A stretch of DNA of 64,000 bases from the NCBI GenBank assembly GCA_965218435.1, contig CBDCKW010000005.1, positions 384,001 to 448,000 on the forward strand, written 5' to 3'. This document shows positions 1 through 64,000 of the stretch, piece after piece (position 1 is the first letter of the stretch; each line of letters begins with the position of its first letter). A program made the translations under genes and the position numbers. Below the pieces are notes generated by a model. The model was not told where the DNA came from. It saw only the letters and a list, made by a program, of their open reading frames with translations, and made no database searches. The DNA comes from Truepera sp. (lineage in GTDB: Bacteria > Deinococcota > Deinococci > Deinococcales > Trueperaceae).

Positions 1-569
1 ACAAGGCTCGTCACGTAGTCCGCGTCGGTAGTGTCTTGGTAAGTTGAGCCGGTGTGCTCGAGGTTGGCGACCACGAAGCCGTAAGAGGCGAGATGTTCCC
101 CTAAATACGCGAGCTGGTAGCGGGTGCCCGGTTGTCCGTGCGAGGCGATGATCAGCGGAAATATCTTGGTTGTAGGCTTAGCGTCCCGTTTGGCGCGGCC
201 TAGCAGTTTTGCGGGCGTGGGGCCGAGCATCGCGTCGTAAAAGGTTGCTTCGTCCTGCTCGTCGGTCGGGTACCAGACCTCGACTTTCAAGGTGCGCGAG
301 CGGGCGGTATCGGTAAGGTTCAAGGTTTGCACGCCGACGAAGTGAGAGCCTCGAGCCGCTAGGGGGGGCAAGTTCACGCCTGTCTCTTGGGCTTTAACGA
401 AGGGAAACATAACAGCTAGCATGGTTAAGCAGCTCGAGAGCCACCTTGTGCGTTTCAGGCGGGCAGGTTGAAGACGAGAAGCGTAGCCCTTCAGAGACCT
501 CAAAGAAATTCTAGTCGTGTCCACATTACAAGAACGAATCTCTCGTGCGGGACATATGAGAGTCATCAT
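1..569 (-). CDS. Alpha/beta hydrolase (predicted dienelactone hydrolase type), 3' end runs off window
   Basis: Manual translation gives FPLIIASHGQPGTRYQLAYLGEHLASYGFVVANLEH. ATG at 569 follows an AAGGAGG RBS. Confidence 0.8.
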   Translation of the reverse strand, partial: MMTLICPAREIRSCNVDTTRISLRSLKGYASRLQPARLKRTRWLSSCLTMLAVMFPFVKAQETGVNLPPLAARGSHFVGVQTLNLTDTARSRTLKVEVWYPTDEQDEATFYDAMLGPTPAKLLGRAKRDAKPTTKIFPLIIASHGQPGTRYQLAYLGEHLASYGFVVANLEHTGSTYQDTTDADYVTSL

Positions 570-581
570 TGCCTCCTTCAC

Positions 582-1295
582 TTAGAGGACCCTCCGGATA
601 AACTCGAGCACTTTTTTGCTCATTCCCGGCTCTTTTAGCAGCTCGGTACCGTGCACGTACCCCGGTACGACGAGAAGTTTTTTATCTTTAGTAGGGGCCA
701 GCTTGTAAAGCTGCGGGGTTGCTTCGTCCGAGCCGTAGGCGTCGCTTTTCGCGGTGAGCATGAAGATTGGCAGTGCGATCTTGGCGGCATACGGTGCTAG
801 CTCCTCGCCTTGCGAGGCCAGCACCCGCGCTTCAGCCGATAGCGTCACCGCCGCTTCCACCCCTGGTAGAGTCTGGCTGCTCGCGATCAGCGTGAGATTG
901 GCTCCTTGCGACGCCCCGACTAAAACGAGGTGCTTTACGCCTTGCTGATGAAAAGCTCTAATAGCAGCCTCGAGGTCGCTCAGACGGTCGGCGCTTGGGT
1001 CGGCGCTGGCGTACTCGTAGAGGAGCACCCGGAAGCTACCCTTCGCCAGCGTTTGAGCAAAGGGGAACCAGCTACACGCGCCGTTGCCACTATCGTTGGA
1101 AAGCACGACCCCGGTGGTACCTGTGCCTAACAGCGCACCCTCGAGCGGCTGACCTGAAGCGTTCTCGAACGCTAGGGGTTGCGCCTGCACTCGGTCGGCT
1201 GAACAGAAGTCGACGAATGTGCTTGCTATAGCTATGTGGACAAACACGAGTGCGATAAGCACTACGACAAACTTCGTTGTTACGTCTGTTTTCAT
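582..1295 (-). CDS. Exported alpha/beta hydrolase
   Basis: GASQG nucleophile elbow, C-terminal HG, hydrophobic N-terminus. Start taken at MKTD. Confidence 0.8.
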   Translation of the reverse strand: MKTDVTTKFVVVLIALVFVHIAIASTFVDFCSADRVQAQPLAFENASGQPLEGALLGTGTTGVVLSNDSGNGACSWFPFAQTLAKGSFRVLLYEYASADPSADRLSDLEAAIRAFHQQGVKHLVLVGASQGANLTLIASSQTLPGVEAAVTLSAEARVLASQGEELAPYAAKIALPIFMLTAKSDAYGSDEATPQLYKLAPTKDKKLLVVPGYVHGTELLKEPGMSKKVLEFIRRVL

Positions 1296-1314
1296 CCGCG
1301 AGCCCCATCCGAGC

Positions 1315-2076
1315 CTACCCATGTTGCTCCTCGCTTTGCTTAATAAAGTCGTTCATGACCTGATTGAACGCCTCAGGTTTGTCTAGGTGTAACCAGTGTC
1401 CGGTTCCCTCGAGCGTTTCATACGGTAAGTCGGCGCCGAGGTTATGCAGACCGAACGGCGTGTCGTTCGCAGGCGTAATCACTGAGCGTTTGAGACCTTC
1501 GTAGCGACGGAGCGGCAAGCTCGGGTCATACGCAACTTGCACTCTGAAAAAGCCGACGACGGTTTCTTTGGGGATCACGCGCAGATCAGCCATGACCTGC
1601 TCTCGCACAGCATCTTTAGCACCGGTGAGGAGTAAGTTCCAGTACCCCTCTATAGTTTCCGCATAGGCATCTGAAGCAAGACCCTCTAAAAATGACGCCA
1701 TTTGCGGAATGCGCCTAGCGTCGCCTGCAGGGTCGGCGAGCAAAAGCCCAGCTACACGCTCAGAGTGATCTGCCGCATACTGGAGCGCCACCAACCCGCC
1801 GCCGCTATGCCCGACAAGCACAAACCTTTTGGTGCCGAGCCGCTTGACGGCTTCGTCTACATCCGCCGCCATCGCGGGAAACGAATAATCTCCATCGGTG
1901 GGCAGGTCGGAGCGGCCATGACCGCGCCATTCCAAAGCAACCGCGCGCCGCTGAGGGCGCAAATGTTCCAACTGCGCCGCCCACTGCCACGCATTACCCG
2001 CGGTTGAATGTAAAAAGATAACTGGAAGCAGAGTTCCGGTTCCACCATCGTCAGCGTACAGTTCAACGGTTTTCAC
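1315..2076 (-). CDS. Alpha/beta fold hydrolase
   Basis: RGHGRS, GHSGGG and GHWLHL motifs. Confidence 0.9.
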   Translation of the reverse strand: MKTVELYADDGGTGTLLPVIFLHSTAGNAWQWAAQLEHLRPQRRAVALEWRGHGRSDLPTDGDYSFPAMAADVDEAVKRLGTKRFVLVGHSGGGLVALQYAADHSERVAGLLLADPAGDARRIPQMASFLEGLASDAYAETIEGYWNLLLTGAKDAVREQVMADLRVIPKETVVGFFRVQVAYDPSLPLRRYEGLKRSVITPANDTPFGLHNLGADLPYETLEGTGHWLHLDKPEAFNQVMNDFIKQSEEQHG

Positions 2077-2102
2077 GTTCTACTCCTTCATCTCGTTCAA
2101 TC

Positions 2103-2837
2103 TCACTTAGCGAGGAATGTTTGGAGAAATCCCTGAACCGCCGCCCAATAGCCTTTTTGGACAAGGGGTGTAGAAGCGACGAGCGCGAGCGAGCCATGAA
2201 CGCCGATGCCGTCGGGTTCGTACTCGAGCTTGTCCCGGCTCGCTACCGCTTCGAAGATGGCGTGGGCCTCAGCGATTTCGCTCCCTCCCGCAGAAGTGAC
2301 GAACACGGGCACCTTCACCTTTTCCGCCGCCTCTCTGATAAGGTTGGGTTTGGCGAAGTACTCGCCAGGTGAAAAGGAGAGGACGCCAGCAATCTCAGGA
2401 TGTTCTGCTGCTAGTAAAAATACCAACGATGAAGAATAACTACTGCCCCATACAAGGATGGTTTTATAGCCCTTGTCTTTTACCCAAATTAAAGCGGCCT
2501 CGAGGTCAGGGAGAGCCTCGAGATAACCCGTAGATTTACCCAGGGCGTTGACCGTAAGGTTTTCACCGCCATAGGCGTTACCGCCGCTACGCTGGTCTAC
2601 GGCTAGTGCGTTAAAGCCTGCTTCGACGAGTCGAGGAGCAATCCCTGCATACTCTTCTTTGTTATAGTCCGCCTGGTGAAAGAGCAGCACGATAGGTTTG
2701 GACGTGTCAGCTGCCGCGTAAAGATTGGCAAAGACTTCTGCGCCGTCAGAAGCTTCAAAGCTCACGGCTTTTTGAGCCAGCGCGAAGTTGAAAGTCAGGC
2801 AGATGAGGCTTAGAACCAGCGATCCGGTTTTTTGCAC
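2103..2837 (-). CDS. Exported alpha/beta hydrolase
   Basis: GTG start after AGGAGGG, signal peptide, FHQA, DQRSGG, WGSSYS and HGS motifs. Confidence 0.85.
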   Translation of the reverse strand: MQKTGSLVLSLICLTFNFALAQKAVSFEASDGAEVFANLYAAADTSKPIVLLFHQADYNKEEYAGIAPRLVEAGFNALAVDQRSGGNAYGGENLTVNALGKSTGYLEALPDLEAALIWVKDKGYKTILVWGSSYSSSLVFLLAAEHPEIAGVLSFSPGEYFAKPNLIREAAEKVKVPVFVTSAGGSEIAEAHAIFEAVASRDKLEYEPDGIGVHGSLALVASTPLVQKGYWAAVQGFLQTFLAK

Positions 2838-2919
2838 TGCTTCCCTCCTGTCGTGACGCCGCCCTTTTCGCTCTCCCTCGGCCGTCAGCTGCTGCACGCC
2901 GAACGAGTTGAAGCGCCCG

Positions 2920-3369
2920 CTACCCGATTCGGGTCGAAATCGACTCATAACCGCCGCCTCCCGGGTAGTGCCAAGCACCAATAAGGGTGTTGCCGTTGTC
3001 TGAGAAGGTGCCCTGGTAGTACGCCGGAGAGCCCCGTTCCCCACTCCAAATCGTGAGGGTGTCTCCTTTGAGTTCGTAGGTGTAGTCGAGCGTTTCGCCC
3101 TCGGAAAAGCCGTAGTAGCGCGAGCGAATATCCGCGCTCGGCTCCTCGCCGAATTTCCGCTCGTGACCGATCACCTCGAGCCCTTTGTTGCCGCCTAAGT
3201 CAACGTGTTGAAAGAGGAAGAACCCACCCTCGGCCCATTCATAGCGGACCGTTCCTGCCGCGCCACCGGACACTTTCCAAGTGCCAACCAACCGGTCTAA
3301 GCTTCTGAGATCAGGGTTCGGCTGAGTTGGCTGCTGTGGCGTTTGAACGTCTTCAAAGTTATCGTCCAC
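2920..3369 (-). CDS. Hypothetical beta-barrel protein (DUF1579-like)
   Basis: LDRLVGTW...YEW.EGGFFL pattern, AGGAG RBS. Confidence 0.7.
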   Translation of the reverse strand: MDDNFEDVQTPQQPTQPNPDLRSLDRLVGTWKVSGGAAGTVRYEWAEGGFFLFQHVDLGGNKGLEVIGHERKFGEEPSADIRSRYYGFSEGETLDYTYELKGDTLTIWSGERGSPAYYQGTFSDNGNTLIGAWHYPGGGGYESISTRIG

Positions 3370-3463
3370 AACGATGTCTCCTTAAGATGATGTCAGTCAG
3401 CTTCTTTGCCGACGACATTTGGCGCTGCTTGTTCTAAACGGCTTACCAGCTAGCAAATACGGT

Positions 3464-3911
3464 TTAGTGGCTGGGCGGCCTGCCGAGGAGGGCTCTGGCT
3501 CGCGGCAGGAGGCCCCAGGCGATCAGGTGCGCTTACTACTAGAAAGCCGACCGGGAGCCAAGGGTTCGTGTTGAGAATGAACGTGTTGGTAGCGGCTGCA
3601 CCTAGCATCAGGCCGACCAGCCCAAGCGCGGCTAGACCGGACAGGCGAGGGATCAGCAAGCTGACCGCTCCGGCCACCTCGAGCGCGCCGACCACATAGC
3701 GCAACCACTGGCCTGCGCCAATCGCGGCGAACATGTCCACCATCGCCGGGTTGCCGCTCAGCTTGAGAAACCCGCCCGCCACAAACTGCAAGGCGAGCAG
3801 GACTTGAAGCGCCCATAACCCGAGGCTGAGGCTACGCCTACGGCTCGTCGCGCGGCGGGTCTGCGTAGCCAGATGTTCTTGAACTTGAACGGTTCCAGTG
3901 CCTTCTTCCAT
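3464..3911 (-). pseudogene. DoxX family membrane protein, frameshift near 3526
   Basis: WALQVLLAL..AGG..KL..GALEVAG. The alternative frame gives ALIAWGLLPR...stop at 3464. Confidence 0.75.
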
Positions 3912-4141
3912 ATTTTCGCCTCCTTAACTTCCTTCGTTTAACAGGACCGCCTATGTCTACTCCAAACAATCTTGATTTTGTAAGAGCGCCTTTTGCTTAA
4001 GTGAGCACAGGCTTGTGCCCGTCACCGTAGGCTAAGTCTATAAGGGAGTGCACTAACACACAATTCAAATAAGCGTTAAATCACCAACCTTCTATTAAGA
4101 TCTTTCATAGAACCTTTTATTTGTTTTGGTAAACTCTAGAG

Positions 4142-5098
4142 ATGAATATGGCGCAGCTGCGAACGTTTTTAAGCATTGTCGAGGAGAGCGGGTTCTCACG
4201 GGCGGCGCTAAAGCTTGGCGCTACCCAGTCGGCTTTAAGTCATGCGGTCGCCGAACTCGAGCGCGACTTAGGAGTAAGGCTTTTAGAACGCGGGCGCTTC
4301 GGGGCACGGCCTACCCGAACCGGAGTGGAGATCGCCGCGTATGCGCGGCAGATACTTACGCTCGAGGAGGCCATGCGCCAGGAGGCAACTTTAGCGCGTG
4401 GCGCACTCCAGGGAACGCTGAGGGTCGCCACCTTTAGAAGCGCCGCAAGTCACATTTTGCCCAAGGCGATTGGCTGGCTTAGATGCAAGCATCCAGAGCT
4501 TGAGGTGCGGCTGCTCGAGACCGACGGTGGTCTCGACGAGTTAACCGAGACGCTACACGATCAGCGCACCGAGATCGCGTTTTTCGCGGTTCCTCCCTAT
4601 CCGGCCGGGATCGTAACCTGGGACTTATTGCGAGACCCCTACTATGCACTGCTGCCCAAAGGCCATCCGCTCACTGACCGTGTCGTGAGCCGCGCCGAGC
4701 TGCTCGAGTGGCCGCTCATCCTTTACGACCCTGACATCTGCTCAGTCGTTGTCGATGCGTACTTGAAAGGGGTGAGTGAAAAGAAGCCCAGGCGTGCCCA
4801 CTACAACGTTCGCGAAGACTCCACCTTGGCAAACCTGGTAGGTCAGGGGCTGGGGGTCAGTGTCGTGCCCGAGCTAGCGTTTCGAGAGCTTCCCGAGAGC
4901 GTCGTGCGTGCACCTCTGGAAGTGCCTCTCGAGCGGGTTATCGCGGTGGGTATCTTGCCGGGGAGTCTTAAGTTCCCAGCGGTGCGGGCGTTTTTAGACG
5001 CTCTCAGAGTACAGTTTCCTAACAGCAAACTGCCACCTCTCGCATCTGATGCTACGTCGAGGGCTCGAGTCCCTATCGGTTTAGGGTGGGAACGGTAA
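4142..5098 (+). CDS. LysR family transcriptional regulator
   Basis: FSRAALKLGATQSALSHAVAELE HTH plus substrate-binding domain. Divergent from the hydrolase cluster. Confidence 0.95.
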   Translation: MNMAQLRTFLSIVEESGFSRAALKLGATQSALSHAVAELERDLGVRLLERGRFGARPTRTGVEIAAYARQILTLEEAMRQEATLARGALQGTLRVATFRSAASHILPKAIGWLRCKHPELEVRLLETDGGLDELTETLHDQRTEIAFFAVPPYPAGIVTWDLLRDPYYALLPKGHPLTDRVVSRAELLEWPLILYDPDICSVVVDAYLKGVSEKKPRRAHYNVREDSTLANLVGQGLGVSVVPELAFRELPESVVRAPLEVPLERVIAVGILPGSLKFPAVRAFLDALRVQFPNSKLPPLASDATSRARVPIGLGWER

Positions 5099-5137
5099 AT
5101 CGAAAGTGTCAACGTGCCAGTCTGCGCTTTAACGGCC

Positions 5138-5470
5138 TTAAAGTAAGCCGCGTAGACCGGCAAGCGTGGGATCATCTACCTCGAGAACAACATCTGTGTA
5201 GTGTGTGATAAAACCTAAAACGGTACGCCGAGGTCCCTCCCGCCATTCCGAGCTGCTGTAAAAGGCGTCCTGACTTCCTTCACGTTCAGCGAGCGTGTCG
5301 TAATTGCGGATCAAATAGGCCGCGTCGGGGTCGTGCTGAGAGAGGCCGCAAGCCACCACGTCGATACCCCACTTTGTAAGGAGAGGCAGTACATGGGTGT
5401 AAAAACACGCGTAAAATCTAGCGCCAGAGTCGGGTTTGAGCTTATAGGTGCGGATTTCTATGATGTTCAT
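5138..5470 (-). CDS. NIPSNAP family protein
   Basis: EIRTYKLKP...SQDAFYSS.EWREGPR pattern. Confidence 0.85.
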   Translation of the reverse strand: MNIIEIRTYKLKPDSGARFYACFYTHVLPLLTKWGIDVVACGLSQHDPDAAYLIRNYDTLAEREGSQDAFYSSSEWREGPRRTVLGFITHYTDVVLEVDDPTLAGLRGLL

Positions 5471-5516
5471 GCCAGCCCTCCCTTACCAACTACTCTCAGC
5501 TCAGCGGCCGAAAAGT

Positions 5517-6719
5517 TCACTGCCGGCTACGCGGATCGAAGGCGTCACGCAGCCCGTCGCCTAAAAGATTCCAGGTCAACACCGAGACAAAGATAAAAGC
5601 TCCTGGCAAAAAGACCCACCAGCGAGTCGCAAGTCCCGACACCCCGGCGAAGCCCTGCGCAGTTGCCAGCATCAGCCCCCAGCTCGTTGAAGGTGGCTGA
5701 ATGCCTAGTCCGAAAAAGCTCAACACGGATTCGGTAATGATAAAACCGGGAATTACGATACTCATGTAGACGATGACGAAGCTGAGCGTGTGCGGCAACA
5801 TGTGACGAAAGATGATCCGGCCGTTACTGGCCCCTAACGACCGGGCAGCATAGGCAAAATCGCGTTCACGTAAGGAAAGCACCTGACCCCGAATGGTGCG
5901 TGCAACACCACCCCAACCGATAACCGATAAAGCGATGACGACTAGTATAAAGACCGTTGACGACGGAAGATTAAGCGGGTAGAAGACCGCTGACAAGGTG
6001 ATTAGGAGAAAAAGGTCGGGAATAGCCGAGAGTGCCTCGATAAAACGCATAATCAGCTCGTCAATCCAACCCCCGAAAAATCCGGCAATTCCCCCCATGA
6101 TCATACCGATGATGATAGAAACGAGGGCGGCCAAAATGCCGATCGTCAGGCTGATCCGTGCCCCAAACAAAATTTTGCCGAAGACGTCACCACCGAGGTC
6201 GTCTGAACCCCATAGGTGAATCCGCCCCGGTTCAGCCACACCAAAAAGGTGAAGCGTCGCCCACGGCCGAATTCCCAGAGTTCTGCGAAGTGGCTCGGGG
6301 ATGAGGTTGACGGGGAACGGTACGTAACGCTCCCGGACGCCTTCACGCCTAACCAAAAACTCTATGGGGTACCGTGTTGACTTGTCCTCTGTCCAGGTCG
6401 TTTCAAACGTTTCCATGTCGAGTGTCTGCGTACTCGCGTAGATAAAGGGCCGGACGAACCGCCCTTCGTTCCAAAAGTAAATCCGGTTGGGAGGCTGAAA
6501 GGTCGTGTTGGGGTTGATGTAGCCTTCCGAGTAGGGGGCAAAAAAGTCGGCGAAAGCGGCTAAAAAATACAAGATACCCAAAATGACCAGCGCAGTTCGT
6601 GCTAGGGGATGTTTGCGAAACTGCCGCCAAGCAATCGAGCTGAGGCTTTCACCCGACCTAGCAAGTGTTTCTTCAGGCGGTTGCGACGTGCCCGTGGGTA
6701 TGACCGGAGCATCGGCCAT
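5517..6719 (-). CDS. oppC: Peptide ABC transporter permease (OppC/DppC type)
   Basis: GARISLTIG, AARSLGASNGRIIFRH and GDGLRDAFDP motifs. Confidence 0.93.
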   Translation of the reverse strand: MADAPVIPTGTSQPPEETLARSGESLSSIAWRQFRKHPLARTALVILGILYFLAAFADFFAPYSEGYINPNTTFQPPNRIYFWNEGRFVRPFIYASTQTLDMETFETTWTEDKSTRYPIEFLVRREGVRERYVPFPVNLIPEPLRRTLGIRPWATLHLFGVAEPGRIHLWGSDDLGGDVFGKILFGARISLTIGILAALVSIIIGMIMGGIAGFFGGWIDELIMRFIEALSAIPDLFLLITLSAVFYPLNLPSSTVFILVVIALSVIGWGGVARTIRGQVLSLRERDFAYAARSLGASNGRIIFRHMLPHTLSFVIVYMSIVIPGFIITESVLSFFGLGIQPPSTSWGLMLATAQGFAGVSGLATRWWVFLPGAFIFVSVLTWNLLGDGLRDAFDPRSRQ

Positions 6720-7699
6720 CAGTACCGAATCCTCGGGTCGATCAGCGCGAGCGCAAGGTCAGAAATCAAATTACCAACCATCAGCAAAAGGGTCAGAATC
6801 GTGAGCAGTGCCATAATGACGTAGGTGTCTTGGGCGTAGATCGAGCTGAGAAATAGTGGCGTGATCCCAGGCCAGCGCAATACGTATTCGACCGAGCCTG
6901 CGCCGCCGATCAGACTGGGTAACAAGCCGCCGATAGTTGCAACGATAACAATTACTGCGTTTCTAAGCGCATGCTTATAGTTGACTGAGCGTTCAGAAAG
7001 ACCTTTAGCACGGGCTGTGCGCACGTAATCCTGCGCAAGAACCTCGAGCATCTCCCCGCGCATAAACCTCGAGACCGACGCGAGGCCCGCGAGCATCACC
7101 ACAATCGTGGGTGCAATCAAATGCCAAGCAATATCACGAAACTGCCCCCACGCGCCGATCTGCCCAAAGTTTTGACTTGTCATGCCTCCAACTGGAATTA
7201 AAAAACTGTTCGTCGACTGAAACCACTGCACCGCGAAGGCTACGACGAGCAGCGCGAGAAAAAAGTTAGGGATAGCCAACCCGATAAGGCTAAATACGGT
7301 CAATATTCTGTCACCGATTGAGTATTTGCGAACGGCCGAGAAGACGCCGATCGGAACGGCAACAAGATAGGTCAAGAGAGTTGCGGGCAGCAGCAGTCGC
7401 AAACTGTTGATCATGCGCGGCACGATAAGCGCCGTCACGCTTCCTTTAGAAGTCATGCTGGTGCCAAAGTCAAAATCTGTTACGACGTTTCTGAGCCAGT
7501 AGAAATAGCGGACAAACCACGGTTGACCGAGCCCTAAAGCCTCACGGATACGCTGCGCCTTATTCGGGTCAACTTGGTCAAACGCAAACTTGCTAGCGAA
7601 ATCGCCGGGGGCGATCTCAATGACAATCCAAGCTAGCAAGGTCGCCAAGATAAATGTTGGGATAAGGTTGATAAAACGTCTGAGGATGTAGGTTGTCAC
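6719..7699 (-). CDS. oppB: Peptide ABC transporter permease (OppB/DppB type)
   Basis: YILRR start, DYVRTARAKGL and DPRIRY motifs. Confidence 0.93.
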   Translation of the reverse strand: MTTYILRRFINLIPTFILATLLAWIVIEIAPGDFASKFAFDQVDPNKAQRIREALGLGQPWFVRYFYWLRNVVTDFDFGTSMTSKGSVTALIVPRMINSLRLLLPATLLTYLVAVPIGVFSAVRKYSIGDRILTVFSLIGLAIPNFFLALLVVAFAVQWFQSTNSFLIPVGGMTSQNFGQIGAWGQFRDIAWHLIAPTIVVMLAGLASVSRFMRGEMLEVLAQDYVRTARAKGLSERSVNYKHALRNAVIVIVATIGGLLPSLIGGAGSVEYVLRWPGITPLFLSSIYAQDTYVIMALLTILTLLLMVGNLISDLALALIDPRIRY

Positions 7700-7782
7700 A
7701 ACTTGCTCCAGAAAAGTGGTGTTGCTTCTAACCAGGGGTATAGCGGTTTGAAAACATCCAAACCGCCTTGATCTTTAGACGT

Positions 7783-9576
7783 CTATTGTGGAGAGGTCAG
7801 ATTGGCTCGGAACCCCCCGGGTCTGTAGGGAGACTCGATTGCATTGGCATCAAGCGCCTCTTTCGGCCAGAGGTTGCCCATGTTGCCGTAAAAGCTAAAT
7901 GCGGGGCTAATAAGTGGCGTCATCGGCAGATACTGTCGCATCAGCTTGGCCCGCTCGTTGTAGATCGCTACGCGCTCGTCTAAGTCGAGCGTGCGATCCA
8001 TCCGGCGGCTGAGACGGTCCATCGAGATTTCCCACGGTTCGGCGTTGTTCGGGTCCTTGTTCCACGAATTGAGGTTTTCGCCTAACCCTAGGACGTTTAC
8101 AGCCGAGGGGTTATCGACGTCACCCCCAGCCAGGCCCCATATCTGCGCGTCGTAATCAACTTTGGTCCCTTCGGCCTCGGTGCCGGTAATCGAATCCGAC
8201 CAGATTTCCGAGGAGACCTCACGTGGGTTCACGCGGACGCCATACTGCGACAATGTTTGGGCGATAACCTGTGCCTCTTGGCTGCGCCGGTCGTTACCGG
8301 AGGGGAACTGTAAGTCGAAGGCGACACGGCAGCCCGTGTCAGGGTTTTTCAGCACGCCGTCCTGCCCGGTTTCGGTAAAGCCTATCGAGTTAAGGAGTTC
8401 GACGCCGCGCTCGGGGTTGAGTTCAAACGGCTCGAGGTCGGGTGCATCAAAAGGCGCTGCTGCATCGCTATTCCAATCACTGGCAGGAAAACCAAGACCA
8501 CCTAGCGCTGCTTGAATCAGCGCTTGCCGGTCGATCATGATGGCAATCGCCTGACGAAACTCGGGCGTTTTGAACATATTGCGCTTGCACTCATTTTTCT
8601 TCTGGAAGTTATAGGTGATGAAGTCAACGAGCGTGTCGGGGCCGATGTTGGGATAGAAGGTGCCACCGATGGTGCCGTTTTGCACCGCTTGCTGCACCGC
8701 GCGCACGTCGTCTACCGTTTGTGGCCAGTCGAAGCTGGCTTGACCCGTAGTGACGAGCGCAACCTGCGCGTTACGGTCGGCAACGAAATCTACGGTCCAG
8801 GTGTCGGGGCCGGGTAAGGGGGAGCCGTCAGCAGCGTGGACGTTTTTGCCGTATTCCGGGTTTTTAGAGAGTACAATGCGCTCACCCGAACGAAACTCGG
8901 TGATCTTGTAGGGGCCGCCTGAAACGAGCTGATTGACGGGTGTGTCAACGCCCCAAAGCGCCAAGATGCCCGCTGCACCTTTGTCTCTATAAACTGGCAT
9001 AAAGATATGCGCGGGAACGGCCCCTAAACCGGCGATGTTCCCTATCAGATTGACCTGTGGCTGAGGTGCGGTGACGCGGAACTGGTACTTGCCGAGCTTT
9101 TCGTACACGATGGGCTCTTCGTTGTCGCCAACCACCGTTGCACTGTAATCGTTTGACTGAACGTCCGGATCACCTTTGATGGTGCGCGCGGCGATATAAT
9201 CGTCGGCTGTTATCTCAGTGCCGTCCGACCACTTCCACCCCTTTTTCAAGGTAATAACAAATTCTTGCTCGGGGCGCACCTCCTCGATAGACGCCGCGTG
9301 TTCCAGATTAAACAAGCCGTCTTCTTTGCGAAACGAGCGGTTGCCGAGCCAGTCGCGGTAGACGAGATCCGGTGCGCCGGCTAGCTCGAGGACGGCAACC
9401 TCCTGTGCGGTTGAGGTGAGCACCGGGTTAAGTGTCGAAAAGTCACCGAACAGCGCTTCGTTAACTGTCCCGCCCTGCTTTGCTGTCGGTGCGTAATTTT
9501 CCGGCCACTGGAAAGGTTGCCCAAACGCCACGCTCACCGTAACCAGTGCAGCGGCTGTCAGATACCATCTTTTCAC
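7783..9576 (-). CDS. oppA: Peptide ABC transporter substrate-binding protein (family 5)
   Basis: Signal peptide, WSDG..ITADD, GPYK and FRQAIA..IDR motifs. Confidence 0.93.
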   Translation of the reverse strand: MKRWYLTAAALVTVSVAFGQPFQWPENYAPTAKQGGTVNEALFGDFSTLNPVLTSTAQEVAVLELAGAPDLVYRDWLGNRSFRKEDGLFNLEHAASIEEVRPEQEFVITLKKGWKWSDGTEITADDYIAARTIKGDPDVQSNDYSATVVGDNEEPIVYEKLGKYQFRVTAPQPQVNLIGNIAGLGAVPAHIFMPVYRDKGAAGILALWGVDTPVNQLVSGGPYKITEFRSGERIVLSKNPEYGKNVHAADGSPLPGPDTWTVDFVADRNAQVALVTTGQASFDWPQTVDDVRAVQQAVQNGTIGGTFYPNIGPDTLVDFITYNFQKKNECKRNMFKTPEFRQAIAIMIDRQALIQAALGGLGFPASDWNSDAAAPFDAPDLEPFELNPERGVELLNSIGFTETGQDGVLKNPDTGCRVAFDLQFPSGNDRRSQEAQVIAQTLSQYGVRVNPREVSSEIWSDSITGTEAEGTKVDYDAQIWGLAGGDVDNPSAVNVLGLGENLNSWNKDPNNAEPWEISMDRLSRRMDRTLDLDERVAIYNERAKLMRQYLPMTPLISPAFSFYGNMGNLWPKEALDANAIESPYRPGGFRANLTSPQ

Positions 9577-9641
9577 TTGATCGACCTCCTTAACTACTAA
9601 GACAAAACCTATGTGCTAAAAATCTCTATGACAAGGTGACC

Positions 9642-10112
9642 TTATGGCGACACTAAAGAATTTTTAACAAGCTTGACCGCTGTGCTTTCTACGAGGTACT
9701 GCAAAGCAGCACGCTGGTCGTTCTCTCCGTGCAAGACACCCCGCCACACCACCCGTCCAGTAACGTCGGTAACCAACAGCTCGGCTTTCCAAGAGAATGG
9801 CGTGACGACAAAAGCCATCTTGTAATGAAGTTGCAACGATGCAGGAGTACAGTTTCGAACCGGACTCGAGTCCGCAAGGGCTGCTGTTATAACCCGCATT
9901 GACGCCTTTTCGAAAGCCGGTATCCTGTAGGTACCTAGCGCAACGTCGGTATTTAAGCAGACGCTTCTATCCTGCTCTTGTAAACCCATCCTGTCGTCCG
10001 GGCCGTCGAGCTTGGCGCAACCTGTGATGAAGGCGCTGAAGAGCAGGGCTATCGCAGCTAGTCGAAGAGAAGTTGCGTTGGACCGACAAGCGACTCGACA
10101 GGGTTGACGCAC
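9642..10112 (-). CDS. Hypothetical lipoprotein
   Basis: Lipobox-like ITGC after a hydrophobic stretch, AGGAGG RBS. Confidence 0.55.
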   Translation of the reverse strand: MRQPCRVACRSNATSLRLAAIALLFSAFITGCAKLDGPDDRMGLQEQDRSVCLNTDVALGTYRIPAFEKASMRVITAALADSSPVRNCTPASLQLHYKMAFVVTPFSWKAELLVTDVTGRVVWRGVLHGENDQRAALQYLVESTAVKLVKNSLVSP

Positions 10113-11063
10113 GGTTTGGCCTCCTAAATGTCTTAAATCATCAACTTCACAAAGCTAAGAGTGGGGATTTACGACTACTCACACCACCTTCCGGCTAAAT
10201 CAGCCATCGTCGTCATAGCTATCGAGCAGCAACGGTTGCAGACCAGAAGCAGTCGGGTTATCAGCTCGCAAAGATTATGGTAGAAGGCAGCCGGGTACAA
10301 GTACAAATCAAATAAATGTTGAAAGTAGCGTTTTGTATCAATATCTTTCATAAAAACAAATCGAAGCAGTCTGTTTCGGACTTGCATTATCGCGAGCCTG
10401 AAGCAGTTTTCTACGACCTCATTGACGAAAATATCGTCCAGCTCGACGCCTTGTGGAAACAAAGTGACAAAAACCCAGCTGTCACGTGGTGCCGCGAAAG
10501 CTTGGTGAAGCGTGAAAACCAAGGGGAATAAAGAGACTCGACACCCGTTCTGGTGAATGTCCATGACGTGTGTAAAGTAGATTAGCTAAAGCCGTTGATA
10601 TCGAGACGCGTCTTGGTAGGTTTGAAGTGACTGGGCTGCTCTCGAGGTTAGACACGGGACCATGCTCGCGCGAATCATGGAACTCGAGGAGCTAGCCCTG
10701 AAAGGTTGCACTCGGTCGCTGAACTTGTCCTTATATATAGGGTATGCCCACCGCCCACGCCGCACCTCGTTTCCGTTTGTCAACACTACCAACATAATGC
10801 TGATTCTTAGCTTAGAACTAACGAGCTGCTTTCAAATTAGTAACCAACTACGTTATAGGTGTAAGTCTCGCAAGAAAACGTCTTAATTTTTGTAACGACA
10901 ATAGCGCGTTATTATAGCTATTTTGGAGAAGGTAATTCTACAAACAACGTTTTTAGAGAGTTTTGTTTTAGTTTACTAAGGAGTTGGCGGGCTCGAGCCT
11001 AGGTAGCTTAGGTCTTGAACCGAGGGCTCAAGCGTATCCATAAGGCCAGAGCTTCGCCTTATC

Positions 11064-11941
11064 TAACCATTGGTGCTAGTTCATAGGGAGAACTCAGCAA
11101 TGCTCATTCTGAAGGGTCAGTTTCAGGATGGAGCTTGTGAAAAAGACGTAGAAGTACGTTGAACATGGCGGTAACGAAGACCAAGCGCATCTCGATGTAA
11201 GCGGCTAAGCGGTGCCAGATACGTTTGAGGTCACAAACAGTTGTCACCATAGAGAGTGCTGTTTCCACCACCATGCGTTCATTCCAGGTCCCCTTGGCAC
11301 AGAGTTTGAGATTTTCAGGTACGCCCTTGGCAGCTCTGAAACCCAAGTCCGAGAGCACGATGGTCTGCCCGTCGAAGCACTCAATCAGTGGGTGAAACGT
11401 CTGGTCGTGCTCGTTCATCCCTGCCCAGTCCCAGCCGACCACCTGACCCAGGTCATTCAAGAACCAACAGAACTTGATGCCTACGCTCCACCTCCCCTTG
11501 TCTCTGCCTTTCTTGCCTACTTGCTGCTCGCTCCATCCTTGGCGGATGGGGAAGAGCAGTTCGATGGGATAAGAGTCGACTACCGTGAAAAAGCTCGGTT
11601 TGGCAAGCAATGCCTCACACGAATCCTGATGTGCCCGGAGCAAACGCTGCAAACGTGAACGCTCAGGAAGTCCAGCAAACAGATCATCATAGTCGCGCTT
11701 GAGCCAACGGTAGAAGGCCCGAAACCCTCTGCCTTTGAGGGCGAACAAGATGCCGATAGTCACAAGTTCGCTCGGATACAGTTTAGCTTGGGGGTGCTTG
11801 GCAAGTTTAGGCATAGTGTCATCGACTTCCATAAAGATACGGATGATAATGTCCTCGGTGGTCATAGGTGCTCCTCCTGTGTTTGTCGCTATTCACAGTT
11901 TCAGAGTTCTCTATGACCGCTTCAACTAGCACCATTGGTTA
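11064..11941 (-). mobile_element. IS982-like insertion sequence
   Basis: 18-bp inverted repeats TAACCATTGGTGCTAGTT (11064) and AACTAGCACCATTGGTTA (11924), one mismatch, enclosing a DDE transposase. Confidence 0.8.
11081..11865 (-). pseudogene. Transposase with a 1-bp frameshift near the C-terminus
   Basis: VDSYP, SDLGF and ERMVVET DDE motifs. The C-terminal RMSIAEFSL* lies in a shifted frame. Confidence 0.75.
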
Positions 11942-12015
11942 TTAGCCCTCGGTGAACGTGATGCGGGCCGTGCTCCCCGCGACGCATGACGCGCTGACCC
12001 TTGCTAAACTCATCC

Positions 12016-12915
12016 ATGACCAACCCAACGGGCTTCACCAGCCCAGACCCGGCTCGTGAGCTATCCAAGCGGGCCGTCACCGCCGCCGTCGCCCTCGCCC
12101 GAAAGCATGGCGTGAGGGTCGTCGAGCCGACGGTCCTTGCCGACTACTACTCCGTCGCCGTTCACCTCAAACCTGCCCCGGTCGTCGCCCGCGTCTCGAC
12201 GCTCACAGCGCAGCTGCGTGACCCCATCGAGCCGTGGCTCGAGCGCGAAGTCGCCGTGACCTCATTCTTATCCCGTCAGGGCGCACCCGTCGTCGCGCCG
12301 AGTTCTGAGTTACCCCCCGGGCCGCACCGTCACGGCGGTCTCACCGTAACCTTCTGGACGCACTTCCAGGCCGAACCAGGGCGGGAAACGACGATGGCGG
12401 ACTGTGCGGCTATGCTCGCCGACCTCCACGCCGCGTTGCGGTCGTATGCCGACGAATTGCCCGTCCTCGCTTCGGTCGGCCGCGACATCGAACAGGGCCT
12501 GGTTCACCTGCCCCGCACCCGCGACCTGTTGAGCGAGGTCAAAGTCGACCAGCTGCGGGAACTCGCCCGAGACCTCGAGCCACTGTGGGAAACGCCAAGG
12601 GGCGAGTTGCGCCCGCTGCATGGCGACGCGCATCCCGGGAACCTGATCGTGACCAAAGCGGGTCCGGTGTGGCTCGATTTCGAGGATGTCTGTTCGGGGC
12701 CTGTCGAGTGGGATCTGGCGCTGCTGAACTGGTTCGACGCGGACGCGGTCGCCCAACACCATCATCCTGATCCGGAACGATTGGAGGAATACTCGCGGCT
12801 GCGTGCGCTCCACGTGGCGATGTGCCAACTTGTGTTCTACGACGTGTTTAAAAATGATGCCGAGCACCGGACGAACCTGAGCTGGGCCATAGATAAATGC
12901 CTGCAAGGCGATTGA
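12016..12915 (+). CDS. Aminoglycoside phosphotransferase (APH)/choline kinase family protein
   Basis: LHGDAHPGN and DFED motifs. Confidence 0.9.
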   Translation: MTNPTGFTSPDPARELSKRAVTAAVALARKHGVRVVEPTVLADYYSVAVHLKPAPVVARVSTLTAQLRDPIEPWLEREVAVTSFLSRQGAPVVAPSSELPPGPHRHGGLTVTFWTHFQAEPGRETTMADCAAMLADLHAALRSYADELPVLASVGRDIEQGLVHLPRTRDLLSEVKVDQLRELARDLEPLWETPRGELRPLHGDAHPGNLIVTKAGPVWLDFEDVCSGPVEWDLALLNWFDADAVAQHHHPDPERLEEYSRLRALHVAMCQLVFYDVFKNDAEHRTNLSWAIDKCLQGD

Positions 12916-13129
12916 GAGCACCGTTAGAGCGATGATGGCATAGGGGTCATCAAAGGGCACTGCACCGAGTCTACAAAGCCCACTAGCGTCCTTTGCTAGA
13001 GACGAAACAACCGCCTTGTCCCTGTGCAGCTTATGCGGTCTTTGAGCGCGAAGACGCAGTAGCGATGGCAAACTAAGTGAGCTACGCCTATCAATGTTTC
13101 TAGTGCATCAAGTATGTTGATGCCAAAAC

Positions 13130-13555
13130 TTAGATAAACAGTTCGCTGCTCACGCCGAAGTAGGCCGCCAGTTTCTTAGCGACATCTTTGCTGATCTCAC
13201 GGCGCTGGGCGAGAATGGCGCTCAGCGTAGGCTGGGGAATTCCCGTATCTTTGGCGACCCGGTAGGCGCTCACGCCACGCTGCTCGAGATAATAAGCGAG
13301 CATCCGGTAGGGCGGCACCACGCCCTCTAAGATGTCGGCGTCATGCACCTTCTCCCACTCGCCGATATAGAAAGCTACGAGGTCGTAAAGCGGCGCGTGT
13401 TCGGGGTCGTTGCAGTTATAGGTGCTGGTCAGTTTGTCGGTAAACGCGACCAGCGCCTCGTACTGCGCTTCGGTCTGAGGCATCTCCAGCACGAGGTCGT
13501 CTTGGGTAGCCTGGGTAAACGTTTCCCAGGCGGTTACGACTTGGTTGACGTTCAT
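13130..13555 (-). CDS. higA: HigA-type HTH antitoxin
   Basis: C-terminal XRE HTH. 4-bp overlap with the upstream toxin. Confidence 0.85.
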   Translation of the reverse strand: MNVNQVVTAWETFTQATQDDLVLEMPQTEAQYEALVAFTDKLTSTYNCNDPEHAPLYDLVAFYIGEWEKVHDADILEGVVPPYRMLAYYLEQRGVSAYRVAKDTGIPQPTLSAILAQRREISKDVAKKLAAYFGVSSELFI

Positions 13556-13860
13556 AACGGCCTCCCTTGGCGGTTCCAGCGGTCGTACTGGGCGTGCGTC
13601 ATCACGAGCTTGATAAAGACCGATTGAGCACGGTAGCGAACAAAGGTGACGACGCGGTATTTGTTGCCCCCGACATCGAAGATGGTGATCTCAAAACCGC
13701 GTTCGCTAAAAAAGTCGGCGCGGGGGTGGTCGGCGCGAAGTTCATTAAGATTCTGGTAACTCGCTTTTTGAACGTCCTTAAACCACTCGCGTAACGGCGT
13801 CTCGGCTTGGTCGTGCTCAGTCCAGAAAGCGCGTAGCGTTCTGAGAGCGATGACGTTCAT
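13552..13860 (-). CDS. higB: HigB-type mRNA interferase toxin
   Basis: TLRAFW..H, FDVGGNKYR and THAQYD motifs. Confidence 0.92.
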   Translation of the reverse strand: MNVIALRTLRAFWTEHDQAETPLREWFKDVQKASYQNLNELRADHPRADFFSERGFEITIFDVGGNKYRVVTFVRYRAQSVFIKLVMTHAQYDRWNRQGRPL

Positions 13861-13865
13861 AAGCC

Positions 13866-13894
13866 ATTATGTAACATAGCGTTATGCTTGTCAA
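13866..13894 (-). promoter_or_regulatory. Sigma70 promoter of higBA with operator palindrome; probably leaderless transcript
   Basis: TTGACA-17bp-CATAAT, 5 nt before the ATG, no RBS. TAAC-N5-GTTA lies in the spacer. Confidence 0.8.
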
Positions 13895-13936
13895 TGCGTT
13901 AAGTAATGATCGACTATCGACGCGCCCGTACCGCGT

Positions 13937-14148
13937 TCAGAGCCGCTTCATCCACGCCTCGAGGGTGCTTTTAATGCGCTCGCGTAGCCTCGGGCCTCGG
14001 CCTCGAGTCCGGGCAGCTCCGCAGGCACGACGTCGTACTGGGCGGCCTGTTCGGTCAGCTGCTCGACGCGCCGCTGCACCCGGAGGTGTTGCTGCACGAG
14101 TCCCTCGAGACCGTCCAGATCATCTACACCGATCAGCGCCCGCGCCAC
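13937..14148 (-). pseudogene. Small coiled-coil hypothetical protein, frameshifted
   Basis: VARALIG...EAEAR continues as LRERIKSTLEAWMKRL* in another frame. Confidence 0.45.
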
Positions 14149-14149
14149 A

Positions 14150-15313
14150 CTAGCCCCCGGACGGCCCAAGTCTGGCGAGTTCTACCAGGAGCTGCTGGCG
14201 GTCGTGGGTTTTGAGCCAATCGCGCACGTCGCCCGCCGGGGGGAGTCCCGGCAACCGAGCGATTCGTAACCGCTTGGCGACGCCTGCGAGTTCACCGTAA
14301 ACCCTTCGCGCGTGGTCTTCCCCGGCCTCGTCAAAGTCCGGCACGATGATCACGGTCCCCCCTTGCAACGTTTCGGTGTAGGCTTCATCCCATTTTCCTG
14401 CGCCCCCGGCGTTACACGTGGCGACGAGCCCGAGCTGCTCGAGCGCATGAACGTCCTCCTCACCCTCGACGACGTGGACCGCTAGGCCGTCCTCAGCAGC
14501 AGCCATCACATTCGGCAAGCGGTATAAGACTTGCCTACAGGCGTCCAGCTGCACGCGTTCGGCGTCCGCGGGAGCATCCTCGTCCAGGTAGAGGTTGCCG
14601 CTCTGTCCCGGCACGTAAACGTCCTGGGTGACTCCCCACGCCCAGGCGTCCCCGTACGGCCTGCGCTGCGAGAAGCCTTTGGGCTCGAAGCGCACCACCT
14701 GGTAGAGCAGCTTCCCCCGCTCGTCCACATAGTCGTAATAAGCTACCGGCTTGCCCTCACACCGCCGCTGCCGCTTCTTACGCCGCAAGGTTCTTGAGCG
14801 CAGCGTGAGCCGCCTCCAGGATGCGCTGGCTGTCCCTGGAGGGTGCCTCGAGGGCGCTGCGTACACACGCGAGCGCGTTCTCATGTGAGAGTAACGCTTG
14901 GCTCAGCGGGTGGTTGAAGGGCACGATGCGCCCCTCGTTCACCGCACGCCAGAGCGCCTCATGAACCGCGTCGCCCGCCTCGATCTTCGCTTTACGCCCC
15001 CGCGCTTGAGCTGCGGTGGGGGCGGTTCCGCACCGGCTCCTGCTTTAAGCTGCGCGGCAGCCTCGGCCTTACTGAGGCCGCAGATGTCCGTCAGGAAGCC
15101 GAAGGCGTTACCACTCTCCCGGGTTCTATGATCACGGTAAAGCCAGGTGCCGCCGTCACCCTTGAACAGCGAGAAGGACTCGTGTTCGTCGCCACGCCAG
15201 ACGGCGAAGACAACCTCTTTGCGGCCCGGTTGTGCGCCCGAGTCGGGGTAGTAGCGGCCTACCAGATCTGGCAAGTCGGTCTGTTCGATGGCCATACGTA
15301 GCGCGTCGTCCAT
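14150..15313 (-). pseudogene. Mobile-element DNA primase (zinc-finger-like N-terminus plus Toprim), at least two frameshifts
   Basis: Toprim motifs VVEGEEDV, PDFDEAG and GDVRDW. The N-terminal, middle and Toprim parts are separated by frameshifts near 14995 and 14760. Confidence 0.8.
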
Positions 15314-15359
15314 ACGCTGCCGATACTTTAGAGCACCGCCGCGCGGCGTGACAAGCGCG

Positions 15360-15569
15360 CTAGTCGTAGCCGCCGTCATCGTCGCCGTCCAGGACGTCCT
15401 CCTGCGTCGGGTAAGGGTAGCTGGCACCAGGATCGCTCTGCTGTCCTGAAGCGGCCACGCCCGGCGCGAGAAATGAGGCGACGCCGCCGATGAGCATCAC
15501 CAGGCGGATGCTGGCGGGTAGGGCGTCGCCTGACCAGATGGCGACGCCGATCAGTATAAAGCCGGTCAT
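15360..15569 (-). CDS. Small membrane protein
   Basis: Two hydrophobic segments, acidic tail, AGGAGG RBS. Confidence 0.55.
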   Translation of the reverse strand: MTGFILIGVAIWSGDALPASIRLVMLIGGVASFLAPGVAASGQQSDPGASYPYPTQEDVLDGDDDGGYD

Positions 15570-15595
15570 AATCCCTCCTGTCTCCCCTTTGCACG

Positions 15596-16181
15596 TTAAT
15601 CGTGCGTCTTTTGCAGTTCGTCCAGGGAAAGAGAAAACGCCTCCCCGAACACCCTGAGAAAGTGCTTCACCTCGGGCAGCTCGAGCGCATCTACCTGCGC
15701 CTTAAGGGCAGCTTCGGCTTGCGTGAACTCGCGGTTTCCTGCTTTGGTTTCCTGCACAGCCTTCAGAAGGCCACAGAGCTTGTCGGCAGCCTTGACGAGC
15801 TTGTATCACCTCGGGGTCGGTTGGCGTGAGCAGCGGCGCGTACTCCCTCTGCAAGCCCTTGGGCAACATGCTCAGCAGCCTCTGGGTGGCTGCGGTCTCG
15901 AGTTCCTTGTACGCCGTCCTCATTTCGGTAGTGGCGTACTTGACGGGGGTTGGCAGGTCGCCGGTGAAGACTTCGGAGGCGTCATGGAAGAGTGCGACCA
16001 CAGCGACGGTGTTTGGGTCGAGGGTACGGTTGTGGAAGCGCACCCCGATGACTGTCAGGGCGTGCGCGACGACCGCGACCTGATGCGAGTGCTCGGCGAC
16101 GTTTTCGGGCTCGGCGGCGCGCATGAGTCCCCAGCGCTGCACCAGCCGCAAGCGCGCGAGGTACGCGAAAAAGGCGCTCAT
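15596..16181 (-). pseudogene. HD-domain 5'-deoxynucleotidase (YfbR-like), frameshift near 15805
   Basis: RW.LMR, ENVAEHS, FHDASEVFTGDLPTPVKY. KLVKAADKL...SLSLDEL continues in a shifted frame. Confidence 0.85.
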
Positions 16182-16435
16182 AGGTTCTCTGTGAGGACGT
16201 TCCAGTGTGCATCAGAAAGTGCGCGGAGGACAAACCCGTTGACGGGGAAGCCGATGACGGGAATCCACCAGATGACGTCCCTGGCATTTTCAGGAAGGCC
16301 GATCCTGGTGTGGAAAGCGGCGACGAGCGCGAGCAGGAGAAACACCACGTTGACGCCGTAACCGGCATACTGAGCGCGGACCAGAAACCGCAGGTAGCCG
16401 CGCCGGGTACGAAACCGTCTCCTGAGCCAGGTCAA
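16178..16435 (-). CDS. Small membrane protein
   Basis: Two TM segments, AAGGAGG RBS, 4-bp overlap with the HD gene. Confidence 0.6.
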   Translation of the reverse strand: MTWLRRRFRTRRGYLRFLVRAQYAGYGVNVVFLLLALVAAFHTRIGLPENARDVIWWIPVIGFPVNGFVLRALSDAHWNVLTENL

Positions 16436-16506
16436 CGTTTACCTCCTTTAAGCTCGGGGGTCCTGACATCCTCTGCCGGGCATCATGACCCCCTTTGGGC
16501 TGAAGT

Positions 16507-17259
16507 CTAGGCGCTTATGTGCTGACGGGACGCTCTGGGTTCGTACCTGCCCGAGGCTTTGCGCTGGGCGTCGAGCCGCTTGACGTAGGTAAGCACCGTC
16601 AAGGCGTCGCTCTCGAGCATCCCGGTGAAGCTATCAACCGCTCGGCCCAGAGCCTGACCTGCGAGCACGTGATGTTCGTGGGCATGGATGTAGCGGAGCT
16701 TGCCCAGCTCCCTGTGCATCGAGCTGGCGCGGTTGCTGTCGAGCTTCACCTCCGCCGTGGTTGCCGGGGGCGGTACCTGCACCTTTTTGGGCGGTTCGGG
16801 CAGCGTGGGCGTTTCGGTCAGGCGGCGGCTGTTTTCGTCGTAGCCTACCCAGGCGATGGGAATGTCGTACAGATACCTCCCCAGCCCAAACTTAGAGCAC
16901 GCCCGCTTGAACGCTTGCGCCTCGGCGACCGTTCCCTGCGCGATCTTGTCGCCGCTGTCGAACTCGCCGGTGCTGGTGCGGGTGACCTCCCGGGTGGTGT
17001 ACCCAGAGGGCAATTCACCATCTTCCTGCGTGACCCGGATGGTCAACTCACAGATGAGGCGCTGATCGCCCCAGGTTTTGAAGCGGCAGCTCCATTCCGG
17101 CCCGAGCACCGCGTTGAGCCGGTCTTCGTACACTCTAGGCTCGGCGTAAGGAAGAGCCTGCGCCCGCTTTTTGTCACGGCTCACCGAGCCTGCCCGCCAG
17201 GAGACGGCCGCTGCCGGGAAGGGCTCAGCCAAGCGCCTTTGTATCTCGTTCCAGTTCAT
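16507..17259 (-). CDS. Rad52/Rad22-family single-strand annealing protein (DdrA-like)
   Basis: RLAEPFP...W, DRLNAV...W and AFKRACSKFGLGRYLYD motifs. Confidence 0.9.
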   Translation of the reverse strand: MNWNEIQRRLAEPFPAAAVSWRAGSVSRDKKRAQALPYAEPRVYEDRLNAVLGPEWSCRFKTWGDQRLICELTIRVTQEDGELPSGYTTREVTRTSTGEFDSGDKIAQGTVAEAQAFKRACSKFGLGRYLYDIPIAWVGYDENSRRLTETPTLPEPPKKVQVPPPATTAEVKLDSNRASSMHRELGKLRYIHAHEHHVLAGQALGRAVDSFTGMLESDALTVLTYVKRLDAQRKASGRYEPRASRQHISA

Positions 17260-17756
17260 ACTTTCTCCTCCTCAGTTTGGTGGCGTCCTACCTTGTGGAC
17301 GCTCGCTCCTTTCTGCGCGCTCCTGCGATGCTGTTGCACAACTCCAAGCGTGTTGTTTCACGTTGATAAGAACTACTCCCTTCTCATCAAAAAGTTGCAC
17401 GGCTGCTCCTTAAGCAGCCGTGGGTACCTTGAACTTCGACTTTTGAAGCACGATGCGAAATCTATAGGCAACAGATGTCCCCGGTAGCCGTACATTCGCT
17501 GCTACCTCAACAAGAAGTTACCGTCAGCTGAGCGCTAGGCTCTGAGCGCCGCGAAACTTGGCGTCCGCCCTGATCTTGTGCGAGGTTAGTAGGTGACGCG
17601 TCGGCAGCCGAACCATCGTCATAGCGAGCTTGAGCCTCGGGAAGCTCCCCGGTGTGAGCGCTATTCCAGTGCATAAGGGCGTAGAGCGGTGTGGTCAGGT
17701 CTCGCCAAGCTCGGTAAGGGTGTAGATGACCTGTGGAGCCACGCCGATCTGCGATG

Positions 17757-17985
17757 TTTAACAGCTCGCTGACGCTGGCTTTCTGCTTGCAGTGCTTGGG
17801 TAGCTGAGCTTGGTAAGGCTCGAGCCAGTCGTCGATGTAGACATAGACCCGCAAAACCAGCTCGTCGAGGCTACGCTGGTAACGGGGGTGATGGGCCATG
17901 TAACCCCACCCCCCCCTTTCTCCACCCTCAAACCAGATAGCAAACGACGTAATTAACAACTGCATAAAGGTTCAAGCTTAAGGGT
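17757..17985 (-). mobile_element. IS982-family left-end remnant
   Basis: Begins ACCC on the minus strand. Encodes MAHH..LRVYVYIDDWL..KQKASVSELL, then breaks off. Confidence 0.6.
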
Positions 17986-18001
17986 GTAGAATTGTCCCGC
18001 T

Positions 18002-18638
18002 TCAGTAGGCGAGGGCAGGCGTTTGCCGAACAAACGTGCCTTGCTCGAGCTGCTTGAGCATGAAGTCCGCGACGTCCGCTCGTGAAATACGAATGCCACC
18101 CTCGGGAATGTAGCGAGGCGCAACCCGGTACACGCCTTTCTTCTCGCCGTTGGTGAGCTGAGAGGGTCTGACGATGATCCAGTCGAGGTCGGTCGCCATG
18201 AGGTTTTGTTCCATACGCGCCAGGTCGACATAGACGTTGATAAGTAAGCGTCGTACCAGCCATAGGTACCACCGGGGCTCATCGTTGGTCGGATCTGTAC
18301 CGACTGAGGAGACGACGATGAGGCGTTTAAGGTTGGCCTTGCTCATCGCCGCGATGATCCGGTCGGTACCTTCCGAGTAAAGTCGGGTGATATCGTCGCT
18401 TTGTACCTGTCCCAAGCGACGATATCACCACCTCGCTCGGCCCGAACTTCTCGGCTAATTCGTCTGCGGGCTCGTTCATCATGTCGGCTTTGACAACCCC
18501 GAGTCGCTCGTGTTGCGTCTGAACTTTTTCGGGGGAACGTACGAGCACCCTCACTGTGTGGCCTAACGCCAGAGCTTGTTTCGTGAGTTCTTGTCCTGTT
18601 CCACCCGTTGCACCAGGAATTGCAAGCTTCATGCTCAT
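18002..18638 (-). pseudogene. NAD(P)H-binding oxidoreductase (flavin reductase/BVR-B-like), frameshift near 18415
   Basis: GATGGTG N-terminus. WIIVRP and ISRADVA lie in a second frame. Confidence 0.8.
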
Positions 18639-18741
18639 CCTCCAATACAGCTCGTTCCTATAAATTTGACGGCGGTTCAATTTGCGCCAGAGCTTATAAG
18701 CTCTAGTCTTTTTCCAAAGTCGCGTTCAAATGAGTAGCAGG

Positions 18742-19155
18742 TTAGTTGGCTTCTGTAATCGCCTCGTCTACGACTTCAACCGCCGTTTGATCGTCGCGCA
18801 GGTGGGTTCGCACAATTTTGAGTAGGGTCACGAGTTCTCGCTGCTGGGTCTCGTTAAGACCCAAATCTAAGGCCGCAAAGTGCGCGTAGAGCGCTCGTGG
18901 TACCTCATCTTTTAGCAGCTGACCCAATTTGGTGGGGTGGACGAAGAAGGCCCGGGAGTGTGGATCAGGGTGGCGCTCAAGCCAACCTTTGGCTTCTAAA
19001 CGCCGAACCATCCGTGAGATATTGGGTTTGTCTTTCGCTAACAGCTGGGTGATGTCTTGTTGGTTGAGGGGCTCGGGGCTGTACCAAACGAGCGCCATGA
19101 TCTGCCACTGTTCGGGGGTGAGATCGTAACGGGTCAGCGCCCGTATAAGCTCGAG
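18742..19155 (-). pseudogene. MarR regulator, 5'-truncated
   Basis: LELIRALTRYDLTPEQWQ...KPNISRMVRRLE. Homology stops at CTCGAG 19150. Confidence 0.8.
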
Positions 19156-19536
19156 GCACCCGAGGGACTACCCAGGCTGCGCCGGTTTTTTGAGGGCTTC
19201 TTGGGCTGGGCACCGAAAAGCGGGCTACCCGGCGGGTGTCCTTTCGTGGGTGCCGCTGCCGAATTCGATGATGTGCCAGGGCCGGTACGCGACCTGCTGG
19301 CAACTACTATAGAACGTTTGGTCGGCACCCTCGCCGAGCTGGTCGGACAAGCGGCGGCACTCGGCCAAATTCGTAAAACCGACACGGTGCAGGTTGCTTG
19401 GCAGCTGCTCGGCCTTTACATGGCGCACCACACCTCGCAGCGACTCCTCAACGATCCGAGCGCCGATGCCCGCGCCCATGAGGCTTTCGAGATGCTCGTG
19501 GTGCAGTTACAGCCTGAGTGCTCGATAAAGATTTGA
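19150..19536 (+). pseudogene. TetR regulator C-terminal fragment, 5'-truncated
   Basis: LEAPEGLPRL..LPGGCPF.AAAEFDD, no HTH. Confidence 0.8.
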
Positions 19537-19682
19537 AGCCCAAAGCTTGGAAAGGCTGGCGGCGTAGGCCAAACTCTTATTGTCCGTCGGACCCCCAGCA
19601 ATTCCAGTGCGGGACTCACGGCCGTTAAGCCACCCCTGCCGTCTTCAATTTGTCGAGCCAGTTGATCATACCGATTGTAGGC

Positions 19683-20810
19683 TCAGCCTAGACGCAACGG
19701 TAGCCGCATCACGCCGGAAAGCATGGAGCTCGGGAGCGGCTCTAATGGGGCGTCCTCGATCTGCCACAGTGGCAAGCGGTCGAGCACCGCGTTCAAGGCG
19801 ATGCTAGCCTCCAGCCGTGCCAGCGGCGCTCCCAGGCAAAAATGTACACCATTGCCGAACGCCAAGTGGCGGTTGGGGCTGCGCGCCGGATCGAAAGTGT
19901 CCGCCCGCTCGAACTGAGCCTCGTCGCGGTTGGCCGAACCGATCCAGCTTATGACTGGGCTGCCCGCCTCGATAACCTGCCCGCCCAACTCCACGTCCTG
20001 CGCCGCTACCCGTAACATGGACTGCACCGGCGAGCGGTGGCGCAAGGACTCCTCGATGCTGCTGCCCAGCAGCTCACGGTCGGCCAGCACCTGCTCATAC
20101 GCCCCAGGCGCGTCCCGCCAGCACAGCAGCGTGTTGGCCAGCAGATTGGTAGTGGTCTCGTTACCCGCCGCCAGCAGCAACATGCAGAAACCGAGAAGTT
20201 CCTGAGGGTCCAAGTGCTCGCCCCCCACCTGCGCCGCCATCAAGCCGCTGATCAGGTCCTCACCGGGGTTCGTGCGGCGCTCCTCGACCAAGCGGGCGAA
20301 ATAGGCACCCATCTCGCGGCTGCCGTTCGGGTCACTGTTCACCAGGGCGTCGGACCAGCGCTTGAAGTCGGCGCGTTCGGACGCAGGGATGCCCAGAATC
20401 TCCGCGATCACAATGACCGGCAGCGGCTCGGCGAAGTCGTGGATGAAGTCAATACGGCCCTGGCCCTCCACCTGTCCCAGCAATTCGTCGACCAACTCCT
20501 CAATGCGCGGTGCCAGGGCGCGCACCTGCTTGGGCGTAAAGACCTGCTCGACCAGCGCGCGCAACTGGCGGTGGCGCGGCGGATCGGTCGAGATCATACT
20601 CGAGGCGATGGCGTTCTCGACCGTCCGGTTGCGAGGCCCACTCCGCTCCGACGAGAAGGCCTTCCAGTCGGATAGGGTGCGCTGCACCCCGGCGTAGTCG
20701 AAGATCATCCACTTGCCGGACTGCGAGTCACGCACAACCGGCGAGCGTTCGCGCATCGCGGCGTACCAGGGAAACGGATTGAGAAGGGAAGAAGGTGCTG
20801 TTACGGTCAT
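19683..20810 (-). CDS. Cytochrome P450
   Basis: AGNETT, ExxR (ESLR) and heme motif FGNGVHFCLG. Confidence 0.97.
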   Translation of the reverse strand: MTVTAPSSLLNPFPWYAAMRERSPVVRDSQSGKWMIFDYAGVQRTLSDWKAFSSERSGPRNRTVENAIASSMISTDPPRHRQLRALVEQVFTPKQVRALAPRIEELVDELLGQVEGQGRIDFIHDFAEPLPVIVIAEILGIPASERADFKRWSDALVNSDPNGSREMGAYFARLVEERRTNPGEDLISGLMAAQVGGEHLDPQELLGFCMLLLAAGNETTTNLLANTLLCWRDAPGAYEQVLADRELLGSSIEESLRHRSPVQSMLRVAAQDVELGGQVIEAGSPVISWIGSANRDEAQFERADTFDPARSPNRHLAFGNGVHFCLGAPLARLEASIALNAVLDRLPLWQIEDAPLEPLPSSMLSGVMRLPLRLG

Positions 20811-20900
20811 AGGGTGTCCCCCCAGTCCTCTTTCCCTTGCCGTAGCGGTGCAAGATGTTGGATACGGTCAAGCATGGTCTCCTCATTTCTCTGACTAGAG

Positions 20901-22195
20901 TGGTCTTGGCCTGCACCTTTGGACAACCGAAGTATAACCTAAGCCGCCAGCGGAGCTAAAGCTGCTGGCGCTTGCGTCAAGCTTTCGTAAGCCTCCGGGG
21001 TCTGATAGCCCAGCGAGCTGTGCAACCGCTCACGGTTGTAGTAAATCTCGATAAACTCGAAGATGGCAGCGCGAGCCTCGTCTCGGGTAGCAAAGCGTTC
21101 CCGGGGATAAACCAGTTCCCTTTTGAGCGTCGCCCAGAAACTTTCGATCACGGAGTTATCGAAGCAAGCCCCCTTGCCGGTAAAACTGGCGCAGATGGCT
21201 TGGCTGGCAAGTTCTCTTTGATAGCGGTAACTGGTGTACTTGCTCCCTCGATCCGACTGCTGGATCAGTCCAGGCGCAGGCTTTCGCTTGGTGACAGCAC
21301 TCCGCAATGCTTGGACCACGAGGTCGGTCTTCATGTTGCCGTCCATAGCGTAGCCGACGATGCGCTTTAAAAAAACGTCGATCACGCCCGCTAAGTAAAG
21401 CCAGCCCTCATCGGTGGGGATGTAAGTAATTTCGACGTGCCAGAGCTGATTGATGGCGGTAATCTCGAGCCCTTCTTGCAGTAGATTGCGGGTTTCGGTG
21501 ACTTCGGGGCGTTCGCGTTTGGGACGGTACTTAGGGGTATTCACGGCACAAAGCCCTTCACGCCGCATCAGCCTTTTAACCCGGCCCAGCGAGCACGCCA
21601 CCCGCTGCTTGTTGAGTTCGGCGTGAACCCGAGGACTGCCGTAGCGTCCCTTGTGCTTGGTGAACACCGTTTTGATCTGCCCGAGCAGCGCGAGATTAGC
21701 CTTTTCGCGTTTACTTGGCACTTGCCGCCGAAGAGCATGGTAGTAACTGCTCTTCGGCACCCCCAGCACGTGACAAAGGACGCTGACCGGAAACTCGTTT
21801 TTGTGGGCTTCGATGAAGCCGCATTTCAGGTCGAGTGCCTCGCAAAATAAATGGCGGCCTTTTTTACAATCGTTAACTCCATCTCGAGTCGCTTCACCTC
21901 GCTCTACAAACGCCTTACCTCAGCCTCTGCCGCCGTCGGTTGCGCCCGCTTGTATCCCGGCAGCAAACGACCTTCACGGTATTGTCTACGCCAATTCGTG
22001 AGGTTCGCTTGCGGAATCCCCAGGCTATCAGCAGCTTCTGAAACGGTGTAGCCCTTCTCCTCGAGCAGTTTCACCGCGTCAACCTTAAACGCCATCGGAT
22101 ACTGCCTGACTACTCTTTTGCCCTCTGACATAATCTCTCTCCTTGGCAGGATTCTAGACCCTGCTAGTTTTGTCCAAGGAAATGAACCAAGACCA
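20901..22195 (-). mobile_element. IS3-family element, probably inactive
   Basis: TG...CA imperfect IRs (TGGTCTTGG..TTGGACA). orfA starts at 22131 with an internal stop at 21904, A6G slip site near 21860, orfB with first catalytic D replaced by E. No target duplication. Confidence 0.92.
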
Positions 22196-22476
22196 TTGCG
22201 GCTTGGGTTGAGCTGACGGTTCAGAACATCCCTGATACTCAAGTCGAGATTATCGAAGCCTTCAGGGCAGGCGACCGAATCGCGGTGAAGTGGGTATTTA
22301 GCGGTACGCCTGAGCGCATGGGACCCGTCGAAGGAACTGGGGCATCCTTTTCAGTCCCGGCCGTGTCGGTCTTGGAGTTGAAAGGCGACCTGATTGCTCG
22401 CTTAGGTGACTACTACAACCGCGCCGATGTCCTGGGACAGCTCGGCTACCCCGACCCATTTGCCGACCCTCAATGA
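22196..22476 (+). pseudogene. SnoaL-like ester cyclase fragment truncated by IS3
   Basis: GDRIAVKWVFSGT...DYYNRADVLGQLG with no start codon. Confidence 0.75.
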
Positions 22477-22525
22477 GGTTCAGACTCTAAAGCTCGCACG
22501 CTTCACGAAACGTACGGAGAAAGGA

Positions 22526-23569
22526 ATGACTATGGCAACCTCAAATCAATCCTCAAACCGAACAGCCCTCGTTTTAGGCGCGACTGGTGGCATCGGCGGC
22601 GAGACCGCCAACGCCCTCGAGCGTCACGGCTGGACCATCCGCGCCCTCTCCCGGCGGGGCAAGCCCGAACATGACCTCAGCGGCTGGGACTGGATCAAGG
22701 GTGACTCGATGGACCGAGCCTCTATCGTCGCCGCAGCGGAGGGTGTCCAGGCCATCGTCCACGCTGTAAACCCGCCCGGTTACAAAAACTGGGGTGAATT
22801 GGTGTTGCCGATGCTGGACAACACGGTTGCCGCCGCCCAAGCGAGTGGAGCCAGGATTCTGCTGCCGGGTACGGTTTACAACTACGGTACCGACGCTTTC
22901 CCCGTCCTTAAAGAAGACTCGCCGCAAAACGCCACGACCCACAAAGGAGAGATTCGTATCAACCTGGAGAAGAGGCTGAGGGACGCCGCTCAAGCGGGTG
23001 TCAAAACCCTCATCGTACGCTTCGGGGATTTTTTCGGACCCAACCCCGGCAGCAGTTGGTTTTCGCAAGGCATGGTCAAACCAGGAGGGCCACTTAAAAG
23101 CGTCAGCTATCCCGGCAAAAAAGGTATCGGTCATGCCTGGGCGTATCTGCCCGACGCGGGCGAGACCTTCGCGCAGCTTATGGGTCGTGAAGGAGGACTC
23201 GAGACCTTCGCTCGCTTTCACTTCGGCGGGCACTACGATCCGGACAGCACGCGGATGATAGCGGCTATCCGTGAGGTGGTAGGCAAACCTTCGCTACCGG
23301 TGAGGCCGATCCCCTGGTTCATCTTTCGGATAGGTGGCCTGTTTAACGAAACGATGCGTGAGCTTTACAAGGTGCGCCCTTTGTGGGAAACAACCGTTAA
23401 ACTTGACAATACGCGGCTCGTTCACTTTCTCGGTCAAGAACTTCACACGCCCTGGGACGAGGCTCTGAAAACTACCCTCGTCGGCCTGGGCTGCCTACCG
23501 CCCGAGGCTGCTAACAAAACATCTCAAGCACCTTTTTCCTCGCTCAAAGAAGAAAACGGTAGCCGTTAA
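22526..23569 (+). CDS. NAD-dependent epimerase/dehydratase family protein
   Basis: LGATGGIGG, PGTVYNYG and HAWAYLPD motifs. Confidence 0.9.
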   Translation: MTMATSNQSSNRTALVLGATGGIGGETANALERHGWTIRALSRRGKPEHDLSGWDWIKGDSMDRASIVAAAEGVQAIVHAVNPPGYKNWGELVLPMLDNTVAAAQASGARILLPGTVYNYGTDAFPVLKEDSPQNATTHKGEIRINLEKRLRDAAQAGVKTLIVRFGDFFGPNPGSSWFSQGMVKPGGPLKSVSYPGKKGIGHAWAYLPDAGETFAQLMGREGGLETFARFHFGGHYDPDSTRMIAAIREVVGKPSLPVRPIPWFIFRIGGLFNETMRELYKVRPLWETTVKLDNTRLVHFLGQELHTPWDEALKTTLVGLGCLPPEAANKTSQAPFSSLKEENGSR

Positions 23570-23658
23570 GGGGTCCAGGTATAGCGATTACACCACAAGC
23601 TTACTCGAGCTGTACCCTGCCGAACATGAGACCTGACCTGGCACCAACCTTGCGGTCC

Positions 23659-24249
23659 TTACTTCTCTTGCAACAGCCCGGACGCAAGATGCTTAAAGAC
23701 GTCGACCGCCTTGATAAAAATAGCGTGGGGGTCATCGGCGGCTGCAATTCGGAGTGAAGCGTTAAGCGCCGCCCCGTTAAGCAGTAGTGCGGCAGCTTCC
23801 GCGTCAACCGGTTTAAGTGTGCCCTCGTCAATCAGCGTTTGTATAAGGTTCGTTACTCGGCGGAGGCACGCGGTCTGGTTGGGCCACCCCGCCGGATCCC
23901 CGAGGACGGCGGGTCCGTCGAGCAGCATGATGCGCTGGATTTCTGGCTCTAGAGCCATCTCGATATAGACAATGTTTTCAGCCAAAAAGCCGAGCCATAA
24001 GGTCTCCGCTCGATCGTGCGCGGCGTACATTCGAGCAAGCATCTCCTCGTCAAGCTGGTCAACGACAGCCCGTAGTAAACCCTTTTTGTCGCCGAAGTTG
24101 TGGTAGAGCGCCCCGCGCGTTAATCCTACTTCGGCGGTCAGCTCGTCCATCGACGCTGCGACGTAGCCTTGGGTCGCAAAAGCTTTCCGAGCCGCCTGAA
24201 TGAGCTTGGCCCGGGTCGCCTCCATCTGCGTGTGTCGCTTCGTCATCAT
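23659..24249 (-). CDS. TetR family regulator
   Basis: GLTRGALYHNFGDK HTH. Confidence 0.95.
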   Translation of the reverse strand: MMTKRHTQMEATRAKLIQAARKAFATQGYVAASMDELTAEVGLTRGALYHNFGDKKGLLRAVVDQLDEEMLARMYAAHDRAETLWLGFLAENIVYIEMALEPEIQRIMLLDGPAVLGDPAGWPNQTACLRRVTNLIQTLIDEGTLKPVDAEAAALLLNGAALNASLRIAAADDPHAIFIKAVDVFKHLASGLLQEK

Positions 24250-24275
24250 CTCCTACCAGTGTATACGGTTGAACC

Positions 24276-24323
24276 TTGACATACGCGCCGTATGTTGTAA
24301 TACTTTGGCATACGCGGCGTATG
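24276..24323. promoter_or_regulatory. Twin TetR operators overlapping a TTGACA box
   Basis: CATACG-N3-CGTATG at 24280 and 24309. Confidence 0.8.
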
Positions 24324-24377
24324 TTAAAGAAGACTGCGTGGAAGCTCGGCAATTTGGTTTTGACAAGGAGTGAAGTG

Positions 24378-24791
24378 ATGAGCAAACGTGATGCAATTTT
24401 CCCTGTTCGTCAGCAGGCTTTATACGACATAAACAGCTATTCGGCAGCAATTCGCTCAGGCGATCTGTTATTCGTCTCAGGACAGGTCGGTAGCCATGAG
24501 GATGGGTCGCCTGAGACGGACTTCGGCAAGCAGGTCGCGCTTGCGTTCGACAATCTCAGCGAAGTTTTGCAAGCAGCCGGGTGTACCTTCGACGATATTG
24601 TGGATGTGACGACTTTCCATACCGACCCCGAAGCGCAGTTCGAGAGAGTCATGGTCGTCAAGCAAAAGGCGTTCGGTAGGCCGCCCTATCCAAACTGGAC
24701 GGCGGTAGGGGTGAACTGGCTCGCTGGCTTTGATTTTGAAATCAAGGTCATCGCGCGTATTCCTGAGTCTAGAATTCCTGGGGCTAGCTGA
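24378..24791 (+). CDS. RidA/YjgF family protein
   Basis: YSAAIRSGDLLFVSGQVG and FEIKVIA motifs. Confidence 0.92.
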   Translation: MSKRDAIFPVRQQALYDINSYSAAIRSGDLLFVSGQVGSHEDGSPETDFGKQVALAFDNLSEVLQAAGCTFDDIVDVTTFHTDPEAQFERVMVVKQKAFGRPPYPNWTAVGVNWLAGFDFEIKVIARIPESRIPGAS

Positions 24792-24901
24792 GCGGTTTGT
24801 GCCGTGACATGGTCGGAGACAGAGAATCTTTGGTGGATCTCGCCACGGTTGTCAGTCTACTGCGTCCCGACCGAAGACTTGTTTGAACAAAGGAGAGGCA
24901 C

Positions 24902-25249
24902 ATGTCAGAGCAAAACAAAGCGATTTTAGAAAAGGGCAACGCAGCTATTGCTGAAGGCGACAATGAGGGATTCTTGTCTTTTTGCGCCGACGATACGGTA
25001 TGGACGTTTGTAGGCGACAAGACCCTTAGAGGAAAAGAGGCGGTTCGCCAGTGGATGGCAACGGAGTATGTCGAGCCGCCCAAAAACACGGTCACGAATT
25101 TAATCGCTGAGGGTGATCTTCTTACGGCACTCGGCGATATCACCGTAAAAGACGAGGACGGGAAGGCGGCTCACTACGCGTACTGCGACGTCTGGCGTTT
25201 TCGCAGTGGTAAGATTGTTGAATTAAGAGCTTTTGTCATAAAAACCTAG
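24902..25249 (+). CDS. NTF2/SnoaL-like protein
   Basis: NKAIL..GD.EGFL..LRGKEAV..YCDVWRF pattern. Confidence 0.85.
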   Translation: MSEQNKAILEKGNAAIAEGDNEGFLSFCADDTVWTFVGDKTLRGKEAVRQWMATEYVEPPKNTVTNLIAEGDLLTALGDITVKDEDGKAAHYAYCDVWRFRSGKIVELRAFVIKT

Positions 25250-25616
25250 TGCGACGAGGAGGCTTAGTAAGGTCACGGCATCCCCCATTCTGCTTATTGG
25301 CAGTTCCGGCGTCATCGGTCGCTTGAAGGCAAGCTGTCGGCGACGTGCAGGCTGACTTTAGTGCCGATCCAGACGCTGCAGGGAACGGTGGCAAAGCCCG
25401 CCGCCACTGAGCTTGGTCGTTATGCGGTCATTGAGCGCGTTCAGGGCAAATCCTTTATGCGTCTGTCGGGCCGGTTAAACGCGTAAGAGTTTCGGTATTG
25501 ATCGCTGAAAACTACTCGGTGGGCCTATGTAACGGAGGAAAGGACATGAAGGTGCCGATCTCGCTGAGATCGGCACCAAGCTCATCACTGTCGTACACTT
25601 ATCCCCAATCAGCCGT

Positions 25617-26579
25617 TCAGTCAGCCCTCCCCCCATCGGTGAAACGCGGTTCCGCCGCTTCCAGTCGCGGTACCGAGACACCCAACCGTCGTGCCTCCGC
25701 TAGGGTGTCTCGGCAGATCTCACGCGGCTCCTTGGCCTCGAGATCGGCGTGCGCCTCAAAATTTACGCGCACCGGCGGGAAATGGGCGAGCAGCCAGGCG
25801 AGCGCGGGGGCCGTTAGCCAGGTGGGCGCACGGAACGGCAGCACACCACCCCGGTGTCGCCGCAGGTCGACGCCGCGCGCCTCAAGGAGCGGCAACAGCT
25901 CGCGACTCGTCAGCAGCGCCTCGCGCAAGTCGCCCGTCGCCCCGACCAGCTTGGCTAACGACCCCAGCCTCAGGCCCTGCGAGTGCAGGCCCGCGTCCGA
26001 CACGAAGTGGAGCCACAGCCAGCCGCGGAAGTCGGGTTGCTCCTGGAGCCGGAAGCCGGCGTCGCGAAACGCCTGGCGCACGGCCCGCTCACGTTCGGTC
26101 GGAGGCTGGCCGAAGGTGCCGAAGATGACCGACGGCAGCACTGTCCCGCGGAGCACGCCGTCCTCGCCGAAGCCGCCGCCGGCTTGGGGAAAGCCCCAGG
26201 CGACCTGGTCGAGGGGAAGGGGGCTGATCGCGGCCTGCGGCTCGGACCAGATGTTGCTGAAGACCAGCACGGTCGCGTTGCCGACGCGCGGTGCCAGGAA
26301 GGCGGCTGCCTCCGCGAGCCGGTAGTGCGGCACGCTCAACACGATCAGGTCGAAATCGTGGTCTGGCTCTAGCACCTCGCGGTAGCGCACCGACCATTTC
26401 CGGACGATGCGCTGCCCCCACACGCGTCGCCGCGCATCGAGCAGATCGAGGTTGATCGTTTCCCCGTATACCGCCGTGCGGCCCGGCCGGACATAGAACT
26501 CGATGTCATGTCCGGCCTGTTCCAAGGCCCAGCCGTACATGGTGGCGATCACGCCTCGTCCGAACATCAGGATCTTCAT
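25617..26579 (-). CDS. Ketopantoate reductase family protein
   Basis: MKILMFGRGVI Rossmann start, GFPQAGG. Confidence 0.8.
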   Translation of the reverse strand: MKILMFGRGVIATMYGWALEQAGHDIEFYVRPGRTAVYGETINLDLLDARRRVWGQRIVRKWSVRYREVLEPDHDFDLIVLSVPHYRLAEAAAFLAPRVGNATVLVFSNIWSEPQAAISPLPLDQVAWGFPQAGGGFGEDGVLRGTVLPSVIFGTFGQPPTERERAVRQAFRDAGFRLQEQPDFRGWLWLHFVSDAGLHSQGLRLGSLAKLVGATGDLREALLTSRELLPLLEARGVDLRRHRGGVLPFRAPTWLTAPALAWLLAHFPPVRVNFEAHADLEAKEPREICRDTLAEARRLGVSVPRLEAAEPRFTDGGRAD

Positions 26580-26607
26580 GCTGCTCCTCATGGTGTACAA
26601 TTGAATC

Positions 26608-26647
26608 GGAGGTTATCTCCACTTACAAGAATATGGAGATTGTTTCC
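26608..26647. promoter_or_regulatory. Twin TetR operator-like palindromes
   Basis: GGAG-N5-CTCC at 26608 and GGAG-N5-TTCC at 26635, between divergent genes. Confidence 0.6.
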
Positions 26648-26669
26648 GTTTGTCAACACGAGGTATCTT

Positions 26670-27281
26670 ATGACCGCGCCCAAGCCGTTACGTGCAGACG
26701 CCCAACGCAACCGCGAGGCCTTGCTGGCCAAGGCCCGAGAGCTATTCGACGCCGGAGACTTCGACCTGCGGTTCGATGATTTCGCCCGTTTGGCCGGTGT
26801 GGGCATCGGCACACTGTACCGCCATTTTCCTACCCGAGAGGCGCTGGCCGAGGCGGTCTACCACGAGGAGATCGCCACGCTGTGCGACCGAGCCTGCCAG
26901 TTGCAGGCCACGCTTCCCGCAGAGGAGGCCTTGATGACCTTTCTGCGTGGCATGGTCGGCCACATGGATGCCCATCAGGGGCTCGCCCGGACACTGGCCA
27001 CGCTGATGGCCACCCGCTCGGGTGCCCTCGCTGAGGGCAGTCAAGTGCTAGAACGAACCGTCACTAAGCTGGTGGCCGCCGCCGTGAGAGACGGTGCGAT
27101 CCGCGACGACGTAGGGGCCGGTGCCGTCATGATGGTTTTACATGGCGTCAGTGCGGCCCGTGACCACCCTGGTTGGCGGGCCACGGCCGACGGTGTCATC
27201 ACCCTCATGCTAGACGGGCTGCGCTGGCCGTATTCAGACGGTAGTCAGCGTGAGCGCGGGCAAGAGAATGTCGGCGAGTAG
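26670..27281 (+). CDS. TetR family regulator
   Basis: LRADAQRNR and GVGIGTLYRHFPTRE motifs. Confidence 0.92.
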   Translation: MTAPKPLRADAQRNREALLAKARELFDAGDFDLRFDDFARLAGVGIGTLYRHFPTREALAEAVYHEEIATLCDRACQLQATLPAEEALMTFLRGMVGHMDAHQGLARTLATLMATRSGALAEGSQVLERTVTKLVAAAVRDGAIRDDVGAGAVMMVLHGVSAARDHPGWRATADGVITLMLDGLRWPYSDGSQRERGQENVGE

Positions 27282-27284
27282 CTG

Positions 27285-27510
27285 AGCATCCACGGCAGCC
27301 GAACGAAGCCGAGGAAGTGCTGAGCCTCATGCTCGTCGCGGGCGCGGACCCGTCGGAAGGACCGAAGCCAAACGATGGTCCGTTCCACCTTCCAGCAACG
27401 TTGGTAGCGTCTCAGCGGGCGTCCATCCCGGGTTTTGCGTTTCCTGTTCTTCCGGTTGAGGGCGATCATCAAGGTGCCGATCTCCGCGAGATCGGCACCG
27501 AGTCCATCAC
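27285..27510 (-). mobile_element. IS5-family transposase C-terminal remnant
   Basis: DGRPLRRYQRCWKVERT, similar to the copy at 59334-59816. Confidence 0.75.
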
Positions 27511-27849
27511 TAAGGAAGGCTCGTCTTGAGCCGCTCGCGGCGTCGGAGCCCTGCTGACATTACTTCCTTGGGTCGGTGGTGGAACCTCCGGGTGGCGGGT
27601 GCCCCGGTCGTCTGGTTAGTCGAGGCGAGGGCGATTCATCGCAAGCTTTCAGGTGATCCCTGCGTCAAGGCACACGCCCGGGCACATCTCGCGGCGGCGG
27701 GTCATGTACCGACGAAGCGCTTGCCAAGGCGTGCGGGCCTATCTACAGGAAGGTCGGTCGGACACGACTTCAAGAATCGGTCACAAGCGCGGGCAGTCGC
27801 TGAAAACCTGTCCGTGCGAGGATGCCGGTCGGCAGAAGGAGCCTGAGGA

Positions 27850-28946
27850 ATGAACCCCGTGTACATCCACCGGCTCGCGACCGCCGTGCCGCCCTACGCG
27901 GTGCCGCAGACGCACGCCCGCGACACCCTCAAGGTGCGGCTCGACGACCGTTTGGCGCAGCGCCTGATCCACCGCCTCTACACCCAGTCGGGCATCGACA
28001 CGCGCTACAGCGTCGTCCCGGACTTCGCCCCGGACAGCCCGCAAGGCGCGCCGCACCGCGGGTTGTTCCTGAACGAGCAGGGCTACGCCGCGCCGAGCAC
28101 GAAGGTCCGCAACGACCTCTACACCGCAGCGGCGCGGCCCCTTTTCAAGGAGGCCGCCGAAAAGGCTCTGGCGGATTCCGGCTTTTCCCCAGGCGAGGTG
28201 ACGCACGTCGTCACAGTGTCGTGCACCAGCTTTTTCGCGCCGGGGCCGGACTACTTTCTGGTCCGCGACCTCTGCCTGCGCCCCGACACGCAGCACTTCC
28301 ACGTCGGCTTCATGGGCTGCTACGCAGCCTTTCCGGCGCTCAAGATGGCCAAGGCGTTTTGTCAGGCGGACGAGCGCGCGGTCGTGCTCGTCGTGTCGCT
28401 CGAGCTGTGCACCCTGCACCTGCAGCTCGGCGGCGACCCGGACGGGCTATTGGCGAGTTCGGTCTTCGCCGACGGCGCAGCGGCGGCTTTGGTCAGTGCT
28501 CGAACCCCGGCGGGTCCGGCGTTCGAGCTCAACGCTCTCGCGACGACCCTGACCGAGGACGGCGAGGGGGACATGGCGTGGTCGGTCGGCGACCAAGGGT
28601 TCGACATCGTGTTGTCGAGCTACGTCCCCGAAATTCTGGAGGCGAACATCGGCGCGGCGCTTTCGCCCCTCTTTGCCGAGTACGGTTTGGAGCCCGCCGA
28701 CCTCGAGCGCTGGGCCGTGCACCCCGGCGGGCGATTCTGGACAAGGTCGAGAAGGGGCTGAACCTGCCGGAGACGGCGCTGACCCCCTCCCGCGAAATTT
28801 TGCGCTACTGCGGCAACATGAGCAGCGCGACGGTGCTGTTCGTCCTGCAGAAAGTTCTCGAGAACTCGAAACGCGGTGAGCGCGTCTGTTCGGTCGCCTT
28901 CGGCCCCGGCCTGACGGTCGAGAGTGCGCTGCTGACGCGCTGCTAG
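27850..28946 (+). pseudogene. Type III polyketide synthase, frameshift near 28730
   Basis: GFMGCYA and HPGG in the first frame. AILDKV..GNMSSATVLF..FGPGL in the second frame. Confidence 0.93.
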
Positions 28947-28996
28947 TACCGCTGGTCTTGCGGCAGTGAGTGACAGGGTTGCTCGAGCGGATGGAC

Positions 28997-29074
28997 ACCT
29001 AACGTGCGATTTGCAGAAGCTGCAGGCGACCTATGCGCGGTTCGGGACGGTCAACCGGATTTTCTACGTTAGGA
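28997..29074 (+). other. Degenerate attC-like site
   Basis: ACCTAAC...GTTAGGA with an 8-bp end match CCTAACGT/ACGTTAGG. Inner boxes are weak. Confidence 0.35.
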
Positions 29075-29282
29075 CCACGCACGCGGGGACACGGAGGTGC
29101 CCTCGTGCATAAGGCCCCACCGAGTTACTTCGGCCGAGCTGGGCCGCCGAGGTGTCCGACGCAGCCTAGCGTCCCATATGGTGTGGTCTCGGGCTGCTTT
29201 CAAGAAGACCCGAGAGGCGTTTGTTGTGTTGGGCGGGCGGAAGCTGCCAATGCCGAAGCAACCAAAGCTGGGGTTACGGTGG

Positions 29283-30146
29283 TCAGGTGGAAGCGGGCGT
29301 TTGCGCTCCGACGAGCGAGCTGATTCGCTCGTCGTCTGCCAGGGTTGTCGGAGTGTAGATTACCATGCCGAGGTCAGGCTGGCCGTCAACTGCAAAAGCT
29401 GAATACTCGAGCGCGATCACTCCGACTAGCGGATGCCGCAGACATTTGCTACCCTCGCCGTAGGTACGCACTTCGTTGTCATGCCACATCGCTCTGAATT
29501 CGGCGCTGAGCCCGCTAAGCTCATCAACCAGGGCTTGACCCTCACTCATCAAGGCCCCGGTTCGCGCTGCCTCCGCTCGAAACGCCGCCACCATGAACCG
29601 GGCCTCACTCTCCCAATCCGAAGTTTTGGTCCGAACGTCAGGGTCACGAAAGAAAAGGCGCAAGATGTTACGCTGCTCGGCCAGGAGTGCGCCGTAGTCA
29701 GTCAGTACCGCGGCGGCGGCGCGGTTCCAGGCAACCACATCCCAGGTGGAGGTCTTCAGATAGGCCGGGCTGAGTTCCAGCGCGTCGATCACACGTTGAA
29801 GGCGCGGGGTGGCCTCCTCGGCCGCCCGGTAATAGACCTCCGGTGGCCGGTGCTGCGCCAGCAAGAAGAGATGCTCGCGCTCGACCGCCGTCAGCGCCAG
29901 CGCCTCAGCGATCTGCTCGAGCACGGCTGCGGAGGGTGTCCCGCCGCGCCCCTGCTCGAGCCAGGTGTACCAGGTCGCGCTCACGCCGGCACGCTGGGCC
30001 ACCTCTTCACGCCGCAGCTCGGGCGTCCGCCGCCGCGTTTTGGAAATGTCGTAGGCTGCCGGATCGAGCCTAGCGCGGCAAGCCTTTAAGTAGGTGCCAA
30101 GCGGGTTGTCGTCCGTACCGGTCCCGCTCAGCCTGTTAGTCGCCAT
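29283..30146 (-). CDS. XRE/MmyB-family regulator
   Basis: RRTPELRREEVA..WYTWLEQGR, RNILRLFF. Confidence 0.92.
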   Translation of the reverse strand: MATNRLSGTGTDDNPLGTYLKACRARLDPAAYDISKTRRRTPELRREEVAQRAGVSATWYTWLEQGRGGTPSAAVLEQIAEALALTAVEREHLFLLAQHRPPEVYYRAAEEATPRLQRVIDALELSPAYLKTSTWDVVAWNRAAAAVLTDYGALLAEQRNILRLFFRDPDVRTKTSDWESEARFMVAAFRAEAARTGALMSEGQALVDELSGLSAEFRAMWHDNEVRTYGEGSKCLRHPLVGVIALEYSAFAVDGQPDLGMVIYTPTTLADDERISSLVGAQTPAST

Positions 30147-30200
30147 ACCGGTATTGTGCCACGACTTGTATGGTGAGCGCCACAGGTCAATAATAGCGAA

Positions 30201-30430
30201 GTGCGTGTTTTTTTAACCGGCGCAACTGGCTTTATCGGTTCTGCGGTCGTCCAAGAGCTGATCGGCGCGGGCCACCAAGTGCTCGGTCTCGCCCGCTCGG
30301 GAGCGTCCGTCCGCTCGCTCACCGGCTTGAGTGGACCGCAGACGGCGCACGAAGGCAGCGACGCGATCGTGTACCTGGCCCCGGTCGGCACCGACGGCCC
30401 CACCGGCACCGACATCAACATCTCCAGGAG
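30201..30430 (+). pseudogene. Chimeric remnant: epimerase-type SDR N-terminus fused to another SDR C-terminus
   Basis: [14 protein letters not shown]... joined near 30325 to [22 protein letters not shown]. Confidence 0.7.
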
Positions 30431-30599
30431 GCACAGGCGTGACCATCCGAGCTCCGCGCGGTCCACCGGTCGTCGAAGTTCAGAAGCGTCGCGGGGATTG
30501 CTCTACCGAAAGACCGATCTCTAAGCCTTGACCGACGATCCTGCGGACTCCGCCGAAACCCGCACCCGACTGACTCTCACAAAACGAAAGGGACATCAA

Positions 30600-31583
30600 A
30601 TGCCCAAAACAGCAACCCACGAAACCCCCAGGATGACCGACGAGCAGCTCGACCAGCTACTGAGCGGCATGGCCGAGGGGTTCGCCACCCAGGACCGGAC
30701 GCGCGCTCCCGTGCTGCACACCCCCTCGGAAGCGGGACTCGACTTCGAGGACGTGACGTTCCCGTCTCTGGACGGCGTCCAACTCGAGGGCTGGTTCATT
30801 CCCGCCGACGGTTCCACGCGCTTGGTGATCGCCAACCACGCGATGGGCTTCAGCCGCTCCGGTCAGCCTACGCACCTCGAGCCGTGGGTCCACGAGTGGG
30901 GTCAGGTCGCCGACGGGGCGAACGCGAAGGAGGTGAACTTCGTCCCCGACTTGAAGATCCTGCACGACGCCGGGTACAACGTGCTCACCTATGACTTGCG
31001 CAACCACGGCCTGAGCGGGTCGGCCAACGGCGGGGAGTCGACCAGCGGCTGGTTCGAGGCCCGCGACGTCGTCGGCTCGCTGCGCTTCGCCCGCCAGGAC
31101 CCCCGGATGCGCGAGATGGCAGTGGGCCTGTTCAGCCGCTGCCTGGGGTGCAACTCCACCTTCGCTGCCATGAAGCAGTACCCAGCCGAGTTCAAGGGCG
31201 TGCGCTGCCTGGTCGGGGCTCAGCCGGTGCAGACCGAGATCATCATCCGGCACCAGTTGGCCCTCGCTGGGGTGCCGGAAGAGCGCCTCGACAGCGCCAT
31301 TGCCGACCTCGACCAGCGGATCAAGGTCACCACCAGCCTGGGCTTCGCGGCCCGGGACAGCCAGGAGTGGGCCGAGCACGTCATGGTCCCGACCCTGTTG
31401 TACGGGGTGCACGACGACGTGCTCACCGACCACACCGACCTGGAGACGGTGCTCGACAATATTCCCGTGGCCGACAAAGAACTCTACTGGGTCCGCGACT
31501 CCGTCGCCCGCTGGGACGGGTACCTGGAGTTCCAGCGGCACCCGCAGCGGTCGCTGGACTGGTTCGACAAGCACATGAAGTGA
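30600..31583 (+). CDS. Alpha/beta hydrolase
   Basis: DGVQLEGWFIP, YDLRNHG and SRCLG elbow. Confidence 0.85.
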   Translation: MPKTATHETPRMTDEQLDQLLSGMAEGFATQDRTRAPVLHTPSEAGLDFEDVTFPSLDGVQLEGWFIPADGSTRLVIANHAMGFSRSGQPTHLEPWVHEWGQVADGANAKEVNFVPDLKILHDAGYNVLTYDLRNHGLSGSANGGESTSGWFEARDVVGSLRFARQDPRMREMAVGLFSRCLGCNSTFAAMKQYPAEFKGVRCLVGAQPVQTEIIIRHQLALAGVPEERLDSAIADLDQRIKVTTSLGFAARDSQEWAEHVMVPTLLYGVHDDVLTDHTDLETVLDNIPVADKELYWVRDSVARWDGYLEFQRHPQRSLDWFDKHMK

Positions 31584-31715
31584 CCCCGAGGCGGCCAGGC
31601 AGCCGCCTCGGGCGCACGGGGCACGCCGGGCACCTGGACTCACCGTCCTGAGGAGAAAGCATGGAATTGCAAGAAATCCTTTGTGAAACAGCGGAGCTAC
31701 AAGTGGAGTCAAACT

Positions 31716-32413
31716 ATGAGAACAGCACGGTTGAAGCGGCAGCCCGGGCACCTGCACAATTTCACTGGCTTGAGCGTGTCACAGTTTGAGCGATTGGTTG
31801 CGGCGCTAGCGGCAGAAGTCGGTAGCGGCCAGGGCATAGTCAGACCGAGGCGGCGGTCGGTCGGGGGCGAGCGTAAAGCGAAGTTGGGGCGCGAGGACCA
31901 GGTGGTGCTGACGCTGATGTACTACCGGCTTTATTTGACACAAGTGTTGCTGGGCTATTTGTTCGATTTGGACGACAGCAACGTCAGCCGTATCGTCACC
32001 GAGCTGCGCCCGTTGCTGCTGGCGGTGTTGCCGCTACCGGTCGAGGAAACTCGGTTATTTGCCGACGACGCCCCACGACCGCGAAGGCGCACCGCGACCC
32101 TTGAGGAGTTGTTCGAGAAACATCCGGCGTTTTAAGGAGGTGTTGCTTGATGCGACGGAACAAGAGATACCTAAACCCAAAGACAAGACCAAGCGCAAGG
32201 GAGACTCTACTCGGGCAAGAAAAAGCGCCACACTCTCAAAATCCAAGTGATCACGAGCCGGAGCGGCTTGCTGTTGCACGTGTCGCGGTCGGTCGCCGGT
32301 AAGGTCAACGACCTGACCCTCTTGCGGGGCAGCGGCATCTTACGAGAACTCCCGCTGACCTGCCGGTGAGGCTCGACCGCGGCTACGACGGCATCACCCA
32401 CAACTATCCTGAA
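31716..32413 (+). mobile_element. DDE_Tnp_4-type (IS5/ISL2-like) transposase pseudogene, 3'-truncated
   Basis: FTGLS..F, LMYYR, DATEQ, YSGKKKRHTLK and DRGY, spread over several frames. Confidence 0.8.
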
Positions 32414-32431
32414 AGAGGAAGGATTTTCAAC

Positions 32432-33127
32432 ATGACCATCACCTTGATCACCGGAGCCAACAAGGGTCTCGGCTACGAAACCGCTCGCCGTCTCGTGGTG
32501 CAGGGCCACACGGTTTACGTGGGGGCGCGCAGCCCCGAGCGGGGGGAAGCCGCCGCGGCTGACCTCGGCGCAACGTTTGTCCCCCTCGACGTCACCGACG
32601 ACGCATCCGTCCAGGCCGCGATGCGGATGATCGAGGCGCGCGACGGTCGGCTCGATGTCCTTGTCAACAACGCCGGGGTCTAGGACCGCCTAGCTGGTGC
32701 CGACGGGCTCGACGGAGCCGTCGCCTTCGACCAGTTTGACACCAACGCCATCGGCGTGGTGCGGGTCACGCAGGTCGCGCTGCCGCTGCTCGAAAAGTCC
32801 GAGAACCCGGTCGTCGTCAACGTCTCGAGCGGCCTCGGGTCCTTCGCGCTGGTGACCGACCCCGACTCCCACCAGTTCGGCGTGCACTCGATCGTCTATT
32901 CGGCGACCAAGGCCGCGATCAATATGCTGACGGTCAGGTACGCGCAGGCCATACCGAGCGTCAAGTTCAACGCGGTGGACCCCGGTTTCCTCGCCACCGA
33001 CCTGCACGGGAACAACAGCGCGGAGGACCCCGCTGTGGGAGCCGAGGTCGTCGCGCGCTTCGCGACCATCGGGAAGGACGGCCCGACCGGCACCTTCCAG
33101 GCCAAGGACGGCGAGTTGGCGTGGTGA
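32432..33127 (+). pseudogene. Short-chain dehydrogenase with an in-frame TAG at 32681
   Basis: TGANKGLG and NNAG, then a stop, then YSATK in the same frame. Confidence 0.88.
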
Positions 33128-33197
33128 CTGTCGCTGCGGTAAACCACGTCGGCTTCACCACGCCTAACATTGTCCCCACTACCGAGAGGAGTGCGAC

Positions 33198-33325
33198 ATG
33201 AATGATGACGCCGGGAGCCGCGTCGCCGTCGTCACCGGCGCGGCGCGCGGGATCGGCAGGGCCTACGCGCAGCGCCTCGCCGCGGACGGTTTGCGCTTAG
33301 CCCTCGCCGACGTGCTGCCGTGCAG
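33198..33325 (+). pseudogene. SDR N-terminal fragment
   Basis: VAVVTGAARGIG, then truncated. Confidence 0.75.
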
Positions 33326-33508
33326 TGCAAGGCTAACTTCGGCACTCCCTAACCGGCGTGATTGAGCCGGATGATGCTCGCAACCGGACCTTGACGTTCA
33401 GCCGTGGACTCAGTTCGAGTTCGCGTAAGGCTCCATCTTGCTCGGGTGTAAGTTTGAGAAAACGTAACGACCTCGCCATTCCTCAAATGATATACGGGAT
33501 GTACTTAG
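33325..33508 (-). mobile_element. IS630-family left-end remnant
   Basis: End CTAAGTACA and MARSLRFLKLTPEQ..KVRLRA, both resembling the element at 57535. Confidence 0.7.
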
Positions 33509-33728
33509 CTGCTATATCATGCACGCGGAGGTGTAAACTCAAAACGATTTGGCATAACCTGTCAGCGTTAACCTTGAGGTATGTGGCGCGGCGAATACCG
33601 ACTATGCCAAACTCGAGAAAAACATATAGAGTTCGCTGGCGGCGGACGAGGTGCAGATAAGATGGGCGATATGTCATCTCGAGCACCTCTAGCTAACCAA
33701 CCGGTTATTCAGCAAGAAAGGAAACGTC

Positions 33729-34150
33729 ATGACTAAAGTTTGGTTCATCACGGGTGCCTCAAAGGTTTTGGAAGGGAATGGGCAGAAGCTGCTTTAGAAC
33801 GAGGTGATAAGGTGGCCGCGACCGCTCGCCGACTCGCGACGCTAGACGCGCTCGTCGTTACCTACGGCGACGCGCTTTTACCCCTTCAGCTCGACGTCAC
33901 CGATAAGGGTGACGACTTTGATGCGGTGAAAAGAGCCGCCGACCACTTCGGCGCACTCGACCTCGTCGTCAACAACGTTGGCTACGGTCACTTCGGTATG
34001 ATCGAGGAACTGACCGAGGAAGAGGTGCGTGCGCAGCTCGAGACGAACTTTTTTGGTGCCCTGTGGGTGACGCAAGCAGCGCTGCCGATCATGCGCGTCC
34101 AGGGCTCGGGTCACATCATCCAGGTGTCGAGTATCGGCGGCGTAGGCGCT
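33729..34150 (+). pseudogene. SDR, frameshifted and 3'-truncated
   Basis: MTKVWFITGAS/KGFG..NNVGYG..SSIGG. Confidence 0.85.
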
Positions 34151-34224
34151 CAACATCACTGCTGCCAACAAAACGCCTACCCCAACCCGGGACGTTTTTT
34201 GTCTTAGTATCATTGCTCACCTCC

Positions 34225-34552
34225 CTAGATTTTGTTGGACGGGTACCGCGCGTCCGCTCCTCCGCGCCGATTTGAGTTCGACCCGCCGCGCTTGGGTTTC
34301 GACATGTTTGCCATCTGCCTGAGCATGAATTTGGGAGCGATCCGGCTCATGGCGGCCAGCACATTACTGAGACCAGGACGGATCTCCACCTTGCCCGCTT
34401 CAATTGCGGCGATCACGCGACTGGCGAGCACCTTCACGTCCACGCCCTTCTGCCCCTTCATCTCCTCCTCGAACTCGCCCCGAAAGAGCGGCGTCTCAGT
34501 TCCGGGCGGGGCAAGCTCGACCACCGTAACGTCCGTCCCCTCGAGCTGAGCG
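34225..34552 (-). pseudogene. SDR C-terminal fragment
   Basis: AQLEGTDVTVVELAPP.TETPL with no N-terminus. Confidence 0.7.
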
Positions 34553-34649
34553 GGTGTGTCAGAGACGGCTGTTAGGCTAAGACCAGCTCGTAAGCATAAG
34601 TGGGCTTAGGTGAGCCGTTACCAAAATTCAGACCTGCTAGACTAAAGTC

Positions 34650-35369
34650 ATGACCAAGCATAACGTCGTCCCTATGAAAACCATCGGCATTTTGGGTGGG
34701 ATGAGTAACGTAGCTACAACGACTTACTATAAAGGCATCAACCAGCGCGTCAACGAGCTGCTGGGCGGGTACAACATCGCTGAAATCATCATGCACAGTG
34801 TGAACTTCGCCAATATCGAAGCCTTTGTTCGAGGGGACGAATGGGACGCTTCGGCTGAGTATCTGGTTGACAAGGCGCAAAAGCTGGAGCGAGCCGGCGC
34901 AGACTTTTTGCTGTGTGTTTCAAATACGATGCACCGCGTTGCACCCCAAATCGAAGCGGCCGTAAGTGTTCCCTTTTTGCATATCGCGGAACCTACCGCC
35001 AAAGCAATCAAAGCAGCAGACTTCCAAACGGTCGGTTTACTAGGAACGATGCCCGTGATGAATGCAAACTATATGCGCGATTACTATGCCAAGCACGGTA
35101 TTGAGGTTTTAGTCCCTAATCAAGACGATATGAAATTAGTTGACACGGTTATCTTCGACGAACTTGTTAAAGACAACGTTGACAGCAGCTCGAAAGAGCA
35201 GTTTGTAAGAATTGCTAAGCTACTCCAAAGCCAAGGTGCACAGGGGATTATTCTAGGTTGCACAGAAATTGCCATGCTCCTAAAACCGGAGGATGTTGCC
35301 GACCTACCGCTGCTCGATACCACGGCCCTGCACGTTGCTGCCGCAGCGACCCTAGCCGTTCAAAGCTAG
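34650..35369 (+). CDS. Aspartate/glutamate racemase family (YgeA-like)
   Basis: IGILGGMS, SNTMH and LGCTEI motifs. Confidence 0.93.
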   Translation: MTKHNVVPMKTIGILGGMSNVATTTYYKGINQRVNELLGGYNIAEIIMHSVNFANIEAFVRGDEWDASAEYLVDKAQKLERAGADFLLCVSNTMHRVAPQIEAAVSVPFLHIAEPTAKAIKAADFQTVGLLGTMPVMNANYMRDYYAKHGIEVLVPNQDDMKLVDTVIFDELVKDNVDSSSKEQFVRIAKLLQSQGAQGIILGCTEIAMLLKPEDVADLPLLDTTALHVAAAATLAVQS

Positions 35370-35560
35370 GCTGCATGAGGGGCCAGCTCGCACCTCTTCC
35401 GCTGCGCAAGCTGAGACAGAAAACCCAAGTTGAATAAATAGATGAGTAGCTACTCAATTCTCTTTGACGTTTCCGTCTTCGTCACGCTCGAGCTTAGACT
35501 TCATGCCGGGTTGTGGTTCATGCACCGTATTTTCGGACAGGTCTTCGCCCTGCGCTTCTT

Positions 35561-36130
35561 TGGGCTTGGTCTGGTAACTTTGGACAGCCAAAGTATAGCC
35601 TAAGCCGCCAAGGCAGCTAAAGCCCTTGGCGGGTGCTGCGAACGCTCGTAGGTTGCCGGGGTCTCGTAGCCGAGCGAACTGTGGAGCCGTTCGCGGTTGT
35701 AATAAATCTCGATGAACTCGAAAATGGCCGTGCGGGCTTCAGCTCGGGTGGCGAAGCGTTCGCGGGGGTAGACGAATTCCCGTTTAAGCGTGACCCAGAA
35801 ACTTTCGATGACGGCGTTGTCGAAGCAGGCTCCTCGACCGGTAAAGCTTGGCAGTATGCCCTGAGCCGCGAGGTTGCTACCGTAGTAGTGGCTAGTGTAT
35901 TGACCTCCGCGGTCCGACCCTTGAATCAGTCCAGGCGCGGGCTTTCGCTTAGTGACGGCGCTCTGCAACGCTTGCACCACCAGCTCAGTCTTCATGTGCT
36001 CGGCCATGGCGTAGCCCACCATCCGCTTGGAAAAACCGTCGATGACGCCCGCTAGATAGAGCCAACCTTCGTCCGTGGGAATGTAGGTGATATCAACGTG
36101 CCACAACTGGTCGATGCCGGTGAGCTCGAG
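35561..36130 (-). mobile_element. IS3-family 3' half, paralogue of 20901-22195
   Basis: IR TGGGCTTGG..TTTGGACA and WHVDITYIPTDEGWLYLA. Cut at CTCGAG 36125. Confidence 0.88.
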
Positions 36131-36602
36131 ACCGTCGCCGCCGTGTGCGAGGTATGGCCGGAGGAGTTCCCGCTCTCGGTCAGGTTCGGCGTGATCGAAT
36201 ATGATGGTCGCGACGAGGAAACCCTGACGGAGTCGATAGCATTGGTGAAGCAGATGAAGGCGACAGGAGTCGACATCCTGAGCGTCAGCATGGGCTTCTC
36301 GACCATGACCGCGCAAATCCCGTGGGTTCATGGCTCCGGTCGCCGAACGGGTAAGGCGAGAGGCGGATTTGCCGGTCGCGATCGCCTGGGGCATGGGCAC
36401 CCCGAAGCTCGCCGACGCCGCCGTGCGGAACGGCCAAGGCGATATCGTCAAGATCGGACGGGCTCTCCTCGCCAATCCTCACTGGCCGTACGTGGCTGCA
36501 GCAGCGCTGGGAGTGGAGCGCCCCTCCTGGGCGACCCTTCCGCCGCCCTACGCCTATTGGCTCGAGCGCTATCACCCGGAAACTGGGGTCGCGCCGGTGT
36601 AG
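36125..36602 (+). pseudogene. XenA/YqjM-type flavin oxidoreductase C-terminal fragment
   Basis: LETVAAV.EVWPE..RFGVIEYDGRDE. After a frameshift, AERVRREA..YWLERY. Confidence 0.85.
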
Positions 36603-36632
36603 CGGCCTGCAGGCGCGTGCGGGAGGACCTCG

Positions 36633-36850
36633 CTACTGCGATGCCAGCAAGAGCGATGCCGCACCGTTCAGGTCGGTGACCTCGGTGCACGGTAGCCAGT
36701 CCGGATTGCCGGCTTCGAGCCGGCGGTTCACCCAGGTGCCTCTTAGGCCCAATTCGTGACAGGCCTTCATATCCCAGTACATCCCCATGGCCACATGCAC
36801 CGTTTCGGTCGGCCTCACGCCCATGGCGCGGTAGGTATAGAGAACTGCAA
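36633..36850 (-). pseudogene. HAD-family (haloacid dehalogenase type II-like) C-terminal fragment
   Basis: VHVAMGMYWDMKACHELGL..WVNR. Confidence 0.7.
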
Positions 36851-37078
36851 TCATCGGCGTCTCGTGCCCGCGTTCATTGCAACTGGGCGCATAAAGGCTG
36901 CATGGGGGATCGCAATCATCGGGGTTGTGCCCACACTGATTGCACGGCAGGGGCGACGCATGAGATTAGATTTGTCTCGCCTGCCGCGCCCTGACGTATG
37001 ATGACGCGCCCTCGCGATTGCGGGGGGCGGAGCATGTCGATCGAGAAGCTGGGACGGTATCTTGGTGCGGTCGAGGAC

Positions 37079-38295
37079 TGACCTTCTCCCGGGAAACAGG
37101 TCCAGGCTGAACGAGAGGAAGCGGCCTAATCTAGAGCACCAAGGAGGCTCAGATGAAAGGGTCGAAGTCCACTGAAAAGCAGATCGCCTTTGCCTTGAAG
37201 CAGGCAGAGTCAGGGATACCGGTTGCCGAAGTGTGCCGCAAGATGGGCGTTTCGGAAAACACCTTTTACGCTTGGAAAAAGAAGTTCTCGGGGCTCGGCG
37301 TGTCCGAGCTGCGGCGCTTGCGGCAGCTCGAGGAAGAGAATAGGAAACTCAAGCAGCTGGTAGCCGACCTGAGCTTGGACAAGGCGATGCTGCAGGACGT
37401 GCTCTCAAAAAAGTTGTGAAGCCAGCCGGGATGCGGTAACTTGTGCTGAGGTTGCAACAAGGCTACCGGGTGAGCGAACGCCGAGCCGTGAAAGCTCTGG
37501 GAGCGCACCGCTCAGCGATACGTTACCGACCTAAGCGCCCAGCGCTCGACGCGCCTGTTCGTAAGCGGATCGAGGAGATCGCCGCCGTGAGGATTCGCTA
37601 CGGCTACCGGCGGATTCACGTCCTCTTGCAGCGCGAGGGCTGGAACGTCAACCTCAAGCGGGTGTACCGCATCTACTGTCTAGCGGGACTCAACCTCAGG
37701 AGTAAGCGTCCGCTAAGAAGGCGGATGGCGAACCACCGCGTCGCCCGGCCCGACGTCACCCAAGCCAATGATTGCTGGAGTATGGACTTCGTTTCGGACG
37801 CGCTTTTCAACGGCAAACGCTTCCGCGCTCTGACCGTCATGGACCAGTACACCCGCGAGTGCCTAACGATTCACGCCGATCAGCACATCAAGGGAGAGCA
37901 GGTCTCAGCGTCGTGCGTGAACTTGCCGCCAAGCGTGGCGTCCCCAGACGCATTCAGACCGATAACGGTAGCGAGTTCATCAGCAAAGCGCTCGACAAAT
38001 GGGCATACGAGCAGGGAGTCACCATGGATTTCTCCCGCCCTGGACGTCCTACGGACAATCCCTTCATCGAATCGTTCAACGGTTCATTTAGAGATAAGTG
38101 CCTCAATACCAACTGGTTTCTAAGCCTTGAAGATGCCCGCGAGAAGATCGAAACTTGGCAGGTGGAGTACAACGAGTTTCGTCCCCATTCGTCTTTGGGA
38201 AACATCCCGCCTAGACAGTTCGCCGAGCAGGTCTTAAGCTCTCAATAAAGCGCGATGCGGTAGCCCTCCCCGGACCAATTTCTGGCAGCGGCTCA
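37079..38295 (+). mobile_element. IS3-family element (IS407-like) with an extra frameshift in orfB
   Basis: TGA...TCA imperfect IRs, orfA 37153-37419, A6G slip site, WSMDF/DNGSEF/IESFNG split near 37905. Confidence 0.92.
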
Positions 38296-38952
38296 TCAAG
38301 GCCCGATCCGGTAACACGACCTGGTCCCGATCTGGGGTGAGGCTCGGAGGCGTGTCTCTATGACGGCAGCAACTAGTCCATTCGCGAGACGCTCGATGGC
38401 GTCTGGGTCCAGGGCCTTCCGACGCACCAAGAGTCTCCAATAAAGCGGGCCGATCAGAATATCCAGCGCAACGTCGACATCACAGTCGGCTGGCAGTTCT
38501 CCGCGGTCGATTCCCCGGCGAAGGAGCTCCGCGTAGCGCAGTCTTCGTGGACCTTCGACTGTGTCGCGAAGAAGTATCTCCAACTCCGGATCGCGGTCCA
38601 TCTCCGCCGCAACGGCTGGAATGATGCGGCTTGCCAGCGGATGACGAAACACGGTGGTCATCTGCTTGGTCAGTTCCAGCACGTCGCCTTGGAACGACCC
38701 GGTGTCAGGTAGCTCGTCCGCTTGCGCGGTGACGTTGGTTATCAGAGCGATCGCCATAGCCTTCTTCGTGGGCCACCGGCGGTAGACGGCAGCCTTTCCA
38801 ACGCCAGCTCTTCTCACGATCGAATCGACCGTTAGTTTCCCGTAGCCAACTTCTGCAAGTTCGACGAAAAAGGCCTTGGTAATCGCTGTGGTGACACGGT
38901 CGTGCAGCCGCGGATCGAGCACCTGTCCTGTATGATCGTTGGAAGCGTTCAC
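38296..38952 (-). CDS. TetR family regulator
   Basis: AGVGKAAVYRRWPTK and PDTGS motifs. Confidence 0.9.
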   Translation of the reverse strand: MNASNDHTGQVLDPRLHDRVTTAITKAFFVELAEVGYGKLTVDSIVRRAGVGKAAVYRRWPTKKAMAIALITNVTAQADELPDTGSFQGDVLELTKQMTTVFRHPLASRIIPAVAAEMDRDPELEILLRDTVEGPRRLRYAELLRRGIDRGELPADCDVDVALDILIGPLYWRLLVRRKALDPDAIERLANGLVAAVIETRLRASPQIGTRSCYRIGP

Positions 38953-38971
38953 GGTGTCATCCTACCACTTG

Positions 38972-39033
38972 CGGAACGGTTGCGTTCCGTTTTCTACCGT
39001 GGTATAGTTCACAACGAGACGGAACGGTTCCGT
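38972..39033. promoter_or_regulatory. Two TetR operator palindromes
   Basis: CGGAACG-N4-CGTTCCG at 38972 and ACGGAAC-G-GTTCCGT at 39019, flanking TATAGT. Confidence 0.75.
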
Positions 39034-39058
39034 TTATTGAATGAAAGGAGTGAAGATC

Positions 39059-39478
39059 ATGATCTATCACGTAAATCGAGTGGCGTTCAAAGCAGATGTC
39101 AGTGCGGAAGACAAGCGTCACAGTCTGGACTTGCTCCGCAAACAGGGTGAAGCCATTCCTGCCGTGAAGTCTTTCGTCGTCGGCACCGACCTCGGAGGAG
39201 ACTACGAGATTGGAGCTATCTTCGTGCTTGAGAATCTTGACGGGTTGTGGGAGTATCTCATCCATCCCATTCACTTCGAGTCAGAGAAGTGGGGATTCCA
39301 TCTTGTTGAACGCTTCGAGGCATTCGACACCACCGACTCCGACGACCCTGAATACGGCGAGAAGATCGCCGCACTGCAAACGCGCAGCTACCAAGAGAAC
39401 CCGGAGCTTGCAGAACTAGTGGCCCAGGTTCCAACCTTTACCGCGCCGGGTGACTTGGGCTCGCCGGAGCAGGTCTGA
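39059..39478 (+). CDS. Dabb family (stress-responsive A/B barrel) protein
   Basis: MIYHV...IPAVKSF.VG.D..YLIHP.H pattern. Confidence 0.8.
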   Translation: MIYHVNRVAFKADVSAEDKRHSLDLLRKQGEAIPAVKSFVVGTDLGGDYEIGAIFVLENLDGLWEYLIHPIHFESEKWGFHLVERFEAFDTTDSDDPEYGEKIAALQTRSYQENPELAELVAQVPTFTAPGDLGSPEQV

Positions 39479-39972
39479 CATTTCGAGAGGGCGACAAGTT
39501 GAGAGCAAATTGCCGCCCCTTCTGGAGGGGAACTTAGACTTGGGCTGGCGCGTGTGGGTCGACTCACGGACGCGCCATTTATCGCTGCGAAGATCTGGCC
39601 ACAGAGCGTTGCGGTTCACACCCCCATACTGAGGCGGCGCGTCTTGCTGTGAAACGCAGACTCGAAATCAATGCCCCAGTACTTCCCACAGATATCGGCT
39701 TTCGTTATATTACAGGTCATGGAGTTGCGTCTGTATAACAAGCTGAGGGTGTTGCCTAGGTTGCGTTAGCCCAGACAGTGTGGCCATAAGTTGATTTTCA
39801 CACCCTCACCCATGCGTGGGGCAAGGCGCATCGCCGGATACCAGGGTGCCAATACGTTGGCATGATCTGTTCAGATATGCGTACGCTGTGCCTGCCTCAT
39901 CATAGGAGGTGCAAAGCAGCATGATCATGATAGGTCGTGACCCGCATCTGATGTGACTCCGAAAACCCGAGG

Positions 39973-40299
39973 GCGGCCGGGTGGTTCTACACCGGCTTCA
40001 TGGCCTACCGCACGGCGCGCTCACATCAGTTCGGACTGCACCGCGTGTGGATGATCCGCAACTACGCGCTTTCGTTCGCGGCGGTGCTCTTACGGGTCGG
40101 GATCGCGCTCGGGCTACTTTACACGATGCGCTACCCGGACGGCCCGATCACGCGCGAGGCGACCTACACCACCAGCGTGTGGGGTTCTTTTGTGGTGTCC
40201 TATGTCGTCGCCGAGTGGTTTATTGTGCAGCGCACGCTCGGCCCGCTGGTTCAGAAGTCGAAGGTGGCAAGAGCGCCCGCCTCCAACACGAACGTTTAG
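39973..40299 (+). pseudogene. DUF2306-like membrane protein C-terminal fragment
   Basis: HRVWMIRNYALSFAAV.LR motif, no N-terminus. Confidence 0.7.
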
Positions 40300-40394
40300 A
40301 TTCGCCGTCGCCTACTCGCTTCACGCCTGAGTCTCGACTTTCGTCCTGTCATGAAGGCGTGCAAGGCTCCTTTGTAGCCCGGTCTATCTCCATA

Positions 40395-41239
40395 GAGCCC
40401 ATCTCAAAAGTGCCTCAATAGAATAATGATGCAGGCAAGCTGAACAAAAGCGGGGTAGTTCCCAGCATGATGCGAACAGGCAAGCGTCTGAAGTTGTAAA
40501 GCCAACTAAAGCAGCGCTCGACTTTCCATCTGCGCTTGTACTGGCGTAGCTTACGACCATTTTGCGTCTCAGCTTTTTTGCGGTTACGCCGGTGTGGTGC
40601 AATCGTGTCTATACCGAATTGGGCTAGCTCCGCGTCTAACGGGTCACTGTCATAAGCTTTGTCACCAATCAGACGTTGGGGTAGATCGGTGACAAAGCTT
40701 GTTTCAATAGTGCTTGTAGTACCCGCACTAGCGGGGGCCTAGTGGCCCTAAACTGTGACAAGCTTGACTTCGTACCTTTGAGCAGTTCGTATATCAGTGG
40801 CGAGCGGAAGACCATGAGCGTCTGTAACGGCCATAATCTCGGTGCCTTCGCCGCGTTTGGTTTTGCCGACTTCGAAATCCCTTTTTTAGCCGGGGCAAAG
40901 GTGCCGTCAATGAAGCATTCGGACAAGTCAATATCTCCTCGAGCGTGTAGGTCATGAGCTAGTCGCTCGAGGATAGCAGGCATCACCGCCGTCTTTGTCC
41001 AACTCTGAAGTCGGTGGCACGTTTGATAAGGCGGATACCGCTCGGGCATAGCTTTCTACGGTGCGCCAGTTCTTAAAATCCGTAGAACCCCATGCACCTC
41101 GCTAGCGTCGCGTCTGGGTCGGCCTCTTGGCTTAGCTGCCGGGAACAATCCAGCAAGCCGTTCCCACTGCTTAGCCGTTAAGTCCATCTCTTGACTTTAT
41201 GCAGCTCTTTACCCTCACTATGCTTTTTGAGATACGCTC
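40395..41239 (-). mobile_element. IS5-family (IS427-like) element, degraded
   Basis: IRs GAGCCCATCTCAAAA and TTTTGAGATACGCTC, TA duplication, IDGTF and GDKAYDSD motifs. Confidence 0.88.
40715..40756 (-). repeat. Double-hairpin insertion B (36 bp plus ACA duplication)
   Basis: Removing 39 bp restores the transposase spacing seen in the paralogue at 59334. Confidence 0.8.
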
Positions 41240-41395
41240 TACTTGCTACTGAATTCTAACTACGCCCGTGTCTGGCGGTAAACGTCGCAGTGGACGTTTT
41301 GAAACGTCAACAGAACCTAGCGCAGCAGAAGTTGACGTTGTCTTTATTTCCGCTTTATCACCGAGGCACTCTGATTGACGCTCGAGAATAACCCT

Positions 41396-42292
41396 TTACG
41401 AGCTGTTCTCCCGAAAGTTGCGTAGAAGCAGGCCGACCCAACTGCGGTAGGGACGCCACTGACCGGCGAGCCTCTCCAGGGTAGCCAAATCGGGTTCGTC
41501 ACCCAGATGATAGACGGTTGCCATCGCTCGGTGCAGACTCTTCTCGGTGCGGGGAAAGATATCGGGGTCGCCGACGCCGCGGATCAGAATAAATTCAGCC
41601 GAGAAAGGCCCGATGCCGGGCAGCTCTTGAAGGTAGGACAGCACCTCATCACGCGCCAGCTCACGCAGCCGGGTAAGGCTGAGCTGACCGCTTGCCGCAG
41701 CAGCGCCGAGGACGCGCAACTGCTCAACCTTGCGTTCAGCCAGACCCTGGATCGGGGGGAGGTCTGCAAGCCGCTCAGGAGCGGGGAAGGTGTGCATCAC
41801 GTGGTCCCCAACCTCAACGCGGACGCCGTGTTCTTCGGCGAGGCGGTCAGTGACCGCGGCGGCCTGTTTGACAGCGAGTCGGTGGCCGATAATCATCCGT
41901 GCCGCGGCTTCGTAGGGGCTGGAGTAGAGCAGGGGGCGTAGCCCTGGGTAACGCTGTTCAAGGCCGGCAACAACCTCATCACGAGCCGTAACTTCGGCAA
42001 AACCGGTCCCCTCAACGTCGAGGGAGAGGATGCGCTCGAGCTGGGTACGCACTTCACCTTTCGCCGCTCCGCCGGGATTGGCGAACACCCTGGCGTGGAC
42101 CCCGGCATCGTCCTGACTGACCCGCACACCGACAGGCGAGTCTTCTAAGAGAAACGCGAGTTCCAGCACCCCGGCGTCGCCTTGAGTGCGACTCGAGTCT
42201 CCTATAAAGGAAGCGCGGGCTGCTACAGAAACGCTCGTCGCCAGCGAGAAGGTACCCGTAAACTGTAAGTCGATAGCGTTAGTACTGGACAT
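41396..42292 (-). CDS. AlkA-like DNA-3-methyladenine glycosylase (HhH-GPD)
   Basis: LPGIGPFSAE and WRPYRSW motifs. Confidence 0.88.
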   Translation of the reverse strand: MSSTNAIDLQFTGTFSLATSVSVAARASFIGDSSRTQGDAGVLELAFLLEDSPVGVRVSQDDAGVHARVFANPGGAAKGEVRTQLERILSLDVEGTGFAEVTARDEVVAGLEQRYPGLRPLLYSSPYEAAARMIIGHRLAVKQAAAVTDRLAEEHGVRVEVGDHVMHTFPAPERLADLPPIQGLAERKVEQLRVLGAAAASGQLSLTRLRELARDEVLSYLQELPGIGPFSAEFILIRGVGDPDIFPRTEKSLHRAMATVYHLGDEPDLATLERLAGQWRPYRSWVGLLLRNFRENSS

Positions 42293-42415
42293 CGTAGCCT
42301 CCTATGGGTTGAGCTGAAACCGGGGCTACCCCAGCCCGGCGATGAAAGGGCAGCAGGACAAGCCGGTTCGCCCCTGTTGAACACTTTTATGACGTTACAC
42401 CTGCTCCAAAGCCTC

Positions 42416-43339
42416 TTACATCCCGGTTACGATGATCTTGCCGTGGGCGTGGCCCGACGCCTGACGCGCTAACGCCTCGCCGATTTGCGCTACCGAGAAC
42501 GTCTGAGCGACTAAAACCTCTATTGACTTGTCCTGAATTTCAGCCACCAAGGTCTGCAGGGGGATGCCGTCGCGCGTAAGCTGCACCATGCTGACGGAAA
42601 CGCCTTTGGCCCTCGCGGTCTCTTCGTCGGGCGGTGAAACGGTCGAAACGAGGTAACCGCCCGACTTCAGCACCTCAAACGACCGCCTTTGGGTCTCGCC
42701 GCCGACGGTATCGAGGACCACGTCCACGTCATGCACCGCATTCACAAAATCCTCAGATTTATAGTCGATCACCTGGTCTGCCCCGAGGTTTCGTACCGCC
42801 TCGATGCCATCGCCGGAGGCTGTCGCCAAGACATGTGCACCGACGGCGTGAGCGAACTGGACGGCAAAACTGCCGACCCCGCCAGCACCGGCGTGGATCA
42901 GCACCGTTTGGCCCTCTTTAAGACCCGCTGTTTTGAATAGCGCCAGCCACGCCGTACCCGCCGCCGTCGGAATCCCGGCTGCGCTCGTGAAAGGTAGCGA
43001 GGGCGGCAGCGCCGCGCAAGCGTCGGCGGGCAGCTCCGCAAATTCAGCGAGCGCGCCACCTGTAGCTGGCTTAAGTCTGCCAATCACCCTGTCTCCAGGT
43101 TGCCAAGCCGTGACCTCAGCGCCAACTTGGGCAACCGTGCCGGTGAGGTCTGTGCCCAAGGTGTAGGGAAAGGGTAGCGGGAAAAACTTCGCCATCTTGC
43201 CCGCTTTCAGCTGATCGTCAAGGGGGTTGAGCGCCGCCGCCTCGACCCGGACGAGCACCTCGTCGGGTTTGATTTCGGGTGTAGGCACGTCCTCGAGCTT
43301 CGCCTCGTCCTTATAGTTGTGAATACGCACTGCTTTCAT
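42416..43339 (-). CDS. NADP-dependent MDR oxidoreductase
   Basis: LNPLD, HAGAGGVG and GKII motifs. Confidence 0.92.
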   Translation of the reverse strand: MKAVRIHNYKDEAKLEDVPTPEIKPDEVLVRVEAAALNPLDDQLKAGKMAKFFPLPFPYTLGTDLTGTVAQVGAEVTAWQPGDRVIGRLKPATGGALAEFAELPADACAALPPSLPFTSAAGIPTAAGTAWLALFKTAGLKEGQTVLIHAGAGGVGSFAVQFAHAVGAHVLATASGDGIEAVRNLGADQVIDYKSEDFVNAVHDVDVVLDTVGGETQRRSFEVLKSGGYLVSTVSPPDEETARAKGVSVSMVQLTRDGIPLQTLVAEIQDKSIEVLVAQTFSVAQIGEALARQASGHAHGKIIVTGM

Positions 43340-43424
43340 CGTTGAGACTTCCTTTGCTACTAGCGACCGAACCGGCCTGCCCAAATTGAGTACAGTCAAC
43401 TTTTTGTCGGTCTCCTATAGGTTG

Positions 43425-43578
43425 TAAAGTGCTTTCAGCCCCTCTTGTAAGTGAGATAGGCTTGCGCCCGAGTAGGTTCTCCAACTCAGGGCTCACTCCG
43501 TCTTCTTGCCCGTTCTTGATGTCAGTCACAAACCCTACTGCCCGCTTAACAATGATTTCGGGTGTGCCGCGTTCTCTG
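43425..43578 (-). pseudogene. NmrA-like oxidoreductase C-terminal fragment
   Basis: DIKNGQE..VSPELENLLGRKP.SL. Confidence 0.6.
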
Positions 43579-43690
43579 TCCTCGTCATATAGGCTAGGAC
43601 GGCTGGTTCGAGCTCTTCCTTACGCCCCTCGAGCAAGCTGGTAGTGGTGAAAGACGCTGCACGCAGAGAACTAGAAGCGCGCATAGGCTT

Positions 43691-44446
43691 CTACACGGGC
43701 ATCTCTTCCCAGGTGCGACCGTCCAAAACTCGGCCGCCGGACTTGGGCGTAGCTCCGCCCCACTGCATAAAGAAAAAAGGTACGCCTTGGCTTGTGCTCT
43801 GGTCACGGAGGTCGCGAACCCAGTCGGCGTCGAGTGGACGGGCACCCGGCCCGGACTCTCCGGCAACCGTGACCCAGCCGACGCCGTCAAGGTTCAGGTT
43901 CGGCAGCGGGCCGAGCAGGGGCTCGAGCGCCAAAAAGCGCACGGCAGCGTCTACCCGGCGGAGATCGTCGGTACGGTGTAGTTGGCGCTCGTCCTCGACC
44001 GAGGTGCCGACCCAGACGTTATCCGGCCAATCAAGCTGCGGGGACAGCTGAGCGAGCCGCCGGGCGCGTTTGGTCAGCACCTGATAGGTATGCTGCGGCG
44101 TCGCACGCATCGTCTCGACCACTTGCTGGATGTAGTCGAGCGGAACCTTGGCGTGGAACAGGTCGCTCATGCTGTCAACGAAAATGTGCCGGGAGCGTTT
44201 CCAGTGTCGGGGCTGCTCGAGCGTATCAGGGTGCAGCGTCAGTCCAAAGCCAGGTCCGCTGGTGCGTGGGTCGCCGTCATGTTGATATTTCGCCTGGCCC
44301 ATTCCCTTGAGCCGTTCTGAAAACGCAAGGGCGTAGCAGTGATCGCACCCTTCAGAAATCCGGTCGCACCCAGTGGTAGGGTTCCACGAGGTCGTTTTCC
44401 ACGCGATAGAGCTGTTGTCCGCCGTCAAAATCTGCCGTGTACCCAT
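43691..44446 (-). CDS. DUF5131 (phage Gp37/Gp68) family protein
   Basis: WNPTTGC-x6-C-x2-CYA, SMSDLFH, LTKR, EPLLG and GESG motifs. Confidence 0.93.
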   Translation of the reverse strand: MGTRQILTADNSSIAWKTTSWNPTTGCDRISEGCDHCYALAFSERLKGMGQAKYQHDGDPRTSGPGFGLTLHPDTLEQPRHWKRSRHIFVDSMSDLFHAKVPLDYIQQVVETMRATPQHTYQVLTKRARRLAQLSPQLDWPDNVWVGTSVEDERQLHRTDDLRRVDAAVRFLALEPLLGPLPNLNLDGVGWVTVAGESGPGARPLDADWVRDLRDQSTSQGVPFFFMQWGGATPKSGGRVLDGRTWEEMPV

Positions 44447-44504
44447 CTTGTCCTCCTGCTCATCGGCGGCGAACCGGTAGATCGCCGCCAGGTTGCTTAG
44501 CGGC

Positions 44505-45368
44505 TCAGGCTTGTGTCGCTTGCGCAAAAACTTGAGCAGGCGTAGTCGTACCCGCGACCGACTCGGTGCCGGGCACGCCGGAGCCGATCCAACCCGAGTT
44601 GTAGGCGTCTTCCATCTCCAGGTAAGGACGGATAAAACCGGGGGGCGTCCCCTGCGTTTCGAGGGTCGCTTCCCACTGCTCGCGGGGAATCGCGCGCGCC
44701 GTAACTTCACGTCCGAGCACCTCAGCCATCGCGCGGGCGAGGTCGTCCGGGGAGGTGGGAGAGCCGAGTTCCACGATCTTTTTACCGCTCCAGTCACCGA
44801 CCAGCAACCGGGCAATCTCAGTGCCGATGTCCTCTGTCGCCGCCATCAAAAAGGTGCGGTCCGTGGGTTGCAAAAAGCTGTCGAAGCGCCCACTCGAGGC
44901 CGCCGCGTCGAGCGAACGGGTGTAGTTTTCCAGAAACGAGCCGGGCCGGACAAAGGCAGTTGGAAAGGGCAGGTCGTTCAGTCCTTCCTCGAGCAAGTGA
45001 GTCGCCGTGATCATTCCGAGACCGCTCTTTTGCTGTGAGCCGATTGAGGAAAGCGCCACCAGTCGTGGTACGGGAACCTGACGCAGCGCCTCACGGAAGC
45101 TGTCAACGATCGCCCGCGCTTCCGGAAAGCCCGGTGCCGGGGTAAAGAAGGGCGGTAACATCAAGTAGGCACCTGCAACACCTTCAAGTGCTGAAGAGAG
45201 GGCGGCAACGTCGTTGAAGTCGCCTTGGCGGATGTCTACGCCCTGCTGCGACCATGCGGCAGCCTTCTCAGGGTCGCGGGTCAGCGCACGCACCGCATGT
45301 CCTTCTTGCAGCAGCCATTGTGCGGTTGCTCCGCCTACTTTTCCGGTAATTCCAGTGATAAAAAACAT
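44505..45368 (-). CDS. NmrA family NAD(P)-binding protein
   Basis: ITGITGKVGG and RPGSFLEN motifs. Confidence 0.9.
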   Translation of the reverse strand: MFFITGITGKVGGATAQWLLQEGHAVRALTRDPEKAAAWSQQGVDIRQGDFNDVAALSSALEGVAGAYLMLPPFFTPAPGFPEARAIVDSFREALRQVPVPRLVALSSIGSQQKSGLGMITATHLLEEGLNDLPFPTAFVRPGSFLENYTRSLDAAASSGRFDSFLQPTDRTFLMAATEDIGTEIARLLVGDWSGKKIVELGSPTSPDDLARAMAEVLGREVTARAIPREQWEATLETQGTPPGFIRPYLEMEDAYNSGWIGSGVPGTESVAGTTTPAQVFAQATQA

Positions 45369-45635
45369 CGTTTTTCCTTTCTTGAGTGCGGGGGCTCGAG
45401 GCGGCCCTAAGAGCGGCGCAAAGGCTGCCCGTCCCACACCTCGCTAACGCCGAGCTGCAAAATCCAGTGATTTGTGATACAGAAAAGCTAGTCCCGGCCT
45501 ACCTCAACTATTTTCGGGTCATATCAGGCGCGAGTGTCGCAAGTACGGACGCCGGGCGCGCGGCCGTAGCAGGGCTGAAAACGTTTCGTGAGGGACAGCT
45601 GTGCTTAAGTGGGGCTCACGGTTTGTCCAGTAAAG

Positions 45636-46280
45636 CTAAGCGGGTGCACCTGCTGCGAAGAGCAGCGTGACGCCGAGACTGCCGTAAGGCTGCCAGACTC
45701 TAGCGATCTCTCCTATTTCCGCTTCAGTCGGGAGGTGGTCGAGGTTGTAACACTTTTTGACTGCTTTACGGAGCATGAGGTCACCCGTCGGCACCACATT
45801 CGTCCGGCGCAGACAGATCAGGAGAGCACCATGGACGGTCCAGGTACCGATACCTTTAATCTGCGTCAGCTCCGAGAGAATTTGCTCATCCGGTAAGGCG
45901 CTGAGCCGCGCCTCGGAAAGCCGTCCGTCGGCGAAGTGCTCGGCGAGGTCAAGCACCGTCTTTGCCTTTCGCCCGGATAAGCCCAGCTCACGAAGGCTCT
46001 CCTCGCGCAGCTTGGCAACTGCTTGCGGACTTGGCAGACGCCCCCCGAACTCGCTGCTCAGTCGCCCTAAAATGGCCCGCGTCGCCTTGACTGAAAGCTG
46101 CTGACCGATGATTTGGAAGACGAGACAGCCGAATAATTCCATGACCGGCAGCTCTTCACGCCAGGCGTCCGGGTCGTCAGCCGGGCGTTCGTCAATCAAG
46201 GCTGCAAGCACCGCGTCGGCCGCGCGGAGGTGCGCAAATCCCCGGCGTATTTCTTGTGTTCGGCTCGTCGTCATGTTCAT
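45636..46280 (-). CDS. DNA-3-methyladenine glycosylase (AlkA/MagI-like)
   Basis: IIGQQLS, IKGIGTWT, PTGD and WQPY motifs. Confidence 0.9.
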   Translation of the reverse strand: MNMTTSRTQEIRRGFAHLRAADAVLAALIDERPADDPDAWREELPVMELFGCLVFQIIGQQLSVKATRAILGRLSSEFGGRLPSPQAVAKLREESLRELGLSGRKAKTVLDLAEHFADGRLSEARLSALPDEQILSELTQIKGIGTWTVHGALLICLRRTNVVPTGDLMLRKAVKKCYNLDHLPTEAEIGEIARVWQPYGSLGVTLLFAAGAPA

Positions 46281-46387
46281 CCTCCCGTCAGCGTGACTGC
46301 TTCGCCCCGGTCAGCGACACAAAAATTCGGTTTTATGCGTCTTATTATCCTCGAGCTGCAGTCAAAAGCTACAGTCAAGAGTTATTT

Positions 46388-46975
46388 TTAGCGGGCCGCG
46401 TCTACGTGGGGTCTAAACGTCCAGTTGATCCTCTCGCCAACGGGACGCGCCGTTTTTGGAACGGCGTGCAGCCAGTTCTCCTGACAGCCGGGGAGCATGA
46501 TCAGTAGCGTTCCACTCTCGAGCTGGTAATCAACCGTTTCACCGCTGTCTTTATGCCTTAGCTTAAACTTGCGCGTGCTGCCCAAGCTCAGTGAGGCAAT
46601 CGCTGGCCTTTCACCCAACTGAGCAAGGTCGTCGGCGTGCCAACCAATCGAGTCTTTGCCCGTCCGGTAGCGGTTGCCGACGGCAAAGTCGAATTTGTAG
46701 CCGCTTGCAGTCTGGATGCGCCCACGGGCCTCGAGCAAAAAATCGGGCCAGGGTTCGGCCTCAATACTGGCACCACGGTAGTTAAACGTCAGACCGGGAT
46801 CGCTGAATAAGACCTCATCGTGCGGTACGGGGACCTTTTTGCCGTACATATTGATCTCGCCTCGCATCCAGCCCAGGTTCTCGGAAGCTTGAAACCAACG
46901 AGCGGCTTCTTCCGGGGTTAGAAAGTTCGGGTAGAACTCGACGGGTGGGTTTAGTTTGGTGGCAAGATCTGTCAT
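46388..46975 (-). CDS. AlkB-family 2OG-Fe(II) dioxygenase
   Basis: DSIGWHADD, IASLSLG, HAVPK and RINWTFR motifs. Confidence 0.93.
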   Translation of the reverse strand: MTDLATKLNPPVEFYPNFLTPEEAARWFQASENLGWMRGEINMYGKKVPVPHDEVLFSDPGLTFNYRGASIEAEPWPDFLLEARGRIQTASGYKFDFAVGNRYRTGKDSIGWHADDLAQLGERPAIASLSLGSTRKFKLRHKDSGETVDYQLESGTLLIMLPGCQENWLHAVPKTARPVGERINWTFRPHVDAAR

Positions 46976-47102
46976 GCTGGACCTTTCGTGGTGCTCTCTA
47001 GAGACATGTCGTCTTATCTTGGTCTACTAACAGCGTCGCAAAACTGCCCCTTACAGAGTTGTCCCCTCTCTTTTGAGCTCCTCTAGCGCCGGTAGCCACC
47101 GC

Positions 47103-47585
47103 TTAGGGCGAGGTCGAGTCCTCGTTCAGCGCCTCTATGACATCTTCTGTTAGCTCATCGAAAAAGGTGATGATCACGTTTCGTTCTGCAGGCTCGAGCC
47201 TGCTGATGCGGGCACGCAGCCGATCTAAAAAAACGTCGAGCTTAGGAACGCTTAGCGTTTCGCGTGTGAGCGCCTGCACCATAACGCTGCGCCGGTCGCT
47301 CGCGTGAGGTACGCGCTTGACGTAGCCACGTTTGACGAGTCGGTCGATCAGGGCGGTGGTCGCGCCCGAACTCATCTGGACTCGGTGTGCCACCTCTTTG
47401 GCACTTAAGGGACCGTAGAGACGGATGTGATTATAGGCCACGAGATCGGACGGAGCGACCTTTGTTTCAGCAGCGAGCATACTGCTGAGCGAGTGCAGCA
47501 TAGCGTCTAAGGCCATATACGAATCGAATAGTTCGCGACTAGAATCACCCTCCTCGGCACTTTGAGTAGCATCAGTTTCGAACAC
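47103..47585 (-). CDS. MarR family regulator
   Basis: SSGATTALIDRL..GYV.R..DRRSV. Confidence 0.9.
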   Translation of the reverse strand: MFETDATQSAEEGDSSRELFDSYMALDAMLHSLSSMLAAETKVAPSDLVAYNHIRLYGPLSAKEVAHRVQMSSGATTALIDRLVKRGYVKRVPHASDRRSVMVQALTRETLSVPKLDVFLDRLRARISRLEPAERNVIITFFDELTEDVIEALNEDSTSP

Positions 47586-47786
47586 AACTAAACTCTACAT
47601 CAAATTTACTCGTTATTAGAGTATTTTGGATTACGATATTCTCTTTTTTAGTTCTAATATAATACTCGTCGGCAGAGTGACCAAGCGGATAAGGTAGACG
47701 CCTCTGGGGGTACTGAAGTGACAGACTGCTCTATTTTAGTTTTCCTTAGAGTTAGTGGCGCGTTACCCACTACGAGGAGGAAACTA

Positions 47787-48640
47787 GGGAGTGTCATCAG
47801 TTGAAGGTCGAGCAGAGCTGGTTAAGATAGGTTTTTGGAGGGTGCTATGGTACGGCGCTACGCTTTGCGTGATGATCAGTAGGAGCGGATCGAAGATTTG
47901 CTGCCGCGACGAGCAGGCATAGTCGGGGTAACAGCCAAGGCTAACCGTTTGTTTGTCGAGGCAGTTTTGTACCGTTACCGTGCCGGTATTCCTTGGCGTG
48001 ACCTACCCGAACGCTTCGGTGACTTTCGCGTCGTTCATATCCGCCATAGTCGCTGGGCAAAAGCGGGGTGCGGGAACGGGTCTTTGACGCACTGGTAGCT
48101 GACGCAGATAACGAGTACGCGATGAAAGTGCCCCAAGTGAGGAACGAACGGCAGGGTATAGACGTAACCATCATGCGGGTTCACCAGCATAGTACTGGCG
48201 CTTAAAGCGGGTGAACAAGCCCTTGGACGCAGCCGGGGTGGGCTGAGTACCAAGATTCACGCTACCTGTGACGCGCTAGGCAATCCGACCGGCTTTTTCC
48301 TGACCCCCGGTCAAGCGCATGACCTACAAGGAGCCGACGCTCTATTACCGGGAATTGAAGCCGACTACTTACTTGCCGACAAAGCCTACAATGCCCAGGC
48401 ACGCGTCCTTGATATCCTTAGAAAGGTATCAAAGCGGCTATCCCGCCTAAATCCATGCGGCTCACGCCTCGCCGCTATGACGCCGAACGCGACAAAGACA
48501 GACATCATTGAAACCTTCTTCCTGAAACTTAAACACTTTTGTGCTGTCGCTACTCGTTAGGACAAAACCGCTCGTGACTTCCTCGCCGCTATCCACCTAG
48601 CTGCTGCAACCATCCTACTCGCTTAATTGATGACACTCTC
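47787..48640 (+). mobile_element. IS5-family (IS427-like) element, degraded
   Basis: IRs GGGAGTGTCATCA and TGATGACACTCTC, TA duplication, WRDLPERFG and GRSRGGLSTKIH, several stops. Confidence 0.9.
48125..48157 (+). repeat. 33-bp insertion E in the transposase
   Basis: Interrupts DNEYAM|IDVTI. Confidence 0.7.
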
Positions 48641-48810
48641 TAGTACACCGACCAGGTAGCATAGAGAGATAGACTAGAGAGCTTGTAACCCCGTTTCTGA
48701 CGCAAAAAGTAACTCAAAAACAATCCCTTAGTTCTACCTGGACATAGTACTAGTTGGGCAGCAGCGCGCGGCTTGGCTGCGTGCAGAAGAATTGTGTAAA
48801 ATCAAATGAT

Positions 48811-49431
48811 ATGAGAACACTAATCATCAACGCTTCTCAGCCTGTTGCCGGAATGTCCGAAGGAAAACTCAATGACTTCTTAGCCAAAGTCATTAGAGAT
48901 GAATTGGAACACAACGGACACGAAGTCCGACGCACACAGATTAACAGCGGCTACGACGTTGACGAAGAAGTTGAAAAACATCTTTGGGCCGACTTCATCA
49001 TCACGCAGTCGCCCGTCTACTGGTTCGGAAATCCCTGGATTTATAAAAAGTATGTAGACGAAGTTTTCAATGCCGGGATTCTTCAACAGAAGATGGTCGC
49101 AAATGACGGTCGGACACGCAGCGACCCAACGAAACAATACGGGACAGGCGGCCTAATGCAAGGCAAAAAATATATGCTTTCTCTGACTTGGAACGCCCCT
49201 GCCGAAGCCTTCAACGACGAGAAGCAGTTCTTGTTTGAGGGCAAATCGGTGGACGATTTTTTCATGTTCAACACCGCAAATTACAAGTTCTGTGGCGTAG
49301 AAATCCTGCCTTCTTTCTCTTGTCATGACGTGCTGAAGCAATGTGGAATTGAGCATGCCATCGGGCGTCTAAAGACGCACTTGGCTAGGGTGTTTGGGAA
49401 ATCCCCTCACCTATGTTTAGGTAGGGGGTGA
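48811..49431 (+). CDS. MdaB-like NAD(P)H:quinone oxidoreductase; 3' end overlaps IS5
   Basis: PVYWFG.PW..KKY.DEVF, DGRTRSD..YG.GG and SLTWNAP motifs. Confidence 0.88.
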   Translation: MRTLIINASQPVAGMSEGKLNDFLAKVIRDELEHNGHEVRRTQINSGYDVDEEVEKHLWADFIITQSPVYWFGNPWIYKKYVDEVFNAGILQQKMVANDGRTRSDPTKQYGTGGLMQGKKYMLSLTWNAPAEAFNDEKQFLFEGKSVDDFFMFNTANYKFCGVEILPSFSCHDVLKQCGIEHAIGRLKTHLARVFGKSPHLCLGRG

Positions 49432-49629
49432 ATGGTCAAGCGAAAGCGGTATACAACGGACTTAAAAGAGCAAGAGTGGCAGGTTCTTGAGCCCTATCTA
49501 TTGCGGCTGATGCCGGAGCAGCCAAAAGGACGAAAAACGAGCTATCAGCTTAAGACACTGATTAACGCAGTTCGTTACGTTTTACGAAATGGCTGTACCT
49601 GGGGAGACTTACCGGGTGACTTTCCCCCT

Positions 49630-49672
49630 GCAGGTTAGGGTCACTAGACCCTTCGGCTAGAGCCGATGACCT
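49630..49672 (+). repeat. Double-hairpin insertion A (~43 bp)
   Basis: Interrupts GDFPP|xQSVYYHF. Outer stem plus two hairpins. Confidence 0.75.
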
Positions 49673-49673
49673 A

Positions 49674-50866
49674 GTACCCAGCTAACCTGAAGCTTGCACT
49701 TTCGACATGGGGTAGAGCCTTCTGAGCTTAATGCGGGCATCATGGGTGGTGAACTGCTAGTTGATAGTCACAGCCTGCTCGTTGCGACTTTTCTGCCAGG
49801 CGGCGACCTCTCGTTCAAGACGTTGTGGACTCTCGATACGGCGGTTTAGACACTGAGACGAGAGCGCCGAAAGCTCAATCTCAGCCATATTCAACCAACT
49901 GCCATGCTCAGGCGTGTAGTGCCACTCGGTGCGCTCGGTAATAGCACGGGCTTCCTCGGGCTCAAAGGCTTCGTAGAGTGCAGCGGTAGTGTGAGTATTG
50001 AGGTTGTCGGTAATGAGCACCACCTTCTCAGCATACGCGTAGTCTTCCATAACGATGCGGCGCAGTTCATGGGCGAAGTCAATAGCGGTACGTCGCTCAG
50101 TGACTCGCACCGTTCGTTTGCCCGCAAGGGGCTCAACGGCGAGAAACAAATTGGCGGTGCCATGGCGAGTATATTCGTAGTCTTCTCTGGCGAACTGCCC
50201 AGGTTGCAACGCCAGGCTGCCGTGAGGCGTACTGTGCAGCTGCTTGCTCAGTTCGTCGAGACATATAACCGGACGTTTGGCGTTGTAGGGCCGGGCATAG
50301 ACCTCCAGCACATCTTCCATCTTGGCGACAAAGTGGCTGCTCGGCTTAGCTAGACACCAGCTCTTGACTCGCCAAGGCTTAAGTTCGTTTTTTTGAGCCG
50401 CTTGCACACGGCTACATTGCTGATGCTCTCGACGTAGCCCAACTCAACCATCTGCTCAGCTAAAAGCCTCAAGGTCCAGCGCTGTCTTCCGTCAGGGGGT
50501 TCGCTGCACGCCAGCATCACCAGCTTCGCCTCAATCTCTCCGGTGATTTTGGGAGCGGCACCAGGGCGAGTCTTCTCTCGTAGAGCTGTCTCTAAACCCT
50601 CTACGACGTATCGGCGACAGATGCTGCCTACGTGCTCACGCTGCACAGCAGCACTTCAGCGATCTCTTGGTAGTTTCGCTTTGGCTGCCGTTCTCGATCT
50701 GCCAGAAGCAGGATGCGGGCACGCGTGAGGGTGCGGGCCGAACTGCTGCCGGAACGGACCAAGCTGCTTAACTGCTCGTATTCTGCCTCGCTTAGGTGGA
50801 CGTGCAGATGTTGTCCCATGCCTCAGCTTTAACCTGGAAAGGGTAGAAATCAAGTTAGTTGGGTAC
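49674..50866 (-). mobile_element. IS630-family element nested in IS5
   Basis: IRs GTACCCAGCTAACCTGA and TCAAGTTAGTTGGGTAC, TA duplication, A7 slip site near 50390, DE/DNLNTH/WLNMAEIE motifs, inactivating lesions. Confidence 0.92.
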
Positions 50867-51128
50867 TAGGCAGAGCGTCTACTATCACTTTGCCAAGTGG
50901 CGAGCGGTAGGGTTGTGGCGCAAGCTCAATAAACATCTGCGGAGAACGCTCAGGAAAAGGCTAGGACGTAACGAAGAACCGAGCGCCGGTCGTGCTGACA
51001 GCCAGTCGGTCAAAGCTGGAAGCTTGCATGGCAACGGCTTTGATGGGGCCAAGAGCGTCAACGGTAGCAAAAGGCATCTGCTGGTCGCTGCCCTCGGGCT
51101 AGTGCTGAGTGTGCTAGTCACGAGCGCG

Positions 51129-51160
51129 AATATACCCGAACGCAAATATACCCGAACGCA
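51129..51160 (+). repeat. 16-bp tandem duplication frameshifting the IS5 transposase
   Basis: AATATACCCGAACGCA repeated twice. Confidence 0.85.
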
Positions 51161-51361
51161 AAGGTCTGTCTTTACCGCTAACCCATAGTAAACCGCACTT
51201 GCCAAGGCTCTACTACTTATGGCTCGACCGAGGCTACAAAGGCGTTGCCTTCACTAATCGTATCCTCTTATGTTTCGGCGTCGTGCTTGAGATTGTTGCT
51301 CGTCGTAGTGAAAAAGGCTTCGGCTTACAAGCTAGGCGCTGGGTGGTGGAACGCACTTTTG

Positions 51362-51406
51362 CATAGGTGAGCATCGCAGATGCTGGGCACTATGTGCTTA
51401 ACCTAT
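51362..51406 (+). repeat. Double-hairpin insertion D (42 bp)
   Basis: Removing 51364-51405 restores VERTFA|WLGNYRRL. Confidence 0.8.
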
Positions 51407-51805
51407 GGCTTGGAAACTACCGCCGACTCAGCAAAGACTACGAAACCCAGCCCACCTCGAGCGAAGCATTTATCTACTTAGCAAGTTGTGACCTTATCAC
51501 TAAGCGCCTTGCTAAAACCAACAACGCACCTTGGAGAAAACGGTGAGTCTATTCCCGAACACCCTCTAAGAGAAAGTGACCGACTTATGAGGAAAACTAC
51601 GCCGTATTCCAGCTACTGCTTTATCACCTCAGTTTCTGAACGTGCAAGGTAACCGTGCAGCTGTCTACGCCCCGACCCCGGCCCGTTACCGAACCCACCG
51701 AACGCAGCAACTTAGGCTGCTTTTGGGCCGAACTGCTGCAAAGTGTTGAGGCAGCTTAGTGTAAGTGGCGAAAAATCTCATTTAGCTAAAGAGTCACCTA
51801 AATAC

Positions 51806-51862
51806 TCAACCAGGTGGTTGACATAATGTTGTTCCTTTGCTAACCTTCAGCCAGATGGTTGA
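51806..51862 (+). promoter_or_regulatory. Promoter with two TetR operators
   Basis: TTGACA(51818)-17bp-TAACCT. TCARCCA-N2-TGGTTGA at 51806 and 51847. Confidence 0.8.
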
Positions 51863-51882
51863 AGTGCTGAGAAAGGAGTAAG

Positions 51883-52482
51883 ATGCCAACCCCTAAAACA
51901 CCTACACTTGCCAGCCGTGAAAGCCGTTCTCAGAGCATCGTCAGTGCAGCCTACAGCCTCATCGTTGAACGAGGCTTCGAGGGTTTCCGTATTCGTGAGG
52001 CCGCTGAACGCGCTGGGATTCACCACGCGACGTTGCTGCACTACTTCCCGACCAAAGTGGCGCTGATTCAAGGCGTGATTAAAGACATTGTCAGCCGCAT
52101 CGGCCGCGTGCCGAAGGGTGATCTCGGGGTGCTCCCGCCCCGTGACATCTTACATAACTACTTTGCGCACGTCCTCACGCAGATGAGGGACGTACCCGAG
52201 CAGTTCACCGTGCTTAACGAACTGCTTGCCAGAGCAGCGCGTGACGAAAAACTGCGTGAGGTCCTCGTAACTAACGATAAGAATTGGCAAGAGTTTCTCG
52301 TTTCCTTACTCGAGCTCGGCGTGGCAGAAGGTACGTTTAGACCCGACCTCGAGCCCCAAGCTGTTGCAACGCTCATCATGAGCACATTCAAAGGGTTTGG
52401 GTTTGGGCTGACGCTGACGCCGGAGCAGGCACAGCAGAGCGTGGCGCAGCTCGAGCGCTGGATCGTCGGGGAGAGTGCATAA
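51883..52482 (+). CDS. TetR family regulator
   Basis: AGIHHATLLHYFPTK HTH. Confidence 0.93.
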   Translation: MPTPKTPTLASRESRSQSIVSAAYSLIVERGFEGFRIREAAERAGIHHATLLHYFPTKVALIQGVIKDIVSRIGRVPKGDLGVLPPRDILHNYFAHVLTQMRDVPEQFTVLNELLARAARDEKLREVLVTNDKNWQEFLVSLLELGVAEGTFRPDLEPQAVATLIMSTFKGFGFGLTLTPEQAQQSVAQLERWIVGESA

Positions 52483-52584
52483 AGTCTGTCTTACGGAGGG
52501 AGCGACCATGAAGTGAACGATCTTATACCGTCAACTCAGCTCGTTTTTGACCTGTAAGTTCAACCTCTAAGAAAGGACGAACAC

Positions 52585-53211
52585 ATGAAACTTATCAATG
52601 CAGGACTAGGCCGTACCGGAACAACCTCGCTTAAGGGGGCGCTCGAGACACTCGGTTTCGCGCCGATCTATCACAGCATCGACTTCTTCGAGAGTCCTGA
52701 CGACCTGCATTTCTGGAAAGAGGCGCTGGAGGGCAAAGAGGTTGATTGGCAAGCTTTTTTTGCTCCGTATGAGGTTGCCGACTGGCCGGTTGCCCTGCGT
52801 TACCAAGACATCATCCGTGCTCACCCGGAGGCCAAGGTGATGCTCAGCGTACGCGACCCCGAAGCGTGGTTTGAAAGCATGAGCGGCACCTTAAATCAGA
52901 TGCTGAGTTTAGATTTACCCAATCCACAAGTCAGAAGGGTCAAAGCGTTTGTAGAAACACACATGATCGGCGGTCTCTTCGAGCGCAAGTCAAACGATCG
53001 AGCATCTATGATAGACGTTTTTGAGCGTCACACAGAGGCGGTCAAGGCGTTTGTCGGCGCTGAGTTGCTGGTTTACAACGTCAAAGAGGGTTGGGAACCG
53101 CTCTGCACCTTTTTAGAGGTGCCAGTTCCAGACGAACCCTTTCCGCGCCTTAACCAACGCGGCAGCCTTAGAGAGATGATTGTCGAGAAGTCTGGGGGTG
53201 CGCAGGAGTAG
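52585..53211 (+). CDS. Sulfotransferase-like P-loop protein
   Basis: AGLGRTGTTSLK.AL, RDPEAW.ES and GWEPLC.FL..FPR.N motifs. Confidence 0.88.
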   Translation: MKLINAGLGRTGTTSLKGALETLGFAPIYHSIDFFESPDDLHFWKEALEGKEVDWQAFFAPYEVADWPVALRYQDIIRAHPEAKVMLSVRDPEAWFESMSGTLNQMLSLDLPNPQVRRVKAFVETHMIGGLFERKSNDRASMIDVFERHTEAVKAFVGAELLVYNVKEGWEPLCTFLEVPVPDEPFPRLNQRGSLREMIVEKSGGAQE

Positions 53212-53222
53212 AGGAAAACGAC

Positions 53223-53712
53223 ATGACGCTGACGAAGATCGTCCAGTTTTTCTAGTTTGACGCTAACGGCACTTTCTACGGGTGTGTTTTACGGTACCAG
53301 GGTCAGTCTAGGTCTATCCAACAAAGATTTCTCGCCAAACACCTACACCGAGGTGCAGCAGGCGGGTCTGCGCAACGTCGCCCCGGTTATGACGCTGCTC
53401 TTGCCGGGGGCCGTCGCAACAAACTTGGCGGTGTTAGCCTTCTCAGCGTGGGAACACCGCTCGCCTACCTTTTTGCTCACTCTGAGTGAGTCTCTCTTAC
53501 GCCGCCTCGCTTGCCCTCGTGGGTTTCCTCGAACTGCCTATCAACATCCAGATGCTGTAAGCTAGTCACCGGAAAATCCTCCGGTGGATTGGGAGACTTT
53601 GAGAGACCGCTGGGGCGCGGTCCATACGGTAAGGACGGCGATCTCGGTGATCGGGTTTAGCTTTCTGGCGGCGGCAGCTCTGCTACCCTCGGCGCGTCCC
53701 AGCGGTGACTAG
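53223..53712 (+). pseudogene. DUF1772-like membrane protein, multiply frameshifted
   Basis: Hydrophobic segments, ELPIN..PP.DW..LRDRW..H.VRT. Confidence 0.65.
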
Positions 53713-54032
53713 GTCGTCAAGCTACTCGGTCTATCTTCCTGACCGGGTTCAAGCTGTAGCCGAGATGGTGAGATTTAGACCAGCCTATTGGAGCGGAAAA
53801 CTCATCAGCAATGTGTACTAGATTGGGTAAACGTAAAACCGACAGGCAGCTTTTACCTTATACCTAAAGATGTTACGCATGTGATGAGCGCAAACTCGCC
53901 GTTGTATCTCATAACCTACTCACCACCAACAATCCTGATTCAGTGTAAAAAAGCTACGGCCTCTAGCGATAATTTTGGACTTCGGCAACAGTATAGCCCA
54001 GCACGCTGCTTATGCCGAGCGTAGTAGCGAGT

Positions 54033-54140
54033 GCCTAACGCGATAGGTGAACCGCTTATCATCAGCACTAACGCACCCTTCCTGTACACAGCGGCCACGT
54101 ACGCCGGAACCCAGTTCACACTTCGCCTCAGCAGTTACCT
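54033..54140. other. Degenerate attC-like site
   Basis: GCCTAAC-N5-AGGTGAA...TTCGCCT-N5-GTTACCT. One core site is non-consensus. Confidence 0.35.
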
Positions 54141-54216
54141 CGCTACATAAACAATGCCAGTTTCCGCCATTAGCACTTGGCCCACGGCGGCTAGGGCCGG
54201 AACGTCGCAGAGGCGC

Positions 54217-55374
54217 TTACGCTACTGCTCCCGGAAGAGCGTCGATGTCGATGTTAAGCCCGGCCGCCCGAAGCCGTACCACCAGAGCCTCGCCTATCCC
54301 GATGCTTGGCGTTAGTACGCCGAATTCGTCCGGTAGCGCCGCGTCGTTGGAGACGAGCGTCAGGGCACACTCGCACGCGCACAGGATGGTGATGCGGTTG
54401 CCTGGGTCGCCTACGCCGCGCACCCGCACACCCAGCCGCTGTCCATCCGCCGACGTGCCAATCACATGGAGATCGTAGCTAGCGCGATCAGAGCTTCCCC
54501 CCGGCTTTTCGCTGAGACGGGACAGCCGGCCGAGCAGTGCCCGCGTCGGACGCCATCGCAACGCTGCCCGAAGACTTCCGAGCGCAGCCCACGTCGTCGC
54601 GGCGCGTGCGGCATCGTCGAAGGCAAGATACTCTTGGAATACGGTGTCGCGCCCGGCCAGCACTGCGCTCCAGCGCACCGCCCGGGTATCGGATACGCCG
54701 AGCGGAGAGAACACGGTCCAAGCGTCCATGTCACGGTCGTAGCGGACGCCGCGCGGATCGCGCTCTACCGGTTCTGGCGATCTGTTATTGGGACCGAGCA
54801 AGAAGGGATTGGTCTCGCGCTTGGCGTCTCCCGAAGTGACAGCCTCGCCGATGCTTGCGATAGTGCCCGAGCCGAAGCTTCCGCCCTGCAGGCGCAGTGC
54901 CGCTTTGATTGTCGACCGACCCGCGCCAAGCTTGGCCAAGAGCAGGTAGACGGCCATATCGGCTGGTACGGAACTCGCGCCGCAGAACGGCACGATGCGC
55001 AGCCGCTGCTCCGCTGCTTGCCGGTGGTGGCGGTCAATCAGGTCGCGGATGCGGGCCGTCTCGCCGCTAATATCGCAATAATGGGTACCCTGACGTATAC
55101 ATCCATCGACCACCGGATCACCATATCGTCGAAACGGCCCAGCCATGTTGAGGACGAAACGGGTCCGTGCAACTAGTTCGTCAATCTGCCTCGCGTCCTG
55201 CGAGTCCGCGACGAGTGCAGGCACCTTCAGGCCTAATGCGTCCAACCGCGATTGGTTACGCCCTGCTACTGCCCAGCGCAGTCCGTTTAGCTTGCAGCCG
55301 TCAAGGTACTTGGCCGCCTGCCTGCCGGTAGCGCCCGTCGCGCCGTAGAGGACAAGATCGAATTCTCTGCTCAT
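54217..55374 (-). CDS. Saccharopine dehydrogenase-like oxidoreductase
   Basis: YGATGATG, AGRN, GPF..YG and HYCDISGE motifs. Confidence 0.9.
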   Translation of the reverse strand: MSREFDLVLYGATGATGRQAAKYLDGCKLNGLRWAVAGRNQSRLDALGLKVPALVADSQDARQIDELVARTRFVLNMAGPFRRYGDPVVDGCIRQGTHYCDISGETARIRDLIDRHHRQAAEQRLRIVPFCGASSVPADMAVYLLLAKLGAGRSTIKAALRLQGGSFGSGTIASIGEAVTSGDAKRETNPFLLGPNNRSPEPVERDPRGVRYDRDMDAWTVFSPLGVSDTRAVRWSAVLAGRDTVFQEYLAFDDAARAATTWAALGSLRAALRWRPTRALLGRLSRLSEKPGGSSDRASYDLHVIGTSADGQRLGVRVRGVGDPGNRITILCACECALTLVSNDAALPDEFGVLTPSIGIGEALVVRLRAAGLNIDIDALPGAVA

Positions 55375-55627
55375 GCTGGCGTCCTATCCGGCGCATTTAA
55401 GCGGCACCGCTCTCTTATCCACTTCGCCTAATCCGACGGAACGACGGAAATGTAGTAGTGGTCCGCAGCATAACCGTTTAGGATGGTTGTGCCTCCGTTT
55501 AGTCATTACCGCCGCAGCGTATACCAGCATTATACAAATGAACGGCACCCTTCCTTGTCTGAACCCTGTCGGAAGTTGCGAGTTTCAATTCCTCATAGGA
55601 AAGCTAAGGCAATAACATACTTGAGAC

Positions 55628-55712
55628 ACCTAACCTAGAGAAATTCCCTCCCTCATGAGTCGTTGTAGCGCGCCGTGGGTGTCAAGCAAGCGGTTTAATT
55701 CGGGCGTTAGAC
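55628..55712 (+). other. attC-like site (good 3' half, weak 5' half)
   Basis: ACCTAAC...CGGTTTAATTCGGGCGTTAGAC, ending 11 nt before the VOC start codon. Confidence 0.55.
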
Positions 55713-55723
55713 GCCAAGGAGAC

Positions 55724-56179
55724 ATGATGACGGTCAAGCGTATGGACAACGTCGGTATCGTGGTAGAGGACATCGACGCCGTCAGCGAGTTCTTCACCGA
55801 GCTCGGCCTCGAGCTCGAGGGGCGAGACATGGTCGAAGGAGAATGGGCTAGGCGCGTCACTGGACTGAGCCCACAGCGCGTCGAGATCGCCATGATGCGT
55901 ACGCCGGACGGTCACAGCCGGCTCGAGCTGTCCCGCTTCCTCGCGCCGCCGGTGGTCGCCGATCACCGCAGTGCCCCGGTGAACGCTCTTGGTTACCTAT
56001 GGGTCATGTTCACCGTAGAGGATATCGACGATACGCTCGCCCGGCTTGGTAAGCGGGGCGCGGAGCTCGTCGGCGAAGTGGTCCAGTACGGAGACGTGTA
56101 TCGGCTCTGCTACATCCGGGGTCCCGAAGGGATTCTCATCGGGCTCGCTCAAGAACTCGGGCAGCAGACTTCCCAATGA
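55724..56179 (+). CDS. VOC/glyoxalase family protein, probable integron gene cassette
   Basis: RMDNVGIVV, TPDGH.RLEL and YIRGPEGI motifs. Confidence 0.93.
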   Translation: MMTVKRMDNVGIVVEDIDAVSEFFTELGLELEGRDMVEGEWARRVTGLSPQRVEIAMMRTPDGHSRLELSRFLAPPVVADHRSAPVNALGYLWVMFTVEDIDDTLARLGKRGAELVGEVVQYGDVYRLCYIRGPEGILIGLAQELGQQTSQ

Positions 56180-56244
56180 GTACATGCGACACGTACTGAC
56201 CTGGTAGGGGTGCGCACTCGCGGTGGCTAGTTGCCGTTTGGGGC

Positions 56245-56312
56245 GTCTAAAAAACCGCTCAGGCCCTCCTCCAGCCTTCAGCCTCCGGGGCGGCTTAGCT
56301 CAACCGTTATGC
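56245..56312 (+). other. Integron attC site with mutated inverse core
   Basis: GTCTAA(A), GCTCAGGCC pairing with GGCTTAGC with one extra base, ending GTTATGC. 68 bp. Confidence 0.7.
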
Positions 56313-56359
56313 GTGAAACGAGCGCAACGACGGCAACGCATCCACCTCCCACCTTTTTT

Positions 56360-56791
56360 CTAATGCGTTTCATCGCCTCTTGCATTTGCGAGCGCCAGCC
56401 CCAACTGCAACCCCGGTACCCGCTCGAAGTGGCGGATGTTTCCGGTTACTAAAATAAGCCCGTAGTGTAGTGCAGTCGCCGCAATCTGCAAATCGGCATC
56501 GGCCAAGCGCCGACCTTCTTTTTCTAAGCGGGCACTAAGCTCACCAAAAACGTGAGCGACGTTCGTATCGAATGGCAAAATGGACACAGCAGGTAACACG
56601 CGCTCACGAATGTTTTTAAGATGCCGCTCACGCGCCTGTGAGCGGTAGGCACCTTTGAAAAGTTCGCCTAGCGATATTGCACTCGTGAACTGGTTTTCAC
56701 GTGTGATAGTACTCAGCCATTCGATGTACGCTGGCGCAGGCTGAGGTCGTAAAACTTCTGAGATAGCGTCGGTGTCGAACAGGTAAGCCAT
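56360..56791 (-). CDS. vapC: VapC PIN-domain toxin
   Basis: YLFDTDAISE, ADLQIAATA and VTGN.RHF motifs. Confidence 0.93.
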   Translation of the reverse strand: MAYLFDTDAISEVLRPQPAPAYIEWLSTITRENQFTSAISLGELFKGAYRSQARERHLKNIRERVLPAVSILPFDTNVAHVFGELSARLEKEGRRLADADLQIAATALHYGLILVTGNIRHFERVPGLQLGLALANARGDETH

Positions 56792-57069
56792 TATTCGAGA
56801 TCAAGAAGGGCGCGTCCATAGGTGCGTGTGTGCAACTGGGTGTTGCGTACCAGTTCCTCAGAACTTTCCCAACCTCCAGCAAGTCCAGCTAAGCCAGCAT
56901 TAGCACCTGCTGCACGTAACCGCTTAAGTTGCTCGAGATCCTCATTGCTTACGAGTGCGGCGACGGGCTTGCCGCGGCGCGTGATCACGACGGCTTCACC
57001 GTATTCAGCGTGACGTAGCCAGCTAGAAAGCTGCTTTTTAGCCTCTGCGACCGTGACCTCTTTACTCAT
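56791..57069 (-). CDS. Phd/YefM-family antitoxin
   Basis: VTVAEAK..LS..GE.V.ITRRGKPVA. Confidence 0.92.
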   Translation of the reverse strand: MSKEVTVAEAKKQLSSWLRHAEYGEAVVITRRGKPVAALVSNEDLEQLKRLRAAGANAGLAGLAGGWESSEELVRNTQLHTRTYGRALLDLE

Positions 57070-57082
57070 GACACGTCCTCCT

Positions 57083-57112
57083 AGATAGTCATTATAGTCT
57101 AAATAACTATCT
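57083..57112 (-). promoter_or_regulatory. TA operator inverted repeat around the -10 box
   Basis: AGATAGTCATT and AATAACTATCT flanking TATAAT (57091-57096, minus strand). Confidence 0.7.
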
Positions 57113-57534
57113 GAGAACGGGTCTCGAGCATGATAGCTTGGCTGGCACTTATGCGTGCATTGGGCCGTACAAATACGCAAAGAAATTTTCTTAATGGTAA
57201 AGGTGACGACAGTAAGCCCTATTGATCCAAACTGCCTGATCGTATGACCCACGAGTGAGCACCTTACGTCGTAGTGAAACCTCGCCACCTGTAGGCCGAC
57301 CCTTCTTCATGCTGCTGGCCTTCGGCACCTTCGGCCTGATGTACGGCGTCTGGCAGGTGTTACTCGCCGACCTCCGGGTCGCCTGCGAGCTTTCGCCCGG
57401 GGCTTTAGGGGCGGCGCTCACCGACGGTTTCGTCGGGTCGCTCCCGGCGATGCTCCTCGCGGGCCGTTTGGCCGACCGTTTCGGGGCGCAGACCCTGATC
57501 GCCGTCACCGGCTTGGCGATGGCCGGGGCTACTA

Positions 57535-58625
57535 AGTACACCCAACCTAAAGAAGTAGGCTAAAGGCGAATAATAAAGAATGGCAAAGCGAGGACGAAGG
57601 TTTATCGAGTTGAGCCAAGCAGAGAACGAGAAGTTAAGAGCCTTGGAGCAGAACGCGCATATAAATGCCAAGGTGCGTCTGCGCGCCCAGATTCTGAGAC
57701 TATCAAATCAGAGAATGAGCCTGGAGCAGATTTCAGAGCATGTAGCGAGGAACTACGAAACCTTGAGAAGGACGTTTAACCGCTGGGAAAAAGAAGGTTA
57801 CGCAGGTTTAGCCGATCACTACGAAGCACACGGACAAAAGCCTGTAATCACCGACGCCATCACAAGCTTTATGGAGACGAAGTTGGTAGAACAGAGAACT
57901 TGGACGTGTGAGCAACTTTCAGCGGCTATCGCTGAAGGCTACGGCGTCAAGGTAGGCGCTGAAGGCATCTGCAAACGACTTAAAGCTATGGGCTACAGCT
58001 GGAAAAAGGGACGCTTCGTCCCTGCCAAGCGTCCTGGCGAGGACGACCTCAAGCACCATAAAGCAGCATTGGACACGTTAAAAAAGGGGCGCTGGAGCAA
58101 AGATTGAAACTGCTTTATCTCGATCAGGTAGGTTTTAGCTTAGCCCTTAAGCCGATCAAAACCTGGACGCCTAAAGGTTCAGAGATTCAGTTCGAGATTC
58201 CTTCACGGCAGGGCTCGGTAGGTCGGCTCAATCTCATCGGGGCGCTGGACTTCGCCGCTAACAAGCTCGGTTACCGTGATCTGGCAGGGAGCTGTGACGC
58301 AGAGAAGTGTGAGGCGTTTCTCGACAGCCTCGCGCAGCAAGCCAATCCCGGAGGTTTAACGGTCGTTGTTTTAGATAACGCTCGCTTCCACAAAGCTCAA
58401 AACATCAAGGCCAAAGAATCTCTCTGGCAAGCCAAAGGCTTATTCCTTCGTTACCTTCCCCCTTACTCCCCGCAACTCAATCCTATCGAAGCACTGTGGC
58501 GTGTTCTCAAGAGCTTTCTCCTACCTAGACGCTTATATGCTTCCCTTAAAGACCTCAAGGATGCCGTCTTCGCCGCGCTTTCTCTCTTGAATGCTGTTAT
58601 CCTATGGTTTTAGGTTGGGTGTACT
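57535..58625 (+). mobile_element. IS630-family element, apparently intact
   Basis: Perfect 17-bp IRs AGTACACCCAACCTAAA, TA duplication at 57533 and 58626. Confidence 0.95.
57580..58613 (+). CDS. IS630 transposase (programmed -1 frameshift)
   Basis: A7G4 slip site near 58080, DQ, DNARFH and YSPQLNPIE motifs. Confidence 0.9.
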
Positions 58626-59101
58626 TAGTTGGCGTCGCCCTGACGGGCAGCTACGGCCTCCTCGTGCTCCTGCTGATCTTCTACGGAGCGGCGCCTACGA
58701 CGTGGGCATCAACGCTGCCTCGATCGCCCTCGAGCAGCGGTCGGGGCGTAAGCTCATCGCCTACTGCCACGCCGCCTTCAGCAGGTTCGTTGCCCTAGGT
58801 GCGTTGGTCACGGGTCTGCTCCTAGTGGCGGGTGTGCCCTTGAAGCTGCTTTACGTCGTCGCGGCGCTTGTTTACGTCGGCTTCATCGCCGCGATGTTGA
58901 CGACCAGGGCGCTACCGCATGAGGCAGACACCGAAGGTCACGCTGCTCCTGCTGGCGGTTATCGTCGCGCTGGCGTTCATCTTGGAGAGTGCTTTAGAGG
59001 TTTCCCCAACGCAACTCGGCAGGGGCACGAGGCGCACCTTAGAGGCCACGTATCGTGGCCATTCGGGGAACCACCCGGCACTCGGCACCGCCGGGTGACT
59101 A

Positions 59102-59825
59102 GAAGTCATCTCAAAAACAGCAGGTAGGGCAAACCGGGTATAGAACGGGCGGATGGAACTGACCGATCAGCAGTGGACGGTGCTTGGGCCTTTGATTCCG
59201 CAAGCACCGCGGCGAGAAGACGGTAGAGGTGTCATAGGCGCTTTCAAGAATGAGCTAGCGGCGGGGTCCTAAAAGACGTGCTCAAGACGTTAGCCCAAGA
59301 CATGGAGGCACGCGGCGAACTCGACCTCTCGGAGTGCTTTATCGACGGGACGTTTGTGACCGCGAAAACGGGGGGTCGGACGTCGGTAAGACTAAGCGGG
59401 GCAAGGGTAGCAAGATCATGGCAATTGCAGACGCTGCTGGTGTTTGCCTCGCCCTCCACCTTACGTCTGCTTCGCCGCATGAGGTCACGCTGGTACACGA
59501 GACTCTCGCATCTCGACACGTCAGCGGCAAGCCCGCAAAACTTATCGGCGACAAAGCGTATGACAGCGACCCGTTAGACGCCGAGTTGGCTGAACAAGAC
59601 ATCGACATGATCGCCCCACACCGCGCAAACTGCAAAAAACCCAAGACCCAAGACGGTCGAAGACTTAGACGGTACAAACGGCGTTGGAAGATCGAACGAC
59701 TGTTCGCCCACCTCGGCAACTTCCGCCGCTTGGTCGTCCGCTACGAACGCCTCGCCGACAACTTCCTCGGTTTCCTCCGGCTCGGCTGCATCAAATTCCT
59801 GCTTAAGCATTTTTGAGATGGCTTC
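59102..59825 (+). mobile_element. IS5-family (IS427-like) element with internal deletion
   Basis: IRs GAAGTCATCTCAAAA and TTTTGAGATGGCTTC. orfA jumps from DGRG to CHRRFQ. Confidence 0.88.
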
Positions 59826-59886
59826 GAAGTAAGTTACCTTCCCTGTGCCACGAGCCTGAACACATCTACCTTGTCCGGTCGGTTTT

Positions 59887-59941
59887 CTTGACGCAGGTTA
59901 GTGCCCTGGGCGCTAGGTCTAGTGACCCTAAGGCACTTGAC
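59887..59941 (-). repeat. Double-hairpin element C flanked by CTTGAC direct repeats
   Basis: Shares TTAGGGTCACTAGACC with insertion A. 43 bp between 6-bp direct repeats. Confidence 0.7.
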
Positions 59942-59984
59942 AAACCGAAACTGCTCATGGAGACCGGGCTTTGCCCGTTCTGAA

Positions 59985-60136
59985 CCGAGCACACCCGCTA
60001 CTATGAGCCTGCCAACTTCGCCGTTGATCTCCTTGCGGGCCTCGTCGCCTACACCCTTTCAGCTAAGAAGCTGGCTTTTCATCCACCTGCCGATCTACCT
60101 CGGCTTCCACAGCCGATTTACGCTTCGAACTCAGGT
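59985..60136 (+). mobile_element. IS982-family 3' remnant
   Basis: EHTR...NFAVDLLAGLVAY..KK, ending CGAACTCAGGT. Confidence 0.55.
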
Positions 60137-60195
60137 AGGTCTAGGTCCACCCTTCGATTCGGCATCGTATGCTCGGTAAGCGGATGAGGAGGCGT

Positions 60196-61116
60196 ATGCT
60201 CGAGATTGATCAGATACCACTAGGGACGCTCGTACGCGACCTTGTGCAAACCGTCACCGATCCCGTAAGCCAGGTTCCGCGGATCGTAGTGAAGGGTAAG
60301 AGGCAGGGTCCGGTGTTGCTCGTCACGGCCGGAGTTCACGGCGCTGAATACGCGTCCATCGAAGCCGCCAATCGCCTTGCCCAGATCGACCCCCTGATCT
60401 TGTCAGGGACGTTGGTGGTGCTACCGGTCGTGAACCAACCAAGTTTCGCCGCGCGCTCGATTTACCTCAACCCGCTCGACGGGAAAAACCTCAACCGTGT
60501 GTTTCCCGGGTTGGTTGATGGGACCTTTGCCGACCAACTAGCTTACTGGTTGACGCATACCCTAATCGCCCACGCTGACGCCTATATCGACCTGCACGGC
60601 GGCGACCTGAACGAGGTGCTGACGCCCTTCGTAATCTACGCGCCGGGTGATTCGCAGGCCGAGCGGTACGCCCACGCCTTCGGCCTACCGAACGTCATCG
60701 CCTCGGCCATCGGCGGTAGTTCTTACGCCGCGGGTACCGCGTTGGGCGTACCTTCTATCGTCGCCGAAGCCGGGGGACAAGGGCAATTCCTTGAGAATGA
60801 CGTCTCGGTTTTGGTGGATGGCGTCCAGCGGGTTATGCAGGTGCTGGGAATGCTGCCCGGTGAAGAAGTACCAGTCCAGACGACGACCTACTCGGCGTTC
60901 GTTTGGCTGCGTTCGCGCCATGCCGGCTTTTGGTACCTGGAAGTCGATCCGGGTGACACGGTGGTAGTCGGCCAGCGTCTAGGTTTCATCAAGGACTTCC
61001 GCGGCGAGGTTGTTCAAGAAGCCACCTCCGAAGTGGCCGGAAAGGTTGTTTTCGCGGTTACGAGTCTGGCGATCAATACAGACGATCCTTTGGTGGCGGT
61101 CGGCTGCCGAACCTAG
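60196..61116 (+). CDS. Succinylglutamate desuccinylase/aspartoacylase family (M14)
   Basis: GVHGAEY, NLNRVFPG, IDLHGG and EAGG motifs. Confidence 0.92.
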   Translation: MLEIDQIPLGTLVRDLVQTVTDPVSQVPRIVVKGKRQGPVLLVTAGVHGAEYASIEAANRLAQIDPLILSGTLVVLPVVNQPSFAARSIYLNPLDGKNLNRVFPGLVDGTFADQLAYWLTHTLIAHADAYIDLHGGDLNEVLTPFVIYAPGDSQAERYAHAFGLPNVIASAIGGSSYAAGTALGVPSIVAEAGGQGQFLENDVSVLVDGVQRVMQVLGMLPGEEVPVQTTTYSAFVWLRSRHAGFWYLEVDPGDTVVVGQRLGFIKDFRGEVVQEATSEVAGKVVFAVTSLAINTDDPLVAVGCRT

Positions 61117-61472
61117 GCGGGGTCACGCAGAAACCGCTACCGAGCAGAGCTAACGTGGCTGAGCTTTAAGTCGGCGGCTGAACCTTGACGCCTCACCCTG
61201 AAGGCGGTTCGCGGGCACCACTTTGTGTATCTCGTGCAATATCATCTGTCGGCGTAGGCGGGTTTGAATCAGTGAACGGGCGCTGGGCTGTGAGTTCTAA
61301 CGAACATACACTGAAGTGTTGCCGCAGCGGTCAGCCTGCCTCATCTCCCCCAGCAGGCTGTTCAGGCGGTCTTCTGCGCTGAGGGTCTGACCGGTGGTGG
61401 GGTTTGCCGTGACCGCCGCGAAACTGTCGATGACGATCTGCCCGTGTTTACTCCCGACAAGTGACGACAGAG

Positions 61473-62375
61473 TCAGTGGCTGACGGACATTTTGAGGAGC
61501 GCCGCATTAGTCCGGACCCAGCTCTCGAGCGTGGTCTGCTCGATAGGCAGCACTTTCAGCACCGGCTGCATATTCACCACATTGGCATCCATGGGCGCGG
61601 CCTCTCCAGCCCGTGCGCCCGCCGTAAAGGCCGCTTCGGCCTCCGGCCCCATCATGCTGCCCATGATCTTGCCGAAGGCCTCAGGGCTGACCGTCTCGAA
61701 CCGGACGGCGCGGCCCAGGCCAGCGGAAAAGCTGCGGGCGATGTCGGCCCCTGTGAGCGCCTCTGGCCCCCCCACGTCGTACGCCTGACCGGTCAGCTCC
61801 GGGTGCCCAAGCGCAGCCACGGCCAGGCGGCCCAGGTCTTCAGCAGCGATCCAAGAGGTAGGGCGGGCCTCACCTACCGGGAAGGCGATCACGTCTTCTC
61901 GCTGCAGGCGCTGAACGATCCACGGGGCCAGGAAGTTCTCCATATATGAGGTGGGCCGCAAGATGACGTTAGGCACCCCGCTCTCCCGCAGGGTGCGCTC
62001 GACGTGAATTCTAAAATCCATCATCGGCGCGCCGGTCTCTTCCTTGGGCGTCAGGCCGCTGGTGTTGAAGACCAGCAGCTTGACACCGTTGTCTCGAGCC
62101 GCCTGAATAGCATTCTGGGCGTACTCCAGCGGGTTTCCTCCGGCTGTAGACGGCAGCATCAGGAACACCTTATCTACGCCCTGGGTGGCCTGCTGCACGC
62201 TCTCCGGGTCGGCCAAATCGCCCTGGACCAGCTCAGCGCCCGCCCGCTTCAAAGCCTGATTCTTCTCGAGTTTTTTGACCAGTGCCCGGACCCGGTAGCC
62301 CTGCTGGAGAAGGTTTTGCGCGACGGGTGCGCCCTGCGCACCGCCTGCACCATAGGTTAAAACAAGTTCACTCAT
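61473..62375 (-). CDS. NmrA family NAD(P)-binding protein
   Basis: YGAGGAQG and RPTSYMEN motifs. Confidence 0.9.
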   Translation of the reverse strand: MSELVLTYGAGGAQGAPVAQNLLQQGYRVRALVKKLEKNQALKRAGAELVQGDLADPESVQQATQGVDKVFLMLPSTAGGNPLEYAQNAIQAARDNGVKLLVFNTSGLTPKEETGAPMMDFRIHVERTLRESGVPNVILRPTSYMENFLAPWIVQRLQREDVIAFPVGEARPTSWIAAEDLGRLAVAALGHPELTGQAYDVGGPEALTGADIARSFSAGLGRAVRFETVSPEAFGKIMGSMMGPEAEAAFTAGARAGEAAPMDANVVNMQPVLKVLPIEQTTLESWVRTNAALLKMSVSH

Positions 62376-62499
62376 TATAAACTCCCTAAAACTTTAAGAC
62401 TTTTGCGTCAGCTCCCCGTAAGAAGGGGACTGAATGTGGGAAACGGTTGGGACCATTGGACACTCGGCCTGTTTAGTGCACTGCTGTTGGTGGGCTGCT

Positions 62500-63588
62500 T
62501 TAGTTCACCGCACCCAAAGCCGGATAGTCGGTGTAGCCCTGAGGACCCTCGCCGTACATGGTGGCTTGGTCAGGCGTGTTTAGCGGGGCGTCCTCACGGT
62601 AACGCTCAACTAGATCGGGGTTGGCGAGGAACGGCACGCCGAACGACACCAGGTCGGCGGTGCCCGCTGCTAGGACGGCGTTGCCCTTAGCTTTGTCGAA
62701 GCCGCCATTGGCGATCAGGGGCACGGAGATGAGGGGGCGGAAGGCTTCGGCGACGTGTTCGACTTGAACGGTGTTGGTCTGGACGTCACCCGCGTTCGGC
62801 TCCATCAGGTGTAAGTACCCCACATGCATGGCACCAAGCTGGGTGATGATGTGCCCGAAGGTGCCCTGCGCGTCACGGTCGAACATGCCGTGGTGGCGGT
62901 TGGAGGGGGATAACTTGACGCCGACCCGCTCGGGTCCCCAGACGCCGATCATGGCCTCGAGTACTTCCAACAGAAAACGGGCGCGGTTCTGCACCGAGCC
63001 GCCGTAACGGTCGGTGCGCGTGTTGCTGCCGTCTTGCAGGAACTGGTCGGGCAGGTAGCCGAAGGCCCCATGCAGCTCCACACCGTCGAAGCCAGCGTCC
63101 TTGGCGTGCTGGGCGGCTCGGCCAAAGTCCTCGACGATGCCGGGAATTTCAGCCGTTTCCAGCGCACGCGGTACCGGGTACGCGGCGGGGCCGCTGGGCA
63201 GGTAGAACTGGCCCGACGCGGCGATGGCCGAGGGTGCCACCGGCAGCTCGCCGCCTCGGATGTCCGGGTGGGATACCCGGCCACTGTGCCAGAGCTGGTT
63301 GTAGATGCGCCCGCCCGCAGCGTGAACGGCGTCCGTGATCATGCGCCAGCCGTCCACCTGGTCTTGGCGGTGCAGGCCGGGCGCGCGGATGATGCCGTGA
63401 CCCTGGTCGGAGACCTGGGTACACTCGGTGACGATCAGCCCGGCAGACGCCCGCTGCACGTAGTAGTCGCGCATCAGTTCGGTGGGCACGCCGTCTTCGG
63501 TGGCGCGGGTGCGGGTCATGGGGGCCATCACCAGGCGGTTGGGTAGGTATAGGCCGTGCAGGTCAAAAGGATCGAACAGGGTGTTCAT
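62500..63588 (-). CDS. Alkene reductase (old yellow enzyme, NemA-like)
   Basis: MAPMTR, ELHGAFGYL, RTDRYGGS and GYTDYP motifs. Confidence 0.95.
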   Translation of the reverse strand: MNTLFDPFDLHGLYLPNRLVMAPMTRTRATEDGVPTELMRDYYVQRASAGLIVTECTQVSDQGHGIIRAPGLHRQDQVDGWRMITDAVHAAGGRIYNQLWHSGRVSHPDIRGGELPVAPSAIAASGQFYLPSGPAAYPVPRALETAEIPGIVEDFGRAAQHAKDAGFDGVELHGAFGYLPDQFLQDGSNTRTDRYGGSVQNRARFLLEVLEAMIGVWGPERVGVKLSPSNRHHGMFDRDAQGTFGHIITQLGAMHVGYLHLMEPNAGDVQTNTVQVEHVAEAFRPLISVPLIANGGFDKAKGNAVLAAGTADLVSFGVPFLANPDLVERYREDAPLNTPDQATMYGEGPQGYTDYPALGAVN

Positions 63589-63706
63589 GCGTACTCCTGT
63601 CAAGGGGTCAAGATAGCGTCAGGCTTGGTTTTCCGAGCGTCCTGCCGAGCGGGCTTGAGGCGAGTGGGTCTGGGAGTGGTGCCGAGGGGTAGAAGGGGTG
63701 TAGGCC

Positions 63707-64000
63707 CTACTTGAAGAAGCGGCTCAACCGCTCCGACACCCAGGCGGGATTGTCCTCGGCGTAGGTATGGCCGCTGTTCGGGACCACATCGGCCTCGACC
63801 TGGGCCGCGACCTGCTGCGCCCCAGCGAGCGGCTGCGTGGGCGGCAGGCCCCGGTCGCCGTTCAGGACCAGCACAGGCATGGTCAGCTTGCTCTTGAAGC
63901 GAGCGCGGTTTTCCTGGCCGTCGTCCAGCAGTGTCTCGTAATGCCGGAACCCGGCCCGCATCCCGCCAGCGGCGAGGTAATGCGGCAGATAGATGTTTTT
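63707..64000 (-). CDS. Alpha/beta hydrolase (epoxide hydrolase-like), 5' end outside window
   Basis: GGMRAGF..Y, MPVL and SGH..AEDNP motifs. Confidence 0.75.
   Translation of the reverse strand, partial: KNIYLPHYLAAGGMRAGFRHYETLLDDGQENRARFKSKLTMPVLVLNGDRGLPPTQPLAGAQQVAAQVEADVVPNSGHTYAEDNPAWVSERLSRFFK

Follow-up and report, generated by a model that had tools for sequence, protein, structure and literature searches.

The movement of repeats shorter than 50 bp, such as REPs, cyanobacterial small dispersed repeats (SDRs) and organellar double hairpins, is a long-standing question. SDRs are 21–27 nt long, and SDR1–8 were reportedly found by Elhai in 2008 to be very small, conserved in structure and nested by self-insertion, with no enzyme known. 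PATEs, which derive from IS200/IS605 elements, have a 4-nt foot, make no duplication and use a fixed target; in IS200/IS605, guide pairing sets ends and targets. Here we analysed a window of 64,000 nucleotides (the whole stretch of DNA studied) from Truepera sp. The original prediction, made from the sequence alone, had named REPs, SDRs and fungal mitochondrial double-hairpin elements as parallels for two insertions, A and B, and these parallels proved apt.

Compared by description only, our elements share with SDR1–8 the very small size, the compensatory changes and the nested self-insertion, but are three-way junctions of 37–44 nt in Deinococcota. As in PATEs, there is no target duplication and a hairpin follows a 4-nt foot, whereas our hairpins are mutually inverted and differ from the resident IS200 ends, and a loose target preference stands in place of a fixed tetranucleotide. 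They also differ from a classical DDE-derived MITE, having no target-site duplication and only 4-nt arms, with no terminal inverted repeats shared with an IS. SDRs are restricted to Nostocaceae according to the passage on them in PMC5861425.

The group-3 REP of Marinomonas (REP-Mb), as outlined in the relevant sections of PMC8266576, has the same half-element layout as ours, with a 4-nt foot, 2 nt, a 5-bp stem and a 4-nt loop; its TnpA-REP cuts C|T, and the attacking strand needs a 3′ C. Our nested cuts are compatible with C|T. In the portions of PMC6006769, PMC3733652 and PMC3116915 that deal with REP dimers and REPINs, an inverted doublet is the unit, as here, and both kinds of repeat occur in extragenic clusters, in tandem arrays and, in frame, within genes. 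Relative to the REPs of these accounts, our foot covaries with its partner arm instead of being a fixed GTAG/GGAG (or CGTC), the loop rather than the foot is conserved, the halves abut with 0–2 nt between them, no RAYT gene is flanked, and elements nest in themselves at the loop centre. Fungal mitochondrial double-hairpin elements and yeast GC clusters are twin hairpins of similar size, GC-rich and potentially mobile, which merge and shuffle and whose enzyme is not known in the parts of PMC10085805 and PMC4478555 devoted to them; in contrast to our elements they are organellar and the clusters have an AG target duplication, and no homology is shown.

Results

As shown in Table 1, double hairpins are present at both A and B, with limits slightly corrected from those first given. 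Once its 39 bp are removed, B leaves 18 residues between EV and LIGDK, the number found in the paralogue lacking an insert. The first-hairpin loop is ACTA in both copies. There is, in addition to the two hairpins, an outer 4-bp stem, stable in A but weak in the B copy of the window, whose fold shows just the two hairpins. The earlier description had missed an IS630 element at the TA of A's right foot, where TA is duplicated (49672–49673 and 50867–50868); the IS630 is absent from a sister copy of A (contig C9, 780446), and its presence beside A is a later passenger event. Copy C is probably a nested composite, and peeling analysis did not separate its layers.

Table 1. Elements of the family and neighbouring features in the window.
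Feature	Position	Strand	Remarks
Copy B	40716..40754	minus	39 nt, AGT-start subfamily; in-frame TAG in IS5 orfB
IS5-family host of B	40393..41241	minus	limits from terminal inverted repeats; otherwise degenerate
Copy A	49632..49673	plus	42 nt, AGGT subfamily; at conserved PPWQ site of second IS5 transposase
IS5-family host of A	49386..51568	plus	limits approximate, from inverted repeats; DDE_Tnp_1 match 50859–51188
IS630-family element	49674..50866	minus	DDE_3 and HTH matches; later insertion, not part of copy A
IS5 orfB paralogue without insert	59334..59816	plus	reference for the 18-residue comparison
Copy C	59894..59939	minus	degenerate; covariance-model match on both strands, E 9e-5 and 0.017
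Copy D	59964..59981	plus	second hairpin plus arm, the right half of an element with GAAC arms; BLAST to family cores

The family plan consists of a 4-nt arm, a 2-nt linker, a 5-bp hairpin, a second hairpin and a complementary arm; short palindromes are organised in an inverted doublet. Stems covary in at least 10 subfamilies: 98.5% of cells in the hairpin alignment are paired, with 43 double-sided changes, and none of 500 shuffles scored as high. The outer arm pairs covary as well (GTAC/GTAC, GAAC/GTTC, GCAC/GTGC, ATAG/CTAT and CTTG/CAAG), and the foot may read GTAG, ATAG, ACAG, CTTG, AGTG, AGGT, AGCA, GTAC, GAAC, CGGT, ATGC or GCAC. Termini are not fixed as T...C. Structure, not sequence, is what the family conserves. 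Both strands fold into equivalent shapes, G-T pairs are rare in the hairpins, and both orientations of the element are used. The idea that lengths are always multiples of three was rejected by forms of 37, 38, 40 and 41 nt.

This pattern is not a product of chance. ACTA/TAGT is the commonest 4-nt hairpin loop in the genome, with 2.70 per 1000 occurrences where the median loop has 1.13. A three-way-junction descriptor gave 13 genomic matches with a score of at least 13, counting both strands and a duplicated region, versus 0 in two order-5 Markov genomes (4.8 Mb). A scan of six carrier loci with Rfam 15 (E up to 1) matched nothing except tRNA and CRISPR repeats.

Aligned IS copies revealed empty sites for both A and B. 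A true empty allele of B lies in genome G049 (C8, 1154918) with an alignment gap of 39 nt, and empty alleles of A in G049, G035 and G054 give a gap of 42 nt; A's site is also filled at C9:780446 and in G049 and G087. Overall, filled and empty alleles differ by gaps of 38–42 nt, with junctions that vary by 1–2 nt or show an altered base. An empty IS4 allele, 99.6% identical, was recovered from an independent sediment metagenome, and an IS3 empty site reads C|T. The B-type subfamily alone occupies 20 independent sites. A and B are real, mobile elements inserted at many unrelated sites. The empty alleles, unrelated sites, covariation, arrays and nesting bear out the proposal of a non-autonomous, structure-conserved mobile element below the usual MITE size.

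Insertion occurs without target-site duplication: a 3-nt match of flank to element end was found at 0/20 independent B-type sites on either side, so the ACA and CCT repeats first taken for flanking duplications are not target-site duplications. C precedes the insertion at 10/20 B-type and 9/10 AGCA-type sites. B-type targets form a loose dyad with A at −2 in 12/20 (p 1.5e-4, uncorrected) and T at +2 in 10/20 (p 2.6e-3, uncorrected); we quote only these single-position tests because the dyad-consensus score (6.05 vs 3.78) is circular. The preference is loose, set against the fixed tetra- or pentanucleotide of IS200/IS605. Elements form head-to-tail tandem arrays and nest in one another's loops, up to four levels deep. 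Nested copies share a cut in the middle of the loop, AC|TA (C|T when the ACTA strand is read), and this cut is compatible with 9/10 automatic peels of nested clusters, by a script that sought cuts inside loops only and left 7/14 clusters unpeeled. Many copies sit just downstream of genes, and by our own reading most B-type sites of G033 are intergenic. We propose that copies survive where harm is small, namely inside IS genes, after stop codons, and in frame in tolerant loops.

A pattern scan had confined the family to the host's family, a limit overturned by the covariance model, and the extent first given was too narrow. With the model, multi-copy sets turned up in six genomes from the host's family and four from a second Deinococcota family, the Thermaceae copies being examined by eye and with the covariance model only. 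Copies were detected by BLAST on plasmids of Allomeiothermus silvanus, and strain DSM 9946 of this species is a cultured carrier. With the same model, elements were found in 0/16 and 0/9 genomes of two further families, and a third gave single weak matches only, in 6/34 genomes. A wider collection of genome contigs, from which near genomes were left out, gave 2 chance-looking matches, and scans of viral contigs gave 0 matches and 1 unrelated match. Literature searches found no description of such elements for Truepera, Trueperaceae or Meiothermus, in line with the earlier claim for this lineage; Truepera is absent from the main texts of PMC3733652 and PMC12306157, whose supplements could list such repeats.

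No mobile enzyme was found that tracks with the carriers among RAYT, IS91, reverse transcriptase and Cas1. The RAYT model NF047646 was above its cut-off in 0/5 carriers, and its 10/128 matches in the family at E 1e-12 or better all lie in genera other than the two that hold carriers; in G000, searched in six frames with a RAYT profile, nothing but IS200 matched. The REP that goes with the RAYT-like genes in G033 and G266 is a different one, of canonical form. Among the Y1 matches listed for G000, the resident IS200 ends have their own hairpins with TTTA/TTCGA loops and no ACTA hairpin. The IS91 Y2 transposase occurs in 4/128 genomes, none a carrier; RVT_1 has no match in G023, G049, G087 or G033; and Cas1, tested owing to spacers of 39–43 nt beside elements in G023, is absent from G049, G087 and G066. 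An HUH-looking ORF at C9:1068828 is, by our reading, a SufE-like protein. Genes beside element clusters belonged to the host or to IS passengers, and no partner recurred; element halves adjoin or are separated only by nested copies, and were never seen around a transposase.

Discussion

We give about even chances to movement in trans, in which a putative HUH (Y1-type) nuclease acts on a mini-element that is itself non-autonomous, by analogy with REPs. Such an enzyme would bind the 5-bp hairpin closed by C-G, set each end 5–7 nt outside the foot of the nearest hairpin, and favour target cuts after C where the context loosely reads SSAY|RTSS; the element would be cut out and pasted as folded DNA. 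Either strand could serve because the element is nearly two-fold symmetric, and the fit of its own loop (AC|TA) and 3′ end to the target context would account for nesting and head-to-tail arrays. This reading draws on the REP-Mb layout of each half, on the C|T of nested cuts and of the IS3 empty site, on the C before many insertions, on the absence of target duplication, as for Y1 transposition, and on IS200-type TnpA genes in 7/9 multi-copy carriers searched. Against it count the searches that turned up no cognate enzyme gene, the variable foot and termini, the different hairpins at resident IS200 ends, the occurrence of IS200 in genomes without a multi-copy set, and the half of the B-type targets that do not have the C. 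The IS200/IS605 guide-pairing rule, applied by hand, did not predict ends and targets for most subfamilies. Of the predicted HUH/RAYT movement only the architectural analogy stands; a gene flanked by the same hairpins was looked for and not found.

A double-strand cut would suit the dyad-like target and the two-strand symmetry just as well. An element extruded as a double cruciform in duplex DNA might be freed by a host structure-specific nuclease, resolvase or topoisomerase and pasted into near-blunt breaks by the strong break repair of Deinococcota, much as is suspected for organellar double-hairpin elements. Equivalent folds on both strands, the loose dyad, the variable junctions (1–2 nt or a base change) and the failure of any mobile enzyme to track with carriers speak for this route, which we nevertheless hold to be rather doubtful: the patchy range, from families with none to one with weak singles, would be left unexplained by a host enzyme, and a loop that is fixed and hit exactly at its centre suggests a dedicated reader. 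Copying through RNA, by reverse transcription or RNA-templated repair, is very unlikely; G000 has group II intron reverse transcriptases and many copies lie just downstream of genes, but RVT_1 is missing from the four genomes named above, and the use of both orientations and the rarity of G-T pairs also count against it. We give least credence to footprints or fused ends of known IS (IS630, IS5, IS200). IS630 ends and some of the elements do have GTAC-TA in common, and A's foot adjoins an IS630, but the sister copy of A has none, IS200 ends differ, halves never flank a transposase, and covarying stems and arrays are not footprints; this reading is largely refuted.

A further alternative concerns the fate of the insert rather than its arrival. 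An undescribed structure-reading enzyme might excise the 39-nt element with precision, either in RNA or in part of the chromosome copies, often enough to restore the gene in the manner of a tiny intron in transposase genes. We judge this improbable, although the IS4 set of G049 hints at precise removal. All 5 recent copies of this 1169-bp IS4, dispersed and identical, carry the insert, which puts a stop in frame between RWQ and IE. Target duplications of 9 bp flank two of the copies, and two more share one swapped flank 9-mer. A protein search of G049, which is 99% complete, found no other IS4 member and none intact, and its source runs give one insert-bearing unitig at about 5 times flank depth. 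Moreover, the element is 90–100% conserved at shared IS5, IS6 and IS3 sites where flanks, if comparable, are about 50–87% conserved, and three filled IS3 copies differ mainly at third codon positions. Against this, G000 has two identical copies of an ISAs1 with an independent stop and a second insert, and no intact copy, so dead IS do multiply here. The trees, themselves unresolved, do not place filled alleles as one clade; inserts in the ValRS gene of G023 and in a plasmid gene are in frame and stop-free; efficient splicing would not need the mostly intergenic B-type sites of G033; and the joined form is absent from source contigs, which drop rare variants. If removal did occur, transposase genes hit at catalytic motifs would retain some low-level use, and the element, served by a nuclease class unlike RAYT, would be both a mobile mini-intron and a damper of IS activity.

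In summary, this family offers exact pairs of empty and filled alleles, nesting to four levels from which the cut site is fixed, subfamilies that covary and a carrier in culture. Because of these handles, and of the lack of a recognisable cognate RAYT in the carriers searched, the hunt for the enzyme is a well-posed experiment, which may lead to a new nuclease or ligase that reads hairpins. Many IS families are inactivated by the elements, and proteins such as ValRS gain peptides from them; in this way the elements shape these genomes.

Results

Both double-hairpin structures that the original prediction had read from the window were found where it had placed them, and loop ranking together with a Markov control excluded a chance origin. 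Copy B introduces a TAG into an IS5 orfB; as predicted, taking out its 39 nt leaves 18 residues from EV to LIGDK, equal to the paralogue. The TA at the foot of copy A was duplicated by the adjoining IS630, which is absent from A's sister copy at C9:780446. Separately, in three genomes (L138, L132, L133; G049, G035, G054) the IS5 lineage hosting A has a C run lengthened by one base ahead of the conserved W codon, which may mark a site of programmed frameshifting or slippage.

Element copies and the adjoining insertion sequence in the window
Feature	Position	Strand	Remarks
Copy B	40716-40754	minus	39 nt; limits from covariance model and empty alleles
Copy A	49632-49673	plus	42 nt; limits from covariance model and empty alleles
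Copy C	59894-59939		degenerate element copy
Copy D	59964-59981		half element copy
IS630-family element	49674-50866		inserted at right foot of copy A; TA duplication

The element opens with an arm of 4 nt, followed by a linker of 2 nt that is TA in 30 and CA in 18 of 50 distinct cores. Next come a 5-bp hairpin, in every case closed by a C-G pair, and another hairpin whose loop is freer; the arm complementary to the first and a tail of 0-3 nt complete the layout. The reverse strand of the element usually shows an equivalent layout. Among 25 copies, 98.5% pairing and 43 double-sided changes were counted, values biased towards structure since the copies were chosen with a structural descriptor; none of 500 shuffles reached the observed value, and slid controls gave at most 56%. 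Under the same bias of structural selection, 25 distinct model-aligned Thermaceae matches were 100% paired, with 22 double changes. An Rfam search of the element gave no match.

The genome-wide search that had been proposed yielded many further copies, with multi-copy sets in the host's family and in Thermaceae. The host itself is placed in Deinococcota by a similar protein and by named records of its order, and its family is probably Trueperaceae. Within this family, a pattern search matched 5 of 101 genomes, and a covariance model built from the 25 copies matched 36 of 128 at E 0.01. Strong multi-copy sets there, among the matches listed and with both strands counted, occurred only in the window's own genome (G000, at least 23) and in G023 (at least 43), G049 (at least 29), G033 (at least 52, from unpublished data), G087 (at least 8) and G066 (at least 5); G038 and G003 hold copies as passengers within IS genes. 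At E 0.001 the model matched 19 of 80 genomes, picked out of 214, from four other families, with large sets confined to Thermaceae (G251, 46; G277, 34; G266, 33; G254, 6). These are clear homologues with identical arms and first stem, but their loops are often 3-nt. In arrays they repeat as units of 37-39 nt, with as many as five or six in a row, and BLAST located such copies on the Allomeiothermus silvanus plasmids pMESIL01 and pMESIL02. A metagenome pattern scan returned 37 stretches, about half of them, by eye, family members at further sites.

Several other features were recorded. A one-hairpin deletion form at L325:3899-3994 (G000:C9:3168940) ends a long ORF abutting the next gene, and these two genes probably make up a type III restriction-modification pair. 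Iterated palindromes rich in CTAG, with a layout different from the element's, recur across samples (metagenome contigs L191, L211, L218) and are perhaps replication origins. In G023, a CRISPR array (L096:3206-3849; 36-nt repeats, spacers of ~39-43 nt) lies 400 bp from three elements.

Alignment of IS copies, as the original prediction had advised, uncovered alleles without the insert and gaps of 39 nt for B and 42 nt for A; the gaps were 38-39 nt for the GTAC-arm and 40-41 nt for the AGCA-arm subfamily. Some filled junctions show one base that differs from the empty allele, including the 99.6% identical pair. The short flanking duplications that had been claimed are not target-site duplications, of which none occurred at 20 independent B-type sites. 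At these 20 target sites of the B-type (AGT-start) subfamily, 11 of them from G033, position -2 was A in 12 cases, position -1 was C in 10, position +1 was a purine in 17 and position +2 was T in 10; because many sites fall in genes, codon bias may add to this preference. Host transposase genes, labelled mostly by reading of translations, belong to IS3, IS4, IS5, IS6, IS110, IS200, IS630, IS701, IS982, IS1634 and ISAs1, and further sites are intergenic, downstream of genes. A ValRS insert is in frame, stop-free and 40 residues long, and a plasmid-protein insert is likewise in frame without a stop. In three diverged copies of an IS3 (L019, L015, L092; G049, G066), a 40-nt insert at the orfA/orfB junction places orfB in the frame of orfA, separated from it by just one TAG.

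Elements also nest. Seven of 14 composite clusters were peeled automatically, in 10 steps, by a script whose scope was cuts in loops; a cut at the loop centre is compatible with nine of these, and it is the sole position common to the eight steps restoring ACTA/TAGT- or ACTG/CAGT-type loops, seven of the eight canonical steps, including a four-level cluster, resting on G033. In one nested cluster, successive removal of 40, 39 and 39 nt gave canonical B. The B-type arrays, several arrays of 42-44 nt units, an apparent bias of the sites towards intergenic DNA and a RAYT-like gene also depend on G033. Independent of it are the empty alleles, everything on the IS4 case and the ValRS insert, the nest in G000 and all findings from Thermaceae.

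Discussion

In G049, a B-type insert is present in all five identical dispersed copies of an IS4, and its in-frame stop lies immediately upstream of IE in RWQIE, a catalytic motif of the transposase. A search of G049 found no intact member of this IS4, and the source reads gave a single insert-bearing unitig at about 5x flank depth; an empty allele is present in an independent metagenome. At shared IS5, IS6 and IS3 sites, moreover, the elements are far more conserved than the host IS. Precise, intron-like removal of the element would fit both the stop-bearing set and this conservation, but we regard it as improbable. The facts are also compatible with repeated targeting, with gene conversion, or with an intact copy, lost since, having mobilised the set; the last does occur here, as seen from a doubly dead ISAs1 with two copies in G000.

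As for the mover, each half of the element resembles REP-Mb in its foot, two bases, 5-bp stem and 4-nt loop. TnpA-REP (RAYT) cleaves between C and T and requires a 3' C (PMC8266576), and foot plus stem in REP-Mb's group span 10-13 nt (PMC6006769); the end-to-loop distance of our element is about 10-12 nt. Since the halves are REP-Mb-like, targets are not duplicated and conservation is at the level of structure, our best guess, at roughly even chances, is a candidate HUH Y1-type enzyme that would act in trans. Against this guess, the element's foot is not conserved and the ends of the resident IS200 differ from it. None of the RAYT, IS91 enzyme, reverse transcriptase and Cas1 genes sought in carriers follows the carrier distribution. 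The symmetry of the target also speaks against the guess, as it would suit a double-strand cut, a rival route that we consider rather unlikely.

Other repeats were noted among these genomes. One IS200, whose tnpA contains an in-frame TAG, has six identical-scoring copies (G000:C5:105466 and five more); it is a further interrupted IS that multiplied. An unrelated 51-nt repeat lies in ISAs1 and IS5 genes (G000:C9:1483295-1483345 and C9:933843-933893), in six or more places in G049, and in G087. Contig C5 of G000 contains a ~65-kb block (1-63.5 kb versus 242.5-309 kb, about 93-98% identity), which is either a segmental duplication or a strain mixture in the assembly.

Small dispersed repeats (SDRs) were reportedly described by Elhai in 2008. 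Our element works like SDRs (noted in PMC5861425, PMC3116915), double-hairpin elements (PMC10085805, PMC4478555) and the minimal REP doublet (PMC8266576, PMC6006769, PMC3116915, PMC3733652). It differs from REPs, however, in that its foot is not fixed and no flanked RAYT was found, contrary to the suggested HUH-type gene between the same hairpins, and from MITEs in the lack of duplication and of shared ends. In line with the original prediction for this lineage, literature searched for Truepera, Trueperaceae and Meiothermus gave no description in the accessible main texts (including PMC3733652, PMC12306157). Collectively, the element is real and mobile; among very small structured repeats it represents a variant, here from Deinococcota, that has apparently not been described before.
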